Shown: positions 1 to 64,000 of the stretch, one piece after another
Layout of the letters: each line of letters begins with the position of its first letter
Numbering within the stretch: the stretch's first letter is position 1
Source of the DNA: Macrostomum hystrix
Taxonomy: Eukaryota > Animalia > Platyhelminthes
DNA length: 64,000 nucleotides
Assembly (NCBI GenBank): GCA_950097015.1
Contig: CATNEN010000029.1
Span: 5,952,001 to 6,016,000 of the forward strand
Direction of reading: 5' to 3'
Translations under genes and position numbers: made by a program
The notes under the pieces: generated by a model
Told to the model about the DNA's origin: nothing
The model's database searches: none
What the model saw: only the letters and a program-made list of their open reading frames with translations

Positions 1-356
1 GGAAGAAGTTTTACAATAAAGTTTTACACTAAATTGACTTGAAGCAATACCCTGTCCCAGATCTAGAGTATACAGTACATTGTTGTAGTTGAATGTCGGT
101 TTGCAATTCATCAGCAACTGAGTAGAAAGAATGAAAATATTTCTATTTCTGTTCTGTGGTATTTATATACAGATAGCCAGGTTTTTCAGCATCAATTTAT
201 GACGTCATGGCTATGCAGATATGTATTTATGACTTCATAGACATGCAGCTACGTCATGGCTATAAGGCAATGAAGTTTGTTACAAAGAACTTTGAGTACG
301 CTCAGTGTACCTGAGTTTCAGGTTTCAACCAATAGTAACATAAAAACTTAAGGCGA

Positions 357-662
357 GGGGACTAAGTGGCGGAGTGTTAACGCGTTAGCCTTTCGCACCA
401 ATTTCCCTAAACTCGATTCTGAGGCCAGACCACACTCATTTGGTGCGCAGCCGCGGAGAGAAGGCTTGGATGCTTATCGTGCAATTTACGCCCTTGAGGG
501 CCAACCTCCAAAGCACAGTGTCCACTGCCTAACGATGAGAAAGTCAGGGAAGATGTACACACCTGTGTCAGTGTGCCTGGATACGGTATCTGTGTGCGTG
601 TGTGCTCAGGAGTCGGCGGAATGGGCAGAATCATCGCTGGCTGCGGGTCGACTATCGCTAAA
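357..662 (+). mobile_element. tRNA-derived SINE, family 1 (long form)
   Basis: A-box-like GTGGCGGAGTG and B-box-like CTCGATTC. Body (GCAGCCGCGGAGAGAAGGCTT ... GAGGGCCAACCTCCAA ... GATGAGAAAGTCAGG) is shared with copies at 4197, 28402, 1400 and 6562. Confidence 0.8.
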
Positions 663-1399
663 AGACGTGTCAGTGCCATCAGCCCGCGACTTATCGTTTT
701 TGTTAACGTACACTTAATGACCGACTAATTTGCAACTTCGATAGTTCAGCATGGTTCTCATTTTGACATCAGTGCGATCAGGAGAGTTAATCGGTGACGT
801 CATTAAAATCAGCCAGTACTCAGGCGAGTTTATCGGTACACCAGAGTGTGTCTAATTGCCTCATCAGCCCATTGCTAGCAAACCAACGCTATCTTAAAGC
901 GGTGTTTCTAGGCCCACAGCAATCAACAGCAGGAGACTATAAGAGGCCAATTTCCCGTGTGAGTATCCAAAAGCGAGTTCGGATCATGCGCATATCCACT
1001 AGAGCTTGGACACAGTTTGGCTACAGTTGGCTGACGGAGTCAATCTGGCACCGTTTCGCCGAGCAGTAGCAGTACCAAAGAGAGGAGTGGAACAGCGGAT
1101 TGCTGCTAATTAAATTGTCCGACAGCTGGAGCTGCTACATGGGGCATAGCGAGATGTTATTATTGCTACTTATAGTAGGTAATAAAGCTTGATAATCGTA
1201 ACTAATCCTAGATCAAATACGATTGAATATTTTAGCCAATCGTATATTCTACTCTATACTAAATGCTACACTGTTGTAAATCAGATTTTATATTATATCC
1301 CATGATATATTTAAAATATTTCAAAGGAGGGGTGTGGGCAATGGTAACATCATTCGGTGACAGTAGATCTGCAGCTAGCGAAGAGGCAATTCTTTCCAT

Positions 1400-1560
1400 T
1401 CCGTGGACTCCTGAGCACAGACTCACACAGATACCATACGCAGGCACGCGCTCACACAGGTGTGTACATCTGCCTTGACTTTCTCGTCGTCAGGCGGTGT
1501 ACATTCTCACTGTGCCTTGGAGGTTGGCCTCGCTGCGGAATCGAGCTCAATGATCATGGT
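1400..1560 (-). mobile_element. SINE family 1, internally deleted copy
   Basis: Reverse complement of the family-1 body (tgtacatctgccttgactttctcgtcgtcagg ... gtgccttggaggttggcc) joined directly to the B-box region (gcggaatcgagctca). Confidence 0.7.
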
Positions 1561-2570
1561 TTCCTAAACTTATCCGAGTCTCCAGACAACTAAAGCTCCA
1601 CTTATAAGGCAAACAAATCATCGAATAATCAACCAGTTTTTAGTAGCGTCTTTGCAAAAGCAGAGACAAGTTATCGGAATGTCGGACAAAAAGGTAAGAT
1701 TTTATTTATTTTGTACCACTGCTAACAACATAGCCACGAGTGCTTTGCAAAGCAGATAGCAATACAAACCGAAGCAGACTAGAGCACAGCCCTACTACTT
1801 GACCAGAATAAAATCAAAGAAAATTGCTAATCAATCCTAGGAATACTACTGTAAGTAATATGGAGTCATCTTGATACTTCTCTATTTACACACAAACATA
1901 TCAGAACTTGTTGAGATAATAAAAAGTTGAATAATGAAAAATTCAATTTAAAAATGGTGCACAATGCAAGCTTGAGAACCGACGATGTTTTAGAATATTG
2001 AATCCTCAACAATGAATATATATTTTAGCAGCTGTTTTAGTAGCTTAACAATTAGGGAATGTTTCGATCTAAGGTTACAATTCAACAAACCAAGCTGCCT
2101 AAAAAGAGAGAAATATAAAAATAATTGCACACGCACTAATATATTACTTATATGTTTAAAACTATTAGTAGCTAGTTACGAATATATATAATCGGTCATG
2201 TGCGCCTAAGAGAACCAATAAAATACAGTCTGATTATGTAAAATAATTCACGATAAAATATAAGACCGTAGCACAATGCACACAATGCACACAATGCACA
2301 CACTTAAGACTAGCTATAGCTATAGGAATGCTGACGGAATAAAATGGAAATTATCTAGACACTAAATTGTACATCAGTTTTACGAGGCAAGGAGACGCGC
2401 AAGTTAAATGACTCAGAATTTACAAGTTAGAAGAAAAAAGTTGACCTGCTTTTTCCTTGCCGTCCGACGTACAGTTCTGTCCTCACTGCAGGTACCCACG
2501 AACTGGAAACATAAAAAAACAGAAGCTATTGACTTTTTGCCGAGAGATCAGCGGAATGGACAAAATCGCC

Positions 2571-5500
2571 CTACATGCTGGCTTGGCTAAAATATGCATT
2601 AGTGCCTGCAGCCACATTGCGAATGAACTCACTGGCCGCCCTGCTGGCCTCGCTGCCAACGTGCTCCCGCTCAGCCATGGCCAGCTCGCGACGACGACGC
2701 TCCTCGGCTAGCGACAGGCCGCCCAGCTCCTGGCGGGTGAACTCCTGCAGGCTGTAGCCCGCCAGAACCCGCCGGATGCGGGCCTTCCGGTCGGCCGCCG
2801 CGGCCTCCGCCTCCGCCTCAGCCAGCAGGGCAGAAGATTTCGCAACGGCCTGGGAGTTCAGCAGCTCCTGGACCGAGACCGACCGACGCCCGCCGACGCT
2901 GCCGCTGCCGGCGCTGCCGTCGCCGCCGACTCCAGCGAGTCGACGCTGTGGCAGCGGCGGCGGACGCTCCATTGCTGTCTGAACTGAGAGGGCCTGTTCA
3001 ACCAGCATTCGGTTGTTGGGCGCGGGTGCTAGGGATCGAATTGTGGGAGGCGGGTGCAGTTGGGATAGTCTCGAATCTGATGAAGCAATTCATTTCACAA
3101 AGTTAGCACAAACACATCGGAGACAGAGTCAAAAAACCTCAAACTAGAAATCTAACCTTCACGGAGGCCAACAGCTCGATTCAACTGCTGCCGGCCATAA
3201 CCGTTAGGACCGGAGCCTCCGAAATAGCCGCCTTCATCGCCGTCCTCGCTGTTGGCATTGGCATATCCGTAGCCGTAGCCGCTGTAGCCGTCATGCAAAG
3301 CTGAATTCAGAGCCGGAGTTGAAACAGCGGCTCGCAGTGGCGAAAAAGTTGAAACTCCAACATTAGCGCTGACATTGCGGCGAGGAAATTTTGCCGCCAA
3401 ATCGACGCAGTCGCCTGTGTCCAAATCCGTCTCTAGGTAGGAACCCAGATTGGAGCCAGTGCGCTTGCCTGTACCGGCAGACTTTGACACCAAACCGACG
3501 CCGCCGCTTCGACGGCCGAGGTCGGCCATGAAGTCGGCCAGGCCGGACTTTCGCCGTCGATGCTCGGCGTAGGCGGCCTCTAAATTGGCCAGCTCGGACT
3601 CTAGACGACGTCGCGTTCGACGAAATTCCACATCGCCTTCAGCAACTTCGAAGGCTACACTGCCCAGCGAGCCAGAGCCAGCTGGCTGGCACTGGCGCGC
3701 CACCTCCGCCTCCTGACGCCGTCGCTGCTGGCCGATGACTGGACGAGCTGGGCGCGCCTGGCCCGGCTGGAGCAGGTGTCGCCGGTACTCGCTGGCGAAG
3801 GCCAGATCGTCGCCCTGGTACATGGCGCCCATGGCGATGATGTTGGCGATGAAGCTGAGGAGAGGCTCGCTTAGCTCCAACTGGTGCTCGGCCTCGCGAA
3901 TCTCCTGGCGCAGCCGCTCGGCGGTGGCCGATGTGGCCGAATGTGCGGCGGCCAGGCGCAGGCAGTGATCCCGGCGACGCTCCAGCGTGGCCTTCTCTCT
4001 TTGAAGCTGGATCAGCAGCAGCAGCAGCTCGTCGTGAGGCTTGCCAAGCAGGTCGGAGGCTGCGATGCTCATGCGCTTGGCCAGGCCGCTTACTGGATAG
4101 CGGCGGCGAATCTCTTCGAGCGGCGCCGTAGCCTGAATGTGTCAGTGAGAACACATGATCACCATGCTCACCAGCCTACTATCAGTAGCGAATTTCGGGT
4201 CGATTGGACGGTGAGTGGCAGAGCGGTCTAACGCGTTGTCGCGTTTGCATCGCACACTAAGGTCCCTGAGCTCGATTCCGCGGAGAGGCCGCATTCATTT
4301 TAGGGCGCAGCCGCCGAGAGAAGGCTTGGGGTCAACTTCCAAGGCCCTGTGAGAGTGTACACGGCCTGACGATGAGAAAGTCATGGCAGATGCACACACC
4401 TGTGTGATTGTGTGCCTGCGTAAATTATCGGCATGAGTCAGTGCTCAGAAGTCAGTGGAATGGACAGAATTGCCTTCTCGCTGGCTGCGGGTCTACTGTC
4501 ACCAAATGATGTACAATTGCCACTGCCCTCCTGCAAATATGAATATTATTTTTAATGATTATTCATGTCGATTGTGTACTCACCAGCACTTGATTATCAT
4601 CCATGTAGGGATCCTCCCGCACAGTTTCTATCAGTCGATAGGAGCTTGGATCGGCACTGACGCCGGCTCCGGCACCTCCGCCATTCATTCGTCGAGGATT
4701 AGTATTGTGTGCGAAGCCTAGAACAGAAATAGATCAACTGAATTGTTCGACTGAGCACATTGGAGAATTGGGGTGCAAGGAGGATAAAAATGTGAAAAAA
4801 ACTGAGCACATTGGAGAATTGGGGTACAAGGAGGTTAAAAATGTGAAAAAAACTGAGCACATTGGAGAATTGGGGTACAAGGAGGTTAAAAATGTGAAAA
4901 AAAAACACGAGAGTATAGTAGTAGATGGTCAATTAAGCAAGTTTTCAAATAAGACTTACTAGCAGAAGCTCCAGTAGTGGATAAAATTCCATTGTTAATA
5001 TTAACGACTCGATCGACTGGATAATTAGTCCTAGCAACAAACGGCGGGTCAACTCGGACCACAGCGTACTGAGCCTCGTCGGATTCGGTGCGCAAACTGC
5101 CGACTGCGCTGGCTCTGCTGTCAGCAGCCGCAGCGGCTGGAGGGTAGGCAGCGTATGGCATCTGATACTCTGGCTGCTGCTCATGCTGATAATGATTGAC
5201 AGAGAATGCCTGGGCCAGATTCGGCTGGGACACTGTCAGCTGTCGACGACGCGCTACCACCTCGGAGGCGCTGCCGCTCTGGCGTCGATAACCAATTAAA
5301 TCGCTGCTCGTCACAACGGTGGCTGCGTTGTTGAGGCGCGGTAATGACCATCAGGTCATCAATAAGAAAATAACAGATTGGAAGAATTCTCTACTTAAAT
5401 ATTTTGTCGACCCAACTCAGTTTTTTGGTCCATATTTTATCACGTCTGACTCTGCCTGTGCATTGATCTGTCTGCCACCAAAGCAGATTGTCGATTTCGT

Positions 5501-6816
5501 TTTTATCCTAACATGCTCGTACCCGTAAATGTCGATAGAGAGATTTCATGAATAAGACACTTTAAATATGAAAGCTATGTTCTAATTTGATGTTAGTAAA
5601 GTTGTGCATTATGTCATCATTGTACAATAATTTATTTAATTCATCAAAAATTTAGTTTCGATGTTTCTTCCGGACGAACGATCGGATGCAATTTCTGATT
5701 CTTAACGGCGAAGACTAACAAAGACAACAAGTAGACAGTGGTGAAACTACAATTGAATTGAACAAGTCGTGCTCCGAACGTCCAAAAAAGGTAGACCGGC
5801 TTCGGAAGGGCGTTAGTATTGTGAGCTGCACTCTTTCCATTGTTTTTTGTTAATTGGCCGTGCCCCGTCCACTCTCTAGTGCGTCCATTCTATGTATTCT
5901 CTTTCACGGTCCCACTAACATAGAAAAAATTACAAGTTTGATTTTTCGCGCCGGTCGAACGTTGAAATTTGGATTTTCTAGTTACTAGTCAGTAAATTTG
6001 AACAATTAGAAGCTCACAGTTATAATTGTAGGAGTCCAAGTTTTTCTCGAAAATATGCTGCTGCTGCTGCTGCTGCTGTTTTAGAGAGGCAGCGGACAGA
6101 GCCAGGTACCAGGCCTCGAATTCCTCCTGAGTGCCAGTGCTCAGGTACACGGCCAACTGATTCGGCTCCTCTAGCTAAAGTATGCCAGGTAGAGAGTTGT
6201 TGCTATGGCAGCGAGATACAATTAAAACTGAATAAATATTAATAACTTACCTTGATGGAGCTCCTGTACTGGCCAGTTGAGTCGTGTGACTGAGTTACCC
6301 TGGCGCTGGTTAGCAGCAGCGCGTACAGGCACTCTTTGCCATCGGGATCTGCAGTGTGTAAACATACCCAATAAGACATTTTTATCACTAGATCATTGAT
6401 TTGCTGTTTAATTGTCAGGCAGCATTGCACACACCTTTGTACAGGTAGAGGCAGCTGTCGTATAGTACTGCCCATCGCCTCTTCCAGCCGCTTCTACCGC
6501 CAACAGTTTCCTGTGCAGAATTAAAAAACTAATTTTGTACTTGCTTGGCTATTATACTGATTCTGCCCGTTTCGCTGACTCCTGAGCACACAAACACACA
6601 TACACTGTACGCAGGCACACGCTCACACGTGTACATCTGCCCTGACTTTCTCATCGTCAGGCAGTGTACATTCTCGCTGTGCCTTTAAGACGAGTGTGCC
6701 ATGATTCTAGAATCTGCATGTTCTGGACTTACGTATCTCAGCAGGTAGCCTTGTCTATCTAAACTTCGTGACAGTGGTGGCGGTGGCGGTGGCGGCGGCG
6801 GCCGTGGCAGCGACAT
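2571..6816 (-). CDS. PH-domain and coiled-coil protein (PLEKHA4-7/kramer-like), 8 coding exons, about 784 aa
   Basis: Exons 6816-6733, 6510-6435, 6348-6251, 6174-6018, 5322-4960, 4717-4623, 4132-3157 and 3076-2571 are all GT-AG with compatible phases and sum to 2355 nt. The spliced PH domain reads RQGYLLRY|ETVGGRSGWKRRWAVLYDSCLYLYK|DPDGKECLYALLLTS...IK|LEEPNQLAVYLSTGTQEEFEAWYLALSAAS. A coiled-coil segment DLLGKPHDELLLLLIQLQRE follows. The PLEKHA assignment is from recalled similarity; the start codon and last exon are less certain. Confidence 0.8.
4197..4503 (+). mobile_element. SINE family 1 copy in an intron of the PH gene
   Basis: GTGGCAGAGCGG A-box, CTCGATTCC B-box and the same body and 3' part (gtgctcagaagtcagtggaatggacagaat...gctggctgcgggtc) as 357-662. 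Confidence 0.8.
4750..4903. repeat. 51-bp tandem repeat x3 (intronic)
   Basis: actgagcacattggagaattgggg... starts at 4750, 4801 and 4852. Confidence 0.9.
6562..6690 (-). mobile_element. SINE family 1, 3' fragment in intron 1 of the PH gene
   Basis: ctcctgagcacac...gtgtacatctgccctgactttctcatcgtcaggcagtgtacattctcgctgtgcc is the reverse complement of the family-1 body. Confidence 0.7.
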
Positions 6817-7689
6817 CGGTGTTGGCGGTCTGTAGCAGCAGCACTAGATAGCAGATGGTGCTTCAGAATTTGTATAGAAGTTTCAATTGGGAGGTTTTAC
6901 TGAAAATTAAAATCAGTTAAAAACTATATATTAAACTCATCTTCAAGGTAATTAGAGCTATTTAACTTCTAAGTCATTCGCAGTCTAAACAGCAGTAATA
7001 AATGCTTCTCAGTTAGACAAAAGCCATTCTACAGAGGGTGGCTGAGCACTCAGTGAGTGTTCTTTAGCCTTTTTAAGAGTTTAAGTTGCAGTTGGCCAAT
7101 GGAAATTGCCTACCCACCTTCCTCCAAATAGCGACCCATAGGGTGAGCACGGACTCCCCTACACTATATGGGATCTGCAAGGTCTTGGAGAATGGGAAGA
7201 AGCAGGAAGAAGTAAAAAGACCGATTGTAAGTAGTTTACTAACAGTCAGTGAATAAGGTGGACATTCTTGCTAAGAAGACCTCTTACTAAGCACCCACCC
7301 ATACACACACAGTACTTGCTTGAACATGAAACACCAAGATTGAAATCAACAGGAAGTATTGTTTAATTTTAGCTGAACAAAAAATAACAACACAAGACAC
7401 ATTAGACACGCGATTCGATGTATTATATATTTCTGAGATATTTAGCACTTGAAATACTTTCGTGACCTTCTTAAACAGATTAAAAGTGCAGATTTAGTGC
7501 AGAAAAAACAACATGGCAATGAAAGGCTAACAATGAAAGACTACGAACTACAAGGACTAAAGGATAAGATTGAGCCAATGTATAGATGGGTTATTAAGGC
7601 TAAAATAATCACTACAAACAACAATAGGGACTCAGTTACATAGAACTTCCATTACTACCGCTTTTGCAGCAAATTTTAAAATTAAGCCG

Positions 7690-8140
7690 AAAATATTTTC
7701 CGGTACTTATCACAAAAATCCTATATTTTCCTGTACTTATCACAAAAATCCTATATTTTCCTGTACTTATCACAAAAATCCTATATTTTCCTGTACTTAT
7801 CACAAAAATCCTATATTTTCCTGTACTTATCACAAAAATCCTATATTTTCCTGTACTTATCACAAAAATCCTATATTTTCCGGTACTTATCACAAAAATC
7901 CTATATATTATGGTACTTATAACAAAAATCCTATATTTTCCAAAACTTATCACAAAAATCCTATATTTTCCGGTACTTATCACAGAACTTCTATATTTTC
8001 CGGTACTTATCACAGAACTTCTATATATTATGGTACTTATAACAAAAATCCTATATTTTCCAATACTTATAACAAAAATCCTATATATTTTCCGGTACTT
8101 ATCACAAAACTATTATATTTTCGGGTACTTTTCACAAAAA
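7690..8140. repeat. 30-bp minisatellite, about 15 copies
   Basis: Unit ttttcc(g/t)gtacttatcacaaaaatcctata, degenerating at the right end. Confidence 0.95.
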
Positions 8141-8630
8141 TCCAATATTTTCTGGCCGCTAACATAAATCATATTTTCGTTGCTTTCGTTAACACAAAAC
8201 ACAACTTCCGTTACTTTTCGCCTACGCCGTTAAATTTACTATTAAGATAAACTTCAAAATTAAATACACTTTCATGACGATTGCCTGCTGCACAATTGGC
8301 AGTAAAAATCACTTTAAATCAATATAAAAAGTGCATCGATAATGGTACAAATTTCAAAGTTCCAAGCAAATGATCGAGCACCTACACGCAATGAAAAAAA
8401 TTAGTAAAAAATTGTGATCAGCAATTCCACCTTACATTGCTCAATAATTTGTGAATTAGGTACAACAGTAGACACACACTATGCAAGTAAGCAGCTAGAA
8501 TATATAATAATATCAAATGAAAAAGTACATCACTGTCACAAAATGCACTTTTTAAAGAAATAGTTAATTGTCTTATATTTTACAAGCGTATATCACTGCT
8601 ACATATGGTTTTTATGTTCCACCGAGTGAT

Positions 8631-9025
8631 TAATTTCACTCCACAGTAAGACATTGAGTGCCCGATTTCACCCCACAGTAAGACACTGAGTCTTCAATTT
8701 CACTCCACAGTAAGACACTGAGTCTTAAATTTCACTCCACAGTAAGACACTGAGTCTTAAATTTCACTCCACAGTAAGACACTGGGTCTTCAATTTCACT
8801 CCACAGTAAGACACTGGGTCTTCAATTTCACCCCACAGTAAGACACTGAGTCTTTAATTTCACCCCACAGTAAGACACTGAGTCTTTAATTTCACTCCAC
8901 AGTAAGACACTGAGTCTTCAATTTCACTCCACAGTAAGACACTGAGTCTTCAATTTCACTCCACAGTAAGACACTGAGTCTTTAATTTCACTCCACAGTA
9001 AGACACTGAGTCTTTAATTTCACTC
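8631..9025. repeat. 32-bp minisatellite, about 12 copies
   Basis: Unit ccacagtaagacactgagtcttcaatttcact. Confidence 0.95.
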
Positions 9026-9437
9026 ACTCTTCAGTCACTAATTGCAAGTTTTGTTTAAAACGGTGTGTAAATTAAAAACTTTTTGAATTACTTTTAGCGT
9101 CAAAATTAGAACAAAAAAAATTCGATTGCGGACAAAAGAAAGTCAATGAGAAATCAATCCAATAAGGAGAATAAGCTACAGAGACGAATAATCAGAGTAC
9201 AAAGCATTGCATAAAATAAGTAAATGTCTGGTCCGATTGCCTGAAATAGCAAATTAACGAGGTCAGACAGAATAATGCACGCTAACGAAATACAGTATGC
9301 CCAAGTCATCAACATCGTGCTATAAATAATAAAATTACATTTAAACTGCAGCTACTGAAGTACCGATCAATGTATAGAAAATAATGTAATAATTATTTTA
9401 AAATGTACAGCAGTACAATATACTGCAATTTACCGTT

Positions 9438-9655
9438 AAGGTTAACTTGCTTGTCTAACAGGTTAACTTGCTTGTCTAACAGGTTAACTTGCTTGTCTAA
9501 CAGGTTAACTTGCTTGTCTGACAGGTTAACTTGCTTGTCTGACAGGTTAACTTGCTTGTCTGACAGGTTAACTTGCTTGTCTAACAGGTTAACTTGCTTG
9601 TCTAACAGGTTAACTTGCTTGTCTAACAGGTAACGTGCTTGCGTAACAGGTTAAA
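9438..9655. repeat. 21-bp minisatellite, about 10 copies
   Basis: Unit aggttaacttgcttgtctaac. Confidence 0.95.
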
Positions 9656-9998
9656 TGTCAGTGTAACCGGCTATTAAGCAGTGTAAAGCAATTACACCAT
9701 TACCACTACAGTCCATGAAGTTGAAAACGGTAAAGAATTGAATGTCAGTTTCTGGATAAAAAATGAAATGCCAAATTTTGCCATTTTCGATGCAAAATAC
9801 GCATTTACGGCGAAAAAATTCCATGACAAATAAAACACATAATCAAAACACAGTCGCAATGGAAGACATTAGTAAAAAAATATAAAAAAAAGACAAGTAT
9901 AACAATTATTTCTGTCTTTAGTGCTCGTAGATTTTGGCAGAGCTATAATGTTCCGTAGAGCATTTAACACTAGCACTTTCTAAAGGGAAACAAATACA

Positions 9999-11220
9999 TA
10001 ACAGGTGACACTTGTACCTAAACTAACACCAATATCTAACAGGTGACACTTGTACCTAAACTAACACCAATATCTAACAGGTGACACTTGTACCTAAACT
10101 AACACCAATATCTAACAGGTGACACTTGTACCTAAACTAACACCAATATCTAACAGGTGACACTTGTACCTAAACTAACACCAATATCTAACAGGTGACA
10201 CTTGTACCTAAACTAACACCAATATCTAACAGGTGACACTTGTACCTAAACTAACACCAATATCTAACAGGTGACACTTGTACCTAAACTAACACCAATA
10301 TCTAACAGGTGACACTTGTACCTAAACTAACACCAATATCTAACAGGTGACACCTGTATCTAACACACCAACTATATCTAACAGGTGACACCTGTATCTA
10401 ACACCAACTATATCTAACAGGTGACACCTGTATCTAACACACCAACTATATCTAACAGGTGACACCTGTATCTAACACACCAACTATATCTAACAGGTGA
10501 CACCTGTATCTAACACACCAACTATATCTAACAGGTGACACCAGTATCTAACACACCAACTATATCTAACAGGTGACACCTGTATCTAACACACCAACTA
10601 TATCTAACAGGTGACACCTGTATCTAACACACCAACTATATCTAACAGGTGACACCTGTATCTAACACACCAACTATATCTAACAGGTGACACCAGTATC
10701 TAACACACCAACTATATCTAACAGGTGACACCTGTATCTAACACACCAACTATATCTAACAGGTGACACCTGTATCTAACACCAACTATATCTAACAGGT
10801 GACACCTGTATCTAACACACCAACTATATCTAACAGGTGACACCTGTATCTAACACACCAACTATATCTAACAGGTGACACCTGTATCTAACACACCAAC
10901 TATATCTAACAGGTGACACCTGTATCTAACACACCAACTATATCTAACAGGTGACACCTGTATCTAACACACCAACTATATCTAACAGGTGACACCTGTA
11001 TCTAACACACCAACTATATCTAACAGGTGACACCTGTATCTAACACACCAACTATATCTAACAGGTGACACCAGTATCTAACACACCAACTATATCTAAC
11101 AGGTGACACCTGTATCTAACACACCAACTATATCTAACAGGTGACACCTGTATCTAACACACCAACTATATCTAACAGGTGACACCTGTATCTAACACAC
11201 CAACTATATCTAACAGGTAA
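9999..11220. repeat. 38-bp minisatellite in two variant blocks, about 32 copies
   Basis: aacaggtgacacttgtacctaaactaacaccaatatct up to about 10350, then aacaggtgacacctgtatctaacacaccaactatatct. Confidence 0.95.
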
Positions 11221-11622
11221 GACATGTATTTTTACCTCTAAATTTCCAAATCGAACAGGTAAATCTTAATCTAAGAACTTAACAGAACAAGCTATTTTCC
11301 GTATTTTAAATACCCACTGCCTACTTCACAATGGCTCCCAAACCGAATGACCGATTTTCGTGAAAGTCCACCATATGGATAAAATATTAATGCCCTATAC
11401 GATGAGCTAACTTTCAAAGCCGTCCGACGTCAGCATCGTCGAGATATTCAGCGATTCTTGTCGAAGACTCCTGGTGACAAGGACAACTGACATTGCTCTG
11501 CGTAAACCTCTATTGCGAATCCATTTGGGTAAAATATGCCTATATTGGTGGTTCTTGCCACCAGACACTCCGACGAGAAAAATGGGGGACGTGGGTATTT
11601 GAAATAGCCCTGTAGTCTTTTT

Positions 11623-14600
11623 TTAAACAGAAAACTCGGCGGAATTGCGCAGATTTCCACTCGGCCCGTGGCGGCCGCCCCCTTCGCCGCCGGAGTTGTT
11701 AGTGAAGAAGCCGGGCTCGCTGCGATTCCTAGGCAGGCCGAAGCTTCGAGCGCGATTGATCTGGGCGCCGGTCGAGGCGGCGGCGGCGGCGGCAACAACG
11801 AATGCGGCAGCGGCTGTGGCCGGCTCGCAGCTGTTGGTTCGACTCCGCACCTCGGAGATTAGCCTACGCCGAGTCTCCGGATATTCGGCCAGGGCGGTTA
11901 GAACGGCGTCGTGTACAGACACAAACATGATGGCTTTGTTAACGAATTCACACCGGTCGCGCATTCGGCGCACCTGATGCTTGCAGCAGGCGAACAGTAT
12001 GGTAACACCGGCCAGTTTGTAGTCAGATACCAGGCCGGTGAGAAACGTGGCGCCAACGCTGTCAATGTAGTTTACTCCAGAGCAGTCAACTACAATGTGA
12101 TGCAGGCTGTTATTCTCGTGACCTTCAACAGTCAGGCTGTCTTCAGCATCGTCTACTTTATGTTGATCGGAGTCGCTGTCGTCCTGCTTGGCGTTTTTGG
12201 CAGCCGCGACAGCTCGGCGCTTGGGATCGAAGCCGGTTAGCTTCACCAGGCGATAGCGGAAATTGTCCACGCTGGCAAAGTAGAGCGCGCCGTCGAAGCG
12301 GAACACAACAACTCCGGGAATCTGGGGAGTGTTTTGCAGTAGGGATAAGGCAATTAATTTGCTGATTTTCAGGGACTAGTTTGTCTTTGTCAGGGACTAG
12401 CTAATCTTTGTGAGGGACTAGCTAATCTTTGTCAGGGACTAGCTAGTCTTTGTCAGGGACTAGCTAATCTTTGTCAGGGACTAGCTAATCTTTGTCAGGG
12501 ACTAGCTAATCTTTATCAGGGACTAGCTAGTCTTTGTCAGGGACTAGCTAGTCTTTGTCAGGGACTAGCTAATCTTTGTCAGGGACTAGCTAGTCTTTGT
12601 CAGGGACTAGCTAATCTTTGTCAGGGACTAGCTAATCTTTGTCAGGGACTAGCTAATCTTTGTCAGGGACTAGCTAATCTTTGTCAGGGACTAGCTAATC
12701 TTTGTCAGGGACTAGCTAATCTTTGTCTTGTCACTATTTTTGTTATAGTTTAGGTAATTTTGTCATAGATTGCCTATTTGGTCCTGTACTAGCTTTTCAT
12801 ATATAATATTTCAAATGATAAGTTAGCCTTATTCTTTCAAAGTCTAGATCCCTTAACCGGCGGTGTCAACTCACCTTCAAAGCGTCCGGATAGAATCTGG
12901 TATCCTTATAAATATCGGTCATTGGCAAGCGGCCAAGAATGGAAGCGCCTGGCGATTGCGTGCGGCAGACCACGGTTAGCAGACTGTAGGCGAATCCGAT
13001 CACCAAGCCGTAGCTTACGTTGCCAATGACAACGCCAAGGAAGCAGACAATCCAAATGCTTAGGTCGTATTTAGACATGCGGTAGAGCCGGCGCGAGTCA
13101 GCGAACTGCATAAAAAGGCCCTTCAGCGCCACAATGATGATACTGGCTAGCACGGCTGTTGGCAGAGGCTTAAATAATGGGCCTAATAGCAGCAGAACCA
13201 GAAGCATTAGGGCTGCGGCAACAAGGCTAGCCACCTGTGTTCGGCCGCCCATGTCATCTTGCACCTGCAGGCGAATATTCGGCGGATTCTGTAAGCTATG
13301 GGTTAGGTATTCGGCGGATTCTGTAGGCTACGGGTTAGATATTCGGCGGATTCTGTAGGCTACGGGTTAGATATTCGGCGGATTCTGTAGGCTACGGATT
13401 AGATATTCGGCGGTTTCTGTAGGCTACGGGTTACATATTCGGCAGATTCTGTAGGCCACGGGTTAGATATTCGGGAGATTCAGTTAAGGTGTGTCAGAGG
13501 TGGGGCACGGATTCAGTTAAGGTGTGTCAGAGGTGGGGCACGGATTCAGTTAGGGTGTCAGAGGTGGGGCACGGATTCAGTTAGGGTGTCATAGGTGGGG
13601 AACGGATTCAGTTAGGGTGTCAGATGTGGGGCACGGATTCAGTTAGGGTGTCAGAGGTGGGGCACGGATTCAGTTAAGGTGTGTCAGAGGTGGGGCACGG
13701 ATTCAGTTAAGGTGTGTCAGAGGTGGGGAACGGATTCAGTTAGGGTGTCAGAGGTGGGGCACGGATTCAGTTAGGGTGTCAGAGGTGGGGCACGGATTCA
13801 GTTAGGGTGTGTCAGAGGTGGGGCACTCATTCAGTTAGGAAGACAGGTCAGAGGTGGGGCACTCATTCAGTTAGGAAGACAGGTCAGAGGTGGGGCACTC
13901 ATTCAGTTAGGAAGACAGGTGAGAGGTGCCACAAAAATAAATTTTCGGCGTAGGACGCACCTGGGAGCGGCTAAGCGATCCGGCTGAGAAAAAGCAGCCG
14001 AAAATGGAGCCCACGGTGTTGACCAGGCCGCTGGCCAGCAGCTCCTGGTTCGAGTCCAGCGGATAGCCGTGCCTGTCTGCGTACAGCTTGCTGATGGAGA
14101 AGGTGCAGGCGTACATGATGACAGCCAGCTGGGCTGCGTCCTGCACCACCTGGGGAAACAGCGACACTGGCGGCAGGCGGGGCGGCGAGAGGCCGCTGGG
14201 AATTTCGCCAACAACAGCTACGTCAAACTTGGTCTGCAATTCAATGGTGAAGCGAAGTTTTTTGTTAGAGGCTCACCTGAAGAAATCAGAGGCTGAACTG
14301 AAGGAATCAGAGGCTGAACTGAAGGAATCAGAGGCTGAGCTGAAGGAATCAGAGGCTGAGCTGAAGGAATCAGAGGCTGAACTGAAGGAATCAGAGACTG
14401 AACTGAAGGAATCAGAGGCAGAACTGAAGGAATCAGAGGCTGAACTGAAGGAATCAGAGGCTGAACTGAAGGAATCAGAGGCTGAACTGAAGGAATCAGA
14501 GACTGAACTGAAGGAATCAGAGGCTGAACTGAAGGAATCAGAGGCTGAACTGAAGGAATCAGAGGCTGAACTGAAGGAATCAGAGGCTGAACTGAAGGAA

Positions 14601-16880
14601 TCATAGGCTGGACTGAAGGAATCATAGGCTGAACTGAAGGAATCAGAGGCTGAACTGAAGGAATCATAGGCTGAACTGAAGGAAGCATAGGCTGAACTGA
14701 AGGAATCATAGGCTGAACTGAAGGAATCATAGGCTGAACTGAAGGAATCATAGGCTGAACTGAAGGAATCAGAGGCTGAACTGAAGGAATCAGAGGCTGG
14801 ACTGAAGGAATCAGAGGCTGGACTGAAGGAATCATAGGCTGAACTGAAGGAATCAGAGGCTGAACTGAAGGAATCAGAGGCTGAACTGAAGGAATCAGAG
14901 GCTGGACTGAAGGAATCAGAGGCTGAACTGAAGGAATCAGAGGCTGAACTGAAGGAATCAGAGGCTGGACTGAAGGAATCAGAGGCTGGACTGAAGGAAT
15001 CAGAGGCTGGACTGAAGTAATCAGAGGCTGAACAGAAGCAATACCTGGAATTCGGCCAGATGGGAGGCTAAGGCGCCAGTCACAACCAGAATAAGCTCGA
15101 TTGGCACAGGGAAGCGGCACCGTTTGGCCAGTTTCGGATTGACAAACACTCTAAATAGCAACAGTAGGCAGATGCACACAGCTGAGATGATCATACTGGC
15201 GGCGTTGGCCCCGCCGATGCGTTTGAAAATATCCGCATAGGTTAAGGCCAGCTTGAAGAAGCCGCTATGACGAGGCACCGAGATGCCTAGAACGGACGGC
15301 ACCTGTAAAAATGGATTGATGAGTTGAAGAATTGTTTAGAAAGAATGGCTTCTGGCACGCATGACCAAAGCTCGGAGGCATACCAATCAGATGACGTGGC
15401 TATTGACTTCATGGACTCGATTCATAGTTACAGAGATTTTTTAAAGCTACTATGAGTAGTCTGCAAAGTATTCCAACGTTATGTACGAGTAAAACATTTT
15501 ATTTAGGAAATGTACTGATCAACTAATTAGATGACGAGGCACTCGACCATTAACTGAATTAATAACAGAACTTAGTCTTTCTGTCTACCAAGTATTTTTA
15601 CTGACTTCCCCTGTGTAACATACGCAGATATGAACAAATTAACATTGACTATTTTAATCCAGGTAATACTAACCTGAGATGTGAGCACGTGAAACGCGGC
15701 GCCAGTTGTGAAGCCGCTAACCAGTGGTGTGCTCAAATAAGTAGTGATGAATCCGAAGCGCAACAGACCCAAGCCAAGCTGGATAATGCCGGCTAGGAGG
15801 CTGACACTCAGAGCAATCTGGACTCGATAGGCTGCGGCTGAATCAATGATCTGTGTACTATTGCCGTCTGTCTCATTGCTCAGCACTGAATAGATGGCCG
15901 GGGCTGGTGTTGCAGATTGTTGAGCAGAGGCGATGCGAGCTACTGGCACAGCCACCATCAGGCTGGAGATGGCGAAGGTGCCCATGCTCACCTGATCAAT
16001 ACCGCCGAAATTTTACTTAGTCTTCAGTTTAGTAATTTAGTAACACTATGCTATAAATAACTCACCGCGGGTTCGAGCCCAGGTACTAGCTTCAATACGA
16101 GCTATGAATAAAAAATAAAAGTTCTAAATAACTAACGTACTTACTAATACGTACGTACTAACGTACTAACTTACTAAAGGCCTAATTAAGTAACCAACTA
16201 ACTGACTGACGAACTAATTAAATATACCCGCAATCAAAAAAATGTTTGTACAAACCGAACCATTTTTTAAGAAATATTTTACTAACCTGCCTAGAAGTGC
16301 CAAACACGAAATACAATAGCAGCGGATAGAAGCCCAGGTACAGGCCGCACACCGGAGGCAGATCCGCTAGCATAGCGTAGGCCATGCCCTGCGGAATGTT
16401 CATGATGCCAACAGTCAGGCCGGCCACAATGTCAGACAGTAGGTCGGTTTTCAGCCGATAATTACGCATGATTGCCACGCAGGGCAGCAGGCGGAGCAGG
16501 AAGTTCAACAGGCAGTCGCTGGTAGGCTTATGACAGGCTGCTGCGCCCAGTCGTTGAACCACATCGCCTTTAGTTGGAGCTTTCGGCCTAGTGAAATGAT
16601 AGCGAGCATCGAAGCCCGATTGGCTAAATATCGGCCTACTGACGTGCACCCGTTTGCCAGTCGAGTGCTGATGCGGTCGGCTTCTATTGAGACGAGACGG
16701 CGGCGTCAGCGGCTTCGTCTGCGCAGGCTCCAACTGAACGGAAGCCGCTTCGCCATTGGCGGCGGAGTAGACGCTATTAGTTCCATTCTCCGCAACGACA
16801 GCAGCTTCGTCCTCCTCGGCGATGCCGTCGGCATTGTCGCCGAGGCGACGAAGCCTGCTAGGCTGACGATTGTGTGGCAT
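11623..16880 (-). CDS. SLC26: SLC26/SulP family anion transporter (prestin/SLC26A5-A6-like) with STAS domain, 6 exons, about 843 aa
   Basis: Exons 16880-16287, 15991-15674, 15302-15045, 14233-13961, 13264-12875 and 12321-11623; all five introns are GT-AG, phase 0. SLC26 motifs: DIVAGLTVGIMNIPQGMAYAMLA, YFVFGTSRQVSMG, NQELLASG, GSLSRS, GGRTQVAS. STAS motifs: FRFDGALYFAS, DCSGVNYIDSVG, FVSVHDAV. Confidence 0.95.
12370..12725. repeat. 21-bp minisatellite in SLC26 intron 5, about 17 copies
   Basis: Unit cagggactagctaatctttgt. Confidence 0.95.
13272..13920. repeat. Two abutting minisatellites (32 bp and 31-36 bp) filling SLC26 intron 4
   Basis: atattcggcggattctgtaggctacgggttag (13272-13480), then gattcagttagggtgtcagaggtggggcacg (13478-13920). 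Confidence 0.95.
14278..15035. repeat. 21-bp minisatellite filling SLC26 intron 3, about 36 copies
   Basis: Unit gaaggaatcagaggctgaact. Confidence 0.95.
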
Positions 16881-19119
16881 ATTGCCAGCCCGATTGCTGA
16901 AAGGTTTTCACAGGAGATCCATTCTTTCGCTAACTGTTTTAAAAACATCAAACTATAAAATTTCAAGAATGAAGCACATAATGCAAAAAAGCAGCAAAAA
17001 TGCTCAATATTAAGTCGATATGCATAGCAGCCTATGCAACTAAAAGATAATTTAAAAGCATGTGCAGCATTGAATGCTACAAGTAATTACATGAAGGGAC
17101 AATAGACTAAACAACAAACAGTGAAGTTACAGCTGCTGTTTACCTAAGGGCTATTGGCTGTTCTAAACTAAAACTAAAGGCAGAGATAGGCCCCTAGCAC
17201 AAGCTAACTGAATTTTTGCAAAGTCTTATCAGGGGTTTCTGTATAGCAAGCTATTGCCACTAAGTTGCAGCTCGAATGTAGGTGTGTCTTAGAACTTATA
17301 GGCAGTCATTAAGGCATGCCAAGATATGCCATGAGATAATGAAAATGAAAAACCTAGACCTAGATTTATATACTAGCTATGTAAGAACTAGGCCAAGGAC
17401 ATTGGGGCAATTTCATTGGTTAGATATAGAGTTTGACTTTAACTTCAAAAATATTTTTTATATACACTCTACTGAATAGCTAAAGAATACAAAAATATTT
17501 TAATAAACTATAAGTTTGTACATTACTAGTGATAGAATTCAGAATTAAGACCAATAATAAAGTATTTATAAAATATATTATAGGCTGTTATATAGGCCTA
17601 ACCAAGGAAGAAATTGATAGCAATAGGTGTAATTTGCAAAATATTTTAGTTGCAAATAAAACTCATTTGTAGCTATACCTATAGTATTATTTTAGCCATA
17701 TAGCATATAACTGAAAAAACCAAAGCATACTAATATCACAACAAATACAAATCATTGATTGGTAGCCTAGCTATGATTGTATATAGGCCCTATAGTAGCA
17801 ACAATAGGCCTATTGTCATGGATATTAGGTAAAATTGTTAGCTGGCTCTGAATATATATCTGTCAATAATAAGAAATTAATCTATTCTAGGTTATTACTT
17901 ATTAGCATTATATTTTGTTAGGCCTAGACTTGTTTTTTTATTTTCATAAAAACAATGAATTTTTAGGTCAAGTACAACAAAAAGTAGGCCTATAACAACA
18001 CAAATTTACTTTCAGTTATCCTTTAGGGTCTACTGTGTTTAATTGTTTTAATGTTACAAAATGAGGTAGTAGACCATAGGCCTTGACCTATAGACCTATT
18101 GTAAGCCTATAGTCAATTAATAGGCCTAGCATAAACATATATGTAATCAAGTGAGACCAGTGATAGTATTACTAATAGGCCAACAAATTGTGGGGTGATT
18201 GAGCTTAGCTTAGATATCTATAGTATGAGTACAACACAGCAACTAGCCTAGTTCCTATCTAGGCTAGCTAAGTCGCAAAACACACATTTAATTTTTGCGA
18301 TTATTCCTAAGCATAGGCCTAACTTAACTAGGCTTACTTAGGACAGGTAGGCCTAGCTAGAAAGTAAGGAAGGACACAGGCTCTAGCCAGGACTGAGGAC
18401 AAAGGGACAAGTAGGAAGAACCCATAATGCAAAAGCTTAGAACTACAAAATATAGACGAAATTTATCTATATTCCTCGACCCTTTGCTTTTATACAGCAT
18501 TTGTATAAGCGCCAGGTTTCTCCGGGGTCACATAGGCTACAGGCCTACAGCTCGGCAAGCTAGGCTACATAAAATCTATTTATATTTATCGTTTATCGTT
18601 TCCAGGAACAGTGTACACTGTTCGGCTCGAGCCTGACATGTTAAAAAATCTATGTGAAACATGTGAAACGTACAATCTCACGTCTAGTCTTTCCGCTGTT
18701 TATCTTCCGCTGTAAATGTAAATTTAATTCAGCCCATTAGTCATAAAGCTAATCTTATAGCTAATCTTCGCTCGTGTCTATGGCATTAATTTAAGTTTTA
18801 ATTTTCCGATTTAAAATTCTTGGGGTAATTAAGAAATGCAATTTATCTCACAGATTCTATACATGTATTTAATTACATTCTATCTAGTATAGCTTTTGCT
18901 TTTCAATCTCAGTGTTTTGTCATTCATATACTCATGCAGGCTTTAATGTGGAGAAGGAATGTGGAAAACGAATGAACAGGTTATTATTCCTCAGCTCGGC
19001 ATGTCACACAGGACCGAAACAGACTTGTTAAACTTGTTAAACATAATGTAGTTCATACACATAACAAGTAGAACACCTCTAGCATCATAGTGAGGAACAT
19101 ACGGATTTGAACGCAATTG

Positions 19120-20225
19120 TTAATGTCTTTGATCAGAACAGTGACTCAGAGAAAAGGAATTAGCATAATGCACCGTGGATACAGTCGGCTGCAGGCAATA
19201 TCCCAGATTGCGACCTTCAGAGGCGTCAGGGTGTCCAGTGCAACGTGGCCCAGGCGCTCCAGGAGAAAATAGCGACACTCTGCATAAGCTGACGCCATCT
19301 GGGCGGCCTCCAGCATTTTCTTCAAGGAACTCGGGTTCAGTCAGCTGCTGCTTGATGACTGCCTTCACAGCGCTGTGTGCCATTTCACACGGGTTTAATT
19401 AGAAACGGCGAGTAGGGCGGTAGCAATTTGATTGAAAATTGCCCATGGTGCTCCTCGGGCACAACGATCCCACGGTGAAACGTCGGTCTGTCACACACGA
19501 TTACGACCGGAACATCGCCGATCTGCTGGCTGGCAGTCTGGACCAACGCGGTAACGAACAGCTGAAACCGCGTGCCTTTGTGCCGAAGATTGTGCCTTTG
19601 ACCAGCCCCACAGCGGAGGAGATAGCCAGGCAGAGGCTCATGTTAGGTCCCCTCTGAGTTGTACACTGTCGGAGCACGACCTGGCCTCGGGGTGATCGAC
19701 CTTGAGTTCGGCGTGTCCATAGATTGTATCCCGTCTCGTCCACGTAGATGACGGTCGCATTCGGTGGCAGATCATGCAGTCATGAACTGGGCGAACTCGC
19801 GTCGCTTGGTAATCACCTCCTCAGAGTTGGCGTGCATCCGAATGTCAGTTTCTTTGGTGCCGATCTTCAGGGTGTAAAGCATGCCTCTGAGAGCCCTTCC
19901 ACTGGTGTTGTTTGAAATCATGGGCTTGTCTGGCAGCTGCTCGTGCAGACGCTGACGCATCCTTGTCTACGTGGCAAACGGATGAATCCACAATTTCCAC
20001 GAGCGCATGACGCATCTCGTCATCAATCTTGCACAACTCTTGACGTCTCCCACCGCGCGGTAGAGCGTCGCTTCTTCCCGTTGTCTCATAGACGTGGATG
20101 ATGTGCTCTGCATTCTTGGCCTTTATTCCCAGGACGTTTGAGGCAAAGCGGACATTTTGCCCTGTGGCCCAAGCATTAATCCACCGTCTCCTGTCCAGAT
20201 TGGAAGTTGGTCGCAGTTGGGCCAT
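19120..20225 (-). pseudogene. IS630/Tc1-like transposase pseudogene (frameshifted)
   Basis: Pieces in several frames: N-terminal HTH (RFASNVLGIKAKNAEHII...LPRGGRR), VYVDETGYNLWTRRTQGRSPRG, VIVCDRPTFH...LLPPYSPFL. Homologous to the intact ORF at 23796-24857; D-to-E spacing about 33. Confidence 0.85.
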
Positions 20226-21249
20226 GTTTAAGCAAATGCTATGGAATAAATTTATAATTTAGCTGTCTATGTGAGGACTGCGTTTGAGATACCGGGCTTA
20301 TAAAGCCTGAGTTTGAATGACAAAACCAGAGATTGAATGTGTGGGTGTATATGGCACAGAGCGATAGTCTATGGGCCAAACCGCGCCAACTGGCTGGATT
20401 AATTCTATGGGGGCTGAGTATGAATGAAAAAACACTGAGATTGAATGGCAAAAGCTATATAATATAGAATCTGTGCATTAACTTGAATTGAAGTAAATTG
20501 CCATAGAAATTTTAAACAACACAAGATTCTTCGAAGGTCCCACGACATCATGATAATGATAATGAATATGAAGATGCGCACTCGTCAAATGCGTTGTACG
20601 CGTTGTGTACGCGGTGCTCTTCATATATGAGCCGTATATGTGCCTTATATATGGCACACTCGCGCTTTACACCCACTTATCCTGAAGTCGGACCTTCGAC
20701 TAAGATGCACCCATTAAAAAAGACAAATTTCTGCTGTTTTTACCATAGAAACCATAGTATTATCCTGACGTGCCGTGAGCGAGCCCAGAGCCCCAAACCC
20801 CGTTTACATGTATGTCTATGGCACAGACCCCAGCCCCCTCCCTCCCATCTTGTCAAGCCCTCGCGGGTGGACTTTGTTAAGTGCATACTTTGTTCATATG
20901 ATGAAATAAAAAGTTCTTGCATCTCATATGCAGCTCTAAAGCAGGACTTGTCTGCAACTTGTCATATCCCAAGGCTCTGACAATCGAAAAAGGCTTTAGA
21001 ACTTGGACTTCGTTCTAACTCGTATATTTAATGAAATTTTATAGAAGCCAAAACGGGAACTGAATGCGAAAACTAAACTAAACTAATTTGAAGATTTCTG
21101 GAATGGACTTGAGATAAAAAGTAAATTTTGCGAGCAAGAAGGTTATTTGAAAACAAGTAATAAAATTCGGCACAGTTGATATTATCGACAAGTACGAAAA
21201 TCTTTCTTTTTTCTTGTTATAAGTACAAAGAATATAATGCTACTGTTAG

Positions 21250-22090
21250 TATATATTTTTGCAATAAATTTCGTCGTTTTTGCGTTCAATTTCGGCGCGA
21301 GCGCTAGTGTGCAGTCCAAACAACTGAGCCATAGACACTGGACAACTTTTGCGTTCAAATTCGGCCGTTTTGCGTCCTATTTCGGCAGTGCAATCACATG
21401 GGAACTGTGGGGACAGTTCGAATGTTTTTGCCATAGACACTTTCTCACTCGATCGCGTTCAGTGAGGGTGGGATGAAAAATTTGTCTCCGAAAGCAGGCC
21501 TATAGTCGTCACCGCAAGTCTGTTTCGGTGTTTTTACTTTCTGCTCCCGGCTAGAATGCCTCCAAGTGGACAATACACGTGCGTCACGACAGTTGATCGA
21601 CAGAGACTGATCGCAGCTTACGACTTCAATGCAGACTGGCGAGCGCTCGCTCGTGTGCTGGGCTTTGCGCGCCAAACTGCGGCAAGCATTATCAAAGCCT
21701 ACGCTGACCAGGGCAGAGCGGACCCTCTTCCAAAATGCGGAGCAAAGAGGCGTCGCTTGACAGATGAGATGGTGAATGCGATCACCGAATTCCTGGAGAC
21801 CCAACCTGGCGCAACAGTGGCGCAGATGAGGAACCACATCCTGCAGGGATTCCCCAATCTAGTGAATGTGTCACTTTCTGCCATTAGCCGCGCACTGGAT
21901 GGAAGACTCATCACTCTCAAGCTCATGAGAGGGAATCCAGTGGATTGGAACACTCCCGTGACCAAGGAGGCCCGCCGCATGCATGCTGAGTGGATTCTGG
22001 CCGAAGGCGTCCATCGCCACACGATCTGGCTTGACGAGTTCGGTGTCAATCTGTGGACACTCCACAGTCAGGGCTGGGCTCCACGAGGTA
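21250..22090 (+). mobile_element. 3'-truncated IS630/Tc1-like element (ORF 21556-22122)
   Basis: MPPSGQYTCVTTVDRQRLIAAY...TIWLDEFGVNLWT is a close paralogue of 23796-24857 and stops after the first catalytic D. The upstream tttttgcgttcaatttcggc resembles that element's TIR. Confidence 0.85.
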
Positions 22091-23159
22091 TATTTAGTTT
22101 AGTGACGACGGTTGCAGCTTAACTCTGCATGCTTGAAGCTTGCTGATAGCAAGGAAATACCTAGGACCCCTTGCATGTACATATACGTATGTTTGCTTGA
22201 GAATGAGTCTGACTACGTATGACTACACATGGAAATAAGAAAAGCTGCAATAGATTTATATTGCAATAGATAGAGAGGAAAGGCCATAGACAACTTGCAC
22301 AACTCACCGCGCTTATGGCTTTAGGGCCTAAGGAGTTAGTTTTACTTTTGTCTATGGCTACGAGAGGCAGAAGTATAATTTTAAAACAGGCCACACGAGA
22401 ATTATAAACTTTGTGACTCCTTACTCCAAGAGCGAGGAATAAAGAGAAGTGAACAAAAAAAAGCCGATACAATTATCAGAGCAATTTCGAGTGTAAATTA
22501 TTCCCTTCTGGTGACGGTGAGTTAATAAACTGCTGAAACTGTTTGTCGAAACGCAAATACTATCAAGCTTTCCGAAGCCAGAACTATTTTCTATTCTTGT
22601 AAAATTTATATTGCAGTATTGTATAGTCTAAATGAAGTTTATTCTTTCGTATAAAAAACTAGGGCATGCTATATTACTATACTAATACACAATCATACTG
22701 GGATTTGTTTTATGGAAAAACGAAAACTTGACCATATTCTTTCGTCGTTACTTTTGTATACGGCTGAGACGAATATTATATAGATTAACAAAGCACAATA
22801 TATTTGCCAGACTTTTTCGGCAAACTTATCGTTAGCTTAAATTTTATTAAAGATTTTAAGCTCTGCGACACGCAGACCTTGGCTTGTCAGCCTTTAGTCG
22901 GTCGTTTTGCTCGACTTAAGATTTTGCCATTTTTCGATCAACAGACTGTCGCTTAAGAGCTTGGAGACGGGCATCTCGCTCAACCGCGGCAACTCGGCCC
23001 GACGCCGCCGCTTAGCTTCGCGACTTTTCTGCAGCAATCTACTGTTCGTAGAACGTTTTGGCGCTAGAAACTGTACAATGTAGAGCAGCAAGCAAAAACA
23101 ATAGTAGTTAAAAGTAGTAGTAGCTTAGATTGAAGCTTGCACTGAGGTACTTTCACTGA

Positions 23160-23365
23160 ACCGCTCGTACGGAATGTCGATGCCCCAGAGCGCGCCTCCC
23201 AGCTTGACGTTGATCTGGGCAGCAACATTAACGGCCACTTTCTTCTTGCCTATCTTCTTGGGATCGCCGATAATCTTGGTCCACAGGCACTGGGTTAGGC
23301 ACCACTAGCTCAGTGCAGCAGAGCCTCTTGACCATGTTATAGCACCTCCCGCTGCGAGATGAATA
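23160..23365 (-). pseudogene. piwi: PIWI-clade Argonaute MID-domain fragment (one frameshift)
   Basis: With one extra A removed at about 23295, the minus strand reads YSSRSGRCYNMVKRLCCTELVVPTQCLWTKIIGDPKKIGKKKVAVNVAAQINVKLGGALWGIDIPYER. This matches the PIWI MID signature (Y..IKK.LC.....PSQC......K....IATKIA.QMNCK.GG.LW.VDIP), with the Y, K, Q and K 5'-phosphate-pocket residues kept. It is preceded by a CTGAC...CAG acceptor-like site. Confidence 0.85.
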
Positions 23366-23493
23366 CTGTGCAGAGGTCAGTGCTGTGTAGAAGTTCTCTC
23401 TGATGGTAGTAGCTTAGAAATTGCAAACCACTGGTGGATTATTCTTGACATTGACAGCCGTTCCAGCTGCAACTTCAGCCGGGTCACAAACTA

Positions 23494-25096
23494 TACCTTT
23501 TTGCGTTCTATTTGGGCTTTCTTGCGAGCCATTTGGGCAGCGCAGGCAGTGGTGAGCGAGACGAAAGCAGGCACTCTGTGCCATAGACAAAGATTGCATT
23601 TGCTTCTGAATTCGGCAACCAATTTGGGCCTCTTTGCGAGCAATTTCGGCCATTTAAAAGCTACGCTATGAACGCAGAAGAACATGAGCCATACAGACAA
23701 ACAGACAAAGAGGTGAAAGCACCAATAGGAAAAATGTTAACTTGGGAAAACAATCAGACTGACTAAAAAGGAGTCAACATGATGATGTCAAAACGTCACT
23801 CGGTAATGTCAGCTGCCTCGAGGCAACGCTGCATGTAGGTCAGACTGTGGTTCACCCACTGTCGACACTTGAATGGCGTGATCTCGAATACAGCCGTGTC
23901 GATCAGTTGCTGCAGAATCCGCAGTCGTTGCTGATGTAGCGTGCTTCCCGCTGCGGCTGCTGCGTCTCGGTTACCGGCTTGGCGTTGAATGTCCGGTTGT
24001 GACAAGCTGCGCTTCAGAGCAGCTTTCAGGCAGGAGCCAGCTCGCTCAGCTGCGTTCAGGAACGGCGAGTATGGCGGTAGAAAACGATGATTGTGTCCTT
24101 CACGCATTCCTGGCACGTTTGTGTGAGCGCGGGCACCGTCCGTGAGAAGGACAAACTCTTCATCCAATAGCTCGTCTAATTCAGACAGAAAGGCTACAAA
24201 ATTCTCGTTCTTGAAGCCGCCGACAACTGTCGTGTAGTGCGCGAGGCCATGCACAGACGAGATTGCCAAGCAGATTGTCAGATTCTGACCACGTTGGTCA
24301 TTCACAACTGACACAGCTCGCTGTCCGCGCCGCGCCCAACCTTGGCTGCGTGACGTCCACAAGTTGACGCCGAACTCGTCGAGCCAGATCGTATGCTGCT
24401 GCACTCCCTCAGTCAGCATCCATTCTGCATGCATGCGCCGAGCCTCCTTAGTCACGGGCTCGTTCCACTCTACCGGATTGACCCTTGCCAACTTTAGCGT
24501 GACGAGACGACCATCCAACGCCCGACTGATGGCCGATTGCGATATAATGGCGACGTCGGGAAAACTATGCTGTAGGCGCAGCTGCATCTGATTCAGCGTC
24601 GCTGTCGGGTGCGATCCCAGGAAGTCGACGATCTCCTCAATCATTCCTTCCGTCAGTCGACGCCTCTTGTCGCCACCCTTTGGAAGTGGGGCTGCTCGGT
24701 CATGCGCAATAAAATTGCAGACGATGTTGGCTGCTGTCTGACGCTTGATGCTAAGCATGCGCGCTAGGTGTCGCCAGTCGGCATCATTCTGGTAGGCTCC
24801 AATCAGCCTCTGTCTGTCAACAGCCGATATGCGCGAGTAATGACCGCGAGGCGGCATCGCGTTCAGAGTATGCTTATGTTGCTGACTGTTGTGACTTCTA
24901 TGACTGCTGCCCCTGTTTTTTATCTCTGACTGCCACCACTGGCCGAAATTGCTCGCAAAGAGCCCAAATTGGTTGCCGAATTCAGAAGCAAATGCAATCT
25001 TTGTCTATGGCACAGAGTGCCTGCTTTCGTCTCGCTCACCACTGCCTGCGCTGCCCAAATGGCTCGCAAGAAAGCCCAATAGAACGCAAAAAGGTA
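23494..25096 (-). mobile_element. Complete IS630/Tc1-superfamily DNA transposon, about 1.6 kb, TIRs 159/157 bp, TA TSD within CTAG
   Basis: TIRs 23494-23652 and 24940-25096 differ only by two 1-nt indels. Flanks read c-TA-[element]-TA-g. Confidence 0.92.
23796..24857 (-). CDS. Intact 353-aa IS630/Tc1-like transposase, DD30E
   Basis: N-terminal HTH, GGDKRRRL linker, IWLDEFG (D1), LLTDGARAH (D2), LPPYSPFLNAAE (E). 30 residues counted between D2 and E. Confidence 0.92.
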   Translation of the reverse strand: MPPRGHYSRISAVDRQRLIGAYQNDADWRHLARMLSIKRQTAANIVCNFIAHDRAAPLPKGGDKRRRLTEGMIEEIVDFLGSHPTATLNQMQLRLQHSFPDVAIISQSAISRALDGRLVTLKLARVNPVEWNEPVTKEARRMHAEWMLTEGVQQHTIWLDEFGVNLWTSRSQGWARRGQRAVSVVNDQRGQNLTICLAISSVHGLAHYTTVVGGFKNENFVAFLSELDELLDEEFVLLTDGARAHTNVPGMREGHNHRFLPPYSPFLNAAERAGSCLKAALKRSLSQPDIQRQAGNRDAAAAAGSTLHQQRLRILQQLIDTAVFEITPFKCRQWVNHSLTYMQRCLEAADITE

Positions 25097-25299
25097 TAGT
25101 AGTGCTTGACTCATGACGGTGGATGTGTCTACCATGGCCTGCTTGGATGCCTTCGTGTGTAGCGAAGACACCAAGCTCACCGACATGTTTCGCATCTTGC
25201 AGTCTCTTCTAGAACCCAATTGTAAAATGCGCTCCACAGTTCGCGTCTGTCATCTTGCTCTCAACTACAAAAAATTTAAGTCAAGGCGGTGGATTTGTG

Positions 25300-26330
25300 T
25301 TTCGGTTAGCGGGATAAGAAGCTAGCGGGCTTTGGCTCCGGCTTTATTTGGTTGAGCTGAGTACAGATAATCTATGGGAAAGAGGGAAGGCTAGTATTGC
25401 TTCGTAGAATAAAGTAAGGTTGTCTATGTAAACAAAGGAAAGTTAGAGTCGTAACCAAATCCTAAATAAAAGTTCATTTGAGACTCTAAAGCCTATGCCC
25501 CTAACCAATTAACTAACTATACTCCTTACAGATTTCGGAGACTCTGTAACCTGCGTTGGATAATTAGGTAGTTCCTTTACAACTGTGGAGTGAATACAGT
25601 GGGTTTTAACTTCTTTCAGATTAGAAATATCACAGATAATTGTATTTCTTGGGCTCAGCCTTTAGCTTTGCCACACACTAGAGCTCTTGGCTTGTTAATC
25701 ATTTTATTTCTACTTCGGTTCACTCGCTTTGCCTCCCAGCGCAGGAGCTACTGTTCGCACGAGCATTTGTGCCATAAACTAGAGTCTAGCCTTTCTAATC
25801 TAAACTAGATTCTTATCGAAATTAGAATATGCGTACGCAAGAAGTCACAACACCTCTCACACTCCTCCCCGTTAAATGATGTTAAATGAAGCCTAGGAGG
25901 GAATTTCTGGTTGGTGGTATTGCAGTATCGCTGTGGAGCCTATCTTGTTCTCTGGCTCCGGCGAACAGCTTGGGTGCCCTCGACTGTCTTAGACTGCACT
26001 TCGTCTACATCCGGTTCAGCTGCGTCTCGGATGGTGTATTGTGTGCTCATCATCCGAGGCTTGACCTGCTCCAGGTGGTGGCGGCAGTGTCCACCTTCGC
26101 TCAGTTTGACATCCACGATCGCATTTTCTTCTCAGGAAATAACCTCCCCTGCCTTCCATTTGGCCACCTCATTGTTGTATGTCTTGACCCACACAGGCTC
26201 ACGGGACAGGGCAAACGCTAGCGGTGTCCGTAGAAGGGGACCCCGCATCAGCTCGGTCGGGGACTTGCCTGTCGACGCGTGCTTGGCATTTCTGTCTAGA
26301 ACATTCGATTCTTTTTCTAGAACAGCTCCG
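25300..26330 (-). mobile_element. Ty3/gypsy 3' fragment: integrase C-terminus, PPT and probable 3' LTR
   Basis: Minus strand reads RNAKHASTGKSPTELMRGPLLRTPL, EPVWVKTYNNEVAKWKAGEVIS*, CRHHLEQVKPR and RRSQRTR*APQRY. The purine tract GGGGAGGAG (25870-25862) is followed by TGTGAG at 25861. The LTR end is not located precisely. Confidence 0.75.
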
Positions 26331-26959
26331 TCCAGAGGGACTCAGCAGAAACACAAGTTGTGGATCCAACATTCAAAACAGCAAAGAAAGCGTCAAAATT
26401 GAAGTCTTCTAGGCCTTCATATTGTTGCTCGTATTATAGCATTTTACAAGAGACTACGAGCAAGCCATTTAATCCAAGAAAGCCAAAGCACATGCATTTT
26501 CAGCCTCACTGCTAGTTGTCAAACAAGCAGGAAATTTAATCCTTGGAGCACTCATTTAAAAACTACCTTGCTCGGCATTTCCATTTTTTGATGCATGCCT
26601 CCGAAAAAAGCTGCCAGGAAGCTCCACATCATAAAATTGCGATGTAGAACAAGGTTCAGCAGATATCAACAAGTTTACTTTACGAAACCTGCATATAAAG
26701 TCAAGAGAGGATTTTTTCAGTGCAGCACACCTTCCATCTTCCATCTTCGACGAATGGTCACCACGTCGCAGCCGTTCAGTCCGGCCAGTAATTTCGTACC
26801 GTCTTCGAAGCTCGCAATGGTCCTGCAGTAAGCTGTAGCTGTAGTAAGCTGTTGACAGGTGGCTGAAACGAGTGATGTCCACTCCAGTGGTTAGCGTTCC
26901 GGAAATATTAGTTGCAGCAGCAAGGAGAGTGTTAAATTTTTTGTCTTTTAGTGATTTTC

Positions 26960-29480
26960 ATGGCGTCCCATCCATGTCATTGGATGACTCCTTGACTACG
27001 GGGAAATGCGGAAGTACGTGCACTATGGACCCTCAAGGGGTACCACTGACAACCTCGATGACACCTTCCTTTTTTCTTCTATCAAATTCAACGTAGTACT
27101 GTTCCCGTTCGACGAGTGTCAGTTTGCGACGGGGAGCTTGCGCTCGACCGAATGCTCGTCCAAAGCCGAAATCCAAAGCCGATTGGTGGGTTTTCCTTCT
27201 GAAGGTCGACTGGTTCCGTGTCCTTCTGTAGACCAAGGATCTTGAGACTGGTCATCCGATCGACCAATAGCTTTAAGTTCGTAGGACGCGTGTTTCGGAG
27301 CAAGGTGTTAGCGGTGACACGAGTGCTGCTATTGGGATAGTCGCAGTCTCCTAGCGTGCCTCTTAGTATTGTGCCGAACGGGGTGAGGTGCGCGGTGAGT
27401 CTTAGGCGCAACGGGATCGCATCGATGCTGGGGTCGATTAGTAGCTGGGCGTAGTCGTTGGTCGCTAGCAGGCGGTGTCTTGGTGATGCAGTATGGAACA
27501 TGAGCGAGACTAGCTTGGATATTATGGGGCAGCTTCATTGCCGGCACTTGGATGTCCTCTAGAGCGATTTTCTCCACGCAGAGTACCCTAAGAAGCATCC
27601 GGCGGCCGTCGGCTTGGGCGAGTTCGAGACAGACTATACTGGTATGTGTAGCCGCAACCTCCATCGATGAGGGCTTTTACCTTGACTAATTTTCCATTGT
27701 TGGGGTTGATGGCAGATGTTGAAAAGGTGGCCATGATTGTTGGGCTCAGCTGTTGGTCTTGCGCCGAGGAGATACATCAGACAGCGTCGACAGCGTTGAG
27801 GCAGTTGCGTTTATGTCTGATGCATTAAGATGCGAATTCGTTTTTGGCTTTCGTGGAGGTCTGGTGCCGGTCCTGTGAGCTGTCTTGTCTCCAGTGCTTT
27901 GGCACCATGCAAGGAAGTGTAGTGTTTGGCTTCGCAAGCGCGGCAACAAAAACGCGATGCACAATTGCGGACTTCGTGTGCTCCCAGGCAGTTGAAACAA
28001 AGCTTTTTGTGACTTCCAGTCGCTTATCTGGCTTTGTCAAGTGATCACAATGATGAGCGGAGTGACCATTAACTGTATTTATAGAAAATACAGTTGGCCG
28101 TGCGTGAGCGAGATGGTGCATTGTTGTTATCACGGGTTGGAAGATACCGCTGATGTCCAGAATTGCGTCGTTCCGGTGGAAACTTCCTTGTTAGTTCCTT
28201 TGTACGGCAGGTTGTGTTGATGAAACTCGCGACGGCGAATGGGTCGGCCGTCGGCTCAGCTGTTGCAAATAAAGCTTTCAATTTGGTGTCAAGGTGAATT
28301 TGTAGCTCAGACATTGTAGGCATGGGCGTCTTGGATTCTTTGATGCGCGACTCTTAATTGTATATCAGTCCGTAGAGCGCTTAGTAACTTGGGCCAAGGC
28401 GGGGGGGTCGGTGGCAGAGCGGTTAACGCGTTTGCCTCTCGCACCACGGTCCCTAAGTTCGATTCCACGGCGAGGCCACATTTATTTTGGGTGCAGCCGC
28501 GGAGAGAAGGCTTGAGGGCTTGTCGTGTAATTTACTCCCTTGAGGGCCAACCTCCAAGGCACAGTGGAATGTATACTGCCTGATGATGAGAAAGTCAGGG
28601 CAGATGTACACAAGGCAGATATTATTATTATTGGGCCAAGGCGAAAGTGTATGCGTCAATTGCGGCTGTCGGCTCGTTGAGGCCGACGGCTGACTAAGTT
28701 GGCCGACTGTGAGACGAAGGAGCGTCTGTGAAGTCCTCGAAGCTCTTATAGTACATGTTAAGTAGGCGTGGCATGGCAAGGAGGCGACGGTAGCAGGTCT
28801 TTTCTGCTCTTCTAGGTCGCCGTAATTGAACTAAAGAATTCGACGGGCCTCACTGTACGCACCGGGCTAGCATGGGTCCAGTCCACCGAGTTTCTTGAGC
28901 GCCGCGCCGGTAAGAAGACCACGCAAAGGTCTCAAATTTGTTTACGTCTGAGTATTTCGTATTGTCGACACGAAAGTTAAATAAACTCTACGAGGGACAT
29001 CCCAAAAGTTTCCGGAATTAGTTCATAACTTTTGAACAGTAAGAGCAAACAGCAAATTTCAGGTAAAGTTGCTCGCTTGGCAAGTAGGATAAAGAGAACA
29101 GCGAAAATCAACATTAATTTTGTTAAACAACAGTGCGAAGTAATTTCGTACTTCGGGCAGATTGATTGCCTAGGGCTTGTCCATAGACAAATTCCGGAAA
29201 CTTTTGGGATGCCGCTCGTAGAATGCCGGGAAGTCGGCAGGGTCACTACCGTCAAATTTCTGAAGTTGGACATTGTGGAGGATTTTGTCACCCAATAAGT
29301 TGGAGCTTGCGGTCAGTTGAGATGCAACGGTAGGTTCAGGTGCTTGGTACGCTTGAGCTTGAGCTTGAACTTGCAACAGAATTTGCTGATTCTTCTGCAT
29401 TATTTGCATTAGGCTGAAGAGCTGCTGCATGAGAGCAGTGCTGCCGGCGCTGCTGTATCGTGCTCAGACCGTGCTGATTG
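26960..29480 (-). mobile_element. Degenerate BEL/Pao gag-protease-(RT start) copy
   Basis: ILHNVQLQKFDGSDPADFPAF (Pao gag DUF1759-like), knuckle remnants, a protease region parallel to 42422-43585, then YYVEFDRRKKEGVIEVV and VLPHFPVVK (start of Pao RT). Many frameshifts. Confidence 0.85.
28402..28630 (+). mobile_element. SINE family 1 (short form) inserted in Pao gag with a 13-bp TSD
   Basis: TSD ttgggccaaggcg at 28389-28401 and 28631-28643, an (ATT)n tail, A-box GTGGCAGAGCGG and B-box GTTCGATTCC. The paralogous Pao copy shows the empty site (cttgggccacaaggcgaaag at about 43875). Confidence 0.92.
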
Positions 29481-29768
29481 CACGCAACGGCTGGACCTTG
29501 AATTCCAGATTGCATATTATTGGAGCCAGAGTGCGACTTTGCTGTGTTGCAGTAGCTGACGGGATTGTGGACTCGTTTTCTACTTCGTTTTCCGAATGAA
29601 AGGTCTGGTTGCCGGGTTCGAGTTCGATGCGAGAAAAGTGCGTTGGACGCTTGTCGCGTAAAATGCCTACGGTCAAGTAAAGACAAGTTCAAGTTCAAGC
29701 CGACGACTGATTGCCTGCGTTGTCACAGCAGGAGCAGCAGGAAAGTCTGGAACAAGCTTTTGCTGCAT

Positions 29769-30030
29769 TTATTTGAGGGTCACAGTCGGCTTCTCTTCCA
29801 CATACCTTGTCAACGCATCGAGAATGCCCTCAGAAAATTGTAGTCTCACTGCACATCCACGCGCATTAAGATCAATCCTAACCTCTTCAACATATCTCCT
29901 GATGATATCATTGGCAGTTGTTCTCTTGATATCCAGTTCAAATGCGAGTTGTCTCCAGTCGCGTCCCTGTTGGAAACATCGCACGAGTCTAGAGCGATCC
30001 ACAGACGAAATTTTCGTGTAGGAAATTTCT
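29769..30030 (-). pseudogene. IS630/Tc1-like transposase N-terminal fragment
   Basis: DRSRLVRCFQQGRDWRQLAFELDIKRTTANDII aligns with DRQRLIGAYQNDADWRHLARMLSIKRQTAANIV of the intact copy. Confidence 0.75.
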
Positions 30031-31099
30031 AATGACGATTAAGGGATGAAAATTTCATGAATCTGGGCTAGATTTCCACAGACAAAAATCACTCCATTTT
30101 TACTTAAATTTACCATTGCCAATATATTTTTTACCATAAACAAAGCAAAGATATTTTCTGACCAGACTGTATTTGAACTGACGAATTTCACTTAGCTTAC
30201 GGAATTTTGAAATTTCGAACTCACTTTCTGAGCCAGCCGGCCTTTGACTACTGGCCGCGGCTGCCGAGTCACTGTAATTAATTTGCTATGGCTGACAACT
30301 TTGAACTCACTTTTGACGAATTCGAAATTGAAAAGGTATATTAGAACATTGGAACATTTAATAATTTTTCACTTAGCCTTAAAAATTCTCACTCTTATTA
30401 GGGGTGGCCACTGATACTAGTATATTTACTACTACGAGATAGGTAGGCCACTCAAACTAATTTTAGTTAAATGTTTTTATACTACTTTCGGTTCAGTAGA
30501 AATATAAACATTTCAACGTATTTTCTTTCTGCTACATGAACTTTTTATGTGGCTTCGAAATGTTAATATTTTTGTAAGACACAATAAGACGTAGAATAAA
30601 AATGTTCCCTCGACTCTGCGCAGCAACTGCAGAGTAAGGCGACACGGCCCTAAAGTAGGAAAACTGGCGGATGCGCCTCTTCAGCGACGTCTCTGATGGA
30701 AGAGCCGACCACCACTGGTTCCGTAGCAGCCGATAGGGAGCAGGACTCTTATGGTGCAGCTGCGATAAAGCCTTGGGCCAACGCATCCCACGGCTGCGAG
30801 TTATTGTTTGATTGCTGGAAGCTGCACCAGCCACCTCTGCACGGATGCACGACGGCCTTGCAGCCGATTTGATGCTCAAAAGTTTTTGCTGCAGCCTCTT
30901 GATCGTCGCACCTCGTGCTACTGTTTGGCTGAGAGGTGAGAGTTCTCAGCTGCGAAAACTGTGCTCCTTGGTCGGCTCAGCTCAAAAGCAGGTAGTCGCT
31001 AATCGCCCCAGAACCAATTAGACCGATTAGTCTTGGAATGAAATTATCATATTTTGTCTCCGCAGAAAAAATAGCAGAATAGCACATTACCAGTTCCCT

Positions 31100-32001
31100 C
31101 GGAGCACCGTAGATTCTGGCTTGCTTAGGCACGAACTTCTTGGCTTTGATTCGTTGTTGGAAGAATTGGCAGCTCCAAAATTGGCAGCATGGCCTTCCCC
31201 ATCCATCTCATCTACCTACAAATCCCTTTTGCGTAGATTTTTCAGGTGCTCCTGCCCGCGTTCGCCTAACACATAGAGGAATGTGAATACTTCGTCCTGT
31301 AATCTTTCTCCGGTGCTACGATTAAAATGCTCATAACGCTTACGAAGATCGATAGGTTCGTAGTGCTTGACGAATCCTCCAGCTTGGTGGAACTCACGAA
31401 CTTTGATACGGAGCATTCGATTAGCAGTATTGAAGTCGGGGCTAGGAACTAGATCTACGTCACGACGAACAACATAATGAAAGAAACGTTGAATTCCAGC
31501 TCTAATGAACACACCAGGTTGGCGGCGGAATACAACTCACCGTTTGAGTTCTTAAATCGGAAATAGTACAAGCGCAAATACGCATTAAGTTGTTTGTACT
31601 TAATTTCCATATTTTACTTATCATAATCATAATTATACTTCCATAGTAGCTAAGCTGTCTAGTGGCTGACCAAGGCACTCCATAAAATCGGTGAAGCTCT
31701 TCCCATGCTACTTCATCTGGTCTCTTGATGTATTAGTTAGAGATTGCAGTTCAACTTCATCCATGTCTTCGGATCGTTTTTGGTGGGCAAGAGAACCTAA
31801 CACTGACTCTTCGTCTGGTAAATTGACATCAAGAACTGTGTCGTCAGTTTCAGTTTTGCTCGGATCGGTGATGAAATCAATAAATGATCTAAGATCATCC
31901 TCATGACTGTGATCCTTGAAGCTCAAATAAGTTAATAGCCGTAGCTCTTCAGATGTTACGTCGTCCAGTGAATCGACTGGCAAGTTTTTGCAATTAATCA
32001 T
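31100..32001 (-). pseudogene. Crypton-type tyrosine recombinase pseudogene (copy Y: N-terminal exon plus core)
   Basis: NTSRDQMK*HGKSFTDFME, then LNAYLRLYYFRFKNSNGELYSAANLVFIRAGIQRFF...DFNTANRML...KHYEPIDL...LQDEVF..LYVLGERGQEHLKNL, and KQARIYGAP. This is the CryptonA/DUF3504-like pattern; stops are present. Confidence 0.75.
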
Positions 32002-32327
32002 TATCTTTCAGCTTTATTTATATAAGAAATCAGAAAACTGAAGCACCCTCTAACTGATGGATCTCTTCCTTCACCCTATTGGCTTCTTTGCCTATCGCTC
32101 AAATTCTACTTCATTTCACTCATTTTTCATCTATCATTTCATCTATCACCCCCTCTTAGCTTCTTCGTATATAGCACAATTTCACTTCATTTCGCCTTAT
32201 TTACATCTATAGATATTTGCATTGCTTCACATATAGCAATATGGCTGCTGACTCGATCACAGACAATTGTGAGCGTAAATTTATTTAACAAAGCAAGGGT
32301 AAAATATTAATCGCGACAACAGCTTGT

Positions 32328-32813
32328 TTAGAGTTTTTTGTTCAAAACAGTAAGTTTGAATTTTCGATGCCGGTGAATCATCACTTGGAAAAAAGTAAAA
32401 GGGCAGCTCTCGAACTTGCACTCTGTGAATATCGATCCCACGCAACCCGTGACACCGATTGATCGATTGTATATCGATTGAATTGCTGCCGGCGTAGCAA
32501 CCGCACGTTCAAGTGATTCGCCGTAGGTAGGCTCAATTGCCGATGCTGAAGTTGAAGACGGACCAGCACTGCTTGCAGACTTCACGAGAGCCTTGCCGAT
32601 GGACGATGACGCCTCCCGTACGACATTGTCACGTTTCCGTGATAGGTAGCGTCGCACAGTTGCTTCGTTTTGCTGCCCAGTAATGCACATTATGTCACTA
32701 AGTACAAAACTAGAGTCCTTCATGTCAGCAATTCGGGTCACTCGAATACAATAATTAGTATAGGTCCTCGACAGGACACTTTGCTCAGTCTTTGCATAAT
32801 TGAGCCGAGCCAA
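32328..32813 (-). pseudogene. Crypton-type recombinase C-terminal catalytic segment (copy X), HxxR and second His mutated
   Basis: LSRTYTNYCIRVT...IMCITGQQNEATVRRY compared with the consensus LS..YTNHC.R.T...I...TGH.S..S...Y. Confidence 0.75.
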
Positions 32814-33073
32814 TTGATGAATGTTTGTTGAATTTTCATTCCAATATATTGGCGCTAAATATTAGGAGAAAAAGCCGCTGGAAACAGTAAGAAAGGACTT
32901 GTGAAAATAGACTTACAGTTTTATCAAGTAATAAAAACTTAGGAATAACCGAGTGGCGTGCGAAAGAAGTAAGACCTATACGAGCGTATGGGGGGCAAAA
33001 TAATGAAAATACTAATAATGAAGTTTTTCTGCAAAGAGTCCCAATAATGATTTACTCATCTGAAGACAATGAA

Positions 33074-34319
33074 TCAGCAGAGTCGGAGTCTGTGTCGTCT
33101 AAGTTCGACGCCACTCGGTTTCCTTCTGGCCAAAGCCTTGGCTGGTGGCGAGTGAATCCAATCGATCTTGTCAGTGGTCGCCTTTGCTCGCCTATTTGTC
33201 TTGATAGCGGGGGTGGTAACTGGCTTGGAACGCTTCTTCGTAGCAGGCTTCTTGGCTGGTGATGGGCTTCGAGCGGGTACACGAGCTTTCTGCTTGGCTG
33301 GGTCTGGTGAAGCAGCTCTGGATGAAGAAGAGCTTTTGAGTCCACCAATCGCAGTCTTGATATGCTGATACAGTACACTGAAAATACTGCTATCGGGAGT
33401 CGGACGGGCCTCCTTAATCAAAATTATTGATCGCACACACAAGGTTAACCTCCATGTGATGCTACCTTTCGGAGAGAAAAGGCGAGACTAGATATTTTCC
33501 ACTCAAACCCTTGAAGTTGGTCAGCGGAACTTCGACTCCGTCAGGATTTGCATCGTTCACCATGAAGGTGGCGCACGGGTATGCTGGCTTGATAGGGATC
33601 CACTGCTGCTGTCTATTATTCAGCACCTCTTCATCTGACAATGTCTTCGTTAGTCGTACTAACGTTCGTGCATCGCCAATTACACTCAGTTTAGCTTCGA
33701 GACCTCTTTCGATAACTCTGGATAAAAAGAGAGGATTAAAATCCAAGTTAGACGCTGCTTGAGTTTAGGAAAAATTTATTCACTAGATATAAAGCTGTAG
33801 CAATTTACAAAAATTTTATTCTATACACTTGTGCTGGTTGAATTGAAAGTAAATATTGGTTGTAGGGAGGACAAACTCAAGTTCCATTCTAAATGTATAA
33901 TTTTATTTTGTGTATTTAAGTCAGTTGTTTAGACTCTACAATTTGGTTATATGAACTATGAGGTAGGTTACTATTGACAAATACAAGTTGAGGAAATGTA
34001 AAACAAATAATTATACTCACCGAAGACAATCGACTAAATCCTGATAACAACACTCCTTTCTAAAAATTATGCCAATGACATCGCGTGAGTAATTCTTGCT
34101 AGCTGCGTCGTATTCCGGTCGCTCGGTGATGCCTCGCAGTAGCTCAACTGGTCCGGCGGACTGGAAGATGATGGGCTGCCAGCCCTTTGCCTCTGGAGCT
34201 GACTTCCAGCCCACCGATCGAAACAAATACGATCCGTTGACTGTCGAGTCGATCTTGCCAATGTAGAAGATGGGTCTCATGTTAGACTTTAGCAGTGATT
34301 CGGCCACGAAGTAAGACAT
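33074..34319 (-). CDS. Orphan 3-exon gene, about 284 aa, with a basic Lys/Pro/Ser-rich C-terminal tail; function unknown
   Basis: Exons 34319-34021, 33717-33466 and 33377-33074. Both introns are GT-AG and phase 2, giving an uninterrupted 855-nt ORF. An acceptor with a CTAAT branch-like site lies 12 nt upstream of the ATG. No family recognised. Confidence 0.7.
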
Positions 34320-35149
34320 TCTTGCTGCTAGCTGGTATAGTGATTAGAAAGCCGAGGAGCTCATGAAAATACCAAAATTTTGAAACTTGTATTTTATGAT
34401 AGCATCATTTTATGATGCTTTTATGATAGAAATTTTATGATTAAATTAATTTGTTTACAAGTCAAACTCATTAAGGTAATTATAGTCAACTGTTGAAGCT
34501 CATCTGCTGATAGCAACTGCACGATGCTTTTTATGTGGATACGAATTTAATTTGCTACGTGCAGGTTAAAATGTAATTTGAGTCAACAATTGGAAGCAGT
34601 TTTGTTTGAATATTTGACGGCACGTAGCAATGATAAGATTCGATTGCATAAGTAGAGCTTTTATTATTGAATTTCGACATTCCGTAAACATCACAAGTGA
34701 ATTTTTTTAATGAAAAGTAGATAAAATTTGTCCCTAGATTTTCATGAATTAGAAGGCTTAATTAAATACACGTACTGCCTTAAAGAAGCTTGTGGGTTTT
34801 CAGTAACATAGTTAAATTATGTTTTAGTAAGTTAGCGAGGACGATGTGTGGGAACTTAAAAAGGAACTTAAATAAAATAAGATTTAAAGGGAGAAGCTTC
34901 AAATAAAACTGATTCAACATGTCTATTTCAGATTGTTAGCGTGTCTCTGAATTCTTGGCTGGACACTAAATGAGCAGTTAGTTGGACTTGGAATTTTTTA
35001 AACAACATGCCAAGGTTAGAGATAGAGATAGAGAAAGAGAGAGACTTTGACTTAAAAATCCATCGTGCGAGTTAGGCATTTGGATGTATAGGCATTTTCC
35101 TATGTGGTACTGCCTATGTATTTCGCCATAAGAAAAACGTGTTTGTCTC

Positions 35150-35300
35150 ATATTTTTCTATACTACTAATGAAGTCCTTCAGGTCTTGGTCTTGGCTGTG
35201 TTCTAGAAAGCTCACATTCGACAGAAACTGCAACTCCTTGGACGATACTCCATCCAAGGATTCTGCCGGTAGATGCTTCTAATTTATCATTTCGAGTTTT
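35150..35300 (-). pseudogene. Paralogue of the Crypton N-terminal exon (copy X 5' part)
   Basis: MIN*KHLPAESLDGVSSKELQFLSNVSFLEHSQDQDLKDFI aligns with MINCKNLPVDSLDDVTSEELRLLTYLSFKDHSHEDDLRSFI (ORF 31708-32001). Confidence 0.7.
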
Positions 35301-36009
35301 TCGCTTGACAAGAAAAAATAATCTCAATTATGTCTGTCTGTTATCGTCTAAATATAGCAATTCCCGGTCAAATTGGTCCTAGGAGCAGTCAACTTAATCC
35401 ACTATAGCGAAATTCAATTCGTTTCGCTGTCGCTTGAGATATTCTATGGCCTGCCGCCGTCGTCGTTTACGTGGCCTGGGTCGTGGGCTTCTGGTGTGGA
35501 GGCGCTCTCCACTCCCTCCTCAGGGTCGGAGGCCCGGATGCCGTGCTGGAGGCCGCTACGAAGGTCCACCTGCATGAGTCCCTGGGCTGTCAGCTGCTCG
35601 TAGAGCGAGGGCGCTGAGTAGCCGTCCTAGGAGGGACAGAGAGGGCATTTGTAGACGGGCTGCGGGCCGGCTGAGTCCAAGGCCTCGTTGAGTCGAGAGA
35701 GGAGGTCGAACACCGCCTTACTGGCCGATCCCTTAGGAGAGAAGGCTGAGTCAGCGAAACGGCGACATATGACGGTATGGCAGTACTGGCAGCGCAGCTT
35801 TTCCTTGCTGTGCTGTTGAGCTAGGCATGTCTCAGAGAACATGGCGGTCGTGCTAACGAATGCGCATAGGCTGGACATGTTTGTGGATCACAGGCGGGCA
35901 CGTAGGCAGGCTTGTAACCACGCTCTGCTACCAAAATTGTCAGGCAGTGACAAGAAACTGATATGCTGTTGCTCTTTTGGGGCAAAGCCCCGAGCTTGCT
36001 TTATTGATA

Positions 36010-37369
36010 CTTCGGGTGTGTCATAAGTAATGTCACTGAGGCTAAAACAGACCAACTAACAATCGCAGATGAACGAAACTGTATCAATCAACAACATAGT
36101 GTCCCCCAATATCAATCACCCTCTGGCATTGCTCGTACAGCTTCTCTACCTCAGCCTGCAGGTGTTTTTCCTCCAGCTGTCGGAACCAGTGCAACGCGGC
36201 TTCTTTGACCTCATCATGGTTTGCGAAACTTCTCTGGGAAAAGTCTGCCCTCAGCCATTTAAAGAGAAACCTGTCGCACAAGTTGAAGTCTGGGCTGTAG
36301 GGACTCTGCCAGAGCAGATTTACTCGCCGTCCAGCCAGAAAATCCGAAACAGCCTGACAGGTGTGGTGCCGTGCGTTGTCCATCTGCCACAGAACTTCGT
36401 TCAGATGAATCGGGTTTGACCGGAGCGTGCGCCAGAGGTTCCCAGTGTGTCGGACAAAGTCGATGAAGTACTGGCCATCGACCTTGGTGTTTGGCGGAGT
36501 TGTACAGATGGAGACTCGTTTGTTTGGCGTGAATGCCACCAGCAGCATGGTCTTCTTGTCTGAGATGGACCTCCTGGTCACAGTCAGCCTGGAGTCCCCA
36601 GCTCCCAGCCAGCAGCGATTGTCTGCCTTGCTGCTTTTGCCATCCAGGTGGAGCCAGGTCTCATCCTCAACAACCAGGCAGTTTAGGATGTCATCCAAGC
36701 CCCGGCTGCTGAACACCTTGCGGATCTGATTGGCGCAGTTCGCACGGGCCTGACGTTGGTCCGCAGTGAGGTCATGGGGCACCCAGACCGAGCAGACGTT
36801 TCGGAGATGGAGATCCTCTGTCAAGATGCGATGGACTGTCTTGAAATCAATCTCCAAGCAGTACGCTAGCTCCCTGACAGACTGCCGCGGGTCTTCCTTG
36901 ACCAGGTCGCTGATGACTTCGATGTTCTCTATTGTCCTGGTTGAACATGGTCGTCCAGATCTGGCGGCATCTCCCAATTCGAACCCAGGATCAGTAAAGT
37001 TCTGAAACCACCTGTAAATTGTCCTGCGAGTTGGGCAGTTGTCTGGCAGTGTGTTCCGGAGATCCTCCTCTACTTCAAGTGCAGATTTTCCAAGCTTGAA
37101 GCGAATGAAAGCGTAGAACTGGATGTGCGTCTTGTCGTGATTCATGTTGAGTTTTGCTCGTTGCAAAAAGAAGATTTCATCGCGTTGCGCTTGCTAAATC
37201 TGATTAACAAATTCTTGCGACAGTTTTGGCCATAGACATTAAAATTGCTGCTCAGGTGTGGTGGCAACTTCTCAATAAATGTACTTTCAGAATATAATAT
37301 ATTTGGATGATTATTGCTTTGGGTTCCCGCACAACAACCACAGTGACATTACTTATGACACACCCGTAG
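36010..37369 (-). mobile_element. Complete mariner element, 29-bp TIRs, TA TSD
   Basis: TIRs cttcgggtgtgtcataagtaatgtcactg and cagtgacattacttatgacacacccgtag (1 mismatch), TA at 36008-9 and 37370-1. The empty site is seen in the LTR copy at 44692-44838 (ctcgtat-TA-tcaataaag). Confidence 0.95.
36084..37145 (-). CDS. Intact mariner transposase, DD34D, about 353 aa
   Basis: WVPHDL, VEDETWLH, MDNARHH and YSPDFNLCD; 34 residues between D2 and D3. First ATG at 37145. Confidence 0.93.
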   Translation of the reverse strand: MNHDKTHIQFYAFIRFKLGKSALEVEEDLRNTLPDNCPTRRTIYRWFQNFTDPGFELGDAARSGRPCSTRTIENIEVISDLVKEDPRQSVRELAYCLEIDFKTVHRILTEDLHLRNVCSVWVPHDLTADQRQARANCANQIRKVFSSRGLDDILNCLVVEDETWLHLDGKSSKADNRCWLGAGDSRLTVTRRSISDKKTMLLVAFTPNKRVSICTTPPNTKVDGQYFIDFVRHTGNLWRTLRSNPIHLNEVLWQMDNARHHTCQAVSDFLAGRRVNLLWQSPYSPDFNLCDRFLFKWLRADFSQRSFANHDEVKEAALHWFRQLEEKHLQAEVEKLYEQCQRVIDIGGHYVVD

Positions 37370-38169
37370 TAATACGAGTTATAGAGTACAGTGGAAGCTT
37401 GGAGATCGTCTATGGTTCAAAAGTACCGAACGAGAATTGGAGCAGACTAATGTAAATGAATATACGCTCGTATGCCTAGTGATATGATTGCGTACTTTGT
37501 AATAGCATATGGAGGATTCGGGAATCCGACAACAGGACGTTGCAATCGCGTTTTGTGCAAATTTTTCAGAAGGCTGGCTAAATGATGCAAAAAGTCTGTG
37601 GCATTTGCTTTATCAATATATGCACGTTGCTCAAAAGGAACTTTCAGGCAAATATTTTAGGAGTCGAAAATGTATATTTAAGTGAAGATTTTTATGAATT
37701 CTGTGCAGTATCCGTCGTACAGATTGCAGTATGGTGTGTTACAGGTATTGAATAAAGCAGACACAAGAAACTAAAGTACATACTGTACTAACGCATGGCA
37801 CTACCAAACAGAAAACTTGTAGCTGACTTGCTACAAATGTTGCTAGTTAAATTCAAGAGTCGGCAAAAGCTTGAGCTTGTTTATTTAGTTTTGTCGTGGT
37901 GTTACGAGTATATTTAAGTCTTAACCGGGCGACTGTACCTAACGATAACAAGGGTCATAGACAAATAAGCGGTAAGGGGGGAAATAAAAGTACCATTTGA
38001 ATCTTTAAATATTAAGAGTAAAAAGAAAGAAGTGAATTTTCTGCTACAAACAAAACCAAACAAGAAAATCAGAAACAAATATACGGCATATTTGCAACGG
38101 ACTTTACTTTAAATGTACTCGTACAATGTAACGTAAAACTACGTAAAACTCGTTCCAAGGCTGCCATAA

Positions 38170-38874
38170 TATTAAATGCAGCAAAACTAGCATGTTGACA
38201 GCAACTTTCTCAGTCTTCTTTCATTAGCTCCTGCTTGTAACATGGGTACATCGGTCTCTCTACGCACGAATCCCTTGAAAAAACAAATTGATAGTCTTCG
38301 AGAAACTTGATCCAGCTTTATTGGACCAACTGGTACGTCAAGAAACGACTTGAAAATAAGCAAATAGACTCGAACGGTTTAATTCACGCATTGCGACTTG
38401 CTTGTCAAGAAATACGTGTAGAAAAAGCAGGCGCACACTACCAGCGATTCGGGTGGATATCTGAGTCTGTCCCGAGATAACAGCGCTGTAAACTCACTGT
38501 CTTCAGGTAGGCTATCTCGCCCCGGCTCAGGCTTCCTTGGAAAGTTTTCCTTATGTGCGATGTAACCACAAATTTAGTAGATAGATGCCCTCTCTTCTGA
38601 ACTTAGGTGGTCGACTCGGATATGTAGATCATCGAATCTCCTAACGTCAGCATGAGATACTTCTGCTCTGCAACATCCGGACTCACAGTGGTCAACCTGA
38701 TCGCATTGAAGCTCGCCGTAGATCTGCATTCGACGTAAGCGTGCTCACCGATGAGTACGTCAGCAAAGCCGTCATTCTCGCTTCTCGTTCGTCCCGCGGG
38801 AAACTATAGACAGTATATCTCTCACCACTGTCATATTTGCTCTTGCAGCCTTTTACACAGCATTTTCTTGGCAT
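38170..38874 (-). pseudogene. Internally deleted THAP-domain (P-element/THAP9-like) transposase
   Basis: The N-terminal MPRKCCVKGCKSKY...YSFPRD (THAP start) is joined to the C-terminal motifs IY*ICGYIAHKE, SEFTALLSRDRLRYP and RRLSICFFKGFV; the catalytic core is absent. Confidence 0.65.
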
Positions 38875-38982
38875 GATACGAAACCAAAGTCTGATAAATC
38901 ACGCTAGCATCAGTCTTCTGCAGGACTAAAAAACTGATAACGAAAAGCAAACAAGGACAACTAAAAGTAAAAGTCTAAACTA

Positions 38983-40755
38983 CAAGGGGTGCTAGCTGGG
39001 ATATTGATCGTTTGGGCACTATACTTTCTACAACACCATCTAAATTGCCTAAAGCAGCAATTAGCTTAAAGAAAAACTAGCTTAAAGCTTAAAGAACCAA
39101 ATATTTGACTTTTTTCTCTAGCAATTTTATTAGCTGAGTTATGGCCCCTCGAGTGTTGAAATCCACGGACATAAATTGCGATTTTCACGAGCTGCTGAAA
39201 GAAAAAAGCTTAAAGCCACTAGGATTGGAGGGTCAGGGGTCAAACGGGGACACAACCGTTATTCAAAAATCTCAAGCAAAAGAATCAAATGTCATCATAA
39301 TCATCGCAATCCCCCTCCTTCATTCCCTCAATGTACTCGCCCTTGACGGCGATCACCTTTGCCCACTTCTTCGGGAGCTCGTTGATGGCCTGCCAATAGA
39401 CGGAGCGGAATTCCTGCGATCGAAGCACGCGCATCGCCTCGGCCTCCAGTCGCTGCCAAGCACTCGACCCCGCATGAGCTGCTTGAATGCGCCAAATACT
39501 CTGTAGTCGCAGGGCGACATGTCTGGCGAGTAAGGTGCGTGGTCCAGCACGTCGAGCCCGATCTCCTTGAGCTTTGCGACGGTTGCCATGGCGGTATGTG
39601 GGCGAGCGTTGTCATGGAAAAGCTCACGACCGCTTCGCCACGTGCCGCGTCGATTCGCAATAACAGTCACCTTGAGGCGCTCAAGCTGTTCCTGGTAGTG
39701 CATTGACTTGACGGTCTTGCCATCCGGCAGAAAGTCGACCAGCAGGGACCTTGGCCATCGAAGAAGAGAGAGATCATGATCTTCTTTGTCCAGGTCTGCC
39801 GAGGCTTCGTAGGCGAGTTTGAGCCTCGCACACACCAATCAGTGTCTTTCTGCTTGCCAGCCGACTCAAAAAAGGGCAGCCACGTCTCGTCGCACGTTAT
39901 GATCTTTTCAAGGAAAGGCTGACCCTCGAGAGTGTACGCAGCTTGCAGCGCGTGCGCAACCTCGACACGTCGACTCTTCTGCTCTGGCGTGAGGATGCGG
40001 GGAATCCATCGACAGGAGAGGCGGGACAGCCCAAGATCGGTCTTGAGAATCTCGTGCACAAATGGATTTGAAAGGCCAACAGTAGCAGAAAGCCTGCGAA
40101 GTGAGCTCTTAGGCGCAGCTTTTACAGCAGCTTCAACAGTGGGAACGCTTTGCAGACGGGCGCGCACCTGCGCCGGCGTGGAGCCAAATGGGCCAGGCGC
40201 GATGTCGTCAAGGGAGGTACGGCCCTCTTTGAACTCGCGAACCCACGGTCGGACAGTCGGTTCGCTTGGCACGGCCTCTCCATATGTCGCAACAAGCTCT
40301 GCGTGCATGTCAGCCACATTTGTGCGTCCGCTGTCGATCCAGAAGCGAATGACGCCACGCATTGCTGGTTTGAGGTCTTGCTTTGAAGCTGATGCCATCT
40401 TGTGTTTTTTAACAATATTTAGCCTGCTGAACGGTTAACTTGTGCCAACTGTTGAACTGATTTGCTTAAAGACTGATTAAGCAGAGGCATTGCAGGATTG
40501 ACTGGGATTTGATGCTGCAATTTGCGGCTTTAGACTGCGACCTGTCTTCCGCAGCTAGTGAAATCGCAATTTATGCCCATAGAGATCACCGCGTGAAGGG
40601 CCATAACTCAGCTAATAAAAGTGCTAGAGAAAAATTCAACACTCATCTAGACCATTGATAGTTTTTCTTTAAGCTAATTGCTGCTTTAGGCAATTTAGAT
40701 GGTGTTGTAGATAGTATAGTGCCCAAACGATCACTATCCCAGCTAGCACCCCTTG
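38983..40755 (-). mobile_element. Mariner element with long (about 165-bp) TIRs and TA TSD; DD34D transposase with two frameshifts (40398-39330)
   Basis: TA-CAAGGGGTGCTAGCTGGG...CCCAGCTAGCACCCCTTG-TA. Motifs RWIPRIL, ITCDETW, LFHDNARPH and YSPDMSPCD. Frameshifts near 39750 and 39445. Confidence 0.92.
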
Positions 40756-40899
40756 TATAAGGGGTTCCTTTTGAGCTACGTGCATATACGCTCGTATCAT
40801 ATAATAAAGCATATGCCATAGACTTTTAGTATCATTTAGCCAGCCTTCTGAAAAATTTGCACAAAACGCGATCGCAACGTCCTGTGTTGTATAGCTGTC

Positions 40900-41050
40900 C
40901 TTGATCAGACCTCTGTGCTGTTAGTCTTATACAGGCTGGTATTACATAGACTCGCAGCCATAGACAAAATGAAAGAGCAGACCTCTGTGCTGCTAGTCCT
41001 TTAGGCTGTTGGACTGATTTACAGAGACTCGCAGCCATAGACAAAATCAG
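40900..41050. repeat. Imperfect tandem duplication (about 77 bp x2), each copy ending in gactcgcagccatagacaaaat
   Basis: cagacctctgtgctg...gactcgcagccatagacaaaat occurs twice. Confidence 0.75.
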
Positions 41051-41114
41051 CGAAGGAAGGAAGTAATAAAACGTTTCAGGGCTTTTTTCGAATAAATCCC
41101 GGAAATTAAAGTAG

Positions 41115-41232
41115 TATAAGATAGTTATGTCATGGTTTTTATGGTCGGCATTTCACTTGAATCCCTCGAGAGCCGAAGGCTCTCGAGATTTAAACACATA
41201 CCCACCTAAAAACCATGACATATCTATTACTT
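41115..41232. other. Nested palindrome downstream of the recombinase gene; candidate Crypton terminal structure
   Basis: A 10-bp hairpin ctcgagagcc-GAA-ggctctcgag (41165-41187) sits inside a 15-bp inverted repeat atgtcatggttttta / taaaaaccatgacat (41127-41141, 41207-41221). Confidence 0.6.
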
Positions 41233-41588
41233 ATATTCTATTGACTTAATCATTGTCAATCTCTCAAACCACCTTCGCAACCATACATTGTTCAACGTTG
41301 AACAATGATAAAAAACGTGCAATAAATGTAAATTATCACCTATTAAAATTTATTATTAACATATAATGTCGTTAAAGCTGGACCTTAGACTGGAACAAAA
41401 ACATAAAACAAAACAGCATAAACTGTTAATGCTCAAGCGACTGCTCGAATAGTTTCTTGCCTGAACGTCAATTGTCTACCCACTTTCCAAAATTGAACGT
41501 GCAACCATGAAATGATCCATTCAAATTGACTGTCATTCGTGAAGCCGAACCACTAGTAGCCTCTTTGGTAATCGAAACTGCTCGACCT

Positions 41589-41950
41589 TCAGTCTCCTCC
41601 GAGATAGTTACTCCAACTGGATCGGAGTGCATGGCCCCATGCAACTGCTGACGCATGGCATGCATGTAAGGTCTTTCTTCGATTTCCGAACATCAAATAG
41701 CGCTCAACCGTTCGTGTGCTCTTGTGGCCGGTGATCTTACAAACGTCGGCATTGGAAAAGCCAGCATCAGCGAGTTCTTTCACGACTGTTGGACGCACGC
41801 AGTGTGCTGTGTACCGACGGCTAAGTCCAGCAGCTTGTGAAATTGTCAACATTAGACTCGCCAATGTGCAGGAAACTGTCGGCTTCAAAAATAAAGGTGT
41901 GCCTGAAGCAGCACGAAACAGGCTGGGGGGCGGAACGATTAACAGTTGGA
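41589..41950 (-). mobile_element. Crypton-type tyrosine recombinase C-terminal catalytic segment (copy Z), residues intact
   Basis: TLASLMLTISQAAGLSRRYTAHCVRPTVVKELADAGFSNADVCKITGHKSTRTVERY contains HxxR, TGH and the catalytic Tyr. Confidence 0.85.
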
Positions 41951-44692
41951 GGGTTCGGGCCCAGCGCTTGACAACGATGAGGGTTTTGGAATCGAACGTG
42001 TGGATGGGTCCGAGTTGATCCTCCAGAATGGAGCTGAAGGCGGGTTGACTTGAATCCAGGCGTTCCGACGGGAGCTGACCGTGAGGTGGTCGAGGGAGTG
42101 TGGGCGCCTTGGAGCTCCGACAGTCTAGACAGTGGCGAAGGGCCGCTCGAACGGTGGAGAGGCCGCGAGGAACCCAGAAACGCTCCCGGAGACGACTAAG
42201 GACAGTCGAGGCCGCAGCGTGCGTTTCCTGCTGATGAATGTGGAGGATGAGCAGGTGGCTGAGGCGGCTGCCTGGCGGAAGCAGGAACGGGTGAAGAGCG
42301 TCCACACTGAGAGTGGCGTTGGCCATCCGAGAGCCGAGACGGAGAAGACCGTCGTGGTCCTCGAAGAGGTCGAGCTGGTGAATCAGCTTGCACGCCTTTG
42401 GGTTGTTGGAACGAAAGGCGGCTAGTGTCTTTGGATGGTGAAGCTCCTGCACGTACTTGACCCAGAGGAGAAGGGCAGCTTCGCGCTCGGAAGTGTTTGG
42501 GATACCCTTGGCTTTGCTGTGAGTGGCGAAGCGTATACACGTATATCCTGAAGGTTGACTCGCCCCACATCCTTCTGCAGGCCAAGGATCTCAAGGCTGG
42601 TCATCCGGTCTACCAGCTGCTCCAGGTTCGTCGGACGGCTATTACAGAGCAGAGTGTTGCCGATGACGCGAGGGAGACTGTTGCCGCTTTGATGCTCGTC
42701 GTCTCCGAGGGAGCCGCTCAGTATGGCGCCGAACGGGGTGAGGTGGACCGTGAGCCTGGGCCGCAGCGGGATGGCGCCGATGCTGGGTCCGATCAGCAGC
42801 TGGACGTAGTCGTTGCCGATGAGCAGGTCAAGATGTACTTCTTCGTCTCTGGCAGGAGGTAAGTTGGCGATACCATATGGAACGTGAGCGAGGCTCGCCT
42901 GGACGTCCCTGGGCAGTTTCGTAGCTGGTACGTGGACAGCTGGAGCGATCTTCTCCACGCAGAGTACCTTCAATGGCATGCGGCGGCCGTCGGCCGCAGC
43001 GAGCTCAAGTCGGACGATGTCGGCATGGATGAGACGGCGGGTGTCGGCGTGGCAGGCGGAGCTGTCGAGGCTCAACCTAGCGAGCGACATAAGACCGAGG
43101 CGTTGAGCAATGTCATTGTTGAGGTACGTGTAGCTGCAGCCGCCGTCGATGAGGGCCGTCACCTTGACAGAGGCACTGTTGACGGGGTTGACGGCAACTG
43201 TGGAGAAGGTGGCCATGATGGTGGAGCTCAGCTGTTGGTCCTGGGTTGAGGAGATGCAGGAGATATCATTGACGGGCGCGCTTTCGGAATCGGCTGTGGC
43301 AGTCGTGCCGCTGGAGGCATTGAGGTGTGAGTTAGTTTTGGACTGTCGCGTAGGCACAGTTTTGTGAGCTGGCTTAGTCTCCAGGGTGCTGGCACCATGT
43401 GGTGTGGTGTGGTGTTTGGCCTTGCACTCCTGGCAGCGAAAGCGTGAGGGGCAGTTGCGAACCTCGTGCGCTCGCAGGTAGTTGAAGCAGAGTTTCTTGC
43501 GTCGGACGATGTCCAGTCGCTCATCTGGCTTGGCCACGGGACCCCAGTGGGGGCGGAGTGGGTGTCGCTGTCGCAGAAAATGCAATTGGTGTCGCGTCGG
43601 CGAGTTGGTCGACTGTTGTTGTCGCGAGCTGGTGGGTCCCAGCTAGGCCTGTAGTTGCGTTGCTCAGTTTTGAAGACATCTTTGGTATGGCAAGCTGCGT
43701 TGACGAGACTGGCACCGGCGTACGGGATCGCTGCAGGCTCGGCAGTGGCAATGGAGGCTCGGAGCGCTCGCAGCTTGGTGTCGAGGTGGTCCTGTAGATC
43801 GGCCATGGTGAGCATGGGTGTCTTGGAACCCTTGATGCGCGCCTCTTGGATATCCATCTGCATGGCGCTCGGTAGCTTGGGCCACAAGGCGAAAGCGTAG
43901 GCGTCCATGGCGGCTGCCGGCTCGTTCAGTCGACTGAGTTGTCCGATGGTGAGGCGGAGAACGTCGGCGAAGTCATCCAGGCTCTCGTACTCGATGCTAC
44001 GCAGATGCGGCATCTTGCAGGTCGCCATAGTTGATCTCGAGGATGCGACGGGCCTCCTTGTACGCGCCGGGTTGGAAGGCGTCGAGGCCACCGAGCTTCT
44101 TGAGCGCAGCATCTTTGAGAAGGCCTCGTAGGGTCTCGAACTTGTCCACATCCGAGTAACTGGTGCTGTCGACTCGGTAGTTGAAGGAGCTCCAGAAGGC
44201 TGGGAAGCTGGCGGGGTCGCTGCCGTCGAACGTTTGGAGCTGGACGTTGCGAAGGACGCTGTCGCCCGAGAAGTTGGGTCGTGGAGCCGGTTGGGTTGGA
44301 ACGGATGAGTTGGAAGGCTGGCGCGCTTGGGCCTGGACCTGCAGCAGGATCTGCTGGTTCTGTTGCATCATCTGTGTCAAGCTGCAGAGGAGCTGCTGCA
44401 TGCAGTCCTAAGAAACAGCGGGCGCTGCGCCGGGTGCGTAGGATGGGCTGGACCGTGGGAAGAAGCCAGGCTGAGCGGGCGCGGCTGCGGGATCTGTAGT
44501 AGTGGGCCGCGGAGTGGCACAGGTAGAATGAGAGGCTGGTTGTGCTGATGTATTCGCAGGGTTGGTGCTGTTGCGTCGCTGTCTGCCGCCGTCGTCGTTC
44601 ACGTGGCCTGGGTCGCGGGCTTCTGGTGTGGAGGCGCTCTCCACTCCCTCCTCAGGGTCGGAGGCCCGGATGCCGTGCTGGAGGCCGCTACG
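41950..44692 (-). mobile_element. BEL/Pao internal fragment: gag, aspartic protease and integrase N-terminus, with RT/RNase H deleted
   Basis: LQTFDGSDPASFPAFWSSF...YKEARRILEINYGD (gag), CFNYLRAHEVRNCPSRFRCQECKAKHHT (knuckles), ALIDGGCSYTY (protease), then directly AALLLWVKYVQ...DHDGLLRLGSR...HIHQQETH...RERFWVPRG...CLDC (IN zinc finger) and PPHGQLPSERL. Confidence 0.9.
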
Positions 44693-44838
44693 TTTGAACC
44701 ATAGACAATCTCCAAGCTTCCACTGTACTCTATAACTCGTATTATCAATAAAGCAAGCGCGGGGCTTTGCCCCAAAAGAGAAACTTTCTACCTTACCACA
44801 GCAGCAGCAGCATATCCGTTTATTGTCACTGCCTGACA
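44692..44838 (+). repeat. 3' part of the same Pao LTR, inverted relative to the adjacent gag
   Basis: tttgaaccatagac...aataaagcaagc...tgtcactgcctgaca is the reverse complement of 35938-36009 plus 37372-37421, with an extra 24 nt or so. No PBS follows it. Confidence 0.85.
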
Positions 44839-44867
44839 GAGACCATCACCGCGTTCTTGTAGTCGTC

Positions 44868-45782
44868 TCACGCTTCTCTGTTGAGGCTTTTGCCCACATT
44901 CTTAACTTTCCCAAACCTCAGCCTCACAACCTCCACTCCGTCGCGCCTCGTCTCGAAGATAAAGCTATTCTCCCTGAGTCCTCGAAGCCACTCGCGACCC
45001 CGATTTCCAAAGTAATAGGTGCAGCTGTAATAACTCATGCAACAACACCGTAGAATTTTCTCGGTTGAAATAAGCGACCATTTGCGCAAATCGTCCTTTT
45101 CGATGGCTTCAAAATGTTTAGATCTACCACCTGCATTGATGAAACTACGGGCCAGTGCTTTCAATGTCGAATTGGGGCTAGAGAACTCTCTGTCGGAAAT
45201 GATATTCATTTGCCTGGTCTTCATTAAGTGGCGGTACAGTGCCGCTCGCATACAAATCAGAGTAGCCGGCGCCAAAAAAGTTGCCGTCACGCGTCCTGTA
45301 GGTTCCATAGAACAACCGTATTGTAGATGCAATGGCCTCAGCGGAACCGGTTTGCAGATCACACGAGCCTGAGAAGTGAAGAAAGTTCCGAAAGCAATAC
45401 GAAAATGCCGAAAAGACCTAGGATATCTGAATTCAAAGCAACCAACCTTGGAATGATCATCCATGAACATGTTCAGTTTCTTCACATAAAACTCGGTTTG
45501 TTTTAGGCTACTGGCGTTCTCTACTGAAAGTTCCATCTCGGAAATCAATGTTTCTAGCCTGCTTAAATGAGGCTCAGTGCTCATCCTCTCCTCCAGCATG
45601 GCGTCGTCGATACCCCCGGGCAAAGCGTTGGCTTGAATCGGCCCATTATCTAGCTCCTGCGCACGATCGCAAGCAGGTTGTTCGAATGTTTCGTCCAATT
45701 CGGCAAAGGACAGACCGCTAACCATCTTGTTCGGAAATCTTTTGTAATCTATCATGCGAATGATTTTAGACTGAGGTTGCAT
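44868..45782 (-). mobile_element. Crypton-type tyrosine recombinase N-terminal and central part (copy Z)
   Basis: LKQTEFYVKKL, ATLICMRAALYRHL...NIISDREFSSPNSTLKA...GGRSKHFEAIEKDDLRK and YFGNRGREWLRGLRENSF (box-I Arg); KCTD1/ZMYM DUF3504-like pattern. Confidence 0.8.
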
Positions 45783-46559
45783 TATTTTGCTCCTGACTTT
45801 GACCTGACTTGGCTTTCTGTTCCCTATCCACTTAATATATAAAACGAAAAGGCGTGCATTAAATGCATACTGTATGGTCGAGACTTACGAATTAAAAATC
45901 GTTTTACAAAACACTCGGGGCACCAATTTCGTCCTTTTGATTTGCGCTGCTTAACATTTCGCTGCCATGAGCGTTCAGGAGCTTCTATCTGATGACGAAT
46001 CAAGCCGCCAAAGATACGAAATTGCTCCAGATGAACAGGGAGATGGACTGCGCCAAGGACCGTACGTTAGAATAAGCGATGAGCGGTACAACCTCGTTGT
46101 GGATGTGCCTCGTTGTTATTTTATTTTTCGCTTTTTAATTCTTAGGTCAAGAACTTTGCCTGAATTGATGCTTTTCGACTGCGCAGCTTTTTAGATGCTT
46201 ATTAACCGTTTTTATCAATACATATCGGAATTTTTTACGAGTTATTTAATAAATATCGGCGAATCGACAGCAATTGTATGGGAGGGTCCAGGCGTGTCCC
46301 CGGGGTCCCGGGTAATGCGGGGTCCCGGGGGGAGTCTTACGGGTGGCGTGTGGGGCGACGCCCCCAGAAGACGACAACCCAAAAGTGTATTCCGTTCGGA
46401 AACAATTGAAGCAGCATATGCCTAGACGTAAAAAGACAGGCAAAATACTCGTATTTCGCCCGATGAGCAAACCCAGAGTCACAGAGTCACGTCACGAGAG
46501 CTCTGCAGCTATTACACGTTATTATTTTTGTTGCACAGGGTAGTACCCTGTAGTACAGG

Positions 46560-47091
46560 GTAAACACGTTCAGGTTAAGGTCGCTGCCCTCCACGCACTC
46601 GCAGCTGACACCATCAAAGACCCCTATGGCGCCAGGTTTGTAGAACACACCATTGCGCTCGCAGCCGTTCAGAAGGCAGTCCCACCGTTTTCCTTTGAGC
46701 ATGCGGCCAGTGTATTTGTAGCTGCATGTGCACCGATTGTTGCCCTCGATTTTTCGTTCACCGATCCAGAAGCAGCTCTCTGAGAAAAGGCAGCGGCGAA
46801 GAGGCTGCAATTAGCTCGTAGAGGGAAGCGGTGTCTGGACTTGACTGATGTAAGTCTGGTGTCTGGGGCTTGATTGATGTATTCTGGTGTTTGGGGCTTG
46901 ACGGATGTTGCAGAGTCTGTCTACAGATGGATCTGGTATTACCGAATTACCTGTTATAAAATATGTTCCCGCCAGCTCTAAGATCTGAGTACCCGGTGCT
47001 AAAGTATGTTTTGAATCACCAGTGTGCGTGGCAAGCTTCAGCAGAGCTGACTGACTCACGAAGCACCCAGGATGGCGACAGTCGAGTTCAT
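46560..47091 (-). pseudogene. Small secreted Cys-rich (VWC-like) protein gene, apparently frameshifted
   Basis: Exon 47091-47060 (MNSTVAILGA+TC|GTGAGT) splices to 46804 giving SLFAAAFSQ. The Cys-rich frame SCFWIGERKIEGNNRCTCSY...CLLNGCERNGVFYKPG...SCECVEG needs a 2-nt shift at cagagagc. The 3' end is not defined. Confidence 0.55.
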
Positions 47092-47699
47092 CTTGCAGTC
47101 GCTGGGGAAAGTGTCGGATGTCGATCAAAGCCCGTGAGAGATGTGCTGCGACTGTCATAAGACTTTGTAATGCGTTCTCGCTCTTTAGTGAGGCCTCTAT
47201 ATGCTGGCTATGACACGTTGCTGTGATGCTTCCGTCTGCCTGCACGTTAATAAATATTAGTATTAATAATGCCTGCACGTTAATTTGATTATTTTTTCCT
47301 GAAAGGATTGTTCAGTTGCGCTGAGTTGCGCAATCGCTCATAGTTTAGACACAGAATTAAGTTACAGGCATATCTTCTGTGCTGAAACTGGCAGAAAGGG
47401 TTCCACGTAACCACGTAAAATTTGGCACTTTAACTTGTACTGTGAGGTACTAAGGTAAATGTTTAGTGTTTTCTCAAACTTTAAGAATTGAGTCGCGTGT
47501 TATGCTGAGCAGTTTTCTTTGCGGATGCCTCAGAATTCTCAATTAGCTTTTAGGTGTGAGTGCAAGATGAAAACTGCTTCATGGGCGAAGGGGACGCTAT
47601 CAACAAAAGTGAGGTGAGAAAAGTACGTGGGACCTGGTCATAAACTTCAATAGCAGCTAACATCCGAACCCGAACCGCCACATCCGAATTATAAATATG

Positions 47700-47790
47700 T
47701 TAGGGTGTGGCGGTCTCCACAGTCGACGGACTCAGCAGCTGTACACAACCTTTGGCTGCGTCCGCGGATGCCCATCTGGCCCAACTGGGT
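47700..47790 (+). mobile_element. Degenerate 3' remnant of SINE family 2
   Basis: gggtgtggcggtctccacagtcgacggactcagcagctgtacacaacctt resembles the 3' half of the element at 63131-63438. Confidence 0.5.
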
Positions 47791-48152
47791 AAAGTGCCAG
47801 TTCTATACGCCTATTAGGCTAACCTAAATTATAATGCCGATTTTCAGCCTGAAAGCAGTCGACGGGTAAGTTTAGTGCATACTGACCGATAAATTTGCTA
47901 TAGTAATTAGCATTTGACCGCACAGGTTGTGAGATTGCGCAATAATGCATAGTCAGACAGGTATCCAGGCCAGCGAAGATTGCAATTAATGCATCACCGG
48001 ACAAACGAATGTTTTCCGCCAACGTGCCTGCATTTGTATAGCTCGTATATCGACTCGCATTGAACGCAGAGAATTTATAATGAAAACTTGCGTCAAATCT
48101 TCAACCTAATCAGATTTTTTAAGGATTTTGTTCGACATTCAATCCCGGAAGG

Positions 48153-49315
48153 ATGAACTCGACTGTGCTCCTGACTGCGGTCATCCTGGCTGCTTGGTGA
48201 GTCCAAATGATAAGCATGTATTGTAGCTCATCTTACCGTGGTATACCTAAAGCCGCGAATAGCCAGCTAACTCAATGCCCAGTAGGTAAAGTGTTGTTCC
48301 TGCAGCCACTGCAACATCTGTCATGTTCTGACACCACTTCCCCTCTCACTGCAGCCTCTGCAACATCTGTCATGTTCTGACACCACTTCCCCTCTCACTG
48401 CAGCCTCTGCAGCATCTGTCATGTTCTGACACCACTTCCCCTCTCACTACAGCCTCTGCAGCATCTGTCATGTTCTGACACCACTTCCCCTCTCACTGCA
48501 GCCTCTGCAGCATCTGTCATGTTCTGACACCACTTCCCCTCTCACTACAGCCTCTGCAGCATCTGTCATGTTCTGACACCACTTCCCCTCTCACTGCAGC
48601 CTCTGCAGCATCTGTCATGTTCTGACACCACTTCCCCTCTCACTGCAGCCTCTGCAACCTCCGTCATGTTCTGACACCACTTCCACTCTCACTGCAGCCT
48701 CTGCAACCTCCGTCAAGCCCCAGACACCACTTCCCTTCTCACTGCAGCCTCTGCAACATCCGTCAAGTCCCAGACACCGCTTCCCCTCTCACTGCAGCCT
48801 CTGCAACCTCCGTCAAGTCCCAGACACCGCTTCCCCTCTCACTGCAGCCTCTGCAACCTCCGTAAAGTCCCAGACACCGCTTCCCCTCTCACTGCAGCCT
48901 CTGCAACATCCGTCAAGTCCCAGACACCACTTCCCCTCTCACTGCTGCCTCTGCAACCTCCGTCAAGCCCCAGACACCACTTCCCCTCTCACTGCAGCCT
49001 CTGCAACATCCGTCAAGTCCCAGACACCACTTCCCCTCTCACTGCAGCCTCTGCAACATCCGTCAAGTCCCAGACACCACTTCCCCTCTCACTGCTGCCT
49101 CTGCAACCTCCGTCAAGCCCCAGACACCACTTCCCCTCTCACTGCAGCCTCTGCAACATCCGTCAAGTCCCAGACACCGCTTCCCCTCTCACTGCAGCCT
49201 CGTCCTCGCCGGCAACGGTTTCAGCAAGCATGGTCTTCAGTGCTCGGCTGGACTAGTCTGTGGTGATAGTACCAGTAAAAACAACGCCAAAAGTCGTCGT
49301 TGGGTATCCCCATGA
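48153..49315 (+). CDS. Small secreted-protein paralogue (signal peptide); exon 2 probably truncated by a transposon fragment
   Basis: Exon 48153-48196 (MNSTVLLTAVILAA+TG|GTGAGT) plus the exon from 49198 gives MNSTVLLTAVILAACLVLAGNGFSKHGLQCSAGLVCGDSTSKNNAKSRRWVSP*. Same start, intron phase and intron 3' sequence as the minus-strand gene at 47091. Confidence 0.55.
48299..49200. repeat. 50-bp minisatellite, about 18 copies, each containing the intron acceptor
   Basis: Unit actgcagcctctgcaacatccgtcaagtcccagacaccgcttcccctctc. Confidence 0.95.
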
Positions 49316-49500
49316 AAATCGAATCTAGAATTTCCTCATCTGCTTGGTTCATCACACTCTCCGGAAAGCTGTCAGACTCATTTATAAAGTCTTCAATCTC
49401 AACGTTACTTGTAGATAGTCCGGATTTAATCTCGTTTGGAAGCATTGAAATTTCCTGAAGCCTGACTTCCGATAATGACTTCAAATTGATGCCATCTCTA
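49232..49500 (-). pseudogene. Possible pogo/Tigger transposase C-terminal fragment
   Basis: Acidic segment NVEIEDFINESD...ADEEILDSI resembles Tigger C-termini; no catalytic motifs seen. Confidence 0.3.
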
Positions 49501-51454
49501 AGCTAACAACGAAAGGTGAATCTTGTCATCCCTAGTTACCTTCCACAGCGTTCCACGAGTCTCGCATGCTCGTATATTACTGCACATACTAGAAAACACT
49601 AGAATACAAGAATCGTCTATTTCAGTATCTGTGGTATATCACTAAAAGTAACATTAGCGTACATCTAACGCATAATTGATCCAGTAATTCTAGTTTAATA
49701 GAATGTAACTTATGCATACTCGTACGAGTGCATATACTGACTTTGATTGTTTTAATGGTCTGTGGCACTCAAAAATCTGTATTTGAATCTTGAATTCGTA
49801 AAAGCAATTCGTTCGAATGGTTGTTTGGTGTAGTTAATATTAAAAGCCCTGTTACATGGCACAAAATATCTAGCGTTCTAGAGGAAAGTTTCTAGCGCTG
49901 GGGAAACCTTTGCATGGCTGAGGAAAATTTTCACAAAAATTACTTCCATAACTCAGCCTCCCAATAGAGGACCAGCGGCAACTTAAGCTCCCTAGCGACC
50001 TCGAGCCATAATAAATATTTGATTGGCCCCTATACTCTCGCCGCCAAAGTCGCAGCAGAAACTGAACAGAAAGCCTCACCAATTCACCCCATTACCATAT
50101 AAACATCAGCATAAGCAGCCAGATGGGCAAATGAGGTCCACATGGTCTGTTTAGGCCGCACCGCAGACACCAGTTTCCTCATCTCCACCTTATCAATATG
50201 AGCAATGATATTCTGCATGCATGGTATATTGCTTAGTACACGCGTGTTAAAATACAAGCCTCTGTATTTATACCATGCTACAATGTAACGCGCAAATCCC
50301 GAGCATGTCAATTTACTGGTGTCCTTACTCGTACGGCTATGCACAATATATAAGTAGAAAAAATTGTTGATATAATTAGCAAAAACTATGTAGACAAAAT
50401 AGTATACTTGCTACCGGAGTACAGCTGGTTCATTTGAACTGCGCTGAACTTTACCTAAAGTAAATGGCATAAAGGATATTGAATAAAGCCGATTTAAACG
50501 CCATCCGTAAAGAATTATCCTAATCGAATTGCGAGCTGCAAACTAAATTGAAAACTCCCACTAATTTTTGAGCACTTCTCAAACATCTCGACTCTGAGAT
50601 TTGTTCAGCCCAAAATCAAAGTCACACACGCACACTTCTTCTTGCTCCTTGATGTCAACAAGCAATTTGAGGAGATTAAAATTCGGAAAATATTTCCCCT
50701 TTGGGAATTCTTAGAAGCGCTGGGGCATCGCTTTTACTCACATTTCCTTCTTGTCCCTTTAGAAGAGAAAGTGAAAAGAGAAGTACGCCATGAAATCGGG
50801 GAGGAATATGGATCGGCTCCTAAACAATATCCCTAGTTTTATCCCCATTTTGGGAAGATATCCCTATAATTTTAAAGCTAGAAGTCACGCAATGTCTATT
50901 GATGTTTCATTTTCATGCATTTATAAAATAGCAGTAAAATGTAAACAAGCATTAGATGATAAGTCCGTTGAGAGCTATTTGATAAAGCTTAAGCTAAACT
51001 AGAGATGGTTGGCACACCTTTCTGTGCTATAGTATTCACTCTAATGTGAGGACTGGTTACACTATATTCGCATGAGATTCGCTTTTTCTGTCAAATACTA
51101 CTAAAAAAACTCTGTTGATTTTGACGATTTCGACTTTAACTTCGTTAATGTCTGACATTCACTGTCTGGCATGCGACACAGGCTCGGGCCCATTGAACAC
51201 CTTGGTTCATTGAACACCTCACATTTGCAGCACACTAAACTCCGCGAGCTGCGGACTGATGGATGCGCGAGGCCGTGGGTGGTGTCATTAAGTGGAAGCC
51301 GCATAGACATGTTGCAAAGCAGAAACAGTTTGGGGCTGACTCCACGCGCTCCACGCGAATATTTTCTTTTTTAAAGAATGACACTAATAAACAATTTATT
51401 ATACGGTTAGGAGTTATTAGATCAGCAGATACTGTGGAGGCTCTCGTGTTTGAT

Positions 51455-52232
51455 CCAAGGACCACTAGCATTATATCTAGATATATATATACTCGTACTC
51501 AGCAACAGCTAACCCTCCCCCAACTCACGCTGTCACACGGCCCAAAAGTTTTGTATGTCATCGGTGACTCAGAAATGTGTGAAGGCTGCCGCCGCCAGAC
51601 GCGAGCGCAAAGTGCGGCATGGGGGATTTGGGGAGGGGGTGGCGCAACTCAGACCTATGCAGAGCTGCTACAGCAGCAGTTTCTGCCATTTGCTACGACA
51701 ACCTTTGGCGGCCCATAGAACTGCATGCTTCAAGACGACAACGCTGCGCCACATCGAGCAGCACACGTGCAGCTGCTGAAGGAGCAGCTCGGCATTCGCA
51801 CATTGAACTGGCCGTCAAAGTCTCCAGACATGAACCCCATCGAGCATGTCTGGGACTTTGTAAAGCGAAGAGTTCAGCAGGATGCCCCACAGAATGCTGA
51901 ACAGTTGCGACTGGCGGTGCTGAATGCCTGGCAGCAGCTGCTCCAAGAGTTCATCAACCGGCTGGTGATCAGGATGCCACGACGAGTCACGGCACTTTTG
52001 CATGCTCGTGGTTCCTACACACGATACTGAGACTAGAATTAAAGACATTGCTTAATTTTTGTGCCCATGTGACAGCGTGAGTTGGGGGGGGGGTTTAGCT
52101 GTTGCTGAGTATATGTACCCCGACTCAAATACAATCAGAGTTTGCAAGTCACCCGAGCATTATTAGACAACAAAAGCCACGGCCACGGTACACTTTATAA
52201 ATATATCTAGATATAATGCTAGTGGTCCTTGG
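51455..52232. mobile_element. Non-autonomous TIR element (about 164 bp without its insert) with perfect 32-bp TIRs and a 6-bp TSD
   Basis: ccaaggaccactagcattatatctagatatat at 51455-51486 with its reverse complement at 52201-52232; TTTGAT on both flanks (51449-54, 52233-38). Confidence 0.8.
51498..52109 (+). mobile_element. Internally deleted Tc1 element (DD34E C-terminus retained) nested in the TIR element
   Basis: TA-CTCAGCAACAGCTAA...TTAGCTGTTGCTGAG-TA. ORF 51725-52030 reads QDDNAAPH...WPSKSPDMNPIEHVW with 34 residues from D to E. Confidence 0.88.
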
Positions 52233-52973
52233 TTTGATCTCTACGTCTGGTCTCATCTTAGTATGTGAACGTAATTTATTCATGGTCTAAGTTTCAGAGG
52301 TTTGTGCTGTAAGGCAACGAATTCATTCAAAATACCCGGTAATTTGATTCTAGTGACCTTTCAGTCATGTTTAATTCGGCCCTCAATAATAAAATGATAT
52401 TTATCCAGCAGCAAAAAACGAGTACAATTTATATGCACAAAAATATCAGTTTGTTGAAGGTTAGTTGTCGGACTGAGATCACTCAGTCTATTCGCAGCGT
52501 TCAATAATCTGTAGTGGCATTGCGATCCTCTGTGGATAGTGTAGTTTTTTAGTTCAAATTATCAGTATTATAAAACTTTGATAATCGACGCATTTAGCGT
52601 CGTTGAAAAAAATACACAGTCCGATATTAGCTTCGTCTCTCGAGTCTTCTCAGATCCGTCTGCATAGCAACCGATGCCATCTAGTCATTGCCGTGACATT
52701 GCAGTCTGCTGCATTAGTATGGGCTAACCAACTACGTCCTGACCTGTATCTCTTATTTGCTGAATAATAGCTACAGTATTATGTTCCCGAATAAAAAAAA
52801 TAACACCGGTTAACGTGAAACACAAAAAGGTAAGGAAATTATAGCAAAGCCAACGAATAAATGATTTGCTTACGTATCGATTTAGCTAGCGAGTCTAAAT
52901 ATAATGGGCGTTAAAAGCGCGTCTAATTTCACTCCGGTTAGCCTGCCACCTTTCATCTGGCTAGTCAAAGGTA

Positions 52974-52975
<2 letters not shown>

Positions 52976-53023
<48 letters not shown>

Positions 53024-53060
53024 GCAGCGGCGGTGGCGGCGGCAGCGGCGGCAGCGGCAG
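52976..53060. repeat. (GCA)n/(GCG)n trinucleotide repeat
   Basis: cagcagcagca...gcggcggtggcggcggcagcggcggcagcggc. Confidence 0.9.
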
Positions 53061-54578
53061 TGAAACGGAACAACATTCAAACGCGACTTATGTAGACTCG
53101 ACTAGAAACTTTCGCTCGTGCTAATGTCCGAGCCAAACTTGAGTGCTAGCTCGGTCGGCGCGAAAAGCGGAGAAAGAGGAGGTTTGAGTCGGAGGCGGAC
53201 TAAGGTAAGAGAGAGACCGAACGTGATTCCTCCGATGCCGAATTAATTTTCGTCCCTTTTCCTCGCCAATCTACTCCGGTCCTGCTCGCTCGCCTTGAGG
53301 CTAGGGCAGCCTGTGGTAGCCAGCAACTTTCGCTCGCCCCTCTCTCTTTCCGTATCCTCACATTTTCCTTTAGGGGGATCTTTTGCGGAAGAACCGATGC
53401 CGCTCGAACCACTGGGCCATTGAAGCTGGGAAAATGGACAGGGAGCGTGTGTGGTGTCGCGTGCAAAGAGTGGGAGAGAGTGTACCGTCGGCATCTCTCT
53501 TCCCTCACTCGCTAATCAGGTCAATCGTCCCTGGAGGATGTCCATGCCGCAGAGGAATCCCCTTGGGCTTATCCGGCGATATCCCAGTATCTCAGCTATC
53601 CCAGATGCGAACCGTCCCTGAGGCATATTAGTGAGTGGAAATCTGGACTCACGCATTTCACTTTAGAATGACGCGCTGAAACGAGCTGGTTACCAATAAC
53701 TTGATAATTGTTATACTTTTGTCTAGATCTCATCTAGGTCAAGAAGCGCTGAGATTCCTTATGGGGTGTGGGGCTGAGCTCCAACATACGAGCGTATTAA
53801 TAACCAAAGCCATCAATTTGTGCATTGATACGAGTAAAACTCCTCGCTAGGCCTCATCTTGACCGCTGTGTTTTAAAGTGCAAACGATACGAAACGACTA
53901 CTAATCAACAAGACATAAGATCATCACAAGTGACTGCTGACAAGTAAAAGCTTTTCCTTACCTTATCAGCAATCACTGCAAGAATGAAATGCTTGGCTAG
54001 CTGCCAAGAGCATGTTGAAATTTCTCTTATTCGACCATGGGTCTTCATCTGTCTTCATCTGTATGGATTTAAGATTGCCCTGCGGGTACCAAAATGGGAT
54101 CAGAGAGTAAAGCAAGACTTCCCGAGGATGAACGAAAACTGCAGCGCAGGAAAAAATGAAGGGCCCTCTTTTGCCTCATCGCAGCTGACCCAAGGCGGGT
54201 CGCGTAACCAGGAAGTAGATGGGCTATTTTAGACAGTTCGGAACTCCTGTTTCTTCATCTTCCCCACTATTCCTATCCCCTTTATTCCGATCCGTAGTAG
54301 GACCAACGCAGCTGCAACCTGCGGCGACATCAGCATTCCTTTCCAGATGACTGCCACCGACTAGTATACAATTAGCGACCACAAAAATTATCCCCAAGTT
54401 TTTTACCAACCTCTGGACAACGGCTGGTCTACTAAGCCGGTAGACCTTGCATCACCAGGGATGGGGACATTAGGGAATGAGGGATCGTGAAATTATCATA
54501 TGCCGTGCCTCTAGCACTGATTTCGATCTTTTCTGCCTAGATTTACTCTCTTGCTTTATAATGCAGCTATGAAATACC

Positions 54579-54978
54579 AGATCCTTGATCCCAGATCCTT
54601 GATCCCAGATCCTTGATCCCAGATCCTTGATCCCAGATCCTTGATCCCAGATCCTTGATCCCAGATCCTTGATCCCAGATCCTTGATCCCAGATCCTTGA
54701 TCCCAGATCCTTGATCCCAGATCCTTGATCCCAGATCCTTGATCCCAGATCCTTGATCCCAGATCCTTGATCCCAGATCCTTGATCCCAGATCCTTGATC
54801 CCAGATCCTTGATCCCAGATCCTTGATCCCAGATCCTTGATCCCAGATCCTTGATCCCAGATCCTTGATCCCAGATCCTTGATCCCAGATCCTTGATCCC
54901 AGATCCTTGATCCCAGATCCTTGATCCCAGATCCTTGATCCCAGATCCTTGATCCCAGATCCTTGATCCCAGATCCTT
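54579..54978. repeat. 14-bp perfect minisatellite, about 28 copies
   Basis: Unit ccagatccttgatc. Confidence 0.97.
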
Positions 54979-55574
54979 AATCCAACAGGAACCCAGATCA
55001 AGATTATCCGATCGCATCAGAGCTTTTAATCAGCACTGCTTGCTTAGCATTCTATCGATTAGAGAGTAGGGGGCCTGGGAGCACACTTTCGCCTACTGTT
55101 AATGAAGCTGTGGACTTCTTTGCAACCGCTACTTCCTTTGGCGCCTGTTTCCTGCCTCGCTCGCTCAATCTTTCTCCTTCTCCTGATGACGTCTTTGTGG
55201 ACCTGTGTCGATGTCTCGACCCAGTCTAAAAAGAAAAACAAGCGAGCGGGTGAGAAGACAGACACCGAGACCAAGTTGTGTTCCGCATTCTGATTGGATC
55301 TGTAACGCTTAATGCAATTTAACATCGGCCTTTGGCTACAATTCGTTATGCAAGGAGGGCTTACACGCGAGTGCCCCTGTTCATATATATACTTAATTTC
55401 GTTTTTCGCTCAATTTAAATGCGGAAAATGAATTTGGGGAGACCTTTACTGCCTGTCTAATAGTTCTATCTATAGAATTTGTTCACAGCAAAACTAGTAG
55501 TGATGAGGGGGACGATAAATGTGGAAGAGTAGCTTAATGCAGGTAATTTTTATAGATGGGAGGGGAGCAGAAAG

Positions 55575-58440
55575 GCGTCAGAGTAGAAAAGTGTCAGGCG
55601 GAGTAGAAAAGTGTAAGAGTGAGTAGAAAAGTGTAAGAGTGAGTAGAAAAGTGTCAGAGTGAGTAGAAAAGTGTAAGAGTGAGTAGAAAAGTGTAAGAGT
55701 GAGTAGAAAAGTGTCAGAGTGAGTAGAAAAGTGCAAGAGTGAGTAGAAAAGTGTCAGAGTGAGTAGAAAAGTGTCAGAGTGAGTAGAAAAGTGTCAGAGT
55801 GAGTAGAAAAGTGTCAGAGTGAGTAGAAAAGTGTCAGAGTGAGTAGAAAAGTGTAAGAGTGAGTAGAAAAGACTTTGAGTGAGTAGAAAAGTGTCAGGCT
55901 GAGTAAAAGGTGTCAGAGTGACTAGAAAAGTGTCAGAGTGAGTAGAAAAGTGTCAGGCTGAGTAAAAAGTGTCAGGCGGAGTAGAAAAGTGTAAGAGTGA
56001 GTAGAAAAGTGTCAGGCGGAGTAGAAAAGTGTAAGAGTGAGTAGAAAAGTGTAAGAGTGAGTAGAAAAGTGTAAGAGTGAGTAGAAAAGTGTCAGAGTGA
56101 GTAGAAAAGTGTCAGAGTGAGTAGAAAAGTGTAAGAGTGAGTAGAAAAGTGTCAGAGTGAGTAGAAAAGTGCAAGAGTGAGTAGAAAAGTGTCAGAGTGA
56201 GTAGAAAAGTGTCAGAGTGAGTAGAAAAGTGTCAGAGTGAGTAGAAAAGTGTAAGAGTGAGTAGAAAAGTGTAAGAGTGAGTAGAAAAGTGTAAGAGTGA
56301 GTAGAAAAGTGTAAGAGTGAGTAGAAAAGTGTAAGAGTGAGTAGAAAAGTGTAAGAGTGAGTAGAAAAGTGTCAGAGTGAGTAGAAAAGTGCCAGAGTGA
56401 GTAGAAAAGTGTCAGAGTGAGTAGAAAAGTGTAAGAGTGAGTAGAAAAGACTTTGAGTGACTAGAAAAGTGTCAGAGTGAGTAGAGAAGTGTCTGAGTGA
56501 GTAGAAAAGTGTCAGGCTGAGTAAAAGGTTTCAGAGTGACTAGAAAAGTGTCAGAGTGAGTAGAAAAGTGTCAGGCTGAGTAAAAAGTGTCAGGCGGAGT
56601 AGAAAAGTGTCAGGCTGAGTAAAAAGTGTCAGGCGGAGTAGAAAAGTGTAAGAGTGAGTAGAAAAGTGTCAGGCTGAGTAAAAAGTGTCAGGCGGAGTAG
56701 AAAAGTGTCAGAGTGAGTAGAAAAGTGTAAGAGTGAGTAGAAAAGTGTAAGAGTGAGTAGAAAAGTGTAAGAGTGAGTAGAAAAGTGTCAGAGTGAGTAG
56801 AAAAGTGCCAGAGTGAGTAGAAAAGTGTCAGAGTGAGTAGAAAAGTGTAAGAGTGAGTAGAAAAGACTTTGAGTGAGTAGAAAAGTGTCAGAGTGAGTAG
56901 AGAAGTGTCTGAGTGAGAAGAAAAGTGTCAGGCTGAGTAAAAGGTGTCAGAGTGACTAGAAAAGTGTCAGAGTGAGTAGAAAAGTGTCAGGCTGAGTAAA
57001 AAGTGTCAGGCGGAGTAGAAAAGTGTAAGAGTGAGTAGAAAAGTGTAAGAGTGAGTAGAAAAGTGTAAGAGTGAGTAGAAAAGTGCCAGAGTAGTAGAAA
57101 AGTGTAAGAGTGAGTAGAAAAGTCTTTGAGTGAGTAGAAAAGTGTCTGAGTGAGTAGAAAAGTGTCTGAGTGAGTAGAAAAGTGTCAGAGTGAGTAGAAA
57201 AGTGTCTGAGTGAGTAGAAAAGTGTCAGAGTGAGTAGAAAAGTGTCAGAGTGAGTAGAAAAGTGTCAGAGTGAGTAGAAAAGTGTCAGAGTGAGTAGAAA
57301 AGTGTCAGAGTGAGTAGAAAAGTGTCAGAGTGAGTAGAAAAGTGTCAGGCTGAGTAAAAAGTGTCAGGCGGAGTAGAAAAGTGTAAGAGTGAGTAGAAAA
57401 GTGTAAGAGTGAGTAGAAAAGTGTCAGAGTGAGTAGAAAAGTGTCAGAGTGAGTAGAAAAGTGTCAGAGTGAGTAGAAAAGTGTAAGAGTGAGTAGAAAA
57501 GTGTCAGAGTGAGTAGAAAAGTGCAAGAGTGAGTAGAAAAGTGTCAGAGTGAGTAGAAAAGTGTCAGAGTGAGTAGAAAAGTGTCAGAGTGAGTAGAAAA
57601 GTGTAAGAGTGAGTAGAAAAGTGTAAGAGTGAGTAGAAAAGTGTAAGAGTGAGTAGAAAAGTGTAAGAGTGAGTAGAAAAGTGTCAGAGTGAGTAGAAAA
57701 GTGCAAGAGTGAGTAGAAAAGTGTCAGAGTGAGTAGAAAAGTGTCAGAGTGAGTAGAAAAGTGTCAGAGTGAGTAGAAAAGTGTCTGAGTGAGTAGAAAA
57801 GTGTCAGAGTGAGTAGAAAAGTGTCTGAGTGAGTAGAAAAAAGTCAGGCTGAGTAAAAAGTGTCAGAGTGACTAGAAAAGTGTCAGGCTGAGTAAAAAGT
57901 TTCAGAGTGACTAGAAAAGTCTTTGAGTGACTAGAAAAGTGTCAGAGTGAGTAGAAAAGTGTCAGAGTGAGTAGAAAAGTGTAAGAGTGAGTAGAAAAGT
58001 CTTTGAGTGAGTAGAAAAGTGTCTGAGTGAGTAGAAAAGTGTCAGAGTGAGTAGAAAAGTGTAAGAGTGAGTAGAAAAGTGTCTGAGTGAGTAGAAAAGT
58101 GTAAGAGTGAGTAGAAAAGTGTCAGAGTGAGTAGAAAAGTGTCAGGCTGAGTAAAAAGTGTCAGGCGGAGTAGAAAAGTGTAAGAGTGAGTAGAAAAGTG
58201 TCAGAGTGAGTAGAAAAGTGTCTGAGTGAGTAGAAAAGTGTCAGAGTGAGTAGAAAAGTGTCTGAGTGAGTAGAAAAGTGTCAGGCTGAGTAGAAAAGTG
58301 TCAGGCTGAGTAAAAAGTGTCAGAGTGACTAGAAAAGTCTTTGAGTGAGTAGAAAAATGTCAGAGTGACTAGAAAAGTCTTTGAGTGAGTAGAAAAGTGT
58401 CAGGGTGAGTAAAAAAGTGTCAGGGCGAGTAAAAAAGTAT
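55575..58440. repeat. 20-bp purine-rich satellite, about 140 copies
   Basis: Unit gagtgagtagaaaagtgt(c/a)a with recurring variant blocks. Confidence 0.97.
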
Positions 58441-58742
58441 GTAACATAGTAATTTAAATTTGATTAGGTATAGCGACAGCACAGCTTAAGAATGGATTTG
58501 ATGTTGCATAATTTTAGAAAAGTTTATTTGCTTAACGAAACGAAATCTTTCTGCATTCCGTAGAGAACGGTCTAAGATAGAAGGAAATGTTACACGTTTG
58601 AACTAAAAACTTACAATTTAAGGAACTTTTTCTTTGAAAAAATTGACTGGAAAGGTAAAAGACAAGCACGAACAGTTTAGCCATTTAGACACTAACTGAA
58701 TGTTTAGATATGTCTAAGACTATGAAACTTTGTCTATTGTGG

Positions 58743-60746
58743 TCACACAGCCGTACTGTAGCCTTCATCATCCTGCGGATGCAGCTTCTGTCCAGGCCCA
58801 GACGGACAGGCTACAATTGGCAGCCGATGCTGCAGCTGCGGTGGTACAGGCGGCGCATGCGTTGTCGCCGGCCGTCCGGCGCCCAGTCCGTCCTGGAGTA
58901 TGCAGTCGTCAACCTGGGAGGCCCGCACGTACGTACCTGACGTTCCGGAAGATGCGCCAGCCTGCGAGCCGGGTGAAACCCTCGCTATGGTGGCGTAGAG
59001 ATCGCCGTGCAGGGGGCAGGGACGAACGGCGACTGCGGCAGCCGGGCCGCCTGCAGGCGCTGCTGGACGCGAGCCAGCAAGAGGCAGCGTTGCCGACGCT
59101 ACTGACGCAGTGCCGCCGATAACTGCGTCGGCTCCGCCGCAGCCATGGACAGGGCACACTGGGAATAGCTGATGCAATGAGCCACCAGCGCCGCCACCGC
59201 CACCGCCATGGACAGGACAGTCGCGATGCAACTGCAAGGTGTAATCCACCTCTGGCTGAGCGGCCGCCGCTCGCCTCGGCTGCTGCTTCTTCACTTGTCG
59301 CTGGTGGGCACCGTCGAGTTCGACCTCATCTTCGCCAGCCGAGTAGAATCCATTCTCGCGAGATTTTAAAAGCTGGCTGTAGCCTCGTTGTTGCTGCTGT
59401 GATTGCTGCTGATTCAGTTGCAGCTGCTGCTGCTGCTGCTGCTGCAGCTGCAACTTTCCGTCCCTCTGGCGTCGCCTTGTCGCACCGGCCCGCGTGTAGT
59501 GATAGAAGAACACGCCGCCAATCATCAGTGCGCAGGTAATAACAACAATAACGCCGACGCTGACTACCGTGATGAGCTTGCGGCTGATGGCGGCGGATCG
59601 GATGGCGTCCACTGTGACCCGGTGCACCAGGCTGGCGTTGCCCCGACCGTTTGCCGCCATGCACTTGTACAGTCGGGAGTCCCGCTTGGCGGTGCCCATG
59701 ATGGTCAGTCCAGCTAGAATGCTGTTTTGGCCGGCGCTGCGCCAGGTGTGGTAGCCGGGCTGCAACGGGAGCACCGTATTGGCAACCTCGGTGCCGTACA
59801 GCCAGACTACGGAGCCGGGCGGATCGCTGTAAAAGTTGCAAGTCAGCGTCAGATTGTCGCCCTCGTTGACCCGGTGAACAATCCTTACGGACGCGTCGGT
59901 AGCGACTTCCGGCAGGCACTGGAACCAGGCGTCGTGTGTGGTGCCATCAAAGAGACTCAAGCCGGCCATGCCTCGATAGCCGGTGGCCGGGTCGGCTGGC
60001 GGACCGGCGCATTTCGGACTGCCGGAAAAGTTCAGTCCGGAGCGCTCGCGGTATTTCTTATTGCGCCAGCTAATTAGCCATCGCAGGTGGCAGTCGCAGT
60101 TCCAAAAGTTGTTAGCCAAGCTGAGCTGGCGCAGCTGGGTACTGTCCAGGTCGCTAACCATGAGGCCTGTGTTTGGTAGAGTCTTTAGGTTGCAGTTCTG
60201 CAGATCAAGGACCCGCAGGCGGTGCAGGCCGGTGAAGGCGCCCTCGCGGATCTGCAATCGCACGGTGTTTTTCAGACTGAGTTCAAGCAGCGAGTCGCGC
60301 TGATATTCGAAGAAGCCCCGGTCGAGGAGGACTTCGCCCAGACTGCCGCCCATGTGAAGCTCCTGCAGGTTGACGAGCGGTCTGAGGAAGCTGTTGTTTC
60401 TGATGTTCAGGTGGTTATTTGAGATGTCTAGCTTTATTAGCTTTTTTAGGGGCCGAAATGCTCCATCTGAGATTTGCTCGATGAGGTTGTTGTCAAGCAT
60501 CAAGGTGGTGACATTCACATAGCCGGTGAAGGAGTTGTCGTGTAGATTTCTAATTTGATTCCGGCTTAGCAGGAAGTCTTCAACGTCGTGCTGGTATTGC
60601 ATGGCCGGCACGTCTTCGAGCTTGTTCGAGCTGCAGACTGCTCGCTGTTTCAATCGGCCATCGTGAAGCACGTTGACTCGAGAGCACGCGAGTGAGCCTC
60701 CGGTCAGCAGCAGGCTTATCAGCGAAAGCAGCAGACGTCGCGACAT
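58743..60746 (-). CDS. Type I membrane LRR-Ig protein (Kekkon/LIG-like), intronless CDS, about 667 aa
   Basis: Signal peptide MSRRLLLSLISLLLTGGSLA (ATG 60746; the ORF opens at 60824), typical LRRs (LxxLxLxNNxIxxI), LRRCT NNFWNCDCHLRWL, Ig domain LTLTC...VVW...DSRLYKCMAAN, TM segment LITVVSVGVIVVITCALMIGGVFFY, and a low-complexity tail ending YSTAV (PDZ-binding-like). Confidence 0.9.
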   Translation of the reverse strand: MSRRLLLSLISLLLTGGSLACSRVNVLHDGRLKQRAVCSSNKLEDVPAMQYQHDVEDFLLSRNQIRNLHDNSFTGYVNVTTLMLDNNLIEQISDGAFRPLKKLIKLDISNNHLNIRNNSFLRPLVNLQELHMGGSLGEVLLDRGFFEYQRDSLLELSLKNTVRLQIREGAFTGLHRLRVLDLQNCNLKTLPNTGLMVSDLDSTQLRQLSLANNFWNCDCHLRWLISWRNKKYRERSGLNFSGSPKCAGPPADPATGYRGMAGLSLFDGTTHDAWFQCLPEVATDASVRIVHRVNEGDNLTLTCNFYSDPPGSVVWLYGTEVANTVLPLQPGYHTWRSAGQNSILAGLTIMGTAKRDSRLYKCMAANGRGNASLVHRVTVDAIRSAAISRKLITVVSVGVIVVITCALMIGGVFFYHYTRAGATRRRQRDGKLQLQQQQQQQLQLNQQQSQQQQRGYSQLLKSRENGFYSAGEDEVELDGAHQRQVKKQQPRRAAAAQPEVDYTLQLHRDCPVHGGGGGGAGGSLHQLFPVCPVHGCGGADAVIGGTASVASATLPLAGSRPAAPAGGPAAAVAVRPCPLHGDLYATIARVSPGSQAGASSGTSGTYVRASQVDDCILQDGLGAGRPATTHAPPVPPQLQHRLPIVACPSGPGQKLHPQDDEGYSTAV

Positions 60747-61017
60747 GACTTCGGACAGACACCGATCGGCCAGGAACTCTACAATGATAATGAACGCGAG
60801 GTTGCGACCGTCGGCGAATACCATTCATTATGAAACGAGGGCACATGGCTGGCATTAATATTAGACTGCATTGCAACTTCTCAGGGGCACTGTTTCACAG
60901 TCTCTCCCTGTCGCTAACCCCGGCCCACCCTCCAAACTCATTCGCCTTGGCCTGGTCGGTCGATGGGGCGGGTGTGAGAAGTGGTCTCTCCGTACTGTCC
61001 AGACAGGGAGATGAGCC

Positions 61018-61021
<4 letters not shown>

Positions 61022-61048
<27 letters not shown>
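61022..61048. repeat. (GT)n microsatellite
   Basis: tgtgtgtgtgtgtgtgtgtgtgtgtgt. Confidence 0.9.
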
Positions 61049-62519
61049 TCTGCTCCCATAGGCAGACGAAGAAGAGAAAATCGAGTGGGGCTGACCAGAT
61101 CGCCGGCCAGCTGTGGCAAAAGCCGTGGCGGCGGCAACGGCTGCGGCACGATGAAGGAGGAAAAAGGGGAGGAAAACGTTTGGCAGTTCTGAGGCCGCAA
61201 AGAAGAGGCACAGAGAGAATTGGCGAGAGAAGAGCTTGAGGGAAGGCGAAAGGCTTGAGGAAGGCCAACGTTCTTTGGCCTTCCTCCGTCTGGACCAAGT
61301 CTGGACAGGGCGGCTAAACAGAATGGGAGCAGAGAAAGACGTGGCATAAAATTCTTTTTTTACTGCCGAGTCCAAGCGGCCGACAACGGGTCCATTTATT
61401 ATCGCGGGTACTGGGCAGTGAGCTAGGTAATGTTGGGGGACTCACGGGGACTGTCTGTCGGCACGAACCCGCTCCATCCCCAGTTCAAATTACCATTCTT
61501 TCCTTCACTCTCCTCGCAGCGTTAGTTTGAGTTTCAATTATTTTTTCTGAATAGTCCCACTTCTCATCGTTGCCAGCTCTCATCTTTCTAGAGCCTTTTA
61601 TCTCTGATTTGTCAGACCAGACCGACGGAATCTTGCGAATCCCCTTCGCTAGAATGAAAGTACAGAATTGTCTGCCCTGCGGAACTCTGTCAACATGGTT
61701 GCTGCTGTGTGTGATTGTGTGACTAAGGCCTTTACTCGCTGATTCATGGAAACTTCTCAAGGTTTTGGCGTCTCTCCTTGTCAAAAAGCTGCATTTCCAA
61801 AGCACTAACGAGCGAGATAGACAGGACAGACGTGTATGAAAAATCCGCATGCAATAAATCGCTTCCCCAGTCCATATCCCATTATTTTTGCCCTCGAAGT
61901 GGACTTGCTGTTCCCGGCGGCTCAGGAGACGATAGGGCCGAGACCGGCAGGATGTGTGCACTGGGTCGAGGAACGATATATCCATCAAGTCCCTGGCATT
62001 TCTATCTGTCTCATCCCGGCTGCTCATACGGTCATCCCCCGTGACACGGTCCAAATCCCTAAGCCGTAATATGTGAGCACACCGGTGCAGCCGGGCAGAA
62101 ATGTTACCTTGAGCAGCTGGATGTCCTCAAATGGCAAAATGAAATTTTCTGAGAGTGGCTGGGCAGAATGAAAGGCAGGGGACGTGCGACGAATGAATCA
62201 GTTCCGACTGGGACAGGGAGATCCGTTCGCTATTGTGACTCTGCGTGCTCATACTATATGCGGATTGCCAAAGTGTACGCTCGTAGCGAATCAAAGCCAA
62301 ACCAAATCGACTGGCTGAAAACGATTGGAAAAACACTGATTAACCATCGCCAATCTTTTTTGAATGAGGAAAAGCAAAAGTTCCTTCAATGTAGGAGAAA
62401 ATCCCATTGGGATTTCCACTGGAATTCATCAGAGGCAATTCAATCAACGAACACTCTTGTGCACTCTAGGGTTTCTCAGAAAGTCAAGCTGAATAATATT
62501 TGATACTAAATCTGAAGCT

Positions 62520-62965
62520 ACTGCTCATTGTCTACCTCTGGAGCTACTGCCCATTGTCTACCTCTGGAGCTACTGCTCATTGTGTACCTCTGGAGCTACT
62601 GCCCATTGTCTACCTCTGGAGCTACTGCCCATTGTCTACCTCTGGAGCTACTGCCCATTGTCTACCTCTGACGCTACTACTCATTGTCTGCCTATACCTA
62701 CCAATGAATGTATTATCCGATACCTACCAGTGAGTGTACCACCCGATACCTACTAGTCAGTGTACCATCCGATACCTACTAGTGAGTGCACTATCCGATA
62801 CCTACCAGTGAGTGTACCATCCGATACCTACCAGTGAGTGTAACATCCGTTACCTACCAGTTTACCTACCAGTGAGTGTAACATCCATTACCTACTAGTG
62901 AGTGCACTATCCGATACCTACTAGTGAGTGTATTATCCGTTACCTACCTACCAGTGAGTGTACCA
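62520..62965. repeat. Two abutting 26-bp minisatellites
   Basis: gagctactgcccattgtctacctctg (62520-62690) and cctaccagtgagtgtaccatccgata (62695-62965). Confidence 0.9.
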
Positions 62966-63130
62966 TCCTTCACTGACCACTTAAGCCAGCAGTAGATTCT
63001 TACCTTCTAAATATCGACACTTAATTTAATCGTCATAATTAGCATTTCTCGATATAAATGATTAGCAAATAAAAAATCTTATTTTTCTCACCAAGGAAGG
63101 AAAATAGGGATATTTAAGGTTTGAATTTTA

Positions 63131-63438
63131 ATAATAATAATAATAGTTGATTACACCTGCCCCAATTGGGTCAGATGTGCAGCCGACAGCACAGCCGCAG
63201 CTTATGCGCGGCGCATCTGAAGGCTGCGTACAGCTGTTCAGTCCACGGACTGGGGGACGCCACACCCACCTTCAATTATCCCAGCTGATGCTGGTACCCA
63301 TTTAACAGCTGGGTGAACTGAAGCAATGCAGAGTTAAGTGTCTTGCTAAAGGACGCAAATTGTTCCAGTGGAGTCGGGAATCGAACCCCCGACCTTCAAG
63401 TCGTGAGTCCGACGCCCTAACCACTAGGCTACAACCTC
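63131..63438 (-). mobile_element. Full-length tRNA-derived SINE family 2 with a CORE-like central domain and a 10-bp TSD
   Basis: Head GTAGCCTAGTGG...GGTTCGATTCCC, central gcgtcctttagcaagacacttaactctgcattgcttcagttcacccagctgttaaatggg (resembles the MIR CORE consensus as recalled), (TTA)n tail, and TSD ttgaatttta at 63121-30 and 63439-48. Confidence 0.85.
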
Positions 63439-64000
63439 TTGAATTTTAACTATAAGCTAAACCCCGCAGTCGCCTTATCTGACAAGCCATTGTGCGGAAC
63501 CATCTGAGCCTGTTACTCCCCCGTGCCGTTGCCGCTTGTCAACCGCTTAAATGGATGACTGACTGTGATGAGACCCAGGGCTTGGCTATTGTTTGCTGGA
63601 ATACTGAGATAAACACACTCGGAGGATGTTGGGATAAAGATGGGAGTTATCCCACGGTGATGGGCAGTAGTGCTGGGTTGGATCTGTCATTCAGTCAAGT
63701 GTGCGCAGAGAAGGAATGACAGCTGCAGTACAAAATAAGTTCATCTCAGTGCAACTAAAAGTTTATGCTAAAGTTTGGATGAACTGAACTGATGCGTTGG
63801 TTCCGAGACTGGGACGAGAAATAAAAGCTTCTTACCTACCTAAAACAATACGCATGAATACGCAATCAATACTATCGTTATACATTACACCACCGTTTTA
63901 AATCCAGTGCCTATTATGCGATGCTCAATATTTCTGTTAAACTGGCAAATAACTGGAGGCCTGATGCTATTTTTAGAACTCAAGGTCGATAGTCACGTGA

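Follow-up and report, generated by a model that had tools for sequence, protein, structure and literature searches.

Does a transposon nest in this window (the whole 64,000-nt stretch of Macrostomum hystrix DNA that was analysed) hold a piwi gene that a young transposon has broken in two, and does the remainder of that gene act on the silencing machinery to which its relatives belong? An earlier note had inclined to a yes on the first part and had offered a feedback loop or a transposon-favouring decoy for the second. The two parts call for different answers, and we take them in turn, beginning with the piwi sequence itself.

The piwi-derived segment, as delimited by blastn, occupies 250 bp of the minus strand, and its best partners are two piwi loci on contig C33 (L011 and L012), which we treat as its parents:

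23157..23406, minus strand: piwi pseudogene fragment (blastn 87% over 250 bp to L011:4889-5137 and to L012; tblastn E 1e-26)

At a blastn E value of 3e-82 against the two C33 genes, chance is excluded as the source of this match. The base-level alignment to the parent exon has 223 identical positions out of 243, with 20 mismatches, and the 3' 190 bp are the best-preserved part. Divergence from the parent is not so great as to preclude long exact pairing, and excessive divergence, which the earlier note would have taken as a refutation, is not what we see: 41 28-mers are shared exactly between the fragment and the parent exon, and the longest identical runs measure 47, 41 and 34 nt. Within the MID exon piece of the parent, which is 236 aa long, the fragment covers aa 152-233, the 3' third of the exon, and contains the C-terminal part of MID with its 5'-phosphate pocket, up to the MID/PIWI boundary. 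The pocket residues, five in number (Y, K, Q, Q and K), are indeed all encoded, within 23157-23340. The Q and K of its QINVK, the last two of the five, align to Siwi residues 645 and 649, which are pocket positions in the numbering of the Siwi structure. A 59-aa open piece at 23128-23304 matches the Pfam Piwi profile (E 1.8e-5, profile positions 28-72), and among PDB sequences it matches PIWI-clade proteins only, Piwil2 best (E 7e-5), with Ephydatia Piwi, Piwil1 and Siwi. With the Pfam and PDB matches and the 87% identity to the C33 genes, the claim that a decayed fragment of a PIWI-clade gene, rather than of another Argonaute, sits in the transposon cluster is borne out.

The decay is more extensive than had been described. 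The MID segment is present as claimed and its single-nucleotide frameshift is confirmed, being due to one additional A at 23296; the limits, on the other hand, are 23157-23406 and not 23160-23365, and three further indels are found, a loss of 4 nt near 23375, a loss of 2 nt near 23345 and a gain of 6 nt at 23242-23247, the last being the only one of the four that leaves the frame unshifted. A functional gene would need an open frame with N, PAZ, MID and PIWI domains, whereas the fragment offers some 82 codons of one exon and no start. With three frame-shifting indels, no start and about 80 codons, 23157-23406 codes for nothing.

The parents are of a different kind. Their loci on C33 lie about 448 kb apart in inverted orientation, and a second, distant piwi pair on contig C30 shows 31-48% identity to the C33 type where the two can be matched:

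C33:510737-512309, plus strand, and C33:958613-960218, minus strand: the C33 piwi pair, 448 kb apart
C30:1319643-1320563, minus strand, and C30:2062111-2063040, plus strand: the C30 piwi pair, inverted, 742 kb apart

The inverted pairing of both piwi types may reflect large inverted duplications. Taken singly, the exon pieces of the parent match Pfam PAZ (E 2e-29), MID with the start of Piwi (E 5e-11), Piwi (E 3e-31) and the Piwi C-terminus (E 1e-23), and the C33 parents are complete PAZ/MID/PIWI genes of the PIWI clade. For the 236-aa MID exon piece the match to Ephydatia Piwi-A has an E value of 5e-36, while AGO-type proteins reach no better than about 1e-7, and we therefore assign the origin of the fragment, on homology, to a PIWI-clade and not an AGO-clade Argonaute gene. 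The two C33 parents are identical to each other across the block represented in the fragment, and the pair as a whole is about 95% identical, introns included. The parent intron that follows the MID exon (L011:5140-5572) consists almost entirely of a 24-nt minisatellite, and the next intron (L011:6100-6960) carries a longer minisatellite array; the homology of the fragment stops right where the first of these arrays starts.

Apart from the C33 loci themselves, no other sequence of this type was detected. A search of the genome (220 Mb, 42 contigs) with 23100-23491 returned three matches, namely the fragment and the two C33 loci, making the fragment the sole extra copy of this piwi block. When the MID and Piwi exons were compared with the whole genome, singly and unspliced like the parent exons in all our searches, no further fragments of the C33-type gene came up. 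When the four parent exon pieces were compared with the 64-kb window by tblastn at word size 2 and E values up to 10, nothing appeared beyond the 250-bp block. Since its arrival the fragment has thus not been re-copied or amplified with any transposable element.

Upstream of the fragment, in the sense of the minus strand, lies the element that had been taken to interrupt it:

23494..25096, minus strand: complete Tc1/mariner-type element (TA duplications, inverted repeats, Pfam DDE_3)
23492..23493: TA target-site duplication, left copy, read from the sequence
25097..25098: TA target-site duplication, right copy, read from the sequence

The description of this element as complete and intact stands, with its ends corrected to 23494 and 25096, each flanked by TA. 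Its inverted repeats are about 160 bp long and include a 118-nt perfect core (23512-23629 and 24962-25079, 100% complementary), and its transposase ORF (23796-24857) is intact and encodes 353 aa with matches to Pfam DDE_3 (E 2.6e-18) and HTH_32. The catalytic residues are D160, D240 and E271, with exactly 30 residues between the second D and the E, hence DD30E. The element has the TA duplication, the terminal inverted repeats and the DDE transposase by which Tc1/mariner elements are recognised; as to its spacing, a full-text search of the open literature found no group called DD30E. The family comprises one other full-length copy (96% identical) and many internally deleted, MITE-like copies (96-98%), and 'young and complete' is a fair label for the copy described here.

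What the element interrupts is not piwi. A genome search with the right flank of the insertion led to a family of 2.17-kb elements, 92-99% identical among copies and encoding a 482-aa protein, which we call a Crypton because that protein carries the Pfam domains DUF3504 and Phage_integrase. The flanks of the insertion belong to a relic of this family:

23417..23491, minus strand: Crypton relic, last part kept, aa 446-471 (BLASTP to L037:1402-2850:-, 42% identity, E 2e-4)
25099..25249, minus strand: Crypton relic, aa 393-445 (BLASTP 62% identity, E 6e-19; tblastn E 9e-14)
25257..25496, minus strand: solo LTR-like repeat nested in the Crypton relic (40 genomic matches, 75-80% identity, many of them paired)
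25542..25643, minus strand: Crypton relic, aa ~350-384, tyrosine-recombinase region (tblastn 46% identity, E 0.007)

When the flanks were rejoined after in-script removal of the Tc1-like element, a single blastn alignment spanned the junction, from 23415 to 25249, and the insertion point falls between Crypton codons 445 and 446. The peptides that had been read from the rejoined site as the preceding MID region, SSLHTKASKQAM and NPPVVCNF, are Crypton residues, the first of them lying in the part of the relic that encodes aa 393-445 (25099-25249). Further out, 25526-25601 matches by blastn the adjoining part of the same Crypton family copies. The earlier note had made its reading depend on piwi homology continuing across the insertion site; word-7 blastn and word-2 tblastn on the transposon-excised site confine that homology to the 250 bp already described. 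The alignments therefore place the Tc1-like element within an old Crypton relic, not within piwi, and the idea of a piwi gene interrupted by a young transposon has to be given up. Members of the Crypton family have a tyrosine recombinase with DUF3504, whereas the copy in the window is a C-terminal relic only. Elsewhere in the genome, the LTR-like repeat occurs in pairs that are spaced by 4.26 kb and enclose integrase and gag-like ORFs, and the ORFs between one such pair match Pfam rve, Integrase_H2C2 and DUF7041. At another locus (L036, C38:13839400-13844800) the Crypton family is represented by a head-to-tail pair, whose members share 99% and 94% identity with the L037 copy; the one full-length DD30E element outside the window lies some 3-4 kb from this pair.

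The two ends of the piwi piece differ. At the upstream junction, again in the minus-strand sense, the Crypton frame is truncated 11 codons before its normal stop; a stop follows the Crypton end at 23414-23416, and the piwi piece starts about 10 bp further on in the same frame, with a few shared bases (CTA) at the joint. Because this joint falls within the Crypton ORF and some 450 bp short of where the element ends, it is illegitimate and not a transposon terminus. At the downstream junction homology ends within 6 nt of the exon/intron boundary of the parent: past the exon end there is a 2-nt gap and then GTGA, the parent splice donor, after which similarity is lost. Four intron bases were thus probably kept at the end of the fragment, which would weakly favour genomic DNA over cDNA as its source. 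The chance that a random break within the 711-bp exon ORF would land so near the junction is about 2%, and we would guess that the break at the exon end is due to the unstable minisatellite of the intron.

An end that coincides with an exon end is a feature that the fragment shares with processed pseudogenes. It differs from them in being part of one exon only and in seemingly carrying the four donor bases of the intron, and origin as a retrocopy is ruled out by the absence of both the next exon and a poly(A) tail. That exon would be expected about 430 bp downstream, and tblastn did not find it in the approximately 1 kb of unique DNA there. This stretch (22300-23156) lies between the piwi piece and a truncated Tc1-like copy on the plus strand. 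DNA and protein searches of the genome found no second instance of it, it has no family or Pfam match, and Rfam and tandem-repeat scans of the fragment region returned nothing relevant.

The nest around these pieces is made up of Tc1-like or mariner-like, Crypton and LTR pieces and lies between two host genes:

~11.6-16.9 kb, minus strand: host gene for an SLC26-type sulfate transporter
21556..22119, plus strand: truncated Tc1-like transposase, N-terminal 178 aa (63% identical to the intact one, tblastn E 2e-71, Pfam HTH_32)
58.7-60.8 kb, minus strand: host gene for an LRR-Ig protein
63369-63438, minus strand: a single tRNA gene (Rfam RF00005, 31.8 bits)

Of the 12 coding pieces of transposable elements (Tc1-like, mariner-like and Crypton) from 19.3 to 49.5 kb, 11 are on the minus strand, a count in which some pieces may belong to one element, and 21556-22119 is the lone piece on the plus strand. 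The piwi piece is likewise on the minus strand, as had been stated for it and the transposons around it. The dominant strand of the nest is also that of both flanking host genes.

We propose, with a probability of about 0.78, that 23157-23406 is an inert relic, an ordinary broken gene fragment beside a Crypton. A piece of about 250 bp of C33-type piwi genomic DNA would have been pasted beside a truncated Crypton in the nest by illegitimate joining, presumably double-strand-break repair or template switching, and would then have decayed neutrally. Later, in the order that the nesting suggests to us, the solo LTR and the Tc1-like element would have inserted into the Crypton part and not the piwi part, leaving a piwi piece that is presumably without function. 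The identity of the fragment, its limits and breaks, its single-copy status and its Crypton flanks are established. For the relic we count the confinement of homology to 250 bp, the broken frame, the flanks that meet at Crypton codons 445 and 446, the three genomic matches, the uniqueness of 22300-23156 and the completeness of the parent genes. Against it we count the coincidence, at about 2%, of its 3' end with the exon/intron junction, together with the orientation of 11 of the 12 pieces and the long perfect matches to the parents, which are what a source of piRNAs against piwi would need.

The same downstream junction allows another origin, in which a complete third piwi gene once stood at this site and transposon insertions and deletions erased all of it but the fragment. 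The apparent splice-donor GTGA points to a genomic and not a cDNA source, piwi duplications are present as the pairs on C33 and C30, and, the parent intron being a fast-evolving 24-nt minisatellite, it is conceivable that intron homology was lost. However, no trace of any other exon is found in the window even at E 10, Crypton coding sequence stands, from about 10 bp upstream, in the place of the rest of the MID exon, and the exon expected some 430 bp downstream is missing from the 1 kb of unique DNA; we consider a lost third gene unlikely.

Other readings grant the fragment a role. If the nest from 19 to 50 kb were a plus-strand unistrand piRNA cluster, the fragment could give rise to piRNAs antisense to the C33 piwi mRNAs and so feed back on one of the worm's own Argonautes. 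Nested transposon fragments in one dominant orientation, a mark of unistrand clusters, are found in 19.3-49.5 kb with the piwi fragment in the same sense, though such polarity is weak evidence for a cluster at this particular site, and the 41 shared 28-mers and identical runs of up to 47 nt would permit perfect pairing. M. lignano has both unidirectional and bidirectional clusters, although these make up only 0.63% of its genome (PMC4604429). In mammalian testis, piRNAs from pseudogenes that lie in clusters are described as targeting the parent genes (PMC4423968, PMC4436662, PMC6461890). What the present locus has in common with those systems is a gene fragment in a strand-polarised nest, long perfect matches to the parent and the possibility of antisense precursors; it differs in being described at the level of DNA and in that the putative target would be a PIWI gene itself. 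One of the same sources, a study of cluster evolution in primates, suggested that pseudogenes are of limited relevance in piRNA-mediated gene regulation (PMC6461890), and the fragment, with four indels in 250 bp, decays like neutral DNA. We therefore regard a piRNA source at this site as a distinctly improbable reading, and its full form, in which the nest would be a working unistrand cluster and antisense piRNAs from the scrap would slice or tune both C33 piwi mRNAs in an autoregulatory loop, as very doubtful indeed.

Capture of the piwi piece by a transposon, which would carry it as a decoy or sponge to counter silencing, is hardly credible and nearly refuted. Although the piece adjoins the end of the Crypton coding sequence in the same orientation and frame, it is found in no other member of the three adjacent families (Crypton, Tc1-like and LTR), and only three genomic matches exist. 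The junction falls inside the Crypton ORF, 11 codons ahead of its stop, instead of at an element end; truncation and breaks have affected the host Crypton copy too, and the lack of amplification with any element weakens the idea further.

The inert relic that we favour is of a kind already known, both from pseudogene fragments in piRNA clusters and from the genome of Macrostomum lignano, in which PIWI-like gene fragments were reported by Zhou et al. 2015 (PMC4604429). The fragment described here resembles those of M. lignano in being a short, non-coding piece of piwi away from the full-length genes; that paper gives no anatomy of its fragments, whereas here the limits, breaks, parents and neighbours are mapped. 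What is new is therefore a mapped member and not a new kind. Only if the scrap made piRNAs against piwi would it gain weight, since a pseudogene would then serve a defence pathway in the regulation of its own effector. As it stands the finding carries little weight: it maps one case in which part of a host gene has come to lie among transposons, and it sets right an attractive but mistaken reading, in that what looked like an interrupted piwi is an interrupted Crypton.
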